A DNA stretch of 64,000 nt from Halioglobus sp. GTDB lineage: Bacteria > Pseudomonadota > Gammaproteobacteria > Pseudomonadales > Halieaceae. Made by a program: the position numbers and the translations under genes. How positions within the stretch are numbered: the stretch's first letter is position 1; every line of letters starts with the position of its first letter. The notes beneath the pieces are model-generated. The model was given only the letters and a program-made list of their open reading frames with translations. It did not search any database and was not told the origin of the DNA. The stretch spans positions 195,237-259,236 of the forward strand of contig JBDWAD010000017.1 of the NCBI GenBank assembly GCA_039979015.1, in the 5' to 3' direction. Positions 1 to 64,000 of the stretch are shown piece by piece.

Positions 1-156
1 GCGTTTGCTGGAGAATGTAGAGTAGAAGCTGCTTCTCGCTACCCCCATAACTTCGAGTAACTCCGAGAGGGAAGTGGCGGCATACCCTTTGCGCCAGAAC
101 AATTTAAGGGCGGCGTCGACTGCGAGGTCGCGGTTGAAAGAGGGTGGTCGGGCCAT
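1..156 (-). CDS. TetR/AcrR-family transcriptional regulator (5' end only; remainder lies left of the window)
   Basis: Hand translation of the minus strand from the ATG at 156-154 gives MARPPSFNRDLAVDAALKLFWRKGYAATSLSELLEVMGVARSSFYSTFSSKR. This is a typical TetR N-terminal HTH. The frame is open to position 1 and too short for the ORF track. Confidence 0.8.
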   Translation of the reverse strand, partial: MARPPSFNRDLAVDAALKLFWRKGYAATSLSELLEVMGVARSSFYSTFSSKR

Positions 157-191
157 GCGCGGACGCTGAGTTCAAGACTGGAAATTTATTC

Positions 192-207
192 TGTACCAAT
201 TGGTTCA
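192..207. promoter_or_regulatory. Near-perfect 16-bp palindrome TGTACCAATTGGTTCA, candidate TetR operator
   Basis: The core ACCAATTGGT is a perfect 10-bp palindrome and 14/16 positions are symmetric. It lies 36-51 nt upstream of the TetR ATG and just after the stop (218-220) of the upstream gene. Confidence 0.45.
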
Positions 208-217
208 TAATTGCAAG

Positions 218-1456
218 TTAGTCAGATGGGCGATTACTTTTTTTAACCTTATCTTCTTCTTGCTTGAATCTCTGCAGGCGCTGATCCAAAGACTTCTGAT
301 GTCGCGCCCTGGTTGCTTCTAGCTGCTGAAGCCTTTCCCGGGCTGTGGCATTGAACTGTTCCTCCCGTTCCCATAAATCGGTGAGCCGGTCCTCTCGCGT
401 GCGATCTGCCAGTTGGTAAAGTTCGTGAATCTCTTTTAGCTCAGCCGCCTGATGTCGCTCGTGTTCCTGGCGTTGAACTTGCAGGCTGCTGAGAGACTGT
501 TCGTAGGCTTCCTGCAAGGACTCTGCCTGCAGTTCCAGGCGTTGCTGCTCCTTCAGCTGCCTGGCCTCACCTTCTTGCTCAATGCGGTCCAGCTCCTCCA
601 GGTCGACCCTGGCCTGCTCTTGTGCTGCAGCAATCTGGGCTTCGAGCTTTTTGATGTTTGATTCAGCCTGGCTTTGGCAGTTGGATCGATCCAGCACCAG
701 CTGTTCGGCGATATCTCTACCTTTTCCTCGGTTGGCTTCAGCTTGCTCATCAAGGTGCGTGATCTTGCGCTTGAACCTGCGTTGCTTTTCCGCTTCCTCC
801 TCGGTAATAATCGAGAGGTCTTTGTCCAATTGCGCTTTACTGTCTATCTCAAGGCGCTGCAAGCGAGTAAATTCGTCCTGAGCAGCCAGTAAAGCCTGCT
901 CTCGCTCGGCCCCGATCCTTTCTAACGCAGCCGAGGTATCAGTCTTCACCTCCTCCTGCATTTGTCGCAACTGCTCTATCTTGCTTTCGTGGCTTGCTTT
1001 CGCGTCCAGCTTGAGTCTTTCCAGTTTTGCCAGGATCTCGCTGGGAGCCGGTTCTGTGGTTTCAGTATTTGAGACAGCCGGCGTTGAGCTCCTATTCGGA
1101 AATGCGGGAGAAGCACCTGCGTCACCGGGTCTGGCCGGGCGTGCAGCCAGAAAGGCGGCGGGGTCCTCTTTTCGAACCCGAGTCATAACCTGCTGCTGAG
1201 ACCTGTCTGCTGTGCCGCCGGGCGAATCGGTAGCGACCAGTTCTGCTATGCCACCGATATCCTTGATTTTTCTGAAGTAGTCAGCGGCGGGTTTACGGTC
1301 GAGATTGCTGCGAAGCACAAAAGTGTCGCCTGAAAAGAGCTCCTCAAGCATAAGGGGATCACGAATTTGAAACAGCTCTGCCAGGCCCTCCCGAACTTTC
1401 AGGGGGTCGTTGTGGGGAAGGATGTCCCCCTTGAAGGTGAGGTCGAAACGTTTCAC
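218..1456 (-). CDS. Hypothetical long coiled-coil protein with a small N-terminal globular domain
   Basis: The ORF track gives 218-1582 (GTG, no SD). I prefer the in-frame GTG at 1456, which has AGGA 7 nt upstream and gives VKRFDLTFKGDILPHNDPL... The protein has a ~80-aa N-terminal domain, a Pro/Ser/Ala-rich linker, then ~270 aa of continuous E/Q/K/R/L-rich heptad-like sequence. No TM segment is present and I recognise no named family. Confidence 0.75.
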   Translation of the reverse strand: MKRFDLTFKGDILPHNDPLKVREGLAELFQIRDPLMLEELFSGDTFVLRSNLDRKPAADYFRKIKDIGGIAELVATDSPGGTADRSQQQVMTRVRKEDPAAFLAARPARPGDAGASPAFPNRSSTPAVSNTETTEPAPSEILAKLERLKLDAKASHESKIEQLRQMQEEVKTDTSAALERIGAEREQALLAAQDEFTRLQRLEIDSKAQLDKDLSIITEEEAEKQRRFKRKITHLDEQAEANRGKGRDIAEQLVLDRSNCQSQAESNIKKLEAQIAAAQEQARVDLEELDRIEQEGEARQLKEQQRLELQAESLQEAYEQSLSSLQVQRQEHERHQAAELKEIHELYQLADRTREDRLTDLWEREEQFNATARERLQQLEATRARHQKSLDQRLQRFKQEEDKVKKSNRPSD

Positions 1457-1633
1457 CTGTTGATCCTGTTGGCGTGTTGATTCTGCCTTCAAATCTAGGT
1501 GTGTGCCGGGCGTATTTCCAGAAAAAAGCGACGAAAAGTCGAGATTGTGGAGCCATTGGAGGTGGGCGCGCGGTACAGGCACATAGAGCGCCAGGGGTAC
1601 TTCTGCTACTGAATAATTTTCTTAGGCTGAGAG

Positions 1634-1718
1634 TGGTACCGGTGAACGGACTTGAACCGTTACTCCCGAAGGAACCAGATTTTGAATCTAGCGTGTCTAC
1701 CAATTCCACCACACCGGC
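1634..1718 (-). tRNA. tRNA-Leu (anticodon CAA), class II with long variable arm, CCA encoded
   Basis: The reverse complement is GCCGGTGTGGTGGAATTGGTAGACACGCTAGATTCAAAATCTGGTTCCTTCGGGAGTAACGGTTCAAGTCCGTTCACCGGTACCA. It folds with a 7-bp acceptor stem, a 3-bp D stem, anticodon stem CTAGA/TCTGG with loop TTCAAAA, a TCC-TTCG-GGA variable arm, and T arm AACGG-TTCAAGT-CCGTT. Confidence 0.93.
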
Positions 1719-1975
1719 ATTTAACTCTTAGCCTGCGACATCATGTCATCTGCCCCCACTTGTTTCCGTGCCCGGGCGCAGAAACTGTGTACGTTCAGAG
1801 AACGTCCAGCTGGAGAGCGCCGGATTATAGCAATCGGCTTCCAACTTGCAATATTTTTCCTTAACCCCGTCCCTATTTGGTTGTAAACTCCGCGCCAGCT
1901 CAACAGAGAGCAGCTATATCACACGCAGGCCGCTGATAATGCGGATGATCTGAGTACCTTTGAGGAGAAAAGAAC

Positions 1976-2227
1976 ATGGCCATGAAATTGGTTAAGAAAA
2001 CTGACGAATACAGCATCTTTCAGCGCAGTGACGATCGCTACGCGGTAAAAGACGCTAACAAGAAAGCGGTAAACGGTGAGGAGAAGGTCAAGATTCTGCT
2101 GGCCGAAGACCTGATTAAGGTAACAGCACCTGCAGCGCCCGAAGAAGCTCCAGTAGAAGAGGAGGCCGCTGAGCCCGAAGCTGCCGCTGACGAGGCTCCT
2201 GCGGAAGAAGCTCCTGAAGAGGAATAA
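1976..2227 (+). CDS. Small conserved-looking hypothetical protein with a highly acidic Pro/Ala/Glu tail
   Basis: GAGGAG lies 8 nt upstream of the ATG. The product is MAMKLVKKTDEYSIFQRSDDRYAVKDANKKAVNGEEKVKILLAEDLIKV followed by an APEEAPVEEEAAEPEAAADEAPAEEAPEEE tail. A strong hairpin follows the gene. Confidence 0.65.
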   Translation: MAMKLVKKTDEYSIFQRSDDRYAVKDANKKAVNGEEKVKILLAEDLIKVTAPAAPEEAPVEEEAAEPEAAADEAPAEEAPEEE

Positions 2228-2250
2228 GCTCTTCAGCAATCTGCACCGCA

Positions 2251-2275
2251 AGAAGCCGGCCCTGTGCCGGCTTCT
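2251..2275 (+). terminator. 10-bp GC-rich hairpin (AGAAGCCGGC-CCTGT-GCCGGCTTCT) between the small ORF and queA
   Basis: Perfect inverted repeat read directly from the sequence. No T-tract follows, so it may be a partial terminator or a processing/attenuation structure. Confidence 0.4.
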
Positions 2276-2332
2276 GTGTCCATGGACGGACACTTTTGAG
2301 TACGGAGCTGCCGGTTGGAGCGTCATTGATCA

Positions 2333-4508
<2,176 letters not shown>

Positions 4509-4544
4509 ACTGGAGATTGTTTTGCGGTACAAGGAGTCCGTCTG

Positions 4545-5150
4545 ATGGGTTTGCTGTCTCCCGTGTTACAAAACCTCGATAACGCATTGGTGCTGGATGG
4601 GCTGGTCTGGGACGACAGTAACCTGCCCCAGGCGGCCGTGCTGGTGATGTTGTCAGATGAAGATGAGCCCAGGGTTCTGCTTGGCAGGCGGGCAATACAC
4701 CTGAAAAACCACCCCGGTGAAATCGCTTTTCCCGGTGGTAAGCGCGAACCGGAAGACCGTACCCCCTGGGTGACCGCAAGACGTGAAGCCTGGGAAGAGG
4801 TAGGACTTCGAGAAGATTTGGTGCACGCTATGGGTGAGTTGCCGCCCCTTGTGACAAGAACAGGGTTTGAAGTGCACCCCTGTATCGCGCGCGTACCTGC
4901 GCAATTAGAGCTCAAAATTGACTACGGTGAGTTCGACTCGCTATTTACCCAACCCCTTAGATGTTTCGCCGATGCCCAGTTGTTTCGACTGGAGCGCATG
5001 GAGGTACAGGGTGTGGAGAGAATGGTGCCCCATTACCAAATGGACAGCGATAATATCTGGGGCGTAACGGCGGCTGTACTGGCTATGCTGGCCAATATTG
5101 CCTACGATGCAGGCCTCGATTTACAACGTAACTGGAACATCAAACCATGA
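4545..5150 (+). CDS. NUDIX hydrolase, CoA pyrophosphatase (NudL-like) subfamily
   Basis: The Nudix box is [25 protein letters not shown]. It is preceded by [22 protein letters not shown], which matches the CoA-pyrophosphatase signature LLxxR...HxGxxxFPGG. Confidence 0.8.
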
Positions 5151-5671
5151 AATACTCCCTGGGAGAAAAGCAGGTAAGGCTGTTGGGACAAGGTCACTTT
5201 ATCGCACCCAATGCTGCGGTTATTGGCGATGTGACCCTGCATGAAAATGCGAGTATCTGGTTTAGCTGTGTATTGCGGGGCGATGCGGATCGCATCGAAG
5301 TTGGCTCGGGTAGTAACATCCAGGATGGCACCGTTATGCATGCTGATCCAGGTTACCCCATGGTCGTAGGAGAAAATGTAACCGTGGGTCACAACGCCAT
5401 GCTCCATGGCTGCACTATCGGTGATGGCTCTCTTGTTGGTATTAATGCGGTGGTGCTTAACGGCGCCAGGGTGGGGAAGGGCTGCTTGATCGGCGCTAAT
5501 GCGTTGGTGACAGAGGGGATGGAAATTCCCGACGGCTCAATGGTTCTGGGTTCACCGGCAAAAATCGTCAAGCAACTCAGCGAAGAAGCGCAGTTGATGT
5601 TGCAGCACAATGCAGATCACTACGTCGGTAATGCCAAACGTTTCAGCGAGCAGTTGACTGAGCAGTCATGA
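5147..5671 (+). CDS. Gamma-carbonic-anhydrase-like / hexapeptide-repeat (YrdA/PaaY-type) protein
   Basis: 174 aa with left-handed beta-helix hexapeptide repeats and the motifs ...[10 protein letters not shown]...[18 protein letters not shown]... Its start overlaps the upstream stop (ATGA). Confidence 0.85.
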
Positions 5672-5859
5672 ACGATACCGATCCTCAATCACCCTGTATC
5701 TCGATTTGTGTCCTGGACGAGCAGGACATTTGTCAGGGCTGCTTTCGCAGCGCCAGGGAAATCACCGACTGGTTTATGGAAAGCCCGGAGGGCAAGCAGG
5801 ACATTCTCGATCGGGCGATCGCCCGTCGTAAGGAATCATCGACGATAAGGCTGCTTTAA
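5668..5859 (+). CDS. DUF1289 (YdhL-like) small Cys-rich protein
   Basis: 63 aa. [26 protein letters not shown] matches the DUF1289 Cys motif. The start overlaps the upstream stop. Confidence 0.75.
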
Positions 5860-5869
5860 GTAGCAGCAA

Positions 5870-7141
5870 TTACAAGGCTGGTTCGGCAGCAATGACATCG
5901 GCTCTTACTGCCTGTACCACGTTACCTTCCAGTTCGAGAATCTCCAGTCGGTAGGTGTCGATTGACAAGCCTGCATTAGCATCGGGAAAACCTTCCAGGT
6001 ACTCAAGGATAAGACCGCTGATTGTCTTGGGGCCGTCGGTAGGTAGCTGCCAGTCCAGGGACTTATTGATCTCCCGGATGTTGGCGGTGCCGGCAATAAT
6101 AAAACTGCCGTCCCGCTGGGGAAAAATGTTGTCCTCGCTAGCTGCCATGTTGGAGGTAAATTCGCCGACAATTTCTTCAAGAATATCTTCCAGTGCAACC
6201 AGTCCCATCACCTCGCCGTATTCGTCCACAACAACGGCAAGCCGGCTCTTTTTTTGCTGGAAGTTCAGAAGCTGAGTATGCAGCGGCGTACTTTCGGGTA
6301 TGAAGTAGGGCTTCTCCATTTCCCGTTCCAGCGCGTTCCGGTCCAGTCCCTGGCTATCGATGACCCTGCTCATGTTGCGCATGTGCAGCATGCCGACAAT
6401 ATTGTTGATGTCTTCCTTCCACACCGGTAAGCGGGTATGCGAGCTGGTTTGGATGTGGCGAAGAATCTCATCGTCGCTGTCATCCAGATCGATACCAAAG
6501 ACTTCGTTGCGCGGAACCATAATGTCGTCAACGCTGACTTCTTCAAGATCGAGGATGTTCAGTAACATGCCGCGGTGGCGGGCGGGAATCAGCTTGCCCG
6601 CGTCGGTTACGATCGTGCGTAATTCGTCGGATGAGACATGCTCGTCATTCTGTTTTGCGGGATCCATGCCAAACATGCGGAGCAGACCGTTGGTAATCCA
6701 ATTCACCGCGGCGACCACGGGATAGAGAATTTTCAGCAGAGGAAGCAGTATCAGGCTGGCGGGGAAGGCAATTTTCTCAGGATGCAGGGCCGCAATGGTT
6801 TTGGGGGTGATCTCAGCGAAGATCAGGATGACCAGTGTCAGCGCGAAGGTCGCAATGAATATCCCCGCGTCTCCCCACAGCCGAATAGCGATCACTGTAG
6901 CGATAGCCGAGGCAAATATATTGACCAGGTTGTTGCCTATCAGGATCAAGCCGATGAGCCTGTCTGGTCGTTCCAGGAGTTTTCCGGCGCGGGTGGCGCC
7001 TCGGTGCTTGTTGTTCTGCAAATGTTTCAACCGGTAGCGATTGAGAGACATCATGCCGGTTTCTGAACTAGAGAAAAAACCGGAGAGAAAAATAAGTGCA
7101 GCCAAAACCGAGAAGAGTAGACCCAGCGGTGCTTCGTTCAA
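5870..7141 (-). CDS. HlyC/CorC-family transporter (DUF21 membrane domain + CBS pair + CorC_HlyC C-terminal domain; E. coli YfjD/CorB-like)
   Basis: 423 aa. The N-terminal half is hydrophobic, the centre carries CBS-type sequence (VDDIMVPRNEV...), and the C-terminal domain is transporter-associated. It has conserved neighbourhood with the ypjD-like gene and ffh. Confidence 0.85.
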   Translation of the reverse strand: MNEAPLGLLFSVLAALIFLSGFFSSSETGMMSLNRYRLKHLQNNKHRGATRAGKLLERPDRLIGLILIGNNLVNIFASAIATVIAIRLWGDAGIFIATFALTLVILIFAEITPKTIAALHPEKIAFPASLILLPLLKILYPVVAAVNWITNGLLRMFGMDPAKQNDEHVSSDELRTIVTDAGKLIPARHRGMLLNILDLEEVSVDDIMVPRNEVFGIDLDDSDDEILRHIQTSSHTRLPVWKEDINNIVGMLHMRNMSRVIDSQGLDRNALEREMEKPYFIPESTPLHTQLLNFQQKKSRLAVVVDEYGEVMGLVALEDILEEIVGEFTSNMAASEDNIFPQRDGSFIIAGTANIREINKSLDWQLPTDGPKTISGLILEYLEGFPDANAGLSIDTYRLEILELEGNVVQAVRADVIAAEPAL

Positions 7142-7222
7142 GGCGGGTGTGAACCTGTAGTGATTTCTGAAACAGTATCTTGAAGAAAAAGGGCGGTAGG
7201 GGCAAGCCCCGCATGGATATGA

Positions 7223-8026
7223 TTAACCGCGCTGTAATACCAATTCGAGAACGAGTTTAGAGCCGAAGAATGCCAGCATCAGTGCGGCAAAGCCCGCGAG
7301 GGTCAAGCGCACTGCTGTTTGGCTGCGCCAGCCCAGCTTGTGGTGGCCCCAAAGCAGCACTGAAAACAGGCCCCAGGCCAGAATGGTTAGCGCGGTTTTG
7401 TGCACCAGGTGCTGGGCGAAAATATCATCTACGAAGATAAAACCGCTAATAATGGAAATTGTCAGTAAAACTACGCCGACGAACAACAGTTCAAATAGCA
7501 TGGTTTCCATCAGCTGCAGGGGTGGCAGTATCTGCACGATACCGCGAGTGTGCCGATGGCGCAGCTGGTAGTCCTGAGCGGCAACCAGCGCTGACTGCGC
7601 CGCTGCGAGGGTGAGCACGGCATAGGCGAGAATAGAGCTGCCAATATGTAACAGCAGTCCACCGGGTAACTCAGTGGTAATGGCGGCGGTTTCAGGAGCG
7701 AAAGTAGAAACGAGTACCGACATTGCTGACAGGGGGAAAAGCACCACCAGCAGGTTCTGTAGCGGTCTGCGAAGCATCATTAGGACACAGACCAGGTTGA
7801 CAGCGAGGAACATCAACGCTGAAATCTTGTAAAACCCCAAACTTAACCCGCCGGAACCACTGACGCCCTGAACCGCAACAATACTGTGGCAGACCATGGC
7901 AATACCACCCATCACGGCAACGCCGCGGCTCAAGCCCTGTCTTTGCTGGAAGATGTGCATTAAGTGGATGCCCGTCGCGGTCAAATACAGCAGAGCGGCG
8001 ATAGGGGCTAGTAGGCTGGCAGACAT
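7223..8026 (-). CDS. Cytochrome c assembly (CcsA/YpjD-like) inner-membrane protein
   Basis: Polytopic membrane protein divergent from ffh, as for E. coli ypjD. I prefer the internal start MSASLLAPIAALLYL (8026) over the ORF-track start at 8095, whose first 23 residues are not membrane-like. Confidence 0.8.
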   Translation of the reverse strand: MSASLLAPIAALLYLTATGIHLMHIFQQRQGLSRGVAVMGGIAMVCHSIVAVQGVSGSGGLSLGFYKISALMFLAVNLVCVLMMLRRPLQNLLVVLFPLSAMSVLVSTFAPETAAITTELPGGLLLHIGSSILAYAVLTLAAAQSALVAAQDYQLRHRHTRGIVQILPPLQLMETMLFELLFVGVVLLTISIISGFIFVDDIFAQHLVHKTALTILAWGLFSVLLWGHHKLGWRSQTAVRLTLAGFAALMLAFFGSKLVLELVLQRG

Positions 8027-8134
8027 GAGTTTGGGGGTTGGACCGAGGTGGCGTATACTTCGCACCTTTGTACAGAAGTGGCCCATTAGAATCAATAGCG
8101 GCCGCTCTCCATTCTGAAGTTCGAGAGTATTTAG

Positions 8135-9538
8135 ATGTTCGAGAGTCTTAGCGATCGCCTGTCAAACAGCCTGCGTTCGATTACCGGTAAGGCCACCCTC
8201 ACCGAAGATAATATCCAGGATACCCTGCGAGAGGTGCGTATGGCGCTGCTGGAGGCTGATGTAGCCTTGCCAGTGGTGAAGCAGTTCGTAGAGTCGGTCA
8301 AGCAGCGAGCGCTGGGTCAGGAGGTAATGAAGAGCCTCAGCCCGGGCCAGGTTTTCCTGAAAATCGTTCAATCGGAGTTAGAGACCGTGATGGGCTCTTC
8401 CAACGAAGGGCTTAATCTCGCCACGCAACCGCCTGCGGTAATCCTGATGGCTGGCCTTCAGGGAGCGGGTAAAACCACATCAGTGGCCAAACTGGCCAAA
8501 TTGCTGAAAGAGCGAGATAAAAAGAAGGTCACCGTGGTATCGGCTGATGTCTACCGACCAGCGGCAATCAAGCAATTGGAGACCCTGGCAGCTGAGGTGG
8601 GAGCGGACTTTTTCCCTTCTGACGCCTCTGAAAAACCGGTCGATATCGCTAATGCCGCATTAAGCCATGCGAAGAAGTCATTTTCTGATGTGCTGATTGT
8701 GGATACCGCCGGTCGATTGGCGGTGGATGAGGCGATGATGGCAGAGATCGCCCAGCTCCACCAATCGGTGAATCCCATTGAGACGCTGTTTGTTGTTGAT
8801 GCAATGACCGGCCAGGATGCTGCCAACACCGCGAAGGCTTTTGGGGAAACACTGCCATTGACCGGTGTCATTCTTACCAAGGTTGACGCCGATACGCGCG
8901 GCGGTGCGGCCCTGTCGGTGCGTTCGATCACCGGTAAACCGATTAAATTCCTGGGTGTGGGTGAAAAAACCGCTGCGCTGGATCCCTTCCACCCGGATCG
9001 TCTGGCGTCCCGCATTCTCGGCATGGGAGACGTGCTCTCCCTGATCGAAGAGGCGGAGCAGAAAGTCGACAAGGAAAAGGCTGCCAAGCTGGCGCGCAAG
9101 GTCAAGAAAGGCCAGCGCTTTGATTTGGAGGACTTCCGCGATCAGCTTCAGCAAATGAACAACATGGGCGGTATTACCGGCATGCTGGACAAGCTGCCGG
9201 GTATGGGAAACATGGCTCAAATGGCGCAGCAGAACCTGGATGTGAGAATGTTTGCGCGCATGGAGGCCATGATTAACTCTATGACTCCCGAAGAACGGCG
9301 GCGCCCGGAGACGATCCAGGGGTCGCGTAAACGCCGCATTACCAAGGGCTCCGGTACCCAGGTGCAGGATCTCAACCGTTTGCTGAAGCAACACAAGCAG
9401 ATGCAGAAAATGATGAAAAAGATGAAGGGTGGCGGCATGCAGAAAATGATGCGTGGCCTCGGAGGAATGATGCCACCCGGCGGCGGTATGGGTGGGCCTG
9501 GCGGCATGCCCCCCGGTGGGATGCCGCCCTTCAAGTAG
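8135..9538 (+). CDS. ffh: Signal recognition particle protein Ffh
   Basis: 467 aa with an N domain, a G domain carrying GLQGAGKTT and DTAGR, and a Met-rich M domain ending in a GGMPPGG tail. Confidence 0.97.
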   Translation: MFESLSDRLSNSLRSITGKATLTEDNIQDTLREVRMALLEADVALPVVKQFVESVKQRALGQEVMKSLSPGQVFLKIVQSELETVMGSSNEGLNLATQPPAVILMAGLQGAGKTTSVAKLAKLLKERDKKKVTVVSADVYRPAAIKQLETLAAEVGADFFPSDASEKPVDIANAALSHAKKSFSDVLIVDTAGRLAVDEAMMAEIAQLHQSVNPIETLFVVDAMTGQDAANTAKAFGETLPLTGVILTKVDADTRGGAALSVRSITGKPIKFLGVGEKTAALDPFHPDRLASRILGMGDVLSLIEEAEQKVDKEKAAKLARKVKKGQRFDLEDFRDQLQQMNNMGGITGMLDKLPGMGNMAQMAQQNLDVRMFARMEAMINSMTPEERRRPETIQGSRKRRITKGSGTQVQDLNRLLKQHKQMQKMMKKMKGGGMQKMMRGLGGMMPPGGGMGGPGGMPPGGMPPFK

Positions 9539-9810
9539 GCATCACGCAATGTCCTGTCTGTGCCCGGTCCCTGTGGCGACGCGGGGGGCTGGGCGGAAGC
9601 GCATTGTAGCCATGGCAGAGCGTTGTGAGCCGGCCCCACACAACGCAGCTAAGCTGCGGAATTACCTAAATAAATTCCCCTTTTGGGGTTTTATTCCACT
9701 GTTGATTTCCGTATGATACGCCACCTTTCCGGCCGGTGTGTCGGTTTTTGTCGTGGGCAGCTGAAGCAGATCGAGTCAGATGCCTCTAATTTTTCAGGAA
9801 TTTAAAGCAA

Positions 9811-10062
9811 ATGGTAACAATTCGTCTTGCACGTGGTGGCTCCAAGAAGCGCCCCTTTTACCACCTGACCGTAACCGACCACCGCAATGCGCGTAACGGT
9901 CGTTTCATCGAGCGCGTGGGCTTTTTTAACCCAGTAGCTCGTGGCCAGGAAGAACGTCTGCGCGTGGACGCCGACCGCATCGAATACTGGCAGGGCCAAG
10001 GCGCCCAGCTGTCTGAGCGTGTCGCCAAGTTGGTTAAGGACGCCGCAGCTGCCGCGGCTTAA
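9811..10062 (+). CDS. rpsP: 30S ribosomal protein S16
   Basis: [41 protein letters not shown]. It is the first gene of the rpsP-rimM-trmD-rplS operon. Confidence 0.97.
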
Positions 10063-10082
10063 AGCCGGGTGACCGGTCTTTG

Positions 10083-10634
10083 ATGAGTGAGCCCGGATCC
10101 AACCCCCTGACTGCTGGCAAGATTACCGGCTGTTATGGCATCAAGGGTTGGGTGAAAATTCACTCGTTCACTGATCCAGCGGAAAACCTTTTCCGCGTGG
10201 GAAAGTGGATGCTTCAGCGTCGAGACTCACTCGTGGCAGTAGAGTTTGATGATTGGAAGCGGCAGGGTAAGGGCATGGTTGCCCATATTGCGGGGATTGA
10301 TGACCGCACCCTGGCAGAGTCCTATAAGGGCCTGCATATAGTGGTGGAGGCCGAGGGCCTTCCCCCGCTGGAAGAAGGTGATTACTACTGGCGCCAGCTG
10401 CAGGGTTTGCAAGCTTGGGGCCGTGAGCCGGACTCCAGTGACGACAGAGTGCTGTTGGGCACAGTGGATTACTTGATTGAGACCGGTGCCAATGATGTGC
10501 TGGTAGTAAAGGCCACTGACGATAGCATTGATGATAAGGAGCGACTGATTCCTTATCTACCCGGCGACACAGTCACCCGGGTGGACCTGGAAGAAGGGCT
10601 GATAGATATAGACTGGTTTATTCACGAAGAATAA
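10083..10634 (+). CDS. rimM: 16S rRNA processing protein RimM
   Basis: Position in the operon plus GKITGCYGIKGWVKIHSFTDPAENL (RimM N-terminal motif) and a PRC-barrel C-terminus. The start is either the ATG at 10083 or the TTG at 10080. Confidence 0.93.
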   Translation: MSEPGSNPLTAGKITGCYGIKGWVKIHSFTDPAENLFRVGKWMLQRRDSLVAVEFDDWKRQGKGMVAHIAGIDDRTLAESYKGLHIVVEAEGLPPLEEGDYYWRQLQGLQAWGREPDSSDDRVLLGTVDYLIETGANDVLVVKATDDSIDDKERLIPYLPGDTVTRVDLEEGLIDIDWFIHEE

Positions 10635-10660
10635 ATTAGTGGGGATGACCGGAGAGCAGG

Positions 10661-11398
10661 ATGCAGATCGCACTGGTAAGTCTGTTTCCGGAGATGTTCG
10701 AGGCCGTCAGTGCGCATGGCGTTACTGGTAGGGCGGTGAAGCAGGGTCTGGTTCAGGTGAGCCATCACAACCCGCGAGATTACACCACCGACAAGCATCG
10801 TACGGTGGATGACAGACCTTTTGGCGGTGGCCCGGGTATGTTGATGAAGATTGACCCTTTGCAGCAGGCGATAGCCGCAGCAAAGGAGGCGACAGGTAAT
10901 GACGCTAAAGTCATCTATTTATCGCCACAGGGTCAGCGACTCGATCACAGCAAGGCTGTGGCACTCTCGCAAGAGGCAGCGCTGGTGCTGGTAGCAGGCC
11001 GCTATGAAGGGGTTGATGAACGCCTGATAGAGGCTGAGGTGGATGAAGAACTATCCATCGGCGATTATGTATTAAGTGGTGGCGAATTGGCCGCCATGGT
11101 GGTCATCGATTCGGTGGCACGCCAGTTGCCAGGTGTATTGGGGCATGAGCTTTCTGCGCAAGAGGATTCATATGCAGATGGATTGCTGGATTGCCCGCAC
11201 TACACCAGGCCAGAAGAGTACCAGGGTAAACAGGTACCGGATGTATTGCTCAGCGGCAATCACGAAAAGATTCGCCGCTGGCGCCTGAAGCAGGCATTGG
11301 GCAGGACGCAGGAGCGTCGCCCAGACTTGCTGCAGGGCAGGCCGATGACGGCTGAAGAGAATGAATTGCTGGCGGAATATCTCCGCGAGCAGAGTTAA
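10661..11398 (+). CDS. trmD: tRNA (guanine37-N1)-methyltransferase
   Basis: 245 aa, ...[10 protein letters not shown]...GGGPGMLMK...[10 protein letters not shown]...[16 protein letters not shown]... are typical TrmD motifs. Confidence 0.96.
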
Positions 11399-11452
11399 TT
11401 AAACGAGCCCGCTAGCTGTGAAGCTACGACTGGAACACGAAAGGAGCGCACC

Positions 11453-11806
11453 ATGAGCACCAACAAGATCATTTCTCAGCTTGACGCTGAACAAATGGAA
11501 AAAGACCTGCCTGAGTTCGGCCCCGGTGATACCGTGGTTGTTCAGGTAAAAGTGAAAGAAGGCGAACGTGAGCGTCTGCAGGCGTTTGAAGGCGTTGTTA
11601 TCGGCAAGCGTAACCGCGGTTTGAACTCAGCCTTTACTGTGCGCAAGATCTCCCACGGCGTTGGTGTCGAGCGTACTTTCCAAACATACAGCCCCCTCGT
11701 TGACAGCCTGGCTGTCAAGCGTCGCGGCGACGTGCGCCAAGCCAAGCTTTACTACCTGCGTGAGCTGTCCGGAAGGGCTGCCCGCATCAAGGAGAAGCTG
11801 GGTTAA
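11453..11806 (+). CDS. rplS: 50S ribosomal protein L19
   Basis: 117 aa, ...[46 protein letters not shown]... Confidence 0.97.
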
Positions 11807-11831
11807 TTCAGCATTCGCCTGAGCACTAATG

Positions 11832-11858
11832 AAAAGCGGCCTTCGTGGCCGCTTTTTT
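11832..11858 (+). terminator. Rho-independent terminator of the rpsP operon
   Basis: AAAAGCGGCC-TTCGT-GGCCGCTTTTTT: a 10-bp stem, 5-nt loop and T-tract. Confidence 0.85.
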
Positions 11859-11958
11859 GTGCCTGCAACAAGAGATATGCGCAGGCTTTTGCTTACCCGC
11901 AGCTTGGTTTACCTGGCCCCGTTCCCACCTTGAGAGTTGATCGTGGTAATGTAGCAAA

Positions 11959-12864
11959 ATGAACTCAGAGCTTCTTTTACACCCCGAAATCGAACGCTAT
12001 ATCGACGCTATGTGGATGGAGAAGGGGCTGAGTGATAATACCTTGAGCTCCTATCGTCGCGACCTCAGGCAGTTCAATGATTGGCTGGTAAAACACAAAA
12101 AAAACACGGTTATTGGGACGGATAGGGCGGAGCTTCAGGCCTATCTTGGGGCGCGATTACAGCAGGGCCAGTCACAGCGCTCCACGGCCCGGTTTATGTC
12201 TTGCGCGCGAGGCTTTTATAAGTACCTGCTGCGGGAAGGTCGATTGACGGTCGACCCGACCCTGGATGTGGATAGTCCCAAGTTGGGCCGCCCGCTGCCT
12301 AAATCCCTCTCAGAGTCCGATGTTGATAAGCTGCTGGAGGCGCCAGACCTTGACGTTGCGCTGGAGTATCGAGACCGCACTATGCTGGAGATGCTCTATG
12401 CCTGTGGCCTGCGAGTGAGCGAGCTAACCGGATTGCAGGTCAATCAAATCAGTATCAACCAGGGCGTTGTCAGGGTGTTCGGGAAAGGCAGCAAAGAGCG
12501 TCTGGTACCTATGGGTGAAGAGGCGCTTGCGTGGTTGCAGGGTTATCTGGCGGGCCCTCGGACTGAACTACTCAAGGGAATTCCCTCGGATGTGGTTTTC
12601 CCCAGCAAAAGGGGGCGACAGATGACTCGCCAGACCTTCTGGTATCGTATTAAAATCTACGCTCAGCGCGCCGGCATTAAACAGAGCCTGTCTCCCCACA
12701 CGCTGCGCCACGCATTCGCCACCCATTTGCTCAATCATGGTGCGGACCTGCGCGTAGTGCAGATGTTGTTGGGGCACAGTGACCTGACGACCACTCAGAT
12801 ATACACCCATGTGGCGAAGCAGCGTATGCAGGAATTGCATGCGCAGCATCACCCCAGGGGATGA
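11959..12864 (+). CDS. xerD: Site-specific tyrosine recombinase XerD
   Basis: 301 aa. It has an N-terminal SAM-like domain (LSDNTLSSYRRDL) and catalytic residues in HTLRHAFATHLL and LGHSDLTTTQIYTHV. The xerD-dsbC-...-recJ synteny is present. Confidence 0.93.
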   Translation: MNSELLLHPEIERYIDAMWMEKGLSDNTLSSYRRDLRQFNDWLVKHKKNTVIGTDRAELQAYLGARLQQGQSQRSTARFMSCARGFYKYLLREGRLTVDPTLDVDSPKLGRPLPKSLSESDVDKLLEAPDLDVALEYRDRTMLEMLYACGLRVSELTGLQVNQISINQGVVRVFGKGSKERLVPMGEEALAWLQGYLAGPRTELLKGIPSDVVFPSKRGRQMTRQTFWYRIKIYAQRAGIKQSLSPHTLRHAFATHLLNHGADLRVVQMLLGHSDLTTTQIYTHVAKQRMQELHAQHHPRG

Positions 12865-12956
12865 GGAACTCTCGGCGAAAAAATCGCTCAAACCGGTGGT
12901 AGAAGAATTATTCGGCGTCAGGCGACGGGCCTGTCTCCCTTTTTTGAGGAAAAATC

Positions 12957-13706
12957 ATGGTATCTCGTTTCATTCAGTCTTTGATTGCGCTGCAGCTTTT
13001 AGCGCTGGCGTCCCTGGCCCAGGCGGGCGCTCCCGCTGACCCCGCCACTGTTGCGAAAGTTCGCGCAGCCCTGGACAGCCCGGCCATGGGTCTAAAGGTG
13101 GCCACGGTGGAAGCCAGCGAGGTGCCCGGGCTGCTGGAGGTCCAATTCGAGGCGGGGCCAATGGTCTATGCGACGCAGGATGGCAGTTACTTTATTCTCG
13201 GAGACTTGTTCCAGGTGAATGATGGACAGTTTGTTAACCTTGCCGAACAGCGCCGCGATGGCGAGCGACTGGCGAAACTGAATGCGCTGGACACCAAGGA
13301 TATGATTGTTTTTCCGGCTGAGGGTGAGACCCGGGCTCACATATCGGTATTTACCGACGTGACATGTTTTTACTGCCAGAAACTGCATAAAGAAGTCCCT
13401 GAGCTCAACAAGCGAGGCATTGAAGTGCGCTATCTCGCCTATCCTCGCTCTGGCATGGATACCCCGGGGTATCGTCAATTAGTGGGAGCCTGGTGTTCGG
13501 AAAACCCACAGGAAACGCTCACCAGCCTGAAAAATAAAGAGTCCGTGCCAGTCACCCAGTGTGATGACAACCCGGTGGCGGCTCAGTACCAACTGGGTCA
13601 GGAATTGGGTGTTCGCGGTACTCCTGCAATGATCACCGAGACCGGGCAGATGATTCCAGGTTATCAGAGTGCCGATCAGTTGATGGTGACTTTGGGCTTG
13701 AACTAA
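12957..13706 (+). CDS. dsbC: Thiol:disulfide interchange protein DsbC
   Basis: Signal peptide (...LALASLAQAGA), a dimerisation domain and a thioredoxin fold with active site CFYCQKLH. Confidence 0.9.
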   Translation: MVSRFIQSLIALQLLALASLAQAGAPADPATVAKVRAALDSPAMGLKVATVEASEVPGLLEVQFEAGPMVYATQDGSYFILGDLFQVNDGQFVNLAEQRRDGERLAKLNALDTKDMIVFPAEGETRAHISVFTDVTCFYCQKLHKEVPELNKRGIEVRYLAYPRSGMDTPGYRQLVGAWCSENPQETLTSLKNKESVPVTQCDDNPVAAQYQLGQELGVRGTPAMITETGQMIPGYQSADQLMVTLGLN

Positions 13707-13772
13707 AAGCGGTTTTGTCTCCGGATGCTCCAACCTGGGCAAGGTCTTTGAGGTTGTGGCATCTGCGCTGAA

Positions 13773-13791
13773 TCCCCGTCTATGGCGGGGA
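13773..13791 (+). terminator. Hairpin TCCCCG-TCTATGG-CGGGGA downstream of dsbC
   Basis: 6-bp GC stem read from the sequence with no T-tract. Weak terminator-like or REP-like element. Confidence 0.3.
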
Positions 13792-13857
13792 GTAAGGAGT
13801 TAGCCGAAAAAGCGACCCCAGTCACAGGTAAAATGCCATAGATAACACCCCCTCGCG

Positions 13858-13886
13858 TTGACATAAACTTGCTAAAACCTTACTGT
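13858..13886 (+). promoter_or_regulatory. Candidate sigma-70 promoter (TTGACA-17 nt-TACTGT) for the aminotransferase-hom-thrC unit
   Basis: Perfect -35 hexamer, 17-nt spacer and a TAnnnT -10, about 60 nt upstream of the GTG at 13946. Confidence 0.35.
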
Positions 13887-13945
13887 TTCTGCCCTTTTTC
13901 AGTTATCACTCCGGTCCTCTCGGGCCACTATTCAGAGTTATTACC

Positions 13946-15136
13946 GTGGACGAGCAATTTCGGCGAATATCGCGCCTTCCCCCCTATGTTTTCAACATTA
14001 TTGGCGAGTTGAAGCAGCAGGCGAGAGCGGCGGGCGAGGATATTATTGATTTTGGCATGGGCAATCCTGATCAGCCGACACCCGATCACATTGTCGATAA
14101 ATTGGTGGAGACTGCACAGCGGGGCGACACCCACCGCTACTCCCAGTCCAAGGGTATCCCAAGACTACGCAAGGCCATTTGTGATTGGTATCAGCGCCGT
14201 TATGACGTGACTCTCGATCCAGAAACAGAAGCGATTGTCACCCTGGGTTCCAAAGAAGGTCTGGCTCATCTGGCTCTTGCCACTACTGGCCCAGGCGATG
14301 CGATTCTGGTGCCAAATCCGTCCTATCCAATCCATCCGTATGGCTTCGTCATTTCGGGTGCAGATATTCGTCACGTTCCCATGGGCGCCAATGAGGAAGA
14401 GTTCTTCGACGAGTTGGAGAAGGCGATTCAAAACAGCTGGCCGCGACCTAAGATGCTGGTGCTGAATTTCCCATCTAATCCTACAGCCTATTGCGTCGAG
14501 CTCGAATTTTTCGAGCGGGTGGTCGCTATCGCGAAAGAGAACGAAATATGGGTCGTGCAGGACCTGGCGTATGCAGATCTGTGTTTCGATGGTTATGTCG
14601 CGCCCTCTATTTTGCAGGTCGAGGGGGCCATGGATGTTGCAGTAGAGTTCTATAGCATGTCCAAGAGTTATAATATGCCGGGTTGGCGAGTGGGTTTCTG
14701 CTGTGGCAACCAGGCGCTCGTGGGTGCTCTGGCGCGCATTAAATCTTATTTGGATTACGGTATGTTCACGCCGATTCAAGTAGCCGCGATTTCTGCGCTT
14801 GAAGGGGACCAGAGCTGTGTCAGTGAAATAAATGCCATGTACAAATCTCGCCGGGATGTTCTTTGCGCAGGCCTTACCGATGCCGGATGGCCTGTAGAAC
14901 CACCCAAGGCGACAATGTTTGTCTGGGCGAAAATTCCGCAATGCTATGCGGATATGAACTCGTTGGAATTCAGTAAAAAGTTGCTGAGTGAGGCCAAGGT
15001 AGCTGTGTCACCGGGGGTGGGTTTCGGTGAGTACGGCGAGGGTTACGTGCGGTTTGGTTTGATTGAAAACGAACACCGCACGCGGCAGGCGATTCGAAGT
15101 ATTCGCAAAATGATCAAGAGCGATGGTTTCGCTTAG
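13946..15136 (+). CDS. Class I/II pyridoxal-phosphate aminotransferase (AlaC-like alanine/glutamate-pyruvate aminotransferase)
   Basis: 396 aa, GTG start. ...[36 protein letters not shown]... and the PLP-lysine region [15 protein letters not shown] are present. It lies directly upstream of hom-thrC. Confidence 0.88.
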
Positions 15137-15172
15137 GCGCGGCCAAAGCTGCATCGGAGAAAGTAGTTACTA

Positions 15173-16486
15173 ATGAGCTCTAACGTTGTAAAAATAGGTA
15201 TTTGCGGTCTTGGCACCGTGGGCAGCGGCACCTTCAATGTGTTGAATCGCAATGCACAGCCGATTAGTGCTCGCGCCCAGTCACGATTGGAAGTCACTCA
15301 CGTGGGTGCCCGCCGAGACAACCCTGCCTGCGACCTGGGGGAGACCCGTGTGAGTCGGGATATCTTTGATGTGGCCAGAGATGCCGACGTACAGATATTG
15401 GTTGAGTTAATTGGTGGGACGACGGTGGCCAAGGAGCTTGTTGAAGAGGCCTTACGTAACGGCAAGCACGTGGTTACAGCGAATAAGGCGCTTATCGCCG
15501 AGTTTGGCAATGAGCTGTTCGCGCTGGCCGAGAAACACAACGCCGTTATTCGCTATGAGGCTGCGGTGGCTGGTGGCATCCCCATTATCAAAGCGCTGCG
15601 TGAAGGCCTGGCGGGTAATCGCATTGAATGGTTGGCGGGCATCATTAACGGCACGGGTAATTTTATTCTCAGCGAAATGCGTGAAAAAGGCCGTGATTTC
15701 GCGGATGTACTGCATGAAGCCCAGGAGCTTGGGTATGCAGAAGCCGATCCCACTTTCGACGTAGAGGGAATAGACGCAGCCCACAAGCTGGTTATTCTGG
15801 CGTCTTTGGCATTTGGAATGCCTTTGCAATTTAGCTCCGTTTACACAGAAGGGATTACCCGGCTTACGCCGCAGGATGTTGAATACGCAGAGGAGCTGGG
15901 TTACCGGATCAAGCATTTGGGCGTTGCCAAACAAAGCTCGGAAGGGGTCGAATTGAGGGTGCATCCAACCTTGATACCGGAAGCAAGATTGCTGGCCAAT
16001 GTTAATGGCGTCAAGAATGCGGTTTTAGTCGAAGGCGATGCGGTCGGTCCAACCCTTTATTACGGCGCCGGCGCTGGGGCAGAGCCTACAGCTTCGGCCG
16101 TCGTCGCTGATATTGTCGATCTGGCGCGGGAACTGTCTGCCGGTCAGACATGCCGTGTTCCAGCGTTGGGCTTCGCTGCCGCAGAGCTGAGAGACCTGCC
16201 CATTCTGCCAATGGAACAAGTGGTTACACCCTGGTATCTGCGCATTATTGCCGAGGACAAGCCCGGCGTACTGTCTTCGATAGCGACAATCTTCAGTGAT
16301 CAGGGCATCAGTATCGAAGCCCTGATCCAGAAGGCACCTGCTGAAGGTGAGACTCGTGTACCGCTGATCGTGCTGACCAATCGGGCGCCGCAGGGCAGCA
16401 TGGATACGGCGGTTGCCGCTATAGAAGCGCTGGAATCTATTTCCGGTGAAGTGGCACGCATTCGGGTAGAAGCACTGGACGGTTAG
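15173..16486 (+). CDS. hom: Homoserine dehydrogenase
   Basis: 437 aa with an N-terminal NAD-binding GICGLGTVGSG, a catalytic domain and a C-terminal ACT domain. It precedes thrC. Confidence 0.95.
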   Translation: MSSNVVKIGICGLGTVGSGTFNVLNRNAQPISARAQSRLEVTHVGARRDNPACDLGETRVSRDIFDVARDADVQILVELIGGTTVAKELVEEALRNGKHVVTANKALIAEFGNELFALAEKHNAVIRYEAAVAGGIPIIKALREGLAGNRIEWLAGIINGTGNFILSEMREKGRDFADVLHEAQELGYAEADPTFDVEGIDAAHKLVILASLAFGMPLQFSSVYTEGITRLTPQDVEYAEELGYRIKHLGVAKQSSEGVELRVHPTLIPEARLLANVNGVKNAVLVEGDAVGPTLYYGAGAGAEPTASAVVADIVDLARELSAGQTCRVPALGFAAAELRDLPILPMEQVVTPWYLRIIAEDKPGVLSSIATIFSDQGISIEALIQKAPAEGETRVPLIVLTNRAPQGSMDTAVAAIEALESISGEVARIRVEALDG

Positions 16487-16495
16487 GGTAAAAAA

Positions 16496-17893
16496 TTGAA
16501 ATACATCAGTACACGGGGCAAGGCTCCAGCACTTAACTTTGAAGAAGTCTTGCTGACAGGACTTGCCTCGGATGGAGGCCTGTACCTGCCGGAGTCTCTA
16601 CCTTCCTTTAGCCCTGACGAAATTGCCCGTATGGCTGAGTTGGACTATCCACAGCTGGCACAAAAGATTATCGCTCCCTTTGTGGGCGATTGTATTCCTG
16701 AAGGTGATCTTACTAAGATCCTGCAAGAGACCTATGCCGAGTTTCGCCATGGTGCTGTGGCTCCATTGGTGCAAATCGATAGCAATCAGTGGGTGCTGGA
16801 ACTGTTTCACGGACCGACGCTGGCGTTCAAGGACTTTGCCCTGCAGCTGTTGGGACGACTGCTTGATTATGTGTTGGAGCGTAAGCACCATAAAGTGGTG
16901 ATTATGGGTGCGACCTCAGGCGACACTGGCTCAGCTGCCATTGAGGGCTGTAAGCGCTGCAAAAATATCGACATTTTCATACTACACCCCCATGAACGTG
17001 TCTCTGATGTTCAGCGCAAGCAGATGACTACCGTGGTGGGTGACAATATTCATAATCTGGCCGTGCAGGGTAATTTTGACGATTGTCAGGCCATGGTTAA
17101 AGCCAGTTTTAACGACCGCAGTTTTCTGCCAGAAGACCGAAGCCTGGTCGCTGTCAATTCGATCAACTGGGCTCGCATCATGGCCCAGATCGTTTATTAC
17201 TTTTATGCAGCAGTCGCGCTGGGTGCCCCCGACAGGAAGGTTGCATTCTCGGTGCCTACGGGCAATTTTGGTGACATCTTTGCCGGTTATTTGGCGAGCC
17301 AAATGGGTTTGCCTGTTGAACGGCTTATCATCGCCACCAATCGCAACGATGTGCTGCATCGGGTGATGAGTAAAGGCAGCTATGGGCGACAGCCGCTGGA
17401 ACACTCCCTGTCGCCCAGCATGGACATCACTGTGTCCTCAAACTTCGAACGTCTACTGTTCGATTTGTACGAGCGCGACGGCGCCGCAATCGCCCAACTT
17501 ATGGCGGATTTTGACAACGGCGATGTGAACTTTTCAGAACAAGCGATGGCCACCGCCAGGGCCATGTTTTCCAGCCAATGTGTCGATGACTCAGAAACCT
17601 GCGAACAAATGGCCGCGACCTGGGAGAGCTGTGAATACATGTTGGACCCACATAGCGCGATTGGCGTGAGAGCGGCACTCGATGCTGATGTGCCGGCTGC
17701 CGTCCCCGTGGTCACTTTGGCGACCGCTCATCCGGCCAAGTTCCCAGACGCAGTGAAAGAGGCTGGGCTTGATGGCGAGCCGTTACTACCTCATCACCTG
17801 CGTGATTTGTTTGACCGCCCGGAGCGTTGTGAAGTGCTGTCTAATGAGTTGTCGGCGGTGCAGGCCTTCATGCTACAGAACATCAACGCCTGA
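16496..17893 (+). CDS. thrC: Threonine synthase
   Basis: 465 aa, TTG start. MKYISTRGKAPALNFEEVLLTGLASDGGLYLP and the PLP-lysine motif HGPTLAFKDFALQ are present. Confidence 0.95.
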   Translation: MKYISTRGKAPALNFEEVLLTGLASDGGLYLPESLPSFSPDEIARMAELDYPQLAQKIIAPFVGDCIPEGDLTKILQETYAEFRHGAVAPLVQIDSNQWVLELFHGPTLAFKDFALQLLGRLLDYVLERKHHKVVIMGATSGDTGSAAIEGCKRCKNIDIFILHPHERVSDVQRKQMTTVVGDNIHNLAVQGNFDDCQAMVKASFNDRSFLPEDRSLVAVNSINWARIMAQIVYYFYAAVALGAPDRKVAFSVPTGNFGDIFAGYLASQMGLPVERLIIATNRNDVLHRVMSKGSYGRQPLEHSLSPSMDITVSSNFERLLFDLYERDGAAIAQLMADFDNGDVNFSEQAMATARAMFSSQCVDDSETCEQMAATWESCEYMLDPHSAIGVRAALDADVPAAVPVVTLATAHPAKFPDAVKEAGLDGEPLLPHHLRDLFDRPERCEVLSNELSAVQAFMLQNINA

Positions 17894-17905
17894 TCCTGCG
17901 ATCAC

Positions 17906-19633
17906 GTGGATAAAGTCATTCGTCGACGTGAACCTGCCGCTAACCTGCACTGGGACAAGGCTGATGTGCACCCCCTGCTTGCCCGGGTATATTCGGGAAG
18001 GGGAGTGCAGTCCCCCGAGGACATAGAACTGGGGCTGGCACAACTGCTTCCTCCATCGCAACTGCTCAATGCAACGCGCGCAGCTCAAGTGCTTGCCGAC
18101 GCCATCGCAGAACAGAAAAGCATTCTTATCGTAGGTGATTATGACGCAGACGGTGCAACCAGCACTGCGCTTGCATTGGAGGCCCTGCGGTCATTTGGTG
18201 CACTCCGAGTCGATTACCTTGTGCCTAATCGTTTCGAGTACGGTTATGGTCTGACACGGGAAATTGTTGAGCTCGCAGTGGCGCAGGGTAAGCCAGACCT
18301 GATCATTACCGTAGATAACGGTATATCCAGTATTGATGGCGTGGCGGCAGCGCGGGAAGAGGGCATAGGTACGCTCATCACCGACCACCACCTTGCAGGC
18401 CGTCAGCTCCCCGCAGCAGATGTCATCGTCAACCCAAACCAGCCCGGATGTGCATTCCCCAGTAAAAACCTCGCGGGGGTGGGGGTCATTTTCTACATCA
18501 TGCTGGCATTGCGGGCAGAACTGCGAAGTCGGGATTGGTTTGCGGACAAAGTAGAGCCCAATCTTGGTCGACTCACTGATTTGGTGGCTCTGGGGACGGT
18601 CGCCGATGTTGTGCCCTTGGACCGCAATAATCGAATTCTGGTGGCTGCGGGGCTGCAGCGGATCCGCGCTGGACAGGCACGACCTGGCATACTCGCTCTG
18701 CTTGAGGTCGCATCCCGTCCCCTGCATGGCGTGGTTGCATCAGATCTGGGTTTTGCGGTGGGTCCTCGAATTAACGCTGCAGGCAGGCTGGACGATATTT
18801 CTGTGGGCATTGAGTGCTTGCTGCAACCGGACCAGTCTGGTGCAAGGCAACTGGCCGCAGAGTTGCACCAGAAGAATCAGGACCGCCGTCAAATTGAACA
18901 GGGTATGCAGGATCAAGCGCTTAAGTTGCTGGAAGCATTGGCGCTGGACGAAGAGGGCGTGCCGGTGGCAATGACACTTTACCAGGGCGACTGGCATCAG
19001 GGCGTGATCGGTATTCTCGCCTCTCGTATCAAGGACAGGTTGCACCGGCCGACAATCGCCTTTGCCGATGGAGATGAGGGTGAAATCAAAGGCTCCGCAC
19101 GGTCCATCAATGGTATCCATATTCGCGACATACTCGATGCTGTGGCTACCCGCCACCCGGGTATGATTCTCAAATTTGGCGGCCACTCAATGGCAGCGGG
19201 GCTGACCGTCCCCAAGGATCTCTATCAGGATTTCAGCGCGGCGTTTGTCGCCGAAGTGGAGCGGCACGCCGACGAGGTCGAACTGCAAGCCGTGGTGGAA
19301 TCAGATGGAGAACTGACTACGGAAGATTTTTCATTGGACCTTGCCAGCGAATTACGATTCGCGGGACCCTGGGGACAGCACTTTCCCGAGCCGTTGTTCG
19401 ATGGTCATTTTAATATCGTTCACCAGCGACTGGTGGGCGAAAAGCATCTTAAGCTGGTGTTGTCGCCCTTGAACAGTCAACAAATCATTGATGCGATAGC
19501 GTTTAACGTAGACCTTGAAGCCTGGCCTGATGAGTCGGTGGTTCAGGTGGAAGTGGCTTATCGATTGGACGTCAACGAGTTTAGAGGTAAGCGCAGTGTG
19601 CAGTTAATGGTCGAGTATTTGCAGGCGCTATAG
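17906..19633 (+). CDS. recJ: Single-stranded-DNA-specific exonuclease RecJ
   Basis: 575 aa, GTG start, with DHH motifs (IVGDYDADGATS, ITVDNG, ITDHH) and a DHHA1 domain (GGHSMAAG). Confidence 0.95.
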   Translation: MDKVIRRREPAANLHWDKADVHPLLARVYSGRGVQSPEDIELGLAQLLPPSQLLNATRAAQVLADAIAEQKSILIVGDYDADGATSTALALEALRSFGALRVDYLVPNRFEYGYGLTREIVELAVAQGKPDLIITVDNGISSIDGVAAAREEGIGTLITDHHLAGRQLPAADVIVNPNQPGCAFPSKNLAGVGVIFYIMLALRAELRSRDWFADKVEPNLGRLTDLVALGTVADVVPLDRNNRILVAAGLQRIRAGQARPGILALLEVASRPLHGVVASDLGFAVGPRINAAGRLDDISVGIECLLQPDQSGARQLAAELHQKNQDRRQIEQGMQDQALKLLEALALDEEGVPVAMTLYQGDWHQGVIGILASRIKDRLHRPTIAFADGDEGEIKGSARSINGIHIRDILDAVATRHPGMILKFGGHSMAAGLTVPKDLYQDFSAAFVAEVERHADEVELQAVVESDGELTTEDFSLDLASELRFAGPWGQHFPEPLFDGHFNIVHQRLVGEKHLKLVLSPLNSQQIIDAIAFNVDLEAWPDESVVQVEVAYRLDVNEFRGKRSVQLMVEYLQAL

Positions 19634-19733
19634 GTTAAGGTTTTGCTGGATCCCGGGACGTCGCCTGCGCGGGTGTGACGGCCACTGACGAATCGAACCA
19701 GCGCTAGTGGGGATAGGAAGATATCACAGGGCT

Positions 19734-19753
19734 ATTCCCGCGCATGCGGGAAT
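19734..19753. terminator. Hairpin ATTCCCGC-GCAT-GCGGGAAT between convergent recJ and the aminotransferase gene
   Basis: 8-bp stem with a 4-nt loop and no flanking T/A tracts. It may be a bidirectional terminator or a REP-like element. Confidence 0.4.
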
Positions 19754-19793
19754 CCAGTCTGGTCCGGCCTGAGATTCTTCCCAAATTACTTCC

Positions 19794-21107
19794 TCAGATC
19801 ATCTGCTCAAGTGACAGCTTTAGCTTATCTACCATCTCATCAATCTGTTCACGGTTGATGATTAGTGGCGGACAAACTGCGAGAGCATTACCGGCCACGT
19901 TGCGAACGATAAGGCCGTTCTCTTGAGCAGCCAGGGTCACCTTTTTCGCGAGCGCTGCGTCCGGTGCCTTACTCGCACGGCTCTCCACCAGTTCAATAGC
20001 GCCTAGCAGGCCCGCCCCGCGCACTTCACCCACCTGCTCATACTCCATAAACTCGGTAAGCCGAGACTGCAAATATTCTCCCTGTAATGCGGCGTTGGCA
20101 TAAATGCCATCGCGCTCATAAATTTCCAGTGTTTTTAGCGCTGAGGCGCAGGCTACGGGATGACCCGAGTAAGTGTAACCATGGCCGAAGACGCCGACTT
20201 CTTCACTCGCCGCAACCATGGGTTCATACATCTCGCCGCTAATGACCGAAGCACTAATCGGGTAGTAGGCAGAAGACAATTGCTTGGCAAAAGTCATCAT
20301 TGACGGCTGCTGGATATTGACTGTCTCGCAGCCAAACAGCTTGCCGGTGCGGCCAAAGCCGGTGATTACCTCATCGGCCCAGAACAGAATGTCGTATTTT
20401 TCCAGAATCGCCTGCACTTTTTCGTAATAACCCCGTGGCGGGACCAACACGCCGCTGGCGCCGGTAATGGGTTCAGCGATAAATGCGGCAATGGTTTCCG
20501 GGCCTTCTTGCAGAATAAGTTGCTCCAAATTATGAGTGATGCGGTCAACGAACTCAGCTTCGCTTTCGTCACCCTGGGCGCCACTGTAATAGTGGGGGTG
20601 GTCAGTTCGCAAAATACCGAGCGCCTCTAATGGTGCATCAAAGTGAGCGAGATTTGCGGGCAGGCTGGTGAGTGACCCAGCCGCTACGGTTACCCCATGA
20701 TAGGCACGCTCACGGGTAATGATTTTTCGCTTTTGGGGTGTGCCGATAGCGTTAAAATAGTAGCGCAGCATTTTGATATGGCTGTCATTGGCATCGGAGC
20801 CTGAATTACCAAAAAACACCATTGCATCCTTCACCGGCACCATGTCGGCAAGCTTATTGCCCAGGTCAATGACGGGCTGGTGTGTTTTGCCTCCGAAAGT
20901 ATGGGAAAAAGACAGTTTTCCCAACTGCTCGCTAATTGCGTCTATCAATTCGCGGTTGCCATACCCCAGGCCAGTGCACCAGAGGCCAGCCATCCCCTCA
21001 AGGTACTGCTTGCCATTTTGGTCGTAGACGTAAACGCCTTCACCGCGTTCGAATTTAAGCTGTTCGGTAGCGCCCAGGTTTGTAGTGGGGTAAATAACTG
21101 CTGACAT
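19794..21107 (-). CDS. Class III (omega) aminotransferase, beta-alanine/putrescine/GABA-pyruvate transaminase-like
   Basis: ~437 aa from MSAVIYPTTN, with AAGGAA 6-7 nt upstream of the ATG at 21107. The ORF-track start at 21155 would overlap the gabD stop. Typical class III motifs include ...FIAEPITGASGVLVPP..., the DEVITGFGRTG Asp region and a later TFAKQLSSAY region (PLP-lysine region). Confidence 0.88.
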   Translation of the reverse strand: MSAVIYPTTNLGATEQLKFERGEGVYVYDQNGKQYLEGMAGLWCTGLGYGNRELIDAISEQLGKLSFSHTFGGKTHQPVIDLGNKLADMVPVKDAMVFFGNSGSDANDSHIKMLRYYFNAIGTPQKRKIITRERAYHGVTVAAGSLTSLPANLAHFDAPLEALGILRTDHPHYYSGAQGDESEAEFVDRITHNLEQLILQEGPETIAAFIAEPITGASGVLVPPRGYYEKVQAILEKYDILFWADEVITGFGRTGKLFGCETVNIQQPSMMTFAKQLSSAYYPISASVISGEMYEPMVAASEEVGVFGHGYTYSGHPVACASALKTLEIYERDGIYANAALQGEYLQSRLTEFMEYEQVGEVRGAGLLGAIELVESRASKAPDAALAKKVTLAAQENGLIVRNVAGNALAVCPPLIINREQIDEMVDKLKLSLEQMI

Positions 21108-21127
21108 GTTAATTTCCTTTTTCTGGT

Positions 21128-22597
21128 TTAAGCCTGAGAGATGTTGCCCATACAAATGTATTTGACCTCTACGTAGTCGTCGATTCCGTAACTGGAACCT
21201 TCCCTCCCAAGACCGGATTCCTTAACTCCGCCGAAGGGTATAAGTTCCGAGGTGATTGCCACTTCATTGACGCCTACCATGCCGTATTCTATGGCTTCGC
21301 TGACACGCCAAACCCGGCCCAGGTCATTAGTATAGAGGTAGGCAGCCAAGCCGTACTCGGTATCATTCGCCATAGTGATTGCTTCTGCTTCGTCGGTAAA
21401 GCGTATAACTGGAGCCACGGGGCCAAAAATTTCTTCGCGAAAAACACGCATATCTGCAGTAACGTCAGCCAGCACGGTCGGCTGGTAGAAATTGGGCCCA
21501 AGCTTTGGCAATGCGCACCCGCCCAGAGTGATGCGGGCACCATCGGCAATTGCGTCTTGCACCATTGTATCTACCTTGGACAAGGCTTTGGGTTCAATCA
21601 GTGGCCCAACGGCGTTGCTCTCGTCCATCCCGTCGCCCACGTTTAGCTTAGCCACCTCCTTGGTCAGTTTTTCAACGAAGGCATCGTAGATAGAGTCTTG
21701 TACCAGCAGGCGGTTAGCGCAAACGCAGGTCTGCCCCGCGTTTCGGTACTTGGTGCCGATCGCCCCTTGCACTGCCGCATCCAAGTCGGAATCATCGAAA
21801 ATAATGACGGGTGCATTGCCCCCTAATTCCATGGAGACTTTTTTTACTGTGGCAGCACTCTGAGCCAGCAGATGCTTGCCTACGGGGGTGGACCCAGTGA
21901 ATGTCAGTTTGCGGACCACTTTACTTGCAGTCAGTGCATCGCCAATCGCCGGGGCATCGGTGCCGGTGACGACGTTAAATACGCCACTTGGAACACCCGC
22001 CCGGTCGGCCAATTCTGCGAGGGCCAGGGCTGATAGCGGAGTCTCTGCGGCGGGTTTGAGTATCACGCTACAACCAGCCGCAAGGGCCGGACCCGCTTTG
22101 CGAGTAATCATCGCGCTGGGAAAATTCCAGGGAGTGATCGCTGCAACAACACCGACAGGTTGCTTGATCACAATTGAACGCCGATCCGCTGGGCCAGGAA
22201 TAACGTCGCCGTAGATTCGTTTTGCCTCTTCGGCAAACCATTCCACAAAGGAGGCGGCATAAGCAATCTCGAGGCGTGATTCAGACATCACCTTGCCTTG
22301 CTCAGCGGTCATCAGGCGAGCGAGATCTTCCTGGTTGGCCATAATCAGCTCGAACCAACGGCGCAGAACGTTGCTGCGTTCTTTTGCTGTCCGCTGCTGC
22401 CAGTTGATCATGGCCTGCTCGGCAGCGGCTATCGCCTCGGTGGTTTCCAAAGCGCCCAGGTCGGCCACTTCAGCGACGGCTTCGCCGGAGGAGGGGTTAA
22501 TCACGCTAAAGGTGGCCCCATTGGCAGAGCTGCGCCATGTGCCATCGATATAGGCCATGCTTTTAAGCAGGCTGGGGTCACTGAGTTGCAGGTGCAT
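21128..22597 (-). CDS. gabD: NAD(P)-dependent succinate-semialdehyde dehydrogenase
   Basis: 489 aa. The N-terminus aligns with E. coli GabD (…YIDGTWRSSANGATFSVINPSSGE…). ALDH Glu/Cys motifs are present (MELGGNAP; FRNAGQTCVCANR-like KYRNAGQTCVCANR). Confidence 0.88.
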   Translation of the reverse strand: MHLQLSDPSLLKSMAYIDGTWRSSANGATFSVINPSSGEAVAEVADLGALETTEAIAAAEQAMINWQQRTAKERSNVLRRWFELIMANQEDLARLMTAEQGKVMSESRLEIAYAASFVEWFAEEAKRIYGDVIPGPADRRSIVIKQPVGVVAAITPWNFPSAMITRKAGPALAAGCSVILKPAAETPLSALALAELADRAGVPSGVFNVVTGTDAPAIGDALTASKVVRKLTFTGSTPVGKHLLAQSAATVKKVSMELGGNAPVIIFDDSDLDAAVQGAIGTKYRNAGQTCVCANRLLVQDSIYDAFVEKLTKEVAKLNVGDGMDESNAVGPLIEPKALSKVDTMVQDAIADGARITLGGCALPKLGPNFYQPTVLADVTADMRVFREEIFGPVAPVIRFTDEAEAITMANDTEYGLAAYLYTNDLGRVWRVSEAIEYGMVGVNEVAITSELIPFGGVKESGLGREGSSYGIDDYVEVKYICMGNISQA

Positions 22598-22709
22598 TGG
22601 TGTTTTCCGGTTGTAAGGTCTGTGGTGGGTAGTTTATGTGTTGTATTTATCACTACAATCGATATATTTTCACCTTCATGTTGATTATATGTCACCAAAA
22701 GAGGCGATG

Positions 22710-23621
22710 ATGGAGATATCGAGACGTAATCTACCGCTCAACGCAATGCGTGCTTTCGAGGTGGCCGCCAGGCATTGCCATCTTCGCCGAGCGGCGTCGG
22801 AATTAGGGGTAACGCACGGTGCAGTCTCAAGGCAGGTTCGCCAGTTGGAAGAACAACTGGGCATTGATCTGTTCGACCGCAGCGGTAATCGGCTAACCCT
22901 GACCCAGGAAGGTAAGCGTCTTGCGCAAGCGGTGGGCGATGCATTAGACCAGCTGACAGAGGGGGCACTGTCTGTTGATCCCGCCTCCCTGTCAGGTGAG
23001 CTTGTGGTCGCTGCGCCGCCATCTATATCGGCTTGCTGGCTGTTGGCCATGATTGGCGATTTCAATCGCAGCTATCCTGAAATCGAGATCAGGCTCGACA
23101 ATATCCAGCCTATGCAAAGAGAGTTGCCGGGCGAAATAGAAGTGGCTGTTTGTTTTGGCGAGCCGATTGCCCCTAAAAAAATTGTACGTGAGTTGTTTCG
23201 TGAGAAATACGGCCCGGTGGCGAGTCCTGCGCTATTGCAAGATGGGGCAGGTGTGCCGGGGCCTTCCGGGTTACTCCGCTTGCCTTTGATTCACGACCGC
23301 CACGGGCGCTGGTTACGTTGGTTAGCCAACAATGGGCTGGAGCAGCGGGAGGCTCGCGCGAACCTTTACGTGCAGGACTCCTATCTCGGTATCTGTGCGG
23401 CGCGCGATGGCTGTGGTGTGTTCCTCGCCGATCGCATTGAAGTCTCCTCAGACCTGCGTAACGGCAACTTAGTCGCCCTTGGAGGGCAGACCGTCGACGC
23501 CCAGCACTCCCACTATCTGGTGACAGAGCAACCGGAAGCCATCAGCGCGCGCGCACAACTATTCGCAGAATACCTCGGTCGAGAGCTGGGCGTGGGCGGC
23601 ATCACTGCTCCGGTGCTTTAA
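22710..23621 (+). CDS. LysR-family transcriptional regulator (GcvA-like), divergent from gabD
   Basis: MEISRRNLPLNAMRAFEVAARHCHLRRAASELGVTHGAVSRQVRQLEEQLGIDLFDR is a LysR HTH. AAAGAGG precedes the ATGs at 22707/22710. The ORF-track start at 22638 is an unlikely extension. Confidence 0.88.
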   Translation: MEISRRNLPLNAMRAFEVAARHCHLRRAASELGVTHGAVSRQVRQLEEQLGIDLFDRSGNRLTLTQEGKRLAQAVGDALDQLTEGALSVDPASLSGELVVAAPPSISACWLLAMIGDFNRSYPEIEIRLDNIQPMQRELPGEIEVAVCFGEPIAPKKIVRELFREKYGPVASPALLQDGAGVPGPSGLLRLPLIHDRHGRWLRWLANNGLEQREARANLYVQDSYLGICAARDGCGVFLADRIEVSSDLRNGNLVALGGQTVDAQHSHYLVTEQPEAISARAQLFAEYLGRELGVGGITAPVL

Positions 23622-23647
23622 AATTAAGAATTCTTTTAATGAACGGC

Positions 23648-23678
23648 TTGACCTTCCAGCTACTGGAAGGTTTAGATT
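23648..23678 (+). promoter_or_regulatory. MerR-family (CueR-type) promoter/operator: TTGACC - 19-nt spacer containing CCTTCC-N7-GGAAGG - TAGATT
   Basis: Read directly: TTGACC (23648-53), a 19-nt spacer and TAGATT (23673-78). The perfect dyad CCTTCCAGCTACTGGAAGG (23652-70) spans the spacer. A 19-bp spacer with a dyad is the hallmark of MerR-type activated promoters, and the dyad matches the CueR box as I remember it from E. coli PcopA. Confidence 0.85.
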
Positions 23679-23704
23679 GTCCCCATGGAAGACCGGAGGT
23701 GACA

Positions 23705-24109
23705 ATGAACATTTCGGAGGCAGCGCGCCGCAGCGGCTTGAGTAGTAAAACGATCCGTTATTATGAAGGAATTAGCCTGATTGCACCGGCCAATCGCAGT
23801 GAAAATGGCTATCGCATTTACGAGAGTAGCGCGGTGGAGGAGTTAAAGTTTTTAAGTCGGGCCAGAGATGTAGGTTTTGACCTGGATGAATGCCGACAAC
23901 TATTGGACCTGCATAGAGATAGTGCTCGGAAGAGCCGGCATGCCCGTTCGCTGGTATTGGAAAAGAGTCATCAGCTGCAGCAGCGTATCGACGCGCTGGT
24001 AGCCATGCAGAATGTTTTGCAGGACATGGCCAGCCGCTGTCACGGCGACGAAGGGCCCGAATGCGCCATTCTTGACGATTTGGCTAGCGGTGAGGAACAC
24101 TCAAGATGA
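23705..24109 (+). CDS. cueR: Cu(I)-responsive MerR-family regulator CueR
   Basis: 134 aa starting MNISEAARRSGLSSKTIRYYE, with GGAGG 7 nt upstream. Counting from this Met gives Ser77, Cys112 and Cys120 (CHGDEGPEC), the same positions as the monovalent-metal selectivity and ligand residues of E. coli CueR. Confidence 0.88.
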   Translation: MNISEAARRSGLSSKTIRYYEGISLIAPANRSENGYRIYESSAVEELKFLSRARDVGFDLDECRQLLDLHRDSARKSRHARSLVLEKSHQLQQRIDALVAMQNVLQDMASRCHGDEGPECAILDDLASGEEHSR

Positions 24110-25248
24110 GCAAGGTTAGTGAGGGCGACGGCAATCACTGCTGCGACACCGAGCCTGATACTTCAGCTGATAAGCAGTGCGCTAAAGCAGCAAACCCCAG
24201 CTGTCACACCGAGGAGCAGGCCGGGGACGGTTGTTGCGAAACGCCCGCAAAGCGGGATTACTTTTTCTGGACCTGTATTTTGGTTGTGGCCATTGCTTAC
24301 CCGGTAGGCGCATTTGGTCCACACGATCACGACAGTGCTTTAGGGGTATTCACCGGCGGTGTATTTGAGTTGTTTAACGCCATGTGGTGGGGCATCGCAC
24401 TGGGAATTATCTTTGTCGGTCTGCTTAGTCGGGTGCCTCGGGAATTGGTCATGGGCATTTTGGGTCGAGACGGAGGCATTCACGGTCTGTTTCGAGCGAC
24501 CTTGGCAGGGGTGTTTCTCGATTTGTGCAGTCACGGAATTTTGGCGGTCGGCATGAAACTCTACGAGAGGGGCGCTACCGTAGGTCAGGTTATGGCGTTC
24601 CTCCTCGCAAGCCCATGGAACTCATTCTCGCTCACGCTGATTCTGTTTGGATTGATTGGTGTGGGCTGGACGCTGTTGTTCATTCTGCTGTCTTTGGTGA
24701 TTGGTTTGACTTCGGGACTCATTTTCGATGCTTTGGTGACTCGTGGCACCTTGCCCGATAATCCCTGGCGTGAAGCCCTGGGGGAGGAGCGCCCCCTGGG
24801 AGAAATGTGGCGAGAGGTGCGCCAGTCCATGCGATTTTCTCTTACCGGTGCAGCGGATATCCTCAAAGAGGGGTTCGCAGGATCGCGAGTGGTAATTCGC
24901 TGGTCTCTCTTTGGCCTGATACTGGCCGGTGCTATTCGAGCGCTTGTACCGGAGGATGCTTTCGCTGTCTGGTTTGGCGCTACCTTCGCCGGGCTATGGT
25001 TGACCCTGTTGGCAACCACGGTGATCGAAGTCTGTTCTGAGGGCTCTACCCCCATCGCGGCCGACCTGATGAATCGAGCCGATGCGCCGGGCAACGCGTT
25101 TACATTTTTGATGGCTGGCGTAGCTACCGATTACACCGAAGTGATGTCTATCAGGGATACCACGCGATCGTGGAAAATTGCACTGTTTTTACCCCTCATT
25201 ACAGTGCCACAGGTAATCGTCATCGGCTTTATTCTTAACCAGTTCTAA
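24106..25248 (+). CDS. COG0701-type permease with Cys/His-rich cytoplasmic N-terminus (putative Cu/heavy-metal efflux permease; resembles what NCBI calls the SO_0444 family)
   Basis: 380 aa. The ATG overlaps the cueR TGA (ATGA). The first 44 residues contain 6 Cys (two CC pairs) and 2 His. The remainder is a polytopic membrane protein. Confidence 0.75.
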   Translation: MSKVSEGDGNHCCDTEPDTSADKQCAKAANPSCHTEEQAGDGCCETPAKRDYFFWTCILVVAIAYPVGAFGPHDHDSALGVFTGGVFELFNAMWWGIALGIIFVGLLSRVPRELVMGILGRDGGIHGLFRATLAGVFLDLCSHGILAVGMKLYERGATVGQVMAFLLASPWNSFSLTLILFGLIGVGWTLLFILLSLVIGLTSGLIFDALVTRGTLPDNPWREALGEERPLGEMWREVRQSMRFSLTGAADILKEGFAGSRVVIRWSLFGLILAGAIRALVPEDAFAVWFGATFAGLWLTLLATTVIEVCSEGSTPIAADLMNRADAPGNAFTFLMAGVATDYTEVMSIRDTTRSWKIALFLPLITVPQVIVIGFILNQF

Positions 25249-25255
25249 AGTTGCA

Positions 25256-25918
25256 TCAAAAGTCTGGTGCGCATTCTCCGGTCAGCCATTCTCCGGTTGT
25301 GGGGTGCTCAAAACCAATGAAGCTTGCGTGCAGCAGCATCCTGTCCGCCATTTTCAATGCCTCTTCATGAGCATACATATCGCAGCCCAGGATAGGGTGA
25401 CCCAGCTCGCGCATATGAATACGCAGCTGGTGTGAACGCCCGGTGACCGGTTTGAGCAACATTCTTGTTCGGTCTTTCATCCGTTTCAGTACTTCATAAC
25501 GTGTGAGCGCATGCTTCCCCTGTTCATGATCAATCATCTGCAATGGCCGATTTTCCCAATCACAGCGAATGGGCAGTTCTATTTCTCCGGTATCCTGATC
25601 GACTACACCAAAAACAACGGCGTGATAGCTCTTTTCAACACGGCGTTCCTGAAACTGTCGGCTGATATGGGCGTGAGTGGGTTTGTTCAGCGGAATGATC
25701 ATGATCCCGGAAGTATCAAGATCGAGTCGGTGAACGATGCTCGCGGTGGGGTAGTCCTGCTGCAGTCGCGTGATCAGGCAGTCCTTGTTAAGGGGATGCC
25801 TGCCGGGAATGCTGAGTAGCAGGTCAGGCTTACGTACCAATAGCAGGTCAGCATCCTTGTACAGAATACGAATTTCTTCCTGACTATGAGGCACAATGTA
25901 GGGAGGGAGATCAGACAT
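25256..25918 (-). CDS. rluA: RluA-family pseudouridine synthase (23S rRNA/tRNA dual-specificity RluA-like)
   Basis: [31 protein letters not shown]..., the catalytic motif [13 protein letters not shown] and [10 protein letters not shown] are present. It is collinear with E. coli RluA as I recall it. The ORF-track start at 25978 adds 20 unlikely residues. Confidence 0.88.
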
Positions 25919-25970
25919 GGCGCGTAGTTTAATGGCCGTAGTTTTTATGACAACCGTTATAATGTGTCCT

Positions 25971-26630
25971 ATGTCCATCGCCCAAGCAAAGTTGAACTCT
26001 CGTCTACAGGAAATTCTTCCCAGTGCACGCCTGGAAGCAATGCCATTGCCGGATGCTCCCGAGCTAGAGCTCCTGTTGCTGTCCAGGGACTACCCTCAAG
26101 GTGATTTGAGCGAGCAAGAGATGCACAGGGTTATGGATAACCCGCTGTATTGGGTGTTCTGCTGGGCGTCCGGGCAGGTCCTGGCCCGTTATCTGCTGGA
26201 CCATCCTGAGCAGGTGAAAGGAAAGCGCGTCCTGGATTTTGGCTGTGGTTCTGGTGTCGTGGCGATTGCGGCGGCGGCTGCCGGGGCAGAAGAGGTTATC
26301 GCCTGCGATATTGATCCGTTGGCGCTGGAAGCGACCAAAATTAATGCCCAGCTTAATGGAGTTGATGTTGTGCTGAGTGATGACTACTTCAAAATCGAGA
26401 AAGAAATTAACCTGATTATTGTCGCCGATGTGCTCTATGACAGGGAAAACTTACCCTGGCTGCAGCGTTTTGTGGAGCGAGCTCCGCAGGTATTGATAGC
26501 TGACTCCAGGATCAAGAACTTCGACCATCCACCCTACGTCCAGATTGGCAAAATGGACAGCTGCACGCTACCTGACCTGGACGAGTCGGCCGAATTTCGA
26601 GACGTGCGAATATACAAGGCGGGCTTTTAG
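25971..26630 (+). CDS. Class I SAM-dependent methyltransferase, PrmA/METTL20 (ETF-beta lysine methyltransferase)-like
   Basis: [59 protein letters not shown] is a Rossmann SAM motif with the upstream W..W..G motif of the METTL20-like family. The start is uncertain: an ATG at 25917 has a strong GGAGGGAG SD but adds a hydrophobic 18-aa extension. Confidence 0.75.
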
Positions 26631-26717
26631 GCACCCAATACAGTGCAAGGGGTATTGGTGGGATAGCGCAATTTTTTGTACACTGTCGGTTGCCCAAACA
26701 TCAGGAAGTGTTGACGC

Positions 26718-27665
26718 ATGAACCCCAATTATCTGGATTTTGAACAGCCGATCGCAGAACTCGAAGTGAAGATCGAGGAACTGCAATTAGTTGGCTCTGA
26801 CAACGAACTCAATATCGGTGAAGAAATTGAGACCTTGCGTGAAAAGAGCACCAAGCTGACCGAAAAAATATTCTCTAATTTGAGTGCCTGGGACATCGTC
26901 AAGGTGGCGCGTCACCCACAACGTCCCTATACCCTGGATTACATTCCCCAGATTTTTACTGAATTCGACGAGCTGCACGGCGATAGGCATTTCGCTGATG
27001 ACAATGCCATTGTGGGTGGTATTGCTCGCCTGGAAGGTCGTCCAGTAATGGTTATTGGGCAAGAGAAAGGTCGCGCAGTTAAAGATAAAGTGATGCGCAA
27101 TTTTGGCATGCCCAAGCCCGAGGGGTATCGTAAGGCACTGCGCCTGATGGAAATGGCTGAGCGCTTCAAAATGCCGGTAATCACGCTCATCGATACCCCT
27201 GGGGCCTACCCTGGTATCGATTCAGAAGAGCGGGGTATCAGTGAGTCCATAGCCCAGAACCTGGCGGTCATGTCTCGCCTGGCCACGCCCATCATCTGTG
27301 TAGTAATCGGTGAGGGCAGCTCAGGCGGCGCCCTGGGAATAGGCGTGGGTGATCATTTGGCCATGCTCCAATACTCAACTTACTTTGTTATTTCTCCTGA
27401 AGGTTGCGCCAATATCATTTGGAAAGATTCTGCCAATGCCCCTGACGCTGCCGAGGCAATGGGTGTGACATCATCGATTCTGGAGGACCTGGAAATTGTG
27501 GATGCGACGATTCCAGAGCCTTTGGGTGGGGCCCACAGGAACGTTGCTTTGATGGCAGAGCGAATTAAGACCCACCTGGTAGAGCAGCTGGATGTCTTGC
27601 AAGCGCTGCCTCTTGAAGACCTGCTGGCCAAACGTTATCAGCGGCTGATGTCCTACGGTAATTAA
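26718..27665 (+). CDS. accA: Acetyl-CoA carboxylase carboxyltransferase subunit alpha
   Basis: 315 aa, [22 protein letters not shown]...[11 protein letters not shown]...TPGAYPG... Confidence 0.96.
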
Positions 27666-27685
27666 AATGTTGGCCTGGTGGTGTT

Positions 27686-29041
27686 ATGTCCAAGGCCATT
27701 AGCCACAGTGAACTGAATGCGGTGCTTACCGCATTTGCCAGTGCCCCCCACTGGTATGTCGCCTTCAGCGGCGGGGTTGATTCTACGGCCCTGCTGCAAC
27801 TGATTAATAACTGGTGCAAGGCGAACAGCAAGGCGCCACCCCTGACGGCGTTGCACGTTAATCACGGGCTTCAGACGCAGGCTGCGGACTGGGAAAATCA
27901 TTGCGCGTGGATTTGTCGATTCCTGGGCGTCCCGTTTGTTGCGCTAAACGCCGAAGTGGAAGTGGAAGGTAAGGGATTGGAGTTTGCAGCCAGGGGGGCC
28001 CGCTATGCTGTGTTCGAAGAGCAGGTCCAGGAGGGTGAGGTGCTGTTTCTTGGTCACCATCAGGACGATCAGGTAGAGACTTTTTTTCTACGGTTACTGC
28101 GTGGCGCGGGCATTGAGGGGCTTGCCGCCATGCCACAGCAGCGTGAGTTGGGAAAAGGCGTTTTATTCAGGCCTCTATTAACTTATACCCGACCCCAGCT
28201 GGAAGCCTATGTTGAATCTCAGGGTTTGCGCTGTGTAGAGGACCCCTCGAACGAAGATCTTGACCTTGATCGCAATTATCTACGCCAGCAAGTCCTGCCT
28301 TTGTTGGCGCAGCGATGGCCCGGGTATCGCCAGACGATTACTCGTGCAAGTGGTCACCTGGCTGCGGCCTCCGGCCGCAGGGAAGAAGCGGTAGACATAC
28401 CAGAAACCTGCTACAGCGCGCTTGGTGATCCAGGTCTGTCGCAAGCTTTTTTGAATGGCGATGATGATTCAGAGGCTGCGCTAATACTGCGAGCTTGGTT
28501 GAAGGCCGGTGGTTATCAGGCACCAGACCAGTCGCTCCTGGATGAGTTCTTGAGACAGCTACGCGGTTCCACGCGAGATGCCAGGCCGCTGTTGAATTCG
28601 GGCAGTTATCGGCTGCAGCGCTACAAGCAGGCAATCTACCTGCTGCCGGAAGGTTCTGAGCTTGTTGATCAGGCGCTGGTCATTGCCCCGGGAGAATCCC
28701 TTGATGTGCCAGGTGTCGGGCGTATTAGCCTGCGCCGAAGTGAAGGCGAGGGTATCTGGTTGGCGGCGGATGAAACGCTGGTGCTGCAATGGCGGGATGG
28801 CGGTGAGCGCTGCCGGCTGGCAGGGCATAAAAGGAGCAAAAGCCTTAAGAAAATCTTGCAGGAAGCGGGTATACCCCCCTGGTGGCGGTCGCGAGTACCC
28901 CTGCTTTACCTGGAGAATGAATTGCTGAGTATGGGTAGCTTAGGGCCTTGCCATAGCAGTCGCTGGGGCGTCAGCGGCCAGGATGCCGAGGCTCCGTGGG
29001 ATTTCGTCTGGGAGCCCATTATTGCCAGTGGATACGATTGA
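27686..29041 (+). CDS. tilS: tRNA(Ile)-lysidine synthase
   Basis: 451 aa with the PP-loop VAFSGGVDSTALL, HVNHGLQ and the HHQDDQVETFFLRLLRG motif. It lies downstream of accA. Confidence 0.92.
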   Translation: MSKAISHSELNAVLTAFASAPHWYVAFSGGVDSTALLQLINNWCKANSKAPPLTALHVNHGLQTQAADWENHCAWICRFLGVPFVALNAEVEVEGKGLEFAARGARYAVFEEQVQEGEVLFLGHHQDDQVETFFLRLLRGAGIEGLAAMPQQRELGKGVLFRPLLTYTRPQLEAYVESQGLRCVEDPSNEDLDLDRNYLRQQVLPLLAQRWPGYRQTITRASGHLAAASGRREEAVDIPETCYSALGDPGLSQAFLNGDDDSEAALILRAWLKAGGYQAPDQSLLDEFLRQLRGSTRDARPLLNSGSYRLQRYKQAIYLLPEGSELVDQALVIAPGESLDVPGVGRISLRRSEGEGIWLAADETLVLQWRDGGERCRLAGHKRSKSLKKILQEAGIPPWWRSRVPLLYLENELLSMGSLGPCHSSRWGVSGQDAEAPWDFVWEPIIASGYD

Positions 29042-29151
29042 GCTCCCCCAGCCTTTCTGTTATTCTGATTCCCCATCATTTGACAAGACTTCTACCGCCC
29101 CGAATTGAGCGCAGTGGAGGTGTTGTGTATCCCGAAATACAGCGTAATTAA

Positions 29152-30798
<1,647 letters not shown>

Positions 30799-30819
30799 GC
30801 CTTCGTTTATACACTATGA

Positions 30820-32985
<2,166 letters not shown>

Positions 32986-32997
32986 GCAGCAATCGTT

Positions 32998-33312
32998 TTG
33001 CGCTGGATGTTCGGTATTCTGCTGATCCTTTTGGTGATACTCCAGTATCGCTTATGGATTGCTGAAGGCAGTATCGCTGAGCAACAGCGTCTGAAAGTGC
33101 AGGTTGAAGAATTTATTCGGGTCAACGAGGAGTTGCAGGCCCGCAATGCAGTGCTGGAGCGTGAAGTTCTGGAGTTGCAAAGCGGAAATGCGGGTGTCGA
33201 GCAGCGCGCGCGTGAGCAACTCAATCTTGTGCGCGAAGGTGAGACCTACTACCAGGTAGAAAAAGGTGACGCCAGTAACCAGCCCAAACCTTCAGTCGAG
33301 GGCCAGCAGTGA
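32998..33312 (+). CDS. ftsB: Cell division protein FtsB
   Basis: Single N-terminal TM segment (FGILLILLVILQYRLW), a coiled coil, and ...EQRAREQLNLVREGETYYQV as in FtsB. It sits between eno and ispD as usual. The start is TTG 32998 or ATG 33007. Confidence 0.88.
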   Translation: MRWMFGILLILLVILQYRLWIAEGSIAEQQRLKVQVEEFIRVNEELQARNAVLEREVLELQSGNAGVEQRAREQLNLVREGETYYQVEKGDASNQPKPSVEGQQ

Positions 33313-34004
33313 GTTCGCAACTGCATGCCATTATACCTGCGGCAGGTATCGGGTCGCGTATGTCTGCAGCGATCCCCAAGCAATACCTTCGGATCGCCGG
33401 GAAAACCCTGCTGGAGCATAGTGTCGACACCCTGCTGCGGACCCCGGGTGTTTGTTCCGTTACCGTTGCTCTGCACCCCGATGACACGTTCGCCAATGAC
33501 TTGAGCATTTTTGCCGATCCGAGAGTCTCGCGAGTCACAGGCGGCGATGCGAGGGCCGATTCTGTCCTTGCGGCGCTGCGCGCCGTACCGGGGCGGCCGG
33601 GCGATTGGGTGTTGGTGCACGATGCGGCTCGTCCGGGCCTGCAGGTCGCTGATGTAATGCGTCTGGTAGAAGCAGTCACAGCAAAAGGTGAGGGAGGCAT
33701 TCTCGCTGAACCGCTGGTTGATACGGTTAAGCGCGCTGACGCCCAAGGGCGAGTAGAAAGTACGCTGGATCGCACTTCGCTATGGCGTGCGCAGACCCCA
33801 CAGATGTTTCGGCTTGATGAGCTCATTTCAGCGCTGTTGGCCGCAGCCGAGGATGGGCATGCGGTGACAGATGAGGCCTCTGCAATGGAGTTGGCCGGGC
33901 AACCAGTGCTGTTGATTCCTGGCTCGCCTGCAAATTTGAAGGTAACGGTGGCTGAAGATCTGGAACTGGCGGCCTGGTATCTATCTAGACAGGGGGAGCC
34001 ATAG
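33309..34004 (+). CDS. ispD: 2-C-methyl-D-erythritol 4-phosphate cytidylyltransferase
   Basis: 231 aa. The GTG start overlaps the ftsB stop. ...[11 protein letters not shown]...VLVHDAARP... is present. Confidence 0.95.
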
Positions 34005-34489
34005 TGGGTATTCGAGTAGGACATGGTTACGATGTCCATCGCTTTGAAGAAGGCGATGGGCTTGTATTGGGCGGAGTCCATATAGCACATCATCTTGGTC
34101 TGGCCGCCCATTCCGATGGCGATGTATTGATTCATGCGATATGTGATGCTCTGCTAGGCGCGATCGCAGCCGGCGATATAGGTCGGCACTTTCCCGATAC
34201 CGACGTGGCAAATGCGAACATCGACAGCAGGATACTGCTGCGTCGCGTTGTGCAACTAGTCAACGAGGCGGGTTATGTGCTGGGCAACCTGGACGCGACG
34301 CTCATTGCACAGGCGCCCAAAATGGCACCTCATATTGAAGAGATGCAGAAAAACCTGGCAGCGGATTTGTCGGCACATATTGGCCAGGTCAATGTGAAGG
34401 CCACGACCACTGAAAAGTTGGGTTTTGCAGGCAGAGAAGAAGGTATTGCCGCCCACGCGGTCGTATTACTGGAAGCTGGCGCTGCGTGA
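34004..34489 (+). CDS. ispF: 2-C-methyl-D-erythritol 2,4-cyclodiphosphate synthase
   Basis: 161 aa, [12 protein letters not shown]...[18 protein letters not shown]...[10 protein letters not shown]... Confidence 0.96.
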
Positions 34490-35523
34490 GCCGCCAGTGG
34501 CCAACTGCAGCAGGTGATCCGGTTGCCAGTGGTAAGCTGCGCAGCTCGCCTGAAGATTTTCGCGTCTATGAAGATTTGGGCTTCGAACCGGACGGCGACG
34601 GGGAGCACGCCTTCCTGTATTTGGAAAAACGCGAGCTCAATACCAATGATCTGGCACAGCGGCTCTCCAGCCTCAGCGGGATCCATTTAAGGGATATCAG
34701 CTTCAGCGGTATGAAAGACCGCAACGCGGTGACGCGGCAGTGGTTCAGCGTGAGAATGGCCGGCAAGACTGAACCGAACTGGCAGCAGTTGGCTGAGCAG
34801 GGTGATGTCGCTGTGCTGGATGTGGCCAGGCACCGGCGTAAATTGAAACGGGGCGTGCATCGGAGTAATTTATTTTCACTGGTACTGAGAGGCCTCGAAG
34901 GTGATCGGGTTTCTATCGAAACCCGATTGCAGTACCTGCGCACCCACGGTGCGCCAAACTATTTTGGTGAGCAGCGCTTTGGGCGCAGCGGTTCAACCCT
35001 GGTGCAAGCCGAGAGCTGGATGGCTTCCGGGGGCCGGAAAATTTCAAGGAATAAACGCGCAATGTACCTATCGGTCTTGCGCTCACAGTTGTTTAACAGC
35101 CTATTGGCAGACCGGGTAAATGCGGGTGATTGGAATCGGGTGTTACCTGGCGATACCTGCATCTTACGGGGTACCCGCAGTCAGTTTACCTGTGAGCAAC
35201 CAGATGCTGATATTACCCGGCGCTGCTCTACTGGCGACTTGCATCCCGCGCTGCCGCTATGGGGCTCGGGCCTGGACCAGCTGGATGAGCACCTGATTGA
35301 GCGTTGGTCGGCTGTCCTTCAGGAACAAGTCGGCATTGGCGATTTTTTAATCAGTCAGGGTTTAGAGCTGGGGCAGCGATCAACTCGGCTCATCGCGGAT
35401 GACTTTTGCTGGCAGTTTTGTGATGATGACAGCCTGCAACTGGAGTTTCGCCTGGGTGCTGGCAATTATGCTACGGCGCTATTGGCGGAGTTTGTTCAGT
35501 ATGCGCAGCCCACGGCTAATTAA
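34486..35523 (+). CDS. truD: tRNA pseudouridine(13) synthase TruD
   Basis: 345 aa. The GTG start overlaps the ispF stop. ...[32 protein letters not shown]...[15 protein letters not shown]... is present. Confidence 0.93.
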
Positions 35524-35567
35524 AATAAATTAGGGACGTTTTTGGAGTGGTAACAGGAGTGAACAGG

Positions 35568-36221
35568 GTGGACCTCAATGGTATCGGGATGACATCACAG
35601 CGCACCCGCGAACGCCTGATCCAGCGTCTGGTCGACCAGGGCATTGAAAGCCATCAGGTGCTGGATGTCATTCGCACCACGCCCAGGCACCTGTTCCTTG
35701 ATGAAGCCATGGCTCACCGTGCCTATGAGGACGTCGCGCTGCCAATCGGGTTTCAGCAGACCTTGTCCCAGCCCTACATCGTCGCTCGCATGACCGAGTT
35801 GCTGCTTGAGGGCGGCGCACCGGAGCGGGTTCTTGAAATCGGTACTGGGTCAGGTTACCAGACTGCCATTCTCGCCCAGTTGGTAGGGGAGGTTTACAGT
35901 GTCGAGCGCATTAAGCCGCTGCAGCAGAAAGCGCGCCAGCGTATGCGCCAGTTGAAGTTGCGAAATGTTCATATGAATCATGCCGATGGCGGAATGGGCT
36001 GGGCGGACAGGGGGCCTTTTGATGGCATTCTTGCCGCTGCAGCCCCGGAACATATTCCCCAGGAGCTTTTGCAGCAGTTGGCACCGGGCGGTCGCTTGGT
36101 GATTCCTGTGGGCGGAGAGACCCAGCACCTGCATGTTGTGGACCGCACCCACGAAGGATTTGAAACTACTGTGGTTGAAGCGGTGTATTTTGTACCTCTG
36201 CGTCCCGGGACGGTGCGCTAG
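35568..36221 (+). CDS. pcm: Protein-L-isoaspartate O-methyltransferase
   Basis: ...[17 protein letters not shown]...[18 protein letters not shown]... The start is ambiguous. GTG 35568 has AGGAG 8 nt upstream. The alternatives are GTG 35547 (ORF track) and ATG 35589 ([10 protein letters not shown], as in Pseudomonas Pcm from memory). Confidence 0.92.
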
Positions 36222-36223
36222 AG

Positions 36224-37159
36224 ATGAATGCTTTGGGGATCTTCCTGCGCGGTATGCTGATGGGAGCGGCAGATATTGTTCCCGGTGTCTCTGGTGGGAC
36301 CATGGCTTTTATCACCGGTATTTACGATACGCTGTTAACCAGTATTCGGTCTGTAGACCTGACCTTCGTTCGTCTGCTGTTGAAGTTTGATATCCGCGAA
36401 GCCTGGAATCACGTCAATGGCGGTTTTCTACTCGCGCTGTTGGCGGGGATAGCAACGAGCATTTTGTCGCTGGCCAGGCTTATCTCCTGGCTGCTGGATA
36501 ATCATCCTGTGCCCCTTTGGGCGTTTTTCTTTGGTTTGATATTGGCATCGGCGCTGGTTTTGCTGCAACAGGTGCGGGGCTGGGATATCGCCCGGGCGCT
36601 CTGCCTGCTCTGCGGCGTTGGCGTCGCGGCGACCATAGCGCTTTCTCCCACCGTTAATATGCATTTCGGTATGGCCGGCGTATTCCTTTCGGGCTTCCTG
36701 GCCATTTGTGCGATGATCTTGCCAGGTATTTCCGGTAGTTTCATATTGGTATTGTTGGGAATGTACGGCACCGTTCTGGTGGCTTTGAAGTCACTCGATA
36801 TCGGCTTCATCCTGGTATTCGCCATCGGCGCTGCGGCCGGGCTTTTGAGCTTTTCACGCCTGCTGCACTTTTTGTTGCACCGATTTCATGAAGCGACGAT
36901 GGCGTTGCTTACCGGGTTCCTGTTTGGCTCCTTGTTGGTGGTGTGGCCATGGAAGCATGTGCTGGTATGGATAGAAGGTAGCCATGGGCAGCTTAAGCCG
37001 GCGCAGCAGGTGCCGGTTATGCCTACTGAATTTACTGTACTAACGGGCCAACCCTCCCAGTTGGCTTTGTGTCTTTCCCTGATGGTGGTCGGTTTTGCGC
37101 TGGTATGGCTTATCGATGCTCGCTGGGGCGGTGGTCAAAAAATACCCGTCGAGCAGTAG
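36224..37159 (+). CDS. DUF368-family polytopic membrane protein (family recently linked, as I recall, to undecaprenyl-phosphate translocation)
   Basis: 311 aa. MNALGIFLRGMLMGAADIVPGVSGGTMAFITGIYDTLL is the DUF368 signature. The motif is duplicated internally (ILPGISGSFILVLLGMY). Confidence 0.85.
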   Translation: MNALGIFLRGMLMGAADIVPGVSGGTMAFITGIYDTLLTSIRSVDLTFVRLLLKFDIREAWNHVNGGFLLALLAGIATSILSLARLISWLLDNHPVPLWAFFFGLILASALVLLQQVRGWDIARALCLLCGVGVAATIALSPTVNMHFGMAGVFLSGFLAICAMILPGISGSFILVLLGMYGTVLVALKSLDIGFILVFAIGAAAGLLSFSRLLHFLLHRFHEATMALLTGFLFGSLLVVWPWKHVLVWIEGSHGQLKPAQQVPVMPTEFTVLTGQPSQLALCLSLMVVGFALVWLIDARWGGGQKIPVEQ

Positions 37160-37168
37160 GGCGGATAC

Positions 37169-38014
37169 TTGCCCGACTTCGGGTACTACAAAGGAGAGCG
37201 CACTATCAGGGCGGTTATCTGCAGTTTACTGCTTCTGCTCCTGGTGGTTGCCTGTGGTGGCAATCCGCCTGCACCGGTAGAAGACCGGCATTCCAGAGCG
37301 AGCAACGCAGCCGTCGGTTCTGGTTACAGAGTCCAGAAGGGCGATACGCTTTACTCTATCGCGTTTCGTTATGGTCTTGATTTCCGCCGTCTCGCTGCTG
37401 CAAATCGCATTTCCGCTCCTTACACTATTTACCCCGGGCAGCAACTTAAATTGCAAGAAGCGGAACCTCCCCGGGCCGCAAGTCCCGTCGCCAGCGCCAG
37501 CAGGAGTGCTGCTGGTCAGCCTGCCTCCAAGTCACAGGCCCAGACCCCGGCGCCCAAGACGGCCGCTACAGCCACTAAACCAGCATCGAAAACTACAGGG
37601 GTGCCATCATCTTCACGTGCCCCGGCGTCAAAGTCCGTAGGCGGCCCGGTAAAGACCTGGCGCTGGCCAACGTCCGGCAGGGTTGTGCGCAGTTATTCAT
37701 CGACTGTGCACAAGGGCATTGATATTGGTGGTAGTCGCGGTGAAGCGATTCAGGCGGTCGCTGCCGGGCAGGTGGTTTATGCAGGAACAGGCATTGTGGG
37801 TTTAGGTGAGTTGGTCATAGTAAAGCACAACGATATTTACCTCAGCGCCTACGGGCACAACAACAAGCTCCTGGTCTCGGAGGGCGATGCCGTAAAGGCG
37901 GGGCAGAAAATTGCCGAGAAAGGTAGTAGCGGCACGGATACCGTAAGATTGCACTTTGAGATTCGCAAAGAGGGCAAGCCCATTGACCCTCTTCGGTTAT
38001 TGCCCAAGCGCTGA
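37169..38014 (+). CDS. nlpD: Murein hydrolase activator NlpD (lipoprotein; LysM + M23 peptidase-like domains)
   Basis: Lipobox LLVVAC, a LysM domain (YRVQKGDTLYSIAFRYGLDFRRLAAAN), a Pro/Ala/Ser linker and an M23 domain (...HKGIDIGG...GQKIAEKGSSGTDTVRLHFEIR). TTG start taken from the ORF track; the exact start is uncertain. Confidence 0.9.
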   Translation: MPDFGYYKGERTIRAVICSLLLLLLVVACGGNPPAPVEDRHSRASNAAVGSGYRVQKGDTLYSIAFRYGLDFRRLAAANRISAPYTIYPGQQLKLQEAEPPRAASPVASASRSAAGQPASKSQAQTPAPKTAATATKPASKTTGVPSSSRAPASKSVGGPVKTWRWPTSGRVVRSYSSTVHKGIDIGGSRGEAIQAVAAGQVVYAGTGIVGLGELVIVKHNDIYLSAYGHNNKLLVSEGDAVKAGQKIAEKGSSGTDTVRLHFEIRKEGKPIDPLRLLPKR

Positions 38015-38173
38015 CAGGCGTTGCAGACTGTGGCCCGGCACCCCATTTCGCTTATAAGTTAGCCAGTGCAATTTTTTGCATAGCTGCTTGTAATTGATCT
38101 TCGGGTTGGGTTAGTCTGTTCGGCCCGGCGGGAAATACTCTCTAAACCTACTACAAAAAAATGAGGTATAGCC

Positions 38174-39235
38174 ATGGAACTGGAAAGCGCTACCAGCCCG
38201 AAACGGAATTCGAAATCGGGACGAGTATCAAGGGCGGCGACTAACACGAAGGCCAAGACTGGCTCTCGTGGTAATGGAAAGGCAGCGAATGCAGACAAGG
38301 CTATATCTGCATCTGAAGACCGTAGTGCCGACACTCAGGCAGCGGAGGAGGCGCGCTTTGACCAAGCCAAAGCGAGAACTGCTACCGCCCGTAAAGTCGA
38401 TAAGTCCCTGGATGTCACCCAACTTTACCTTAATGAAATTGGCTACTCGCCACTGCTGACGGCAGACGAGGAAAAGTACTATGCCCGCCTCGCGATCGCA
38501 GGCGACGATTCCGGTCGCAAACGCATGATCGAGAGTAATCTGCGACTTGTTGTCAAAATCTCCCGTCGTTATATCAATCGTGGCCTGACCCTGCTGGACC
38601 TCATTGAAGAGGGCAATCTCGGCTTGATTCGTGCCGTTGAAAAATTTGATCCAGAGCGTGGCTTTCGTTTTTCAACCTACGCGACCTGGTGGATCCGGCA
38701 GACCATTGAGCGGGCGATTATGAACCAGACCCGCACCATTCGATTGCCCATTCATGTGGTGAAAGAGCTCAATGTCTATTTGCGTGCCGCTCGCGAATTG
38801 ACTCAAAAACTGGATCACGAACCTACGGCCGAAGAAATCGCTGACATGCTCGACAAGCCTGCGGCGGATGTTAAGCGCATGCTGGGCCTCAACGAGCGCG
38901 TAACCTCAGTAGACACGCCGGTCGGACCAGACTCAGATAGGGCGGTGGTCGATACGATCGCTGATACACACGAAAGTGACCCCTCCCAGCTTTTGCAGGA
39001 CTCAGACATCAAGGACAGCATTGCCTCCTGGCTGGATGAGTTGTCCGAGAAGCAGCGAGAAGTAGTGGCCCGTCGTTTTGGCTTGCGCGGTTACGAAAGT
39101 AGCACCCTGGAAGAAGTGGGCCGCGAAATCGGTTTGACGCGAGAGCGAGTCAGACAGATACAGGTAGAGGCACTCAAACGCCTGCGTGGTATCATGGAAA
39201 CGCAAGGTCTTAGCGGTGAGTCGCTATTTAGCTAA
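38174..39235 (+). CDS. rpoS: RNA polymerase sigma factor RpoS
   Basis: 353 aa. [25 protein letters not shown] is region 1.2, and regions 2-4 are conserved ([38 protein letters not shown]). It is located after nlpD. Confidence 0.95.
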
Positions 39236-39252
39236 GTGTCTTCCGGAAGATC

Positions 39253-39281
39253 AAAAGGCCGCCCATAACGCGGCCTTTTTT
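39253..39281 (+). terminator. Rho-independent terminator of rpoS
   Basis: AAAAGGCCGC-CCATAAC-GCGGCCTTTTTT: a 10-bp stem followed by a T-tract. Confidence 0.88.
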
Positions 39282-39593
39282 GTGCATGTCGGTTCAGTGT
39301 TTGGAGCGACCAACTAAAAAATGGCTAGTCCGGGCGGGAAGGGGACAACACTTTTCAATATGCCGCAGGCGGGTAAATCGCCAATGATCAACAACATGGT
39401 GTCAATGGCTGGTGTGATGAGCACGCCCGCACTATTGATCATTAGGGCCACTAAGTTGGGTTGCTGTTTCGCTAAGAGCTGGCTAGGCCCATGCTGTCTG
39501 GACAGCGCAAGCGCGTTTGCGGAAGCTACTGCATCGGTCGATGACATGAGTAGAGTGGCCTGCAGCTGATTTGAGGTAATGATGGAGAAAAAA

Positions 39594-40808
39594 ATGGCGG
39601 AAGGACAAAGACCCTTAGAGGGGATACGGGTCATTGAAATGGGTCAGTTATTGGCCGGGCCTTTCACGGGGACGATCCTGTCCTATTTTGGTGCGGAAGT
39701 GATCAAAGTCGAACCTCCAACAGGCGATCCCATTCGTGGCTGGCGAATGCTCGATGAGAGTGGAACATCCTTCTGGTGGCGTAGTTTGGGCCGCAACAAA
39801 AAAAGCGTCACCCTGGACCTGAAATCTCAGCGCGGGCAGCAGCTCGCCAAAGAACTTATCAAAACTGCGGACGTGGTGGTAGAGAACTTTCGCCCGGGGC
39901 TCATCGAGAAATGGGGTATTGGTCCCGAAGAGATGAGAGCTGAGAAGCCCGGGCTTATCTATGCGCGTATCTCGGGCTACGGTCAGGACGGTCCCTATGC
40001 CACCAAGCCCGGTTATGCGTCGGTAACCGAGGGCTTTGGTGGTTTTCGCTATATCAATGGCGAGCCGGGTAAACCGCCAATCCGCACGAATATCAGTATG
40101 GGCGATACCTTGTCGGCCATTCATGCTGCCCTTGGTATTGCCTTGGCTATTATTCAGCGCAGCAAGCCCGGTGGCGAGGGGCAGGTCATCGACGTCGCGC
40201 TTTATGAGTCCATATTCAACTTGATGGAAGGTATGGTGCCTGAATACGATGGCGGCGGCGCTATTCGTGAACCGTCCGGTACGACAGTGACCGGTATTGT
40301 GCCAACCAATACCTACCTCTGTGATGACGGCAAATACGTAGTTATCGGGGGCAATGGCGATTCTATCTTCAAGCGGTTGATGGTGGTGGCGGGGCGTTCA
40401 GATATGGCGGAAGATCCCGCAATGGAAGACAACGCAGGCCGGGTTGTCCACCAGAAAAAAATCGACCGGGCGTTATCGGATTGGTGCGCTGCGCATTCAT
40501 CGTCGCACGTCATTGCTGTGTTAGAGGATGTGCGAGTGCCAGTCGGACCGATTTACAGCGTCGAAGATATGGTGCACGACGAACACTACAATGCGCGCGG
40601 CATGTTTGAGAGTATTGAGATTAATGGCGAGCCACTGAAAATTCCGGCGATTCTACCCAAGATGTCATCGACCCCTGGCCGAACTGACTGGCCTGGAGGC
40701 GATATAGGCAGTCATAACGATGAGGTTTTGAAAGGTATCCTACAGCTGGATGACGATGAGTTGGCCCGGCTGTGCGAAGAGGGTGTTGTGATCCCACAAC
40801 CAGGCTAG
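39594..40808 (+). CDS. Family III CoA-transferase (CaiB/BaiF family)
   Basis: MAEGQRPLEGIRVIEMGQLLAGPF... and ...VVVENFRPGLIEKWG... are present. GGAG lies 6 nt upstream of the ATG at 39594. The ORF-track start at 39579 has poor SD spacing. Confidence 0.88.
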   Translation: MAEGQRPLEGIRVIEMGQLLAGPFTGTILSYFGAEVIKVEPPTGDPIRGWRMLDESGTSFWWRSLGRNKKSVTLDLKSQRGQQLAKELIKTADVVVENFRPGLIEKWGIGPEEMRAEKPGLIYARISGYGQDGPYATKPGYASVTEGFGGFRYINGEPGKPPIRTNISMGDTLSAIHAALGIALAIIQRSKPGGEGQVIDVALYESIFNLMEGMVPEYDGGGAIREPSGTTVTGIVPTNTYLCDDGKYVVIGGNGDSIFKRLMVVAGRSDMAEDPAMEDNAGRVVHQKKIDRALSDWCAAHSSSHVIAVLEDVRVPVGPIYSVEDMVHDEHYNARGMFESIEINGEPLKIPAILPKMSSTPGRTDWPGGDIGSHNDEVLKGILQLDDDELARLCEEGVVIPQPG

Positions 40809-40894
40809 ACCACTTGCCAACCTTGCGATCAGGCCAGCTGCCAGCATTTCGTGGGTTAGTGGAGTCGGTGGGGGCTGAGTAGTTCTTTCGGCGC

Positions 40895-40918
40895 AAAAAA
40901 AAGGGCGCCGGAGCGCCC
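40895..40918 (-). terminator. Rho-independent terminator (minus strand) of the 40944-41372 gene
   Basis: The minus strand reads GGGCGC-TCCG-GCGCCC followed by TTTTTTTT. Confidence 0.8.
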
Positions 40919-40943
40919 AGAGGGGACGAGTTGGACCTCGGGA

Positions 40944-41372
40944 TTAGATAGCCAGTAGGGTGATGCCGGCATTGGTTTGGTGAGCTTTCGCTACTTGTTC
41001 GTTCACTTGACGCAGCTCCACCACGACCCGATCACCTACCATGCGCACGTGCGTGTGAACAAATCCAGTGGTTCCGGGTAGCAACTCCAGTTGCAGCGGG
41101 GTAGTGCCGGGTAGATTGGTGCCCAATGTGTACGTGCCTGGTTCTCCAGATGCCAGGAGAGAGCCCCGTGCGTTCAGACTGCCAACGTTGGCTGAATCAA
41201 CAAATATATGTAAACCCAATGCTCGCGTTTTAAACGATTCTCCAGCCCGGTAGATGACAACAGAGGCGTCTCCACTGGCCCCATTTTCCTCCGCGAAGAC
41301 GGAGGAAAATGGCGTGAGAGACACGATCGTAAAGATTGCCGCAGCGAGAGAGTATTGCATGGCCGAGTCCAT
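40944..41372 (-). CDS. Small secreted protein, DUF2846-like
   Basis: 142 aa with a signal peptide (…IVSLTPFSSVFAEE). ...ASVVIYRAGESFKTRALGLHIFVDSANVGSLNARGSLL...PGTYTL... resembles the DUF2846 pattern. It is monocistronic with its own terminator. Confidence 0.6.
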   Translation of the reverse strand: MDSAMQYSLAAAIFTIVSLTPFSSVFAEENGASGDASVVIYRAGESFKTRALGLHIFVDSANVGSLNARGSLLASGEPGTYTLGTNLPGTTPLQLELLPGTTGFVHTHVRMVGDRVVVELRQVNEQVAKAHQTNAGITLLAI

Positions 41373-41650
41373 ATTGGTGGTTTGAAATTATTACGATAAT
41401 GCGTGCTTATCGGTTCAGTATGCCCGGGTATTTTTTTGCTAAGCATTAACGAGTCACCGGCAACGGCGGTTTACCCGGCATGCTTTGGCAAGAATTAGTC
41501 AGAGGGCGCCTCGCAGAATCTTGGCGCGGTATTGCCTGGCCCCACGATAAGGCAAAGTCCAGCGCGCTTGCCTGCAAAGGGCGCGGGAAGTAGTCTCAAT
41601 GCTAAGCGAACTTTTTAACACCACTCAAAATACCAGGGAGCAAAGAAAAC

Positions 41651-42247
41651 ATGGATCTGGAAAGAGAGTCTATCGGCTTGGGGGACAAGCCTGCGCTGCT
41701 GCTGGTGGATATGATTGAAGGATTTACCAACCCTGAATGCTCTTTGGGCTGTGCTTGCCCGGAGGTGATAGCCGCTAATAGAGCACTGTTGCAGGAGTTT
41801 CGGCGGCAACAACTACCGATATTTTTCACTACAGTGGTATATCACGATGAGGACCAGGCCCCGGTTTTTCGTAGCAGAGTCCCTGCACTCAATGTACTGA
41901 CTCCGGATTCCCGCTGGGTAAAAATCGATCAGCGGTTGGCCCCGGAGGCTGACGAGCCGATCATTGAGAAACATTGGCCAAGTGCTTTTAAGGGGACCGG
42001 GATTGATCATCTGCTTAAGAAGATAGGAGTAGACTGTCTAGTGGTGACCGGCCTTACAACGAGCGGATGCGTGCGTGCCACCGTGGTGGATGGACTGCAG
42101 CACGATTACCCCGTGGTTGTTCCACGTGAGGCTGTGGGTGATCGAAATAGTGAGGCTCACGAGGCAAACTTGTTTGATATGCATGCTAAGTATGCAGACG
42201 TCTGGTCCGTGGAGGAGGTCCTTACTGCACTTGGCTCAACTGACTGA
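41651..42247 (+). CDS. Isochorismatase-family cysteine hydrolase (N-carbamoylsarcosine amidase-like)
   Basis: 198 aa with the Asp-Lys-Cys triad context: ALLLVDMIEGF, EKHWPSAFKGT, LVVTGLTTSGCVRATVVDG. Confidence 0.85.
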   Translation: MDLERESIGLGDKPALLLVDMIEGFTNPECSLGCACPEVIAANRALLQEFRRQQLPIFFTTVVYHDEDQAPVFRSRVPALNVLTPDSRWVKIDQRLAPEADEPIIEKHWPSAFKGTGIDHLLKKIGVDCLVVTGLTTSGCVRATVVDGLQHDYPVVVPREAVGDRNSEAHEANLFDMHAKYADVWSVEEVLTALGSTD

Positions 42248-42297
42248 TTCTTGAATGATTTGTAATCGACTCATGACACCTAAAAAGAGGCAAGCCC

Positions 42298-42861
42298 TTG
42301 ACCAAACAAGCGACTAACTACGACGATGTAAAGCAGTACCGACTTGAGCCTGATCGCGAGCAAGAGTTGCTACACAGTGCCGGAGAGTGCACTTTTATTT
42401 GGGCCAATAAGGCGGGCCACCCAATTGGTGTCACTACCGCCTACGTTCCTGCGAAAGGCAAAATCTGGATGACTGCCACCAAAGAAAGAGTGCGAATTAA
42501 GGCGATCGCGCGAGACGGACGATCATCGATTGTGATCACGAGTACTGGCACTCCAATGGGCGGAGGCAAAACAGTAACCTACAAAGGTCATACTGTTATT
42601 CACGATGATCCGGAAATAAAGCACTGGATGTATAACTTGCTGGCGCAGGGAATGGTTGCTGCTGAGCGCGCTGACGAAAACAATGAATTTGTACAAGGAA
42701 TTGATCCGTCAATGTTTGTTCGCTTTTTGGATACACCTGAGCGCATCGTGCTTGAGTTTACACCGGAAATGTCTATTCCATTCGATGGCGATAAAATGGC
42801 TGCGGGTACGGCAGAGGCCTACGCAGAGTTTCAGCGCCAGGATGCAAATCGGGGTCAATAA
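42298..42861 (+). CDS. Pyridoxamine 5'-phosphate oxidase (PPOX)-family FMN/F420-binding protein
   Basis: 187 aa, TTG start. ...ELLHSAGECTFIWANKAGHPIGVTTAYVPAKGKIWMTATKERVRIKAIARDGRSSIVI... shows a split-barrel PPOX-like pattern. Confidence 0.65.
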   Translation: MTKQATNYDDVKQYRLEPDREQELLHSAGECTFIWANKAGHPIGVTTAYVPAKGKIWMTATKERVRIKAIARDGRSSIVITSTGTPMGGGKTVTYKGHTVIHDDPEIKHWMYNLLAQGMVAAERADENNEFVQGIDPSMFVRFLDTPERIVLEFTPEMSIPFDGDKMAAGTAEAYAEFQRQDANRGQ

Positions 42862-42907
42862 GCTGGTTTTTAGACTCGCGACTTAGTTCAGCAGCCGGGC
42901 GCTTACT

Positions 42908-44632
42908 TTAATCCATCGCTGCATGTGCACCAGCAACATAGCCGAACACCATAGCGGGTCCCAGTGTTGCACCGGGGCCTGGGTAAGCAGGCAACAGTGC
43001 TGCAGTGGTATTACCGCAGGCATACAGACCTTTTATAACGGTACCGTCTTCCTGCAGTACTCGTGCACACTCATCGATGACCAGGCCTCCTGCTGTTCCC
43101 ATCTCGCCCGGGTAAAGCGCCACAGCATAGAAGGGTGGCTTGAGCAACGGTGCGAGGCAGGGGTTAGGTTTTACTTCGGGGTCGGCGTAGTAGCGGTCAT
43201 AACTTGAGTCGCCGCGCTGATAGTCACTGTCTTTGCCATCACTGGCGAACTGGTTAAAGGCATTAACGGTACTTTGCAATCCTTCCGGGTCAATGCCCAC
43301 TTTTCTCGCTAACTCATCCAGGCTATCGGCTTTACTCAGAAACTCTGGTGTCCACCAGTCTTTAGGAATCATCCAATCGGGAAAGAATTTGCCCTGTATA
43401 AGCACGGATGCGACCGGACGCTGTCGCCTGAAGTCAGCGTCAAAAATCATATAACTGGGAATATTTTCTTCGTCCTTAATCATGTCGGCAACAAAACTCA
43501 CGTAATTTTGCGATTCGTTACTGAAGCGCCTACCTTTCTTATTGACCGTAATGGAGCCAGCCATGCCTTTTTCCACCTGGCTCAAATAGGCTTTGGGTTT
43601 GCCGGGTACAGTAGCGGTGGTGAACCACCATCCCCAGTCCATCTGAGCCGTGCCGGCGCCTAACTGCTGGGCAGCGACTATCGCGTCACCCGTGTTATGA
43701 AGGTTTCCAGCGCTCCAGCGAGTGTCTGTAGGTGAGGGTAAGTATTGCTCTCTCATTTTTTGGTTGCGCTCAAAGCCGCCAGCCGCCAGCACCACGCCCT
43801 TGTGTGCTCGAACGAATTCACGCTGCTCGTTGTGCTCTATGACGATGCCAACGACTTGATCTCCATCCTGAATCAGTTCAAGCATGGTTGTGTTGCGCCA
43901 CAGCGGAATCTGCCGATCCCGCACCGCCAGGAAAAGGCGGGCCACGCCTGCGTTGCCCATAGTGAGTCTGGCGTCGCGAAGGGTTTTTAGTCGAGTGGGA
44001 AAGTCGATCAGGTATTTGAGTACCAATTTAGCCGCCAAGGCAAACCAGCCTCGCGTCGCGGCCAAGACGACAGCGCCCTCCACCTGGGTAAAGTTAATGC
44101 CGCCAGGCATTTGCGTCTGCGGGTGTTGAGGCGCGAGATTGTGGAAGTCTTCGCCCAGTGCGCTGGCGTGCAGGGGTTCGGGTTCCATGGAACGATTGCC
44201 AGTTTTGCCGCCTGGTCCATCGGGAAAATAGTCTGGATAGTAAGCGAGATTGCGATAGCGCACCCACTGGGTGTTTTCATGCAGGTAATCGATTACCTCC
44301 GGACCACGTGTCAGGTAGGTTTCCAGCAAGGCTGGGTTAACTTTGCCGAAAGGGGTTACATGATCCAGATAAGCCCTGGCGTCCTCAAGGGAATCGTCAG
44401 CCCCATCTGCTCTGGCATAGCGGTTGTTCGGAATCCATACGCCACCACCCGAGCTGGCGCTAGTGCCGCCAAAGTGTTCCGATTTTTCGACAACGAGTGT
44501 TCTGGCACCTCCATCCGATGCCGCAATCGCAGCGGTCAGCGCCCCATTGCCAGAGCCCACAACGACCGCGTCGAATTCGTGATCCCACTGGTCTACATCC
44601 TCAGCATTCAACGCATTGCTCTCCTTAAACAT
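42908..44632 (-). CDS. FAD-dependent oxidoreductase of the 3-ketosteroid-delta1-dehydrogenase / fumarate-reductase flavoprotein family
   Basis: 574 aa with the dinucleotide fold DAVVVGSGNGALTAAIAASDGGARTLVVEKSEHFGGTSASSGGGVWIP and the C-terminal ...GLYACGNTTAAL... motif. Confidence 0.85.
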   Translation of the reverse strand: MFKESNALNAEDVDQWDHEFDAVVVGSGNGALTAAIAASDGGARTLVVEKSEHFGGTSASSGGGVWIPNNRYARADGADDSLEDARAYLDHVTPFGKVNPALLETYLTRGPEVIDYLHENTQWVRYRNLAYYPDYFPDGPGGKTGNRSMEPEPLHASALGEDFHNLAPQHPQTQMPGGINFTQVEGAVVLAATRGWFALAAKLVLKYLIDFPTRLKTLRDARLTMGNAGVARLFLAVRDRQIPLWRNTTMLELIQDGDQVVGIVIEHNEQREFVRAHKGVVLAAGGFERNQKMREQYLPSPTDTRWSAGNLHNTGDAIVAAQQLGAGTAQMDWGWWFTTATVPGKPKAYLSQVEKGMAGSITVNKKGRRFSNESQNYVSFVADMIKDEENIPSYMIFDADFRRQRPVASVLIQGKFFPDWMIPKDWWTPEFLSKADSLDELARKVGIDPEGLQSTVNAFNQFASDGKDSDYQRGDSSYDRYYADPEVKPNPCLAPLLKPPFYAVALYPGEMGTAGGLVIDECARVLQEDGTVIKGLYACGNTTAALLPAYPGPGATLGPAMVFGYVAGAHAAMD

Positions 44633-44766
44633 CTTCCCCGATCAAATTCTGTCACCCGGGATTTGCCTTTAATAACTTGGCAAGTATAGGCATAAACACA
44701 GTCAAGCTGTGCCTTCAATGTTGATGGGCCGGTAAGCCACCAACCGCAATTTCCTGAAATAGGTCG

Positions 44767-44813
44767 CAAAATGCGAATTAAAACGCGATTTGATATGCGT
44801 TAAAAACGCGTAT
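44767..44813. promoter_or_regulatory. Cluster of AAAA(C/T)GCG-type repeats, candidate enhancer (UAS) for a sigma-54 activator
   Basis: AAAATGCGAATT, TAAAACGCGATT and TAAAAACGCGTAT are direct copies. ATATGCGTT is an inverted copy between them. The cluster lies 50-100 nt upstream of the -24 element. Confidence 0.4.
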
Positions 44814-44862
44814 GAAGAGCCGTTGATTCTAAATACCACTGATTCTTATAGACTTTTTTTGT

Positions 44863-44878
44863 TGGCACGAGCATTGCA
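44863..44878 (+). promoter_or_regulatory. Sigma-54 (RpoN) -24/-12 promoter TGGCAC-GAGCA-TTGCA
   Basis: Exact match to TGGCAC-N5-TTGCW (GG-N10-GC). It is intergenic, correctly oriented, and ~75 nt upstream of the csrA-like ATG. Confidence 0.65.
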
Positions 44879-44953
44879 GTTTAAAACGAGCAGGCAAAAC
44901 CGCGACGTAATAATCTACAGCTTGCAAACACCAAAAAACGAAGGGAGTTCATT

Positions 44954-45217
44954 ATGTTGGTACTGTCTCGAAAAGCAGGTGAGTCATTGGTCATCGGAGA
45001 TGACATCGTAATAACAGTATTGGAAATTCGGAGTCAGCAAATTCGCATTGGCATTAGCGCACCGCGAGAGGTGGACGTTCACAGAGAAGAAGTCTACGAA
45101 CGAATTGCCGCTGAAGATCATGCAGGAACGCTAGAATTGCCGGCTATAGATCACGTTCACCGAGAGGCGCGCAGCACGAATCACCTGAGGAGAAGGAAAG
45201 TGGGGCAGAGGATATGA
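44954..45217 (+). CDS. csrA: CsrA/RsmA-family RNA-binding protein, paralog with a ~30-aa C-terminal extension
   Basis: [51 protein letters not shown] is collinear with CsrA, with L4 and R44 conserved. AAGGGAG lies 6 nt upstream of the ATG. The length is 87 aa versus ~61 for canonical CsrA. Confidence 0.88.
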
Positions 45218-45429
45218 GCTCAGCTTTTATCTATGGAGGTCGAGACAAAGTCTGCCTCCCATGGGCGGACCTAGAGTCTGCTGGCTTCAAGAGGTCTGAA
45301 CCGCAAACTCTTTCAGTTACGGCCAAGCCTGCCCTGACGGCTAATCCTGCCTATGTCTACGGTGGGATTGATCGAGAACCTGTTGAGTGGCGCACAGAGA
45401 ACGAGCCGTCAGATTTCTCGATCGAGTAA
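45214..45429 (+). CDS. Hypothetical 71-aa protein with two YGGxD...W repeats, translationally coupled to the CsrA paralog
   Basis: ATGA start/stop overlap. The repeats [14 protein letters not shown] (residues 4-17) and [14 protein letters not shown] (residues 46-59) are conserved at the protein level but diverged at the DNA level. I recognise no family. Confidence 0.55.
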
Positions 45430-45482
45430 GCTGTAGGCCAAGCCGGATTGCTCAAGCCTGGGGATGCTAGCGTCTTCCCGGG

Positions 45483-46664
45483 TCAATCCTGTCTATAGTC
45501 TCTGATTGTTTGAAGAAGCTCGCGTACGGCTTCAATCTCCTTTGTCGATAGCTCGGGTCGCCAGATTTCGAAGATCAACACTATTCTGTCCTGAGCGCTG
45601 TGATTCCAGGCCTCATGCTCAATTGAGTCGTCGAAAATGATGAGCTCCCCTTCAACCCAGTCGCGACTCTCGTTACCTACACGCAGCTGCCCGCAATTTT
45701 CGGGCACTATTAGGGGCAGGTGACATATTAGGCGAGTGTTAAAAAATCCATGGTGCGCTGGAATACTGGTGCCCGCCTTCAACCGCGAGAATAAAACGTT
45801 TGGCGAGCCGCCAGGAATTGTCGCCAGCGGCAATTGCCTGAGTAAGGCTATTGTCTGAGAAAACATCTCCTCAATTGACTCGTTAAGCTTGCCGTCTTTC
45901 CAGAGGTAAAGTGCCCCCCAGCTCTCGTTGCCCCAAATTTTTCCTGAATTGACTCTAGGTAAAGCTTGCGTTTCCTGTAGGTAGGGCTCGAACTCAATGC
46001 CATGGATTATAGACTGCTGCAATTCTTGCTTGATCGTAGCTGTTTTCGCTTGGAGCGCTTTGGTCCACTTAAACTGACTGGGTTCAAAGAACTGAATGTG
46101 GGGAAGCTCCGGGAAAAAGAACTTTGATGGCTGCTGGGGATAAAACTGTTTTTTTCCTAAGCTGATGGATAGCGCCTGACCGAAACGAGGGCTTATTTGG
46201 TTACCATCCAGTTTCTTCGCTACAAGTTCTCGTTCTAGAAAGTCCAGTTGCCTTTCAGCGACTTCCTTACAGCGTTGTTCTGCACGTGCAGACTGGGCTG
46301 CTAGATCAGGAGGCACAGACTCCATACTTTGAATAACTTGAAGCAGCGATTGGTAGAAAATCGCAGCGCTATCCATTTCCGCGCAGTGCCAAAGGTGGTC
46401 TGCTTTGAATAACAGAGCCTGAGGGCTGCGTGGTTCGATTAATAGTGCGCGATTGACCGCGTCCAGGGCCCCATCTTGGTCTTTACAGTTTCCACACGCA
46501 TATGCCAGCCCCATCCAAAGTTGAACGTTCTTGCGAGCTGCATCAAGGAGGGGATCCTCGCTAAGAAGGAGTGCTTGGAATCCCTGGCGCGCGAGTTCAT
46601 GTTGCCCGCTTTGTAGAGCTTTCACGGCATTGTTTACCCGCTCTTGCAGTGCCTGCCTAGTCAA
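45483..46664 (-). CDS. TPR-repeat + aspartyl/asparaginyl beta-hydroxylase (2OG/Fe(II) oxygenase, PF05118-like) protein
   Basis: 393 aa, TTG start with GGAG 7 nt upstream. The N-terminal half has TPR-like helices. The C-terminal half carries ...LKAGTSIPAHHGFFNTRLICHLPLIVP...IIFDDSIEHEAWNHS... Confidence 0.82.
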   Translation of the reverse strand: MTRQALQERVNNAVKALQSGQHELARQGFQALLLSEDPLLDAARKNVQLWMGLAYACGNCKDQDGALDAVNRALLIEPRSPQALLFKADHLWHCAEMDSAAIFYQSLLQVIQSMESVPPDLAAQSARAEQRCKEVAERQLDFLERELVAKKLDGNQISPRFGQALSISLGKKQFYPQQPSKFFFPELPHIQFFEPSQFKWTKALQAKTATIKQELQQSIIHGIEFEPYLQETQALPRVNSGKIWGNESWGALYLWKDGKLNESIEEMFSQTIALLRQLPLATIPGGSPNVLFSRLKAGTSIPAHHGFFNTRLICHLPLIVPENCGQLRVGNESRDWVEGELIIFDDSIEHEAWNHSAQDRIVLIFEIWRPELSTKEIEAVRELLQTIRDYRQD

Positions 46665-46989
46665 GCCCGTACTCCATATATTGAATAGACCTTTGTGAGA
46701 ATTTGCGAATGTGCGCTACAGCAAGCATAGCTAGATTTTAGTCATCGGAAAACACTAATAGATGACGAATTCATACGAACAGCTGACACTATGATCGAAC
46801 TTCGGTCGAGCCTTACTTGTTTTGACCGAGTGGCGGTCTTTTTAGTGGCTGGTCTTAAGCCACTGTTACTTCGTGATTAGAATGGCTTGTCGCAACAGAG
46901 GGCGCTGTCCGGGCCCAATAGTCGTGGTATTCCAGCTTTCAGATTGCTAGATTACTAAAGACAGATTTCGAAGACACCGAGAGTGCAAG

Positions 46990-48273
46990 ATGACCCACAG
47001 CAGCCAATTGCCAGGACTGAAACTCACGGATCACCAATTTGAGCTTCCACTGCGTTATGAGCAACCTGAAGGTCGCCAAATTTCCGTTTATGCCCGAGAG
47101 GTTTGCGCGGTCGAGAGTGTATCAGAGGACCTTCCCTGGCTTGTTTTCCTGCAGGGTGGTCCTGGCTCGGGTGCTCCTCGGCCCATGGGCCGAGGTGGCT
47201 GGATGGGTGAGGCCCTGAAGCGATACCGTCTGCTACTGCTAGATCAACGCGGAACAGCAAGAAGCTCGAGAATAGACGCAACCACTCTAGAGCAGGAAGG
47301 CAGCCCGGAGGCACAGGCAGAATATTTGTCTTGCTTCAGGGCAGATTCGATCGTGCGTGATGCCGAAGCCATCAGAACGCGCCTTGCACGCGGAGCTCAA
47401 TGGACGATTTTGGGGCAGAGCTTCGGCGGATTCTGTGCTTTGAATTACCTGTCGGAATATCCCGAGGGTCTAGCAGCCGTCATGATTACTGGTGGCGTGC
47501 CGCCAATCGGTGTAGAAATTGACGAGGTTTATCGAGCTACGTATAAACGTGTTCTGCAACGCAACCGTCGCTACTATGAACGCTATCCCGAGGATGCTCA
47601 TCGCGTTCGCGAATTATCACGCTATCTGGCGCAAAATGATGTGCGGCTTCCAGGAGGAGCAAGGTTGACTCCTTATGTCCTGCAGCTTTTGGGGCTGGAA
47701 TTTGGCTTTTCAGATGGATTTGAAGCAATTCATTACCTACTTGAAGAGGCCTTTGTCGACACACCTGATGGCCCAGTGCCTTCTTACAACCTGCTGCACG
47801 GCATGGCGAATATCCTACCTTATGAAACAAACCCCATTTTTTCGCTGTTGCATGAAGCTCTTTACTGCGAAGGGAGTGCCTCAAACTGGTCTGCCGCTAG
47901 AGTGCGCAAAGAGTATTCCGAGTTTGACGCGGATGACACCGTACTGTTTTCCGGTGAAATGATTTTCCCCTGGATGTTTGACGTATTCCCTCGTTTGGCC
48001 CCTTTGAAGCCTGCCGCTGAATTGCTCGCCGCGCGAAAGAACTGGCCTGCCCTGTATGATCAAAAAAAGCTGTCTCAAAACAAGGTGCCTATTGCAGCGG
48101 CGGTCTTTGCTGATGACATGTATGTAGAACGAACGTTTTCTGAAGCTGTCGCGGAGCGCGTGCCAAATATGCGTATCTTTTTGACGAACGAATGGGATCA
48201 CAATGCACTTCGGGCGGATACCAAAGCTGTCGTTTTTAAACATCTTCAGCGTATTCTGGATGGGCAGACTTAG
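46990..48273 (+). CDS. Alpha/beta-hydrolase, proline iminopeptidase (S33) family
   Basis: 427 aa with the oxyanion motif FLQGGPGSG and the nucleophile elbow GQSFGG. Confidence 0.82.
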   Translation: MTHSSQLPGLKLTDHQFELPLRYEQPEGRQISVYAREVCAVESVSEDLPWLVFLQGGPGSGAPRPMGRGGWMGEALKRYRLLLLDQRGTARSSRIDATTLEQEGSPEAQAEYLSCFRADSIVRDAEAIRTRLARGAQWTILGQSFGGFCALNYLSEYPEGLAAVMITGGVPPIGVEIDEVYRATYKRVLQRNRRYYERYPEDAHRVRELSRYLAQNDVRLPGGARLTPYVLQLLGLEFGFSDGFEAIHYLLEEAFVDTPDGPVPSYNLLHGMANILPYETNPIFSLLHEALYCEGSASNWSAARVRKEYSEFDADDTVLFSGEMIFPWMFDVFPRLAPLKPAAELLAARKNWPALYDQKKLSQNKVPIAAAVFADDMYVERTFSEAVAERVPNMRIFLTNEWDHNALRADTKAVVFKHLQRILDGQT

Positions 48274-48276
48274 GTA

Positions 48277-49824
48277 ATGAACGACAAACAAATAGTCAGC
48301 GACCATGGCCCTGACTCCATCACGGTCAAGGACCTGGAGCAGTTGGGTATATTTGCTGCACTGGGCAGCCTCGGCTACGTGTTTTGGGTTTGCGGCGGTA
48401 TGGAAGTGGTCGAGCGGTTGGCGTATTACGGGGTGCGCCAGGTGAGTGGTCTATATGCCACTGACGCTGTGTCTCGTGGCGGTCTGGGCCTTAGGGAAAG
48501 TGACCTAGGCATTATATTCGCGATTTGGGCAGTTACCCAGACGTTTGTACCCGTTTTTACTGGCGCCATTTCTGATCGAGTCGGATACAAGCAAACGATA
48601 TTTGTGGCGACTGTTTTGAAAATCATCGGCTACCTGGTAATGGCCTGGTATGCGACATTTTGGGGCTTTCTCTGTGGTGCCGTCATTTTGGCAATTGGCA
48701 CGGGAGTGTTCAAGCCAGGAATACAGGCCACTATTGTCAAGGCGACCAATCGACGCAATAGTTCAATGGCGTGGGGGGCCTTTTACCAGACAGTAAACAT
48801 CGGCGCGTTTCTTGGCCCCGTAGTCGCAGCACAAATGCGTCAGCTTGCCTGGGAGAATGTGTTTTATGCCTGTGCGGCCATTATTTCTATTAATTTCCTG
48901 CTTTTGCTGATTTACAAAGAGCCTGGAAAAGAAGAACGTCTGGCCCGCCGGGAGGCTCAGCGCGATGGCAGCGAGCAGAGGCTGTCCCTGGTTGCAGAGA
49001 GCTTGCGAGAGTTAAGAAGCCCTATTTTGCTGTGGTATGTAGCACTCATCAGTGGTTTTTATTTCATGCTTTATATGATTTGGGATGTCGGGCCACTGTA
49101 TTTTCGCGATTGGGTGGATACGCGACCTCTGGTAGAAGCACTGTTTGGCTCGGAAGGAACAGATAATAAGTTCTGGATTTTTTTCCTTGGCTTATCTAAA
49201 GACGGTCAAGTAATGCTGCCTGAAGGGCTCATCAACCTCAACGCGATGTTAATTATGTTCACCTGTTTTTTGATCGCCGGTGTCTCTGCTCGACTTAAGG
49301 CTGTGAACTCAATGGCTATAGGGAGCTTTCTCGCTTCTAGCGCATTGATTGTATTTGGCGGTTGGACTGGGGTTTGGTTTGTTGTCATGGGTATCGTTCT
49401 TTTTTCAATTGGGGAAATGTTATCCGCCCCCAAAAGCAGTGAATATCTTGGCAACATTGCCCCCGCAGACAAAAAAGCGATGTTTCTGGGTTTTTCACAA
49501 ATTCCACTCGGAATAGGCTGGTCGCTCGAAAGTTATTTGGGGCCGACTTTGTACGGCAAGTTTGCTTCAAAAGAACAGCTCTCCAGGCCGCTATTGGGCG
49601 AGCTTGGTATGAGCGAAGTGCAAATTCGGGGAATACCCAATGGCGAGGCCTTCGATACGCTGGTACGTTTGAGTGGGCAGGCGCCCGAAGTGATTACTGC
49701 CCAGATATACATGGCGAATAACGTAGGGGCTATTTGGTATCTAATGGCCTCAGCGGGAATGATCACGGCTTTCGGGTTGTACGTATATGGTCGTTGGACG
49801 TATCGTTTGATTAGTCCGACATGA
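48277..49824 (+). CDS. MFS transporter of the POT/PTR2 (proton-dependent oligopeptide transporter) family
   Basis: 515 aa polytopic protein. EVVERLAYYG matches the POT ExxER(F)xYYG signature. It starts 3 nt after the iminopeptidase stop. Confidence 0.8.
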   Translation: MNDKQIVSDHGPDSITVKDLEQLGIFAALGSLGYVFWVCGGMEVVERLAYYGVRQVSGLYATDAVSRGGLGLRESDLGIIFAIWAVTQTFVPVFTGAISDRVGYKQTIFVATVLKIIGYLVMAWYATFWGFLCGAVILAIGTGVFKPGIQATIVKATNRRNSSMAWGAFYQTVNIGAFLGPVVAAQMRQLAWENVFYACAAIISINFLLLLIYKEPGKEERLARREAQRDGSEQRLSLVAESLRELRSPILLWYVALISGFYFMLYMIWDVGPLYFRDWVDTRPLVEALFGSEGTDNKFWIFFLGLSKDGQVMLPEGLINLNAMLIMFTCFLIAGVSARLKAVNSMAIGSFLASSALIVFGGWTGVWFVVMGIVLFSIGEMLSAPKSSEYLGNIAPADKKAMFLGFSQIPLGIGWSLESYLGPTLYGKFASKEQLSRPLLGELGMSEVQIRGIPNGEAFDTLVRLSGQAPEVITAQIYMANNVGAIWYLMASAGMITAFGLYVYGRWTYRLISPT

Positions 49825-49885
49825 AGGCAAGGCGACCATTAATGGGCTGTGGCTAGAGCGTGATTAGATCACCCAGAAAGGCTCT

Positions 49886-50110
49886 TTAGTTTTCATTATT
49901 TTCGTACGTTAAGCGTCTCAGCATCCCCTCCAGCCCATTGAGTTTCACTTCATACATAAGTGCCAGCTGAGACCCCAGCTTGGTCTGGGGAAAGCCTTTG
50001 CTGTGGTACCACACCAGATAGGGCTCGGGCAGATCAAGCAGCGATCTGCCCTTGTATTTGCCATAGGGCATTATCTGATTGATGGCATCTAACAAGTCCT
50101 TGTTATTCAT
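49886..50110 (-). CDS. DUF3820-family small protein
   Basis: MNNKDLLDAINQIMPYGKYKGRSLLDLPEPYLVWYHSKGFPQTKLGSQLALMYEVKLNGLE shows the DUF3820 pattern (F/MPFGKYKG..L.DLP..YL.W). The ORF-track start at 50152 adds 14 unlikely residues. Confidence 0.75.
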   Translation of the reverse strand: MNNKDLLDAINQIMPYGKYKGRSLLDLPEPYLVWYHSKGFPQTKLGSQLALMYEVKLNGLEGMLRRLTYENNEN

Positions 50111-50231
50111 TCGGACTGCAAGCCCCTCGACTGAGTCATTCCGATGTCGCAAGTGAGATTCAATACGCGCTCAATGCAGTACAGTTTGTGTGTTTTATCG
50201 CTATGGATTAAAAATGACCTCTGTTCCGATT

Positions 50232-51932
50232 TTACCGTAGAATTTCCGGTAGTGGGTTTTTGGGCGGCAATGCCTCGGGTAGACGCTTTCTTGGCACCAT
50301 ATCGTCACTGTTGGCCGCGTGGTACACAGCCGTTGCCATTACAGCCGCTGCTTGCATCAAATCCCCTGGTATCAGATGGTCTACGTGATCCACGTTGCTA
50401 TGATGAGTATTCACATAGTAATCCAGGGGATCTTGCACAAAAGAAAATCCGGGTAAACCCACGGCATCAAAAGACAAATGGTCGGTGCCGGTGGTATTGG
50501 TTATGGTGAACATGTCGACGCCCTGATCAGCGAAAGGGGCCAGCCAACCCTCCAGGAGAGGGCGTGCCATATCGTTTTGTTGTAGATACACACCGCGAAT
50601 TTTTCCACCACCACCGTCCAGATTGAAATAAACAGAGAGCTTCTCATGCTCGGGTTTCAGTTTCATTGAAACCGGGTCGGCGAAGTGGTTGAGTACGTAC
50701 CCCCGGGAGCCACAAAAACAGGTTTCTTCCTCACCCCAAAGCGCTGCCCGGACAGTGCGCTTCATGGGAAGATTCAATTTTTTTAGTATTCGCATTGCTT
50801 CCATGACTACTGCGCTGCCAGCAGCATTGTCGGTAGCCCCTGTGGCGCCGTGCCATGAGTCAAAATGCGCCCCCATCATCACTATTTCATTCCGGCGGCC
50901 GCCGCCCGGTAGCTCAGCAATGATATTCAGACCATCGGCATCTTCATAGATTTCCGCATCTACATCGACTTCCACAGTCACCGGGACTTCGCGTTTAAGC
51001 AGTCGGTAAATGCGATGATAGTGCTCCGGCATGAGTGCAACCGAAGGTGGAGGTAAAGCATCGCCTGAATATGGCGAGCCATAGTCACTGTGCATGATGA
51101 CACCTGCGACGTTAGCCCCGCCCGATACAAGAACAGCGCTTACGCCTTCCTCAACCAGAAACTCACCCATGCGAGACATAATACGAGCTTCGAGGCGCCA
51201 GCGGTCAGTGGCGAACTCAATCGGAATAATATTCCAAACCTGCGAGCTCTCTTCTTTATCAATGGGATAGGCCAGCATTGGCCATTCCAGAGTGGGAACC
51301 GGGCCTGGCTTAAGGGGCATGTCATACTCAGTGGCAACGCCAGAGGCGATTTCCTCTTCGCCAAGGCGGTAGATTACGGGTTCCTGTGGCACCCTGAACG
51401 GGAAAGGGTGGTCGAGCATTACGATTTTCCCTCTTAGCTGACCACGATACTTGTCCTTCCAGCGTTCAATCTGGTGTGCGTTCTCTTCGATATCGCCGTT
51501 CACAGTGGCATTGCTCTGGTGCTCCCAGAGCGGTGCGAAAACAACATTGCCCGATACCGGCCCATTGGTCCCGGGGGCGAAGTCAGCGGGATAAGCAGTC
51601 AGGGTAGTGTCCTGTGGCGATTTCATTTGTACGTGCACCCTGGACCAGTCCCAGCCGCGCCCAAATTTCCCCCAGGTTTCCACGTCGACTTCTTCAATGC
51701 CGGCTTCCTTGAAGGCCGCAACCGCTTTATCGGCGGCCTGTCGGTAGCTCGGCGAGCCCGCCATGCGAGATCCATGTTGATCTGCGATAAGGTGTATATA
51801 GTCCATAACCTGAGAATTAAAATAAGCTTCCTGCTTTATCAGATGCACTGCTTTGAGGTCCGCATTTCCGGCTTGAACGAAGCCTGCAAATAGCATTGCG
51901 ACCAGGGCAGATGATCTAGAGAGTAGCTTCAT
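50232..51932 (-). CDS. Secreted M28-family aminopeptidase with PA-like insert
   Basis: 566 aa with a signal peptide (MKLLSRSSALVAMLFAGFVQAGNA) and M28 metal-ligand context ...MMGAHFDSWHGATGATDNAAGSAVVMEAMRIL...WGEEE... Confidence 0.85.
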   Translation of the reverse strand: MKLLSRSSALVAMLFAGFVQAGNADLKAVHLIKQEAYFNSQVMDYIHLIADQHGSRMAGSPSYRQAADKAVAAFKEAGIEEVDVETWGKFGRGWDWSRVHVQMKSPQDTTLTAYPADFAPGTNGPVSGNVVFAPLWEHQSNATVNGDIEENAHQIERWKDKYRGQLRGKIVMLDHPFPFRVPQEPVIYRLGEEEIASGVATEYDMPLKPGPVPTLEWPMLAYPIDKEESSQVWNIIPIEFATDRWRLEARIMSRMGEFLVEEGVSAVLVSGGANVAGVIMHSDYGSPYSGDALPPPSVALMPEHYHRIYRLLKREVPVTVEVDVDAEIYEDADGLNIIAELPGGGRRNEIVMMGAHFDSWHGATGATDNAAGSAVVMEAMRILKKLNLPMKRTVRAALWGEEETCFCGSRGYVLNHFADPVSMKLKPEHEKLSVYFNLDGGGGKIRGVYLQQNDMARPLLEGWLAPFADQGVDMFTITNTTGTDHLSFDAVGLPGFSFVQDPLDYYVNTHHSNVDHVDHLIPGDLMQAAAVMATAVYHAANSDDMVPRKRLPEALPPKNPLPEILR

Positions 51933-52127
51933 TTGTGTCTCAGTTTGTTTTCCGCGGCGGGAAATTTTATCGCATCCTATATGGCTTATAAAGTACGAGA
52001 CTGACGGATTGGCCGGTGCGCAAAGGCGATTAGTGATTTTTTGAGCAGTGCTGGCAGTTTTTTATCGGTGAATACATAAGCTCGCGTACACTTGCGTACG
52101 TCTTGCAACTGCTCCAAGGGCACTATT

Positions 52128-52604
52128 GTGGAAAAAATCAGTATTTTTGTGGATGTGCAGAATATCTATTACACCTGCCGCCAAACCTACGGGCGCAATT
52201 TCGACTACAACGCCTTTTGGGCTAAGGTAACGCGGGATCGCGAACTGCTCGGCGCCTATGCTTATGCGACGGACCGGGGAGACGCCAAGCAAATGCAGTT
52301 TCAGGGCATATTGCACGCCATAGGGTTTACCGTGAAACTCAAACCGGTGCTAAAGCGGCGCGACGGCAGTACCAAGGCGGACTGGGACATAGGTATTGCA
52401 CTGGATGTCTATGAGGCGGCCCCCCAATGCGACACGATCGTGCTGCTAACGGGTGATGGCGACTTTGGGTTGTTGCTAGATCGCATAAATCGTCGCTTTA
52501 ATACCAACAGCGAGGTTTATGGAGTGCCGGCACTCACATCGGACATCCTTATCGCCGAAGCCAGCAAATTTATTCCTATCGATCAAAGCTTATTGATGAA
52601 ATAG
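52128..52604 (+). CDS. NYN-domain (LabA/DUF88-like, PIN-fold) protein
   Basis: EKISIFVDVQNIYYTCRQ...VLLTGDGDFGLLLDRI are NYN acidic motifs. GTG 52128 has AAGGG 7 nt upstream. The ORF-track TTG at 52092 is the alternative start. Confidence 0.8.
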   Translation: MEKISIFVDVQNIYYTCRQTYGRNFDYNAFWAKVTRDRELLGAYAYATDRGDAKQMQFQGILHAIGFTVKLKPVLKRRDGSTKADWDIGIALDVYEAAPQCDTIVLLTGDGDFGLLLDRINRRFNTNSEVYGVPALTSDILIAEASKFIPIDQSLLMK

Positions 52605-52615
52605 TCTTGCTACGG

Positions 52616-53155
52616 TCACAGTAGAAGTAAGGTAAATGCGACGGTGCCCGCAGCCACGGTTAGCAGCGTGTTGCGACGAAGTCGGGCCGCAGACACACCT
52701 AGCCACAGGCCACTGAGAATGATGAATAGAAGACCCACAGCAAAAGCTGTTTGAAAGGTCTTGAACATGGACGGGCCGTGCCCCTTGTGCAACTCCATCA
52801 TTCGGTTCTGGAGACTGGGCCTTGCATGAATGACTTCTAGGCCCGTCGGCGATAACTTGATGATGTAGTGCTCTCGTGAAGTAGGGCGTGTATACAAGGT
52901 GCTTCCTTTCACTTTGATATATTCAAAGTGATAAGACTTCACGCCTGCGTCTGCAAGTAAAGCCGCAACATCTGAGTGCAGTGTTGCCGATTCAGGATTG
53001 ATCGTGTTTTTTTCGCTACTGTAGACTTTCTCTTGCTCGACCGACCCCTTGACGCCCAGGAGATACAGACCGCCAGTGATGGCGACAAGCAACACTGCTG
53101 GGGCAAAAAAAGCGGCCACATACATGTGCAGGGTAATCATTGTCTTACGCATCAT
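52616..53155 (-). CDS. PepSY-associated-TM-like membrane protein
   Basis: 179 aa. It has an N-terminal TM segment with an LHMYVAAFF motif, a periplasmic ~100-aa domain, then ELHKGHG...FK and a C-terminal TM pair. Confidence 0.6.
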   Translation of the reverse strand: MMRKTMITLHMYVAAFFAPAVLLVAITGGLYLLGVKGSVEQEKVYSSEKNTINPESATLHSDVAALLADAGVKSYHFEYIKVKGSTLYTRPTSREHYIIKLSPTGLEVIHARPSLQNRMMELHKGHGPSMFKTFQTAFAVGLLFIILSGLWLGVSAARLRRNTLLTVAAGTVAFTLLLL

Positions 53156-53415
53156 AAGCTCTCAGTTAGGGAAAAGGTGTTAGTAAAGTGCTGTCAGCTC
53201 GGCAAGCTCAGAACTCGGTGGCTGTCATTATCGATCGCTGCACCTCTAAGTCGATACCCGCTATCAGGTGTCGACTTAGCGCAGATTGCTTGTTAACAAA
53301 ATGGGCATCTGTAACAATCAACGCTAGTAATCGTATTGTCTTTCCTTAGTTAACATAGGTCAATTCCTGTCCGATTTTGCGTAGGGCGGTCGCCCAACCA
53401 CAATAGCATCTTTCA

Positions 53416-54678
53416 ATGAGCCAACTGCTTGTCATAGGCTATGTGTGGCCTGAATCAGCTTCCACTGCCGCCGGTGCTCACATGAACTCGTTATTGGGCG
53501 CGTTCAGGGGAAATGACGGCTGGGACATTACTTTTGCCAGTCCTGCTGCCCGCGGCGAGCATATGGACGATCTGGAGCGTGACGGCATTCAATGTGTTGA
53601 CATCGAGCTTAACTGCCAAAGTTTTGATGCCTTCGTCGTTAAGTTGAATCCTCAGGTGGTTGTCTTTGATCGATTTATGACGGAGGAACAATTCGGCTGG
53701 AGGGTCGAGAAAAACTGTCCCTTGGCCTTGCGGGTTCTCGATACAGAGGATCTGTTCTGCCTGCGGCACGCCAGGCAGCATGCATTCAAGCTGGATGGCG
53801 AAATCAATCCTGAATTAACGCCTTCTCTGCTGTTTACCGAATTGGCACAGAGAGAAATTGCCAGCATTTTGCGTAGTGATCTTTCGCTAATTATCTCGGA
53901 AGTCGAGTTCCGACTCCTTACCACATTGTTCAAAGTTGCCCCCGAGTTGCTGCATTACTATCCCCTGTGCTTTGACCCAGAAGACATGGTTCAAGCAGGC
54001 CCGCAGTTTGAGCAGCGCGCGGATTTTATTGCCATCGGCAACTACCGACACCCGCCTAATTGGGATGCTGTGCTTTGGCTAAAAGCAGCAATTTGGCCAG
54101 CGATACGTAAATTGCTCCCCGGCGCCCAGTGTCGAATTTACGGCGCCTATACGCCACCCAAGGCCACAGCGATACACGCACCAATGCATGGCTTTCACAT
54201 TATGGGTTGGGCCAGTGATGCGCGCGCAGTCATGCAATCTGCACGCGTCAATCTGGCCCCTCTGCGCTTTGGCGCTGGACTAAAAGGGAAGTTGGCGGAG
54301 GCAATGGTTTGCGGTACGCCAAGTGTTACCACAACTATTGGTGCGGAGGGCATGGCCGGCCAGCTACCTTTTGCGGGCGCGGTCACAGATAGCCCTCAGG
54401 AATTTGCCAATCAGGCCGTAGCGCTGTATCGGGAGTCGGCGTTGTGGGAAACTGAACAAAGCCATGGATACAGCATAGTTCGTCAGCGCTTTGATCAGGA
54501 AAACCACAATCAAGGCCTGCTCACCAAAGTGGCACAATTGCTGGATCAGCTTGAAAACCATCGTTTGCAGAACTTCGCAGGCTCAATGTTGCGCCATCAT
54601 TTACACAAGAGCACCCAATACATGTCGCAGTGGATTGAAGCGAAAAACCAGCCGGCAGGAGAGCCCAATGATGACTAG
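53416..54678 (+). CDS. Glycosyltransferase (GT-B fold, group 1/GT4-like)
   Basis: 420 aa. The C-terminal half reads ...NLAPLRFGAGLKGKLAEAMVCGTPSVTTTIGAEGM..., the GT1/GT4 nucleotide-sugar binding region. The N-terminus reads LVIGYVWPESASTAAGAHM. Confidence 0.8.
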   Translation: MSQLLVIGYVWPESASTAAGAHMNSLLGAFRGNDGWDITFASPAARGEHMDDLERDGIQCVDIELNCQSFDAFVVKLNPQVVVFDRFMTEEQFGWRVEKNCPLALRVLDTEDLFCLRHARQHAFKLDGEINPELTPSLLFTELAQREIASILRSDLSLIISEVEFRLLTTLFKVAPELLHYYPLCFDPEDMVQAGPQFEQRADFIAIGNYRHPPNWDAVLWLKAAIWPAIRKLLPGAQCRIYGAYTPPKATAIHAPMHGFHIMGWASDARAVMQSARVNLAPLRFGAGLKGKLAEAMVCGTPSVTTTIGAEGMAGQLPFAGAVTDSPQEFANQAVALYRESALWETEQSHGYSIVRQRFDQENHNQGLLTKVAQLLDQLENHRLQNFAGSMLRHHLHKSTQYMSQWIEAKNQPAGEPNDD

Positions 54679-55540
54679 ATTGTTACTTCCAATGACTGTT
54701 GGCTTGATTCTCACATTTTCTGGCATGACGAGGGCCGAAACGAAAGTTGCAGAAGACTCGCTCGCCAACGCCGATCTGGCTGAACTTGATCGCAAGCTCA
54801 ATAATCCACTGACCAGCATTTGGTCAATGACTTTGCAAAATAACACATCGATCAATTCCGGGGATGCTGTTGATGGCGACGAAACCGCGAATACACTGTT
54901 CTTCCAGCCATTCATGCCGTTTGAGGTTGGAGAGGATAGTCAGGCGATGCTGACATTCAGGCCGGTATTTCCATTGGTAACCCAGCCTGTGCTCGAAGGA
55001 GACCCATTAGAGTCTAGCGGTCATGAGACCGGCTTTGGTGATATTCAGCTACTGGCTCTCGCTGGCCCAAATACGGGAGAAGGCCTGGTGTGGGGCGCAG
55101 GCGCGACCTTTGCATTTCCCACGGCATCGGATGATGTACTGGGCCAGGGTAAATATCAGGCTGGACCAGCGGTGATGATCTTCAACATAGGAAAGCCCTG
55201 GGTCTATGGTGTGTTGGCCCAACACTGGGAATCTTATGCCGGGGACGATGACCGCAATGACACCAGTCGCACGGAGGTTCAATATACCATCCGATATGCC
55301 TTGCCAAATGCCATGTCAATCGGCATGGGCCCAACGATCACTTATGATTGGGAGGCCGAATCCGACAATGCGTTGACGTTCCCGGTCGGCTTGGGAATCA
55401 CAAAAACGACTCGTTGGGGGAAAATGCCGGTGAAGCTGCGAGCTGAACTTCATTATTCGATGATCAAGCCTGACGACTATGGTAGCGAGTGGAATTTCCG
55501 TATCCAGGTAACCCCAATCATAAATAATCCTTTTAAGTAG
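54668..55540 (+). CDS. Outer-membrane beta-barrel protein (MetA-pathway/'transporter'-family-like)
   Basis: ~290 aa from MMTRLLLPMTVGLILTFSGMTRAETK (signal peptide), with alternating beta-strand pattern and a C-terminal ...FRIQVTPIINNPFK ending in an aromatic-x-K. The ATG overlaps the glycosyltransferase 3' end by 11 nt. The ORF-track start at 54491 lies inside the upstream gene. Confidence 0.65.
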   Translation: MMTRLLLPMTVGLILTFSGMTRAETKVAEDSLANADLAELDRKLNNPLTSIWSMTLQNNTSINSGDAVDGDETANTLFFQPFMPFEVGEDSQAMLTFRPVFPLVTQPVLEGDPLESSGHETGFGDIQLLALAGPNTGEGLVWGAGATFAFPTASDDVLGQGKYQAGPAVMIFNIGKPWVYGVLAQHWESYAGDDDRNDTSRTEVQYTIRYALPNAMSIGMGPTITYDWEAESDNALTFPVGLGITKTTRWGKMPVKLRAELHYSMIKPDDYGSEWNFRIQVTPIINNPFK

Positions 55541-55800
55541 TCTGGATAAGGCCTGCTCAATACCGGGTTCGATAATGCCGATGAACTCCCACAAAACTGG
55601 CTTTAAACGCCCCTGTTTACCGGCAATGTTGACAGTGAATCGTGCGGGTGGCTGCAAATGTCAATAATTCTGGTGGGCACCGTCATTTTTGCGGGGCCGC
55701 AGACAGGGAATAATCAGGGATATGGGTGGCCTGTTGCGATTGCTCGCAGAAAAGCCCAACAATAATTTCTAATAGCGCACTGGCGCAGGAGTATCTCACT

Positions 55801-58140
55801 ATGGATCACACTAAGTACAAGGCGGTACTGGCGCTTTCAGTCGCATCTGCCCTTGGGTTAAGCCAGCAGGCCAATGCCCAATTGGAAGAGGTGGTGGTTA
55901 CCGCGCAGAAGAAGCAGGAAACCCTGATCGAGGCGCCTGTGGCTGTTTCTGTTGTCAGTGGGCAGGAAATTGCCGATCTTTCGATTTTTCAGGCCGACGA
56001 GTTGAACAAGCTGGTTTCCGGCATGGACATCCGCTACGAAGGCGATTCCAACGTTGGCGTTGGTCTGCGGGGCGTGGGTACGTTTGCCCAGCAGTCTGCA
56101 CCAGCGCGGGTTGGTACGTATCTGGACGATTTTTATATGGCGTCACAGGCAGCCGTGGCGCTCGGATCCATGTTTGATATGGCCAATGTTCAGGTGCTTA
56201 AAGGTCCACAGGGTACGCTTTACGGCCAGCCATCCCCGACGGGCGCGCTGATTATGGCGAGTCAGGATCCAAATTTCGACGGCGTTAATGGCTATGTTCA
56301 GGGTAGTTACATGGACCCCGCGGGCTATAACGTGCAAGGCGCCATTAACCTTCCGGTAACCGACACCCTTGCAGTGCGCATTGCCGGTTTGGTGGATGAC
56401 CGTGAAACGGGCACCGAAGTGAAGCGAGATGCCAGCGTTAATTTCATTACAAAAACATTGGATGAAGAGCGAAACCGCTGGGGAACACGTGTCAAGGTAT
56501 TGTGGGAACCGAGTGAAACGTTCCAGGCTAAATTAGGCTATCTCTACATGGAGAGCGACGAGTCTGAAACCTATCGAATTCTTGAAACCGAAGACGCCAG
56601 CAATCCAAACCTGGTGAATTATCCCAATCTGAAGCCAGGTGACCGGATTGCCATCGCCGACAACGCGGACGAGACGAGCAAGGAAGATACCATGGTCACC
56701 TTGCACCTGAACTGGATGGTCGGCGATATCGAGGTCAAATGGTTCAGCGGTATGCTGGAATCGATTCAGGACGTAATCAGTGACCAGGACAACACCGACC
56801 TGCCTAGCGCAATCCTTACCCAGTCTACTGAATTCGGTAAAAGCGGTAAGACCAATCAGCATGAACTCAGGGTGAATGGAACAGCCTTCGATTTTTGGGA
56901 TTGGACTGTGGGTGGTTACTATGCCGATGCGGACTCCCAGACCAATGTAGTGGTGGATCAACACATTTATGCCGTTGACGCCAACCCGGGGCTCGGCAGT
57001 GTGGGCGTTTTTCCATTCACGCTGGATATTCCAATTCCGTCACGTGTAAAGGCGCTGTTTACTCATAACGACTTCGCACTAACCGAGGATACTACCCTGA
57101 CGGTCGGTGTTCGTTACAACGAATTTTCCCAGCGCGCTGGCAATTCACAAAGCGGTAATTTTCTATTCGGTTCGCAGATTCTGCCGGGCGGTGAGATCAC
57201 CGATCCAGACTTTATTATCGAAAATGCGTTTCCCTGCTTTGACGGCCAGTCACCACCCTGTGAGCTCGGGGAATCCTATGCTGTGGAGGAATGGACGGGT
57301 ACGATCAAGTTGTCCCATTACTTCAGCGATGCATTCAATGTCTACGGCACTGTGGACCGTGCCTATCGGCCCGGTGCAGCCAACTTTGATACCACAGGTG
57401 TGTTCACACCTGATCTCAATGCCTACGATGGGGAAGAGGTCGACAGCATAGAGATAGGTACCAAGGGAGATATTTTCGATGGCAGCGCGCGCTACACAGC
57501 AGCGGTGTATTTCAGCGTTTATACCGACTACCAGGCTCGAGCCAACTTTGAAGCTTACAACACGATTACCGAGGAAAACGAAGTTATTACCAACTCACCT
57601 TGGGTGAACGTGGACGAAGCAGAACAGTGGGGTATCGAGGCAGACTTGCGTTGGTATCCAACCGATGACTGGATGCTCTACGGTGGTTTCTCCTATGCTC
57701 AAGTCGAGTTTACGGATGGTGAAATCCCTTGTACCGATCCGGGGCAAGCCCCGGTTGGCCCGGACAATCGCTACAACACCTGCGCAGCCGATGGCCTGAA
57801 CGCGAGCGAGCAGCCAGAGCTAACGGGTGTCCTGCAAACTGAATATACCTTCTCGCAGTTAATCGGCGACAGTGATGCCTACGTCGGAGTACTGTATGCG
57901 TACCGAGGAGAGGTTGAAGAAGTTCCCGGTGATGCAGCAGGGCGTCTCGACGTTGATAGCTATGGCACGCTGGACTTGTTCACAGGCCTGCGGTCGGAAA
58001 CCTGGAGTGTGCAGGTATTTGCCAAAAACCTGACAGACGAAGATGGAGTTCTCAGTCGACGCCCTGTTGGTATGGAGTACAACGAATTGACTATGACTCC
58101 ACCCAGGACGATCGGTATTACGGGTAGTTACAACTTCTAA
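55801..58140 (+). CDS. TonB-dependent receptor
   Basis: ~779 aa from MDHTKYKAVLALSVASALGLSQQANAQ (signal peptide). The plug start LEEVVVTAQKK.ETL..AP and the C-terminal ...IGITGSYNF (terminal Phe) are present. AGGAG lies upstream of ATG 55801. Confidence 0.92.
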   Translation: MDHTKYKAVLALSVASALGLSQQANAQLEEVVVTAQKKQETLIEAPVAVSVVSGQEIADLSIFQADELNKLVSGMDIRYEGDSNVGVGLRGVGTFAQQSAPARVGTYLDDFYMASQAAVALGSMFDMANVQVLKGPQGTLYGQPSPTGALIMASQDPNFDGVNGYVQGSYMDPAGYNVQGAINLPVTDTLAVRIAGLVDDRETGTEVKRDASVNFITKTLDEERNRWGTRVKVLWEPSETFQAKLGYLYMESDESETYRILETEDASNPNLVNYPNLKPGDRIAIADNADETSKEDTMVTLHLNWMVGDIEVKWFSGMLESIQDVISDQDNTDLPSAILTQSTEFGKSGKTNQHELRVNGTAFDFWDWTVGGYYADADSQTNVVVDQHIYAVDANPGLGSVGVFPFTLDIPIPSRVKALFTHNDFALTEDTTLTVGVRYNEFSQRAGNSQSGNFLFGSQILPGGEITDPDFIIENAFPCFDGQSPPCELGESYAVEEWTGTIKLSHYFSDAFNVYGTVDRAYRPGAANFDTTGVFTPDLNAYDGEEVDSIEIGTKGDIFDGSARYTAAVYFSVYTDYQARANFEAYNTITEENEVITNSPWVNVDEAEQWGIEADLRWYPTDDWMLYGGFSYAQVEFTDGEIPCTDPGQAPVGPDNRYNTCAADGLNASEQPELTGVLQTEYTFSQLIGDSDAYVGVLYAYRGEVEEVPGDAAGRLDVDSYGTLDLFTGLRSETWSVQVFAKNLTDEDGVLSRRPVGMEYNELTMTPPRTIGITGSYNF

Positions 58141-58156
58141 TAGGAAGGTTCGTCTA

Positions 58157-58186
58157 GCGCGGGCGCATAGGCGCTCGCGCTTTTTT
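58157..58186 (+). terminator. Rho-independent terminator of the TonB-dependent receptor gene
   Basis: GCGCGGGCGC-ATAG-GCGCTCGCGC (10 bp with one G-U pair) followed by TTTTTT. Confidence 0.85.
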
Positions 58187-58537
58187 ATGCCCAGCAATCC
58201 CGCAGTAGAGCACCACTCGGTGCGTTATTTCCAAGGCGACAGAAAGCCGAGCAAGTCTTTTCCGTGCCATTTCCTGGTTCTTCTTGCCAACACCTGGTTT
58301 TCGCTCGCCGGTTCTCGCTTTTTGAATATTGGATAGTCTGGTCAGAATCTCTGTCTGCGACTTCTATGTAGCCTGAAAAGGCTATACTGTCCACGTGAGA
58401 CCCTTACCTTGCAACCCGGACTTGGCCTGTTTTGAGGGCGACGCAGGCGAATAGCTCACGGTGTATTGGCGCACGCGGGCCATGTGCTCTAAGGTCATCA
58501 ACGATAACTAAAAATATTCAGTGTGGAGTAACGACGC

Positions 58538-60655
58538 ATGGCTACTTTTTTTTCTATAGTTCTGAAGCTTTCTCTCACAGCATTATTGCTGGTCGTTTTT
58601 CCTGCCTGGTCAGCCGAAAAGCAAGCGCCTGCAGCTGTCGATACCGAGCGTCTTCTGAATGCGGACAACGAGCCTGGCAGCTGGATGTCTTACGGTCGAA
58701 ATTACAGCGAGCAGCGATTTAGTGAGCTAAAACAGGTCAATACAAAAACGGTCGATAAGCTGGGCCTGGCCTGGTCTTTTGAGCTGGAAACCAAGCGCGG
58801 TGTAGAGGCGACGTCCATTGTTGTAGATGGCGTCATGTACACCACCTCGGCGTGGAGCATTGTGCACGCACTAGATGCAAGGACCGGCAAGCTGCTGTGG
58901 ACATATGACCCCAAGGTCGCGAAAGATAAAGCGCGCCACGCCTGCTGTGATGCAGTTAACCGGGGTGTTGCGGTATGGGAAGGCCAGGTGTTTGTCGGTG
59001 CATTGGATGGACGTCTGGTGGCCTTGGATGCGGCATCGGGTAAGCCAAATTGGACGGTTGCCACTGTCGATCCACAATTGCCCTATACCATTACGGGTGC
59101 GCCTCGAGTGATCGACGGCAAGGTGCTCATTGGTAATGGCGGTGCCGAGTATGGTGTGCGCGGCTTCCTGGGTGCTTACGATACCATTACAGGCAAAGAA
59201 GTATGGCGTTTTTACACGGTTCCGGGAAATCCAGCGCTAGGCTTTGAAAATGAAGCTATGGAAATGGCTGCCAAAACATGGAACGGAAAATGGTGGGAGC
59301 TGGGAGGTGGTGGTGGCACCGTGTGGGATGCGATGGCCTATGATCCTGACCTCGATCTGTTATATATCGGAGTCGGTAATGGCACGCCATGGAATCGAGA
59401 GATCCGCTCACCGGGCGGAGGCGACAACCTGTTCCTGTCATCCATCGTCGCCCTGCGCCCTGACAGCGGCGAATACGTGTGGCATTACCAGACGACACCC
59501 GGAGAGAGCTGGGATTACACAGCCACGCAGCACATTATTCTCGCGGAAATAGAGATTGAGGGTAAAGAGCGCAAGGTGCTGATGCAGGCGCCGAAAAATG
59601 GTTTTTTCTACGTGCTTGATCGAACCGATGGCTCCTTACTGAGCGCTAACAACTATATCGATGTTACCTGGGCAACCCATGTCGATATGAAAACAGGCCG
59701 CCCAGTGGAAGTTGAAGGAGCACGCTATAAAGATGCACCTTTCCTGATTACACCGTCCTATTTAGGGGGACACAACTGGCACCCCATGTCCTACAACCCG
59801 AACACAGGTCTGGTCTACATCCCGGTGCTGGACTTCCCTGCCAACTACGGCCAGCCGGAAAATTTCATTTATCGAAAGTCGAGCGCTAATATCGGCATCG
59901 ATGGCATCATTGGCAGCTTGCCTGACAGCGCAGCTGAGCGAGATGCCTATGGGGCAGCCGTGAAAGGGCGCCTGCTGGCCTGGGATCCGCGCACTAATAC
60001 CGAAGCCTGGCGAGTAGAGCACAAAGGCACCTGGAATGGTGGCACCTTGAGTACGGCAGGTGGGCTCGTTTTTCAGGGCACCGCTGATGGCAAGTTTGTC
60101 GCCTTCCGAGCGGATAATGGCGAGCGGCTGTGGGACTTTGCAGCACAAACCGGTATTGTTGCGCCCGCGATGACCTATGAAATAGACGGGGAGCAATACG
60201 TATCGGTCAATGTTGGCTGGGGTGGCGCTTTTGCGCTGGTTTTTGGCGAGTTCGTGCAGGCCGAGAGCGTCCCCAATGTGAGTCGTGTCCTGACGTTCAA
60301 GCTAGGCTCTGATGGTGCGTTGCCCGAGGTAGATTGGCAGCCGACCGTCGCGTTCAACCCTCCGGAGCAAACAGCCAGTGACGCCGAAATTCGCAACGGT
60401 TATGCCCTCTATCAGGATATCTGCATGGGTTGTCATGGTCTTAATGCAGTTTCAGGATTGCTGATTCCAGATCTGCGCGGCTCTGCTTACCTGCATCATG
60501 CCGAGGGCTGGCAAGAGGTGGTTCTGGGCGGCAAACTCCGAGAAAATGGGATGCCCGCCCATGACGAACTGCTGGTAGAAGACGAGTCTGAGGCTATCAG
60601 GGCATATGTTATCCAGCAGGCCTGGCGTGGCAAGGCATTGAAAGATAGCGAGTGA
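58538..60655 (+). CDS. Quinohemoprotein (type II) PQQ-dependent alcohol dehydrogenase
   Basis: 705 aa with a signal peptide, an eight-bladed PQQ propeller (…NYSEQRFS…, the vicinal Cys pair HACCDAVNRG, W-rich repeats) and a C-terminal cytochrome c domain with CMGCHG. Confidence 0.9.
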   Translation: MATFFSIVLKLSLTALLLVVFPAWSAEKQAPAAVDTERLLNADNEPGSWMSYGRNYSEQRFSELKQVNTKTVDKLGLAWSFELETKRGVEATSIVVDGVMYTTSAWSIVHALDARTGKLLWTYDPKVAKDKARHACCDAVNRGVAVWEGQVFVGALDGRLVALDAASGKPNWTVATVDPQLPYTITGAPRVIDGKVLIGNGGAEYGVRGFLGAYDTITGKEVWRFYTVPGNPALGFENEAMEMAAKTWNGKWWELGGGGGTVWDAMAYDPDLDLLYIGVGNGTPWNREIRSPGGGDNLFLSSIVALRPDSGEYVWHYQTTPGESWDYTATQHIILAEIEIEGKERKVLMQAPKNGFFYVLDRTDGSLLSANNYIDVTWATHVDMKTGRPVEVEGARYKDAPFLITPSYLGGHNWHPMSYNPNTGLVYIPVLDFPANYGQPENFIYRKSSANIGIDGIIGSLPDSAAERDAYGAAVKGRLLAWDPRTNTEAWRVEHKGTWNGGTLSTAGGLVFQGTADGKFVAFRADNGERLWDFAAQTGIVAPAMTYEIDGEQYVSVNVGWGGAFALVFGEFVQAESVPNVSRVLTFKLGSDGALPEVDWQPTVAFNPPEQTASDAEIRNGYALYQDICMGCHGLNAVSGLLIPDLRGSAYLHHAEGWQEVVLGGKLRENGMPAHDELLVEDESEAIRAYVIQQAWRGKALKDSE

Positions 60656-60773
60656 ACCGCTCTATTTTCAAAGTCAGATTCAACTATTGCTAAGGGCGCA
60701 CCGCCTGCCTTAAGCCAGAAAGTGCAGCATAGGCTGCAAACATCCAGGCGCCACCTATTGAGATTGTAGATTG

Positions 60774-61523
60774 ATGCAGAGATCATTGTTGAACCGATAT
60801 GGGGTTATTGCCGCTTTGGTGTTGGTAATAGCAGTCAATTGGCTAGCAAATTGGCTTCCCCTTGGTGGCATGACCACCGGGCAAGTCTCAGCCTATTATG
60901 AATCCTTGTTTACCCCTGCAGGGTTTACCTTTTCTATCTGGGGCGTCATCTATACGGGACTGCTCATTTACGCGCTGTACCAGGCGGCGCATGGACAATC
61001 CAGTAATGCCCTACTGCAAGATGTGGGTCGACTTTTTATCGTCAGCTGCTTTCTGAATTGCCTGTGGTTGTTCGCGTGGCATTTCCAAATGATTGCTGCT
61101 TCTCTGGTGATCATGGCGACAATACTGGTAAGTCTGATATTGATTTATCGCCGATTGCAAAGAGGGGATGACGTTAGTGCGATGGTTTCAATTCCTTTTA
61201 GTATTTATCTGGCATGGATTTGCGTCGCTGCTATTGCTAACGCTAGCGCTTTGCAAACAGCGATGAATCTGAACGATACAGGGCTTACGGCGATACAGTG
61301 GACGCTAGTTAAACTCGCCTTAGCCGGTGCGATTGGTGCTTCAGCTGTGCTGCGAAGGCGCGACATCGCGTTCATCGGAGTAGTTGGATGGGCGGCCTAC
61401 GGGATTGCCGTAAAGCAAGTGGGAACACCCGAAGTGTATGGCGCAGCCGTGCTAATCGTTTTTCTGGCTGCAATGCTGTTTGCCTTTGACTGCCTGAGGC
61501 GGGTAGCGGACTTTAGGACCTGA
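60774..61523 (+). CDS. TspO/MBR-related (tryptophan-rich sensory protein-like) integral membrane protein
   Basis: ~249 aa with ~7 hydrophobic segments. NWLANWLPLGGMTTGQVSAYYESLFTPAGFTFSIWGVIY resembles the extended TspO-like family. The family call is from memory. Confidence 0.55.
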   Translation: MQRSLLNRYGVIAALVLVIAVNWLANWLPLGGMTTGQVSAYYESLFTPAGFTFSIWGVIYTGLLIYALYQAAHGQSSNALLQDVGRLFIVSCFLNCLWLFAWHFQMIAASLVIMATILVSLILIYRRLQRGDDVSAMVSIPFSIYLAWICVAAIANASALQTAMNLNDTGLTAIQWTLVKLALAGAIGASAVLRRRDIAFIGVVGWAAYGIAVKQVGTPEVYGAAVLIVFLAAMLFAFDCLRRVADFRT

Positions 61524-61530
61524 GTACAGG

Positions 61531-64000
61531 CTAACTGGTGGTGGAGAGCGGCGCAGCGTCTGGCCCGGGCGATGTCGATCGTTTTCTGCGGAAGTGATCG
61601 ACCTTTTCTTTCAGGGTAATCGGCAGGGCTAACATGGCGGGCGTTGCTATCAGTGTCAGCAGCGTCGCGAATGTCAGGCCAAAGACGATGGCCTGGGAAA
61701 GAGGCCCCCAGAACATGGCCATTTCGCCGTTTGCGGTGACCGTGCGGGAGATGAGGTCTATCGAGTAGCCGCAAGCCAGTGGCAGAAGCCCGCAAACCGT
61801 GGTCACGGTAGTAAGCAGCACAGGTCTCAGTCTTTGCGCCGTGGCCCTCACAATAACGACGCGAGTATCCAGGTCAGGGTGAAGCTTTCTCAGGTGGTTA
61901 AACGTATCAATCAAGATGATGTTGTTGTTGACGACAATACCTGCGAGCGCGAGTATGCCGACTCCGGTCAGCAGGGCGCTGAACGGACTTCCCAGCACCA
62001 ATAGACCCAGCAGAACGCCCGCGGTCGACATCACCACGGCGGCCAGTATGAGCAGGCTCTGATAAAAGTTATTGAACTGGGTAACAAGCAGAATAAACAT
62101 TAGCGCGAGGGCCAGCGTAAACGCAGCAGAGACAAATGCCATGGAGTCGGCCTGCTCTTCATTGGCACCTCTAAATCGAATGGTAATGGCCGGGTCGAAG
62201 TTCTGCTGTTGCAGCCATTGGTCTATGTCTTTGACCATCGCATCTGCCATTATCCCTTCTCTGACATCCGCGCGGATCAGTTCCACTGGCAGCCCATCAA
62301 TTCGCTTGAAAGAGTCCACCCCGGGAGCAGGGACAATTTTAACGAAGTTGCTCAGGGGTATCATGCCTTCGCTGGTGCTAAGCCTTAACTGTTCAATCGC
62401 TGTCGTACCGCGCTCGGCGGTGGGGTAGCGCACCCTGATATCGAGAGAGTCATCGGCATTGTTGGGTCTGTATTCCGCAACTTTCACTCCGTTGGTAACC
62501 ATCTGCACGGCGAGACCTGCAGCAGAGACATCCGCTCCGTAAAGCGCCGCCTGGGTTCTGTCTACCTCTACCCGCCACTCTATTGAAGGGAGGGCGGCGG
62601 TGTCATCGATGTCGACCAGCTCAGGTAGCGTATCCAGGTAGGCGCGCACCTGCGCCATCGCTGGTTCAAGCAACGCGCGTTCAATGGAGGTGAGTTCAAT
62701 CTGTATGGGCTTACCCACCGGAGGCCCTTTTTCAAGAGGCCTGATCTCTACTCGGATCCCCGCCAGATGCTCCGTGCGGTCACGCACTTCGCGCATGATG
62801 TCATTGCCTCTTAGCTCGCGCTCCGACTCTGCAAAAAGTTCCAGGAAGATCGACCCGATGCGGTCGCTGCTGCTGCTCATGGATTCACTGCCGCCGGGCA
62901 ACATGGTCTGTGTGTTGACAAAACGAATGCCGGGGATTGCGATGATTTCATCTTCAACTTCACGAACTAGCTGATTGACCTCATCGGCTGAGAAGTTGCC
63001 GCGTCCCAAAACGGACACCTTGATAAACTGAGGATCTGCATCGGAAAAAAAGATAGTTCCAACACCAAACTTCCCATACGCCCAAAAAATACTTCCGAGT
63101 AAGCCCAGTACCAAGGTCATGGTCAACGCGGGGCGATTGCAAACCACGGTTAGCAAGCGGGCAAAGGTGCCGGTGAATGAATTAAGCTGCACGGGGTCCA
63201 CAGACTCGCGTTGCACCTGATCTCGCATGGCGCTGGCTGCTTGCGCGGACGGCCGGCCGAGCAGCGATCCAAGTACCGGGCCAAACACCAGTGCATAAAA
63301 GAGCGAGCCAATGAGGACAGTGAAAACGGTGATAGGCAGATAAGCCATGAACTGTCCTGACACGCCCGGCCAAAACAGCATGGGTAAAAAGGCGGCCAAT
63401 GTGGTGGCTGTGGATGCAGTCACTGGCCAAAACATGCGTTTTACTGACTCCTTGTAGGCGTTTTGATGATCCATACCCTCGGCCATCATTCTATTGGCGT
63501 ATTCGGTGACAACGATCCCACCATCAATCAGCATTCCCAGGCCCAGCAACATGCCGAACATGACCATGAAATTGAAAGTAAAGCCCAGCAGGTAAATGAC
63601 GACGACCGAAAATAGCAGCGAGAAGGGAATTCCAAGGCCAACGATCACGCCGCTTCGAAAACCCATAGTGGCAACGACCAAAACCATGACGAGTGCCAGC
63701 GCGGTGAGAATGTTGCCTTCAAGTTCCCTTACCTGAACCATGGCAAACTCTGCCTGGTTTTGAGAAACCACAACTTCCATGCCTGCCGGCAGACTTGCCC
63801 TGGTGGTATCTACGCGCGCTAAAACATGCTCTACCGTATCGATCACGTTGGCGTTGGCACGTTTTTTTACATCGATAGAAATTGCGTCACGGCCATTGTA
63901 ACGAGCGTGGCTGACGCGATCTTTGAACGTCCTCCTTACTGTAGCAACGTCCTGCAGAGTCACAGCCGTTTCCGCAGAGGTGCGAATAGGAATGCTCAGC
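61531..64000 (-). CDS. RND efflux transporter permease subunit (AcrB/AcrD/AcrF family), N-terminus beyond the right window edge
   Basis: The minus-strand frame stays open to position 64000 (…LSIPIRTSAETA precedes the track's first residue). There are more than 820 aa of typical AcrB-like sequence (TM clusters alternating with porter domains; ...ILLVTQFNNFYQSLLILAAV...). Confidence 0.9.
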   Translation of the reverse strand, partial: LSIPIRTSAETAVTLQDVATVRRTFKDRVSHARYNGRDAISIDVKKRANANVIDTVEHVLARVDTTRASLPAGMEVVVSQNQAEFAMVQVRELEGNILTALALVMVLVVATMGFRSGVIVGLGIPFSLLFSVVVIYLLGFTFNFMVMFGMLLGLGMLIDGGIVVTEYANRMMAEGMDHQNAYKESVKRMFWPVTASTATTLAAFLPMLFWPGVSGQFMAYLPITVFTVLIGSLFYALVFGPVLGSLLGRPSAQAASAMRDQVQRESVDPVQLNSFTGTFARLLTVVCNRPALTMTLVLGLLGSIFWAYGKFGVGTIFFSDADPQFIKVSVLGRGNFSADEVNQLVREVEDEIIAIPGIRFVNTQTMLPGGSESMSSSSDRIGSIFLELFAESERELRGNDIMREVRDRTEHLAGIRVEIRPLEKGPPVGKPIQIELTSIERALLEPAMAQVRAYLDTLPELVDIDDTAALPSIEWRVEVDRTQAALYGADVSAAGLAVQMVTNGVKVAEYRPNNADDSLDIRVRYPTAERGTTAIEQLRLSTSEGMIPLSNFVKIVPAPGVDSFKRIDGLPVELIRADVREGIMADAMVKDIDQWLQQQNFDPAITIRFRGANEEQADSMAFVSAAFTLALALMFILLVTQFNNFYQSLLILAAVVMSTAGVLLGLLVLGSPFSALLTGVGILALAGIVVNNNIILIDTFNHLRKLHPDLDTRVVIVRATAQRLRPVLLTTVTTVCGLLPLACGYSIDLISRTVTANGEMAMFWGPLSQAIVFGLTFATLLTLIATPAMLALPITLKEKVDHFRRKRSTSPGPDAAPLSTTS

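Follow-up and report, generated by a model that had tools for sequence, protein, structure and literature searches.

Why would a csrA-like gene with a long tail lie behind a sigma-54 promoter and share four nucleotides with a small ORF that belongs to no named family? For the locus described here, found in a 64-kb stretch of DNA that was analyzed as a whole (hereafter, the window), the best explanation is a self-contained bicistronic regulatory module, in which an activator of the LuxO type would switch on a sigma-54 operon for a CsrA paralog and for a disordered, bivalent partner whose probable target is the CsrA dimer. We give this reading roughly an even chance (about 0.5). It starts from two real and linked genes, from the selection acting on the motifs of the second one and its predicted disorder, and from the conservation of the promoter and of a dyad upstream of it (Table 1).

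Table 1. Coordinates of the promoter, genes, and motifs of the module, numbered from the first base of the window.
Feature	Position	Strand	Remarks
Upstream dyad TCGCAAAATGCGA	44764-44776		LuxO-type TTGCA-N3-TGCAA with two symmetric mismatches; first base 99 nt before the -24 element
Two more AAAACGCG half-site-like repeats and inverted repeat AACGC-N10-GCGTT	44780-44810	+	Possible extra activator half-sites (putative function)
Conserved CTGATTCTTATAG followed by a T-tract	44839-44860	+	Just upstream of -24; family consensus YTGATTTWT; may bend the DNA
Sigma-54 -24/-12 element TGGCACGAGCATTGCA	44863-44878	+	Sole exact TGGCAC-N5-TTGCW in the 64-kb window
Predicted 5' leader, ~65 nt	44889-44953	+	Shine-Dalgarno AAGGGAG at 44941-44947
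csrA paralog, 87 aa	44954-45217	+	Core, residues 1-54; variable disordered tail, residues 55-87 (nt 45116-45214)
ATGA stop/start overlap	45214-45217	+	Same 4-nt overlap in 12 of 12 lineages having csrA
Small ORF, 71 aa	45214-45429	+	Founding member here of a two-motif disordered family; ~20 representatives, 64-87 aa
Motif 1, residues 4-17	45223-45264	+	G8, G9, and W17 invariant; dN/dS 0.19 versus L001
Motif 2, residues 46-59	45349-45390	+	dN/dS 0.10

A preliminary description of this DNA had read a sigma-54 promoter upstream of the paralog, and this claim gains strength from several sides. The element matches YTGGCACG-N4-TTGCW perfectly, and the single exact TGGCAC-N5-TTGCW of the window compares with 0.12 expected by chance. 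Moreover, it is intergenic, with its last base 75 nt from the ATG, and its GG-N10-GC core is kept in 13 of 13 lineages, with the csrA ATG following 85-102 nt downstream in 12 of them and, in the one that has no csrA, the small ORF following after 136 nt. From the distance to the ATG, transcription would start near 44889, a position placed from the -12 element, and would leave the short leader given in Table 1. No sigma-70-like promoter was found in 44550-45650. A second sigma-54 match, at 11115, appears by eye to fall inside a coding region and was discarded as a chance match. Transcription of the operon would be carried out by sigma-54 and would depend on an enhancer-bound activator.

Regarding the leader, its only GGA is the one within the Shine-Dalgarno sequence, just as had been described. 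No significant RNA structure was detected in it (z = -0.6), and an Rfam search of 44600-45600 (E <= 5) returned no match; a Qrr-like or riboswitch leader was dropped on both grounds. The earlier GC count of 27/60 for 44941-45000 was also correct. GC content stands at 0.50 in the csrA paralog, 0.53 in the small ORF, and 0.42 in the intergenic region, compared with 0.535 across the window, ordinary values that give no sign of a foreign origin. A phage or mobile origin was rejected on this ordinary GC and on the absence of the family from viral contigs.

The region upstream of the promoter provides the activator with a candidate type. A TTGCA-N3-TGCAA-like dyad with 0-2 mismatches occurs in 12 of 13 lineages, and the distance from it down to the -24 element is 85-121 nt, which falls in the range of ~80-150 bp usual for an upstream activator sequence; allowing at most two mismatches in the zone from -140 to -40, it was recovered in 9 of 10 lineages, and three further lineages complete the 12. 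In a control with shuffled zones, a match was obtained on average in ~0.4 of 10 zones and never in more than 4. The copy of the L014 lineage is perfect (TTGCAAAATGCAA at -98), and L004 has no dyad within two mismatches. This pattern is the published LuxO consensus, of which ttgcaaaatgcaa and ttgcaaatcgcga are examples of real sites in V. cholerae (PMC3352281, PMC10328515). Given this match, a specific type of activator can be proposed, and a LuxO-like protein may be the one acting here.

Other sequences accompany the dyad. Exact copies of AAAAYGCG at 44768, 44780, and 44803 represent three of the eight matches in 64 kb, and relatives carry extra ATGCAA-type copies where the window has its AAAACGCG repeats. 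The preliminary description had listed three direct copies and an inverted one in this region: the direct copies stand, and the upstream motifs amount to a conserved enhancer-type dyad, but the "inverted" copy departs from an exact reverse complement and corresponds to the other half of the dyad. Also, the YTGATTTWT element is found at the same offset in 10 of 10 lineages compared. An integration host factor (IHF) site between the dyad and the promoter was considered and discarded, YTGATTTWT fitting WATCAANNNNTTR only weakly.

The gene for the activator would lie elsewhere in the genome. As had been noticed, none for a sigma-54 activator (GAFTGA-containing protein) is encoded in the window, nor in the loci of relatives examined, and no literature linking LuxO to Halieaceae was found. 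The likeness to LuxO sites could be a coincidental convergence of a short palindrome, the promoter being served by a sigma-54 activator unrelated to LuxO, and we see a considerable chance of this, although short of even, with just 10 bases specified in the dyad, two mismatches in the window copy, and no LuxO gene in the window or the examined loci. Nonetheless, 12 of 13 lineages conserve the dyad at a fixed distance, L014 has a perfect copy, and the well-known activators NtrC, NifA, CbrB, and GlrR use half-sites and spacings that differ from those of the LuxO-type dyad. The alternative touches the identity of the activator only and leaves the module itself as it is.

The product of the first gene had been described as collinear with CsrA and extended by a His/Arg-rich tail, and profile searches bear this out: Pfam CsrA (PF02599) matches residues 1-52 with an E-value of 2e-26 (92 bits versus a cut-off of 27), and the NCBIfam models NF002469 and TIGR00202 score 95 bits versus 73 and 87.6 versus 70.1, respectively. 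L2, L4, R6, V40, V42, and R44 (E. coli numbering), which we take to be the RNA-binding residues of strands beta1 and beta5 according to published mutagenesis, are all present in the window paralog. In the alignment of the paralogs, M1, L2, R6, H43, R44, and E46 are invariant and L4 is nearly so, and the core has a dN/dS of ~0.02. The top matches in a PDB sequence search are gammaproteobacterial CsrA/RsmE proteins (69 bits), and the AlphaFold2 monomer has a pLDDT of 85-92 in the core, with strands at residues 11-14, 18-26, and 29-35 and a helix at 44-57. Judging from its sequence, the GGA-RNA-binding core of the paralog is intact. The tail, on the other hand, has a pLDDT below 50, is predicted to be disordered, and differs between lineages with no conservation, so it offers no obvious dedicated docking element; the earlier idea of a FliW-like partner contact through this tail is thereby weakened. 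Canonical csrA was not found elsewhere within the 64-kb window, and no natural fusion of CsrA with the partner was present among the long CsrA homologs looked at.

For the second gene, searches of Pfam, NCBIfam, PDB sequence profiles, PHROGs, and PADLOC gave no match, in agreement with the earlier remark that the 71-aa protein belongs to no named family. A profile search for relatives yielded about 20 representatives, the metagenome scan having used a subset of 10 aligned sequences. Both of the repeats that had been noticed are present and conserved across the family, with the pattern [FY]x[YH]GG[IL]DRx4W in two copies per protein. Each motif has an invariant Asp, all motifs but one have their W at position +12 relative to their start, and motif 1 begins with the fifth residue of the mature ORF throughout the family. 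The claim that the repeats of the window protein are conserved as protein and diverged as DNA also holds, their DNA being ~56% identical with nearly all third codon positions different (by eye). Between the motifs, the linker is unconserved in sequence and has a dN/dS of 0.70, versus 0.10-0.19 for the motifs, and the spacing from motif to motif stays at 41-48 residues (median 46). AlphaFold2 gives the 71-aa protein a mean pLDDT of 58 with no secondary structure. These sequence comparisons show that the small ORF is a real gene kept by selection and belonging to a family not described before: its two motifs are under purifying selection, and its linker keeps its spacing and not its sequence. 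Two equal motifs, held at such a constant spacing despite an unconserved linker, fit a homodimer with two equivalent sites.

The overlap of the two genes implies translational coupling, and the pair recurs well beyond the window. The small ORF is found in this ATGA arrangement behind a long-tailed CsrA (77-87 aa) in 12 of 13 independent lineages, the named relatives being Halieaceae plus one lineage labeled Xanthomonadales. The surroundings differ: the gene upstream encodes a FAD oxidoreductase in the window and L001 and a TonB-receptor in L002 and L007, the gene downstream encodes QSregVF_b in L001 and L014 and an MFS-transporter in L002 and L007, and the module of L012 has yet other neighbors. 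Inside the clade of the window, L001, and L014, synteny is stable. In addition, cultured relatives, such as Ca. Seongchinamella marina IMCC8485 (WP_279251749.1), have a csrA paralog more than 90% identical to the L014 copy that is paired with a small ORF. The module can be described as a conserved two-gene operon of Halieaceae that encodes a putative extra CsrA and an undescribed small protein predicted to be disordered.

The supposed association with CsrA paralogs is thus sustained across differing neighborhoods, but not everywhere, because a Haliea lineage (L009-L011) has no csrA and yet conserves the small ORF, preceded by a strong Shine-Dalgarno sequence of its own, together with the GG-N10-GC promoter and the dyad. 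A csrA remnant was sought there with tblastn, which gave a six-residue match (RPRLSL) to the L012 tail before the ORF that is not significant (E = 9), and no DNA similarity was seen. The small protein therefore has no strict need of the paralog. It could be the true output of the promoter and act on something else than CsrA, such as another protein that is dimeric or has repeats, an adaptor for a protease, or the activator, with the paralog merely co-expressed as a post-transcriptional regulator and not contacted. The unconserved CsrA tail also speaks for this possibility, which we nonetheless regard as unlikely: ATGA-coupled pairing in 12 of 13 lineages with varied neighborhoods would hardly be expected unless the two genes were functionally tied, the two-fold symmetry of the motifs fits the CsrA homodimer, and a housekeeping CsrA could still be the target in the lineage that has no paralog.

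Small size, translational coupling, a disordered second product, and a chromosomal context that varies between lineages would also agree with an addiction pair of the toxin-antitoxin kind, where an excess of the CsrA paralog would inhibit growth, the labile disordered protein would neutralize it stoichiometrically, and proteolysis would free the CsrA activity. However, no mobile-element genes are consistently close by, viral contigs and the PADLOC models of known defense-system or toxin-antitoxin components gave no match, and neither did PHROGs for the small ORF. Also, synteny is stable in the window/L001/L014 clade, and a conserved enhancer-dependent sigma-54 promoter is atypical of type II toxin-antitoxin operons, which usually have autoregulated sigma-70 promoters, all of which makes an addiction pair quite improbable. 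That the small ORF encodes the precursor of a modified or exported peptide instead of a CsrA ligand is the least credible alternative: it would take, for instance, the invariant Asp of each motif as a substrate for the TPR and Asp/Asn beta-hydroxylase encoded directly downstream in the window (45483-46664), but this hydroxylase belongs to a three-gene insertion specific to the window and missing from its closest relatives, L001 and L014, which is why the idea was rejected, and no modifying enzyme or exporter is conserved beside the module in any other lineage, nor does any signal-peptide-like or leader-like region appear by eye in the small-protein sequences.

Returning to the regulatory module with a CsrA-engaging partner, the sequence of events would be as follows. 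An NtrC-family enhancer-binding protein would bind the LuxO-type dyad ~100 bp upstream and fire the sigma-54 promoter. The first product of the transcript would be an RNA-binding paralog of the CsrA family whose core is intact and whose tail is disordered; through the ATGA overlap, the second would be a disordered protein of ~70 residues bearing two copies of a 13-residue linear motif at a fixed distance on a sequence-free linker. Most probably, each of its motifs would then bind one of the equivalent faces of the symmetric CsrA dimer, and this small protein, as a bivalent ligand, would set the amount of free CsrA activity as an antagonist, a chaperone, or a partner switch. Besides the paralog, the housekeeping CsrA may be a target too.

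The closest precedent is the FliW-CsrA partner switch of Bacillus, Campylobacter, Helicobacter, and others, where a CsrA with a C-terminal extension is encoded beside, and co-expressed with, the protein that controls it, a role that the small protein would take here. Indeed, the nearest CsrA matches outside the family are FliW-linked, with fliW and csrA adjacent in the flagellar loci examined, whose layout differs from that of the module. However, the module has no FliW (PF02623) gene and no flagellar context, and csrA comes first; FliW is absent around the window module and was not called in L001, L007-L017, or L022-L025. Moreover, the candidate partner is a disordered two-motif protein of ~70 aa that matches neither FliW nor any known family in sequence, the CsrA tail is unconserved, and the core scores higher with gammaproteobacterial CsrA/RsmE (69 bits) than with the FliW-type CsrA of PDB 5dmb (58 bits). 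In enteropathogenic E. coli, CesT binds CsrA and blocks RNA binding, which demonstrates that a gammaproteobacterial CsrA can be controlled by a protein instead of an RNA, as would be the case here; PDB 5z38, presumably the CesT-CsrA structure, is among the PDB matches of the paralog. Nonetheless, CesT is a type III secretion chaperone that folds and whose gene lies elsewhere in the genome, whereas the partner proposed here is a disordered protein built on repeats, with its translation coupled to that of its own CsrA paralog.

At the level of the promoter, the module resembles the LuxO-controlled sigma-54 qrr promoters of Vibrio, with a TGGCAC-N5-TTGCA -24/-12 element, a TTGCA-N3-TGCAA dyad ~100 bp upstream, and a post-transcriptional regulator as a product. 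In contrast, the module yields two proteins where the qrr promoters yield an Hfq-dependent Qrr sRNA, it has no Rfam match, and it is found in Halieaceae (Cellvibrionales) instead of Vibrionaceae, with a LuxO ortholog as the candidate activator. The CsrB/RsmZ sponges offer a functional analogy only: they are multivalent decoys that occupy both RNA-binding faces of CsrA by means of short motifs repeated on a flexible spacer, but they are RNAs with GGA loops under GacA/UvrY (sigma-70), whereas the repeated motif here is a peptide that would bind CsrA. Finally, an additional copy with a variable C-terminal extension is also known from the accessory CsrA paralogs (RsmE/I/N of Pseudomonas and plasmid-, phage-, or ICE-borne CsrA); these paralogs and their extensions have been reviewed, and sigma-54/RpoN control is not mentioned in that survey (PMC7366521). 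The module also differs from the mobile CsrA paralogs in having no mobile-element context.

CsrA is among the most widespread post-transcriptional regulators of bacteria, and in Gammaproteobacteria its control is thought to operate mainly through sRNA sponges; to our knowledge, just two kinds of protein partner, FliW and CesT, have been described. The small-protein family is new, and the combination of CsrA with a protein partner is already known from FliW. A bolder version of the proposal, which we hold tentatively and consider somewhat doubtful, is that in Halieaceae a LuxO-type phosphorelay and sigma-54 would produce a protein pair in place of Qrr sRNAs, this pair being a CsrA paralog and the first disordered CsrA antagonist based on bivalent peptide motifs, one chain clamping both RNA-binding faces as a protein analogue of the CsrB/RsmZ sponges. 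The small protein would in that case represent a third class of CsrA protein partner, structurally unrelated to FliW and CesT.

If the reading of a CsrA-engaging partner is true, a conserved and coupled disordered protein with two motifs would be a new and very simple way of titrating a symmetric RNA-binding dimer. The motif itself is a directly testable peptide. Moreover, in the OM60/NOR5 group, which is abundant in coastal marine waters and whose regulation is almost unstudied, the conserved LuxO-type enhancer would put a Csr-type regulator in direct connection with a sigma-54 phosphorelay.

The csrA paralog and the small ORF form a conserved pair. The DNA around family members was recovered from genomes, metagenomes and assembled reads, and in 12 independent lineages it encodes a CsrA of 77-87 aa and then, with the identical ATGA overlap, the small ORF (the window and the loci holding relatives of the module: L001; L014-L017; L002; L007 and L008; L003; L005 and L006; L004; L012 and L013; L022 and L023; L024; L025). 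The TGA/ATG coupling and the long-tailed CsrA of the preliminary description, which had called for such a neighborhood survey, are thus confirmed in the window and co-occur across these lineages. The flanking genes vary by lineage, being a FAD oxidoreductase gene upstream in the window and L001, QSregVF_b and M28 peptidase genes downstream in L001 and L014, TonB-receptor and MFS-transporter genes in L002 and L007, and cupin and beta-lactamase-family genes in L012; therefore, the csrA paralog and the small ORF move as one unit. Those cluster members that are named belong to Halieaceae (Halioglobus, Haliea and Ca. Seongchinamella marina IMCC8485), and one module lineage carries the label Xanthomonadales. 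The next-closest CsrAs outside the module clade are FliW-linked flagellar CsrAs without the small ORF, and the small-protein family is absent from the viral contigs searched.

Features of the module and its surroundings (positions without a locus handle are those of the window)
Feature	Positions	Strand	Remark
Second sigma-54-like match	11115-11130		TGGCACGCCAGTTGCC
FAD-binding oxidoreductase gene	42908-44632	minus	divergent from csrA paralog
Intergenic region	44633-44953		321 nt, between FAD-binding oxidoreductase gene and 87-aa ORF
Dyad	44764-44776		TCGCAAAATGCGA, 13 bp
YTGATTTWT and T-tract	44839-44860		
-24/-12 element	44863-44878		TGGCACGAGCATTGCA
csrA paralog, 87-aa ORF	44954-45217	plus	
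Small ORF, 71 aa	45214-45429	plus	ATG overlapped by TGA of csrA paralog
Three-gene block	45483-49824		between small ORF and QSregVF_b gene
QSregVF_b, 'putative quorum-sensing-regulated virulence factor' family (PF12843)	49886-50152	minus	then M28 peptidase gene
Dyad, L014			TTGCAAAATGCAA, perfect match to TTGCA-N3-TGCAA
Dyad, L001			TCGCATAATGCAA
Dyad, L007 and L022			ATGCAATATGCAA
Dyad, L025			ATGCATTTTGCAA
csrA-less Haliea sp. MAG locus L009 (also L010, L011)	9780-10219		GG-N10-GC element CGGTATAACTGTTGCC, dyad AGGCATATTGCAA
Variant small ORF (P0016), L024	442-705		87 aa

The three-gene block of the window, encoding a TPR and Asp/Asn beta-hydroxylase protein (minus strand), an alpha/beta hydrolase and an MFS transporter, is absent in L001 and L014, and it looks like a recent insertion because in the closest relatives (L001, L014-L017) the small ORF directly precedes QSregVF_b. 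The convergent PF12843 gene and the M28 peptidase gene are kept beside the module solely in the window, L001 and L014 lineages, which is curious given the LuxO-type enhancer of the module. Also, the closest relative of the module, L001 (GCA_024449815.1, contig JAANSY012212050.1), sits on a 2.5-kb contig. Its accession number is in the range of millions, as would be expected of a highly fragmented assembly, and the contig may come from a bacterial contaminant or symbiont in a larger, perhaps eukaryotic, genome project.

The 87-aa product scores over the curated cut-offs of Pfam PF02599 (92 bits) and NCBIfam NF002469 (95 bits), and by these matches it is classed as a bona fide CsrA, as first proposed. 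Among solved structures it matches gammaproteobacterial CsrA/RsmE best (~69 bits), whereas the FliW-type Geobacillus CsrA (5dmb) reaches 58 bits. The dN/dS of the core is ~0.02 between the window and L001, and the RNA-binding core is intact as judged from sequence.

For the 71-aa ORF, a word-indexed search returned a single homolog (P0001, 44% identity, likewise 71 aa), and a profile search over 1.84 billion representatives gave 21 matches, of which P0018, a 513-aa repeat protein, was rejected as spurious. Family members have 64-87 aa and follow the pattern M-S-x-x-[FY]-x-[YH]-G-G-[IL]-D-R-x4-W, which a linker separates from [FY]-x-[YH]-G-G-[IL]-D-R-x4-W. Residue 5 of the mature ORF is the first of motif 1 in every member, the Trp lies 12 residues past the motif start in all motifs except one, and the motifs are spaced by 41-48 residues (median 46) through an unconserved linker in which Ser, Ala, Gly, Thr, Arg and Pro abound. 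Against L001, dN/dS is 0.19 for motif 1 and 0.10 for motif 2, compared with 0.70 for the linker. The ORF is almost certainly a real gene, and the coding character and purifying selection at stake in the preliminary description are borne out, as is its place outside named families: there is no match in Pfam, NCBIfam, PDB, PHROGs or PADLOC, and database names, where given, read 'hypothetical protein'. By these searches the family is undescribed. AlphaFold2, with a 14-sequence alignment, gave no secondary structure and a mean pLDDT of 58; the second product is a selected protein, predicted to be disordered, with two equal motifs at fixed spacing. The variant P0016 has no Trp after motif 2 and bears a basic C-terminal extension, the end of its ORF overlapping a convergent gene.

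Upstream, the -24/-12 element is the sole exact match to TGGCAC-N5-TTGCW in the 64-kb window (chance expectation 0.12), and no sigma-70-like promoter was detected within 44550-45650. A GG-N10-GC element is present in 13/13 lineages, being 85-102 nt from the csrA ATG in the 12 with csrA (for example, TGGCACGAGCTTTGCA, TGGTTCGGCAATTGCA, AGGCATACTTCTTGCA and TGGAATGACTTTTGCA) and 136 nt ahead of the small ORF in the csrA-less Haliea lineage. Moreover, a dyad with up to two mismatches from TTGCA-N3-TGCAA, the LuxO consensus (PMC3352281), lies 85-121 nt upstream of the -24 element in 12 of the 13. It occurred in nine of the ten zones first tested, against a mean of ~0.4 zones and a maximum of 4 in mononucleotide shuffles (background rate, 0.046 matches per zone), and in all three lineages added afterwards. 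Among the V. cholerae sites mapped by ChIP-seq are ttgcaaaatgcaa and ttgcaaatcgcga (PMC10328515). Also, YTGATTTWT with a T-tract, a weak fit to the IHF consensus, directly precedes the -24 element, at a constant offset, in 10/10 lineages compared. The module is a conserved bicistronic unit behind a promoter of the enhancer-dependent type, and probably a sigma-54 operon.

All six sequence observations of the preliminary description hold, the intergenic -24/-12 element and the GC count among them. Its AAAAYGCG-like motifs are present, but the copy called inverted is the left half of the window dyad and not a reverse complement. As it stated, no activator is encoded nearby, no AAA+ protein with a GAFTGA motif being found in the window or any locus recovered; transcription would need sigma-54 and an NtrC-family activator whose gene lies elsewhere in the genome and whose DNA specificity resembles that of LuxO. 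The leader matches no Rfam family and shows no significant folding; its sole GGA falls in the Shine-Dalgarno sequence, as noted before, and for this reason autoregulation by CsrA is possible. The second near-consensus sigma-54 match is probably due to chance because it lies inside a coding region (by eye) and has no upstream dyad.

The promoter, the linkage and the reality of the gene support the preliminary interpretation in part, the CsrA partnership being what we infer. The small protein would be a bivalent ligand of the symmetric CsrA dimer, with each face gripped by one motif and the linker, unconserved yet constant in length, as a ruler between the motifs, and its binding would titrate or chaperone CsrA activity. 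Such binding is given a probability of roughly 0.45. By analogy with FliW, the C-terminal tail had been put forward as the partner contact; this finds no support, since the tails are completely different from lineage to lineage and residues 60-87 of the window tail have pLDDT <50. Moreover, in the Haliea lineage (L009-L011) the small ORF stands by itself behind an AGGAGG Shine-Dalgarno sequence of its own, both csrA and any recognizable csrA remnant being absent. This lineage and the unconserved tails together favor the conserved core over the tail as the contact, should CsrA be the target, and they suggest that housekeeping CsrA may be a target. The frame just upstream of the L009 small ORF reads ...RRPRLSLGNRR* and resembles the end of the CsrA of L012, ...KRPRLSLPDSREEL; this resemblance lacks significance (E=9) and does not extend to the DNA.

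The main rival, that the small protein acts on another target and is merely co-expressed with CsrA, appears unlikely. A toxin-antitoxin-like pair is less likely, as is a modified peptide: the neighboring Asp/Asn beta-hydroxylase belongs to the inserted block and is absent from L001 and L014.

Like the FliW-CsrA system, the module encodes CsrA together with a candidate protein partner; it stands outside that system because it has no FliW, no flagellar context and a partner of another protein kind. In cis it matches Vibrio qrr promoters, having both a -24/-12 element and a dyad of LuxO type, whereas it yields a protein pair in place of a Qrr sRNA, the LuxO ortholog being putative. The likeness to CsrB/RsmZ sponges is one of logic alone, in that both dimer faces could be filled by motifs repeated along a flexible spacer. 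In the literature searches, neither a module of this kind nor LuxO in Halieaceae was found to be described, and no csrA paralog was found to be reported under sigma-54 control. The module is a lineage-restricted variation on the theme of CsrA plus a protein partner, with a new small-protein family and a LuxO-type sigma-54 enhancer, and it merits experimental follow-up.
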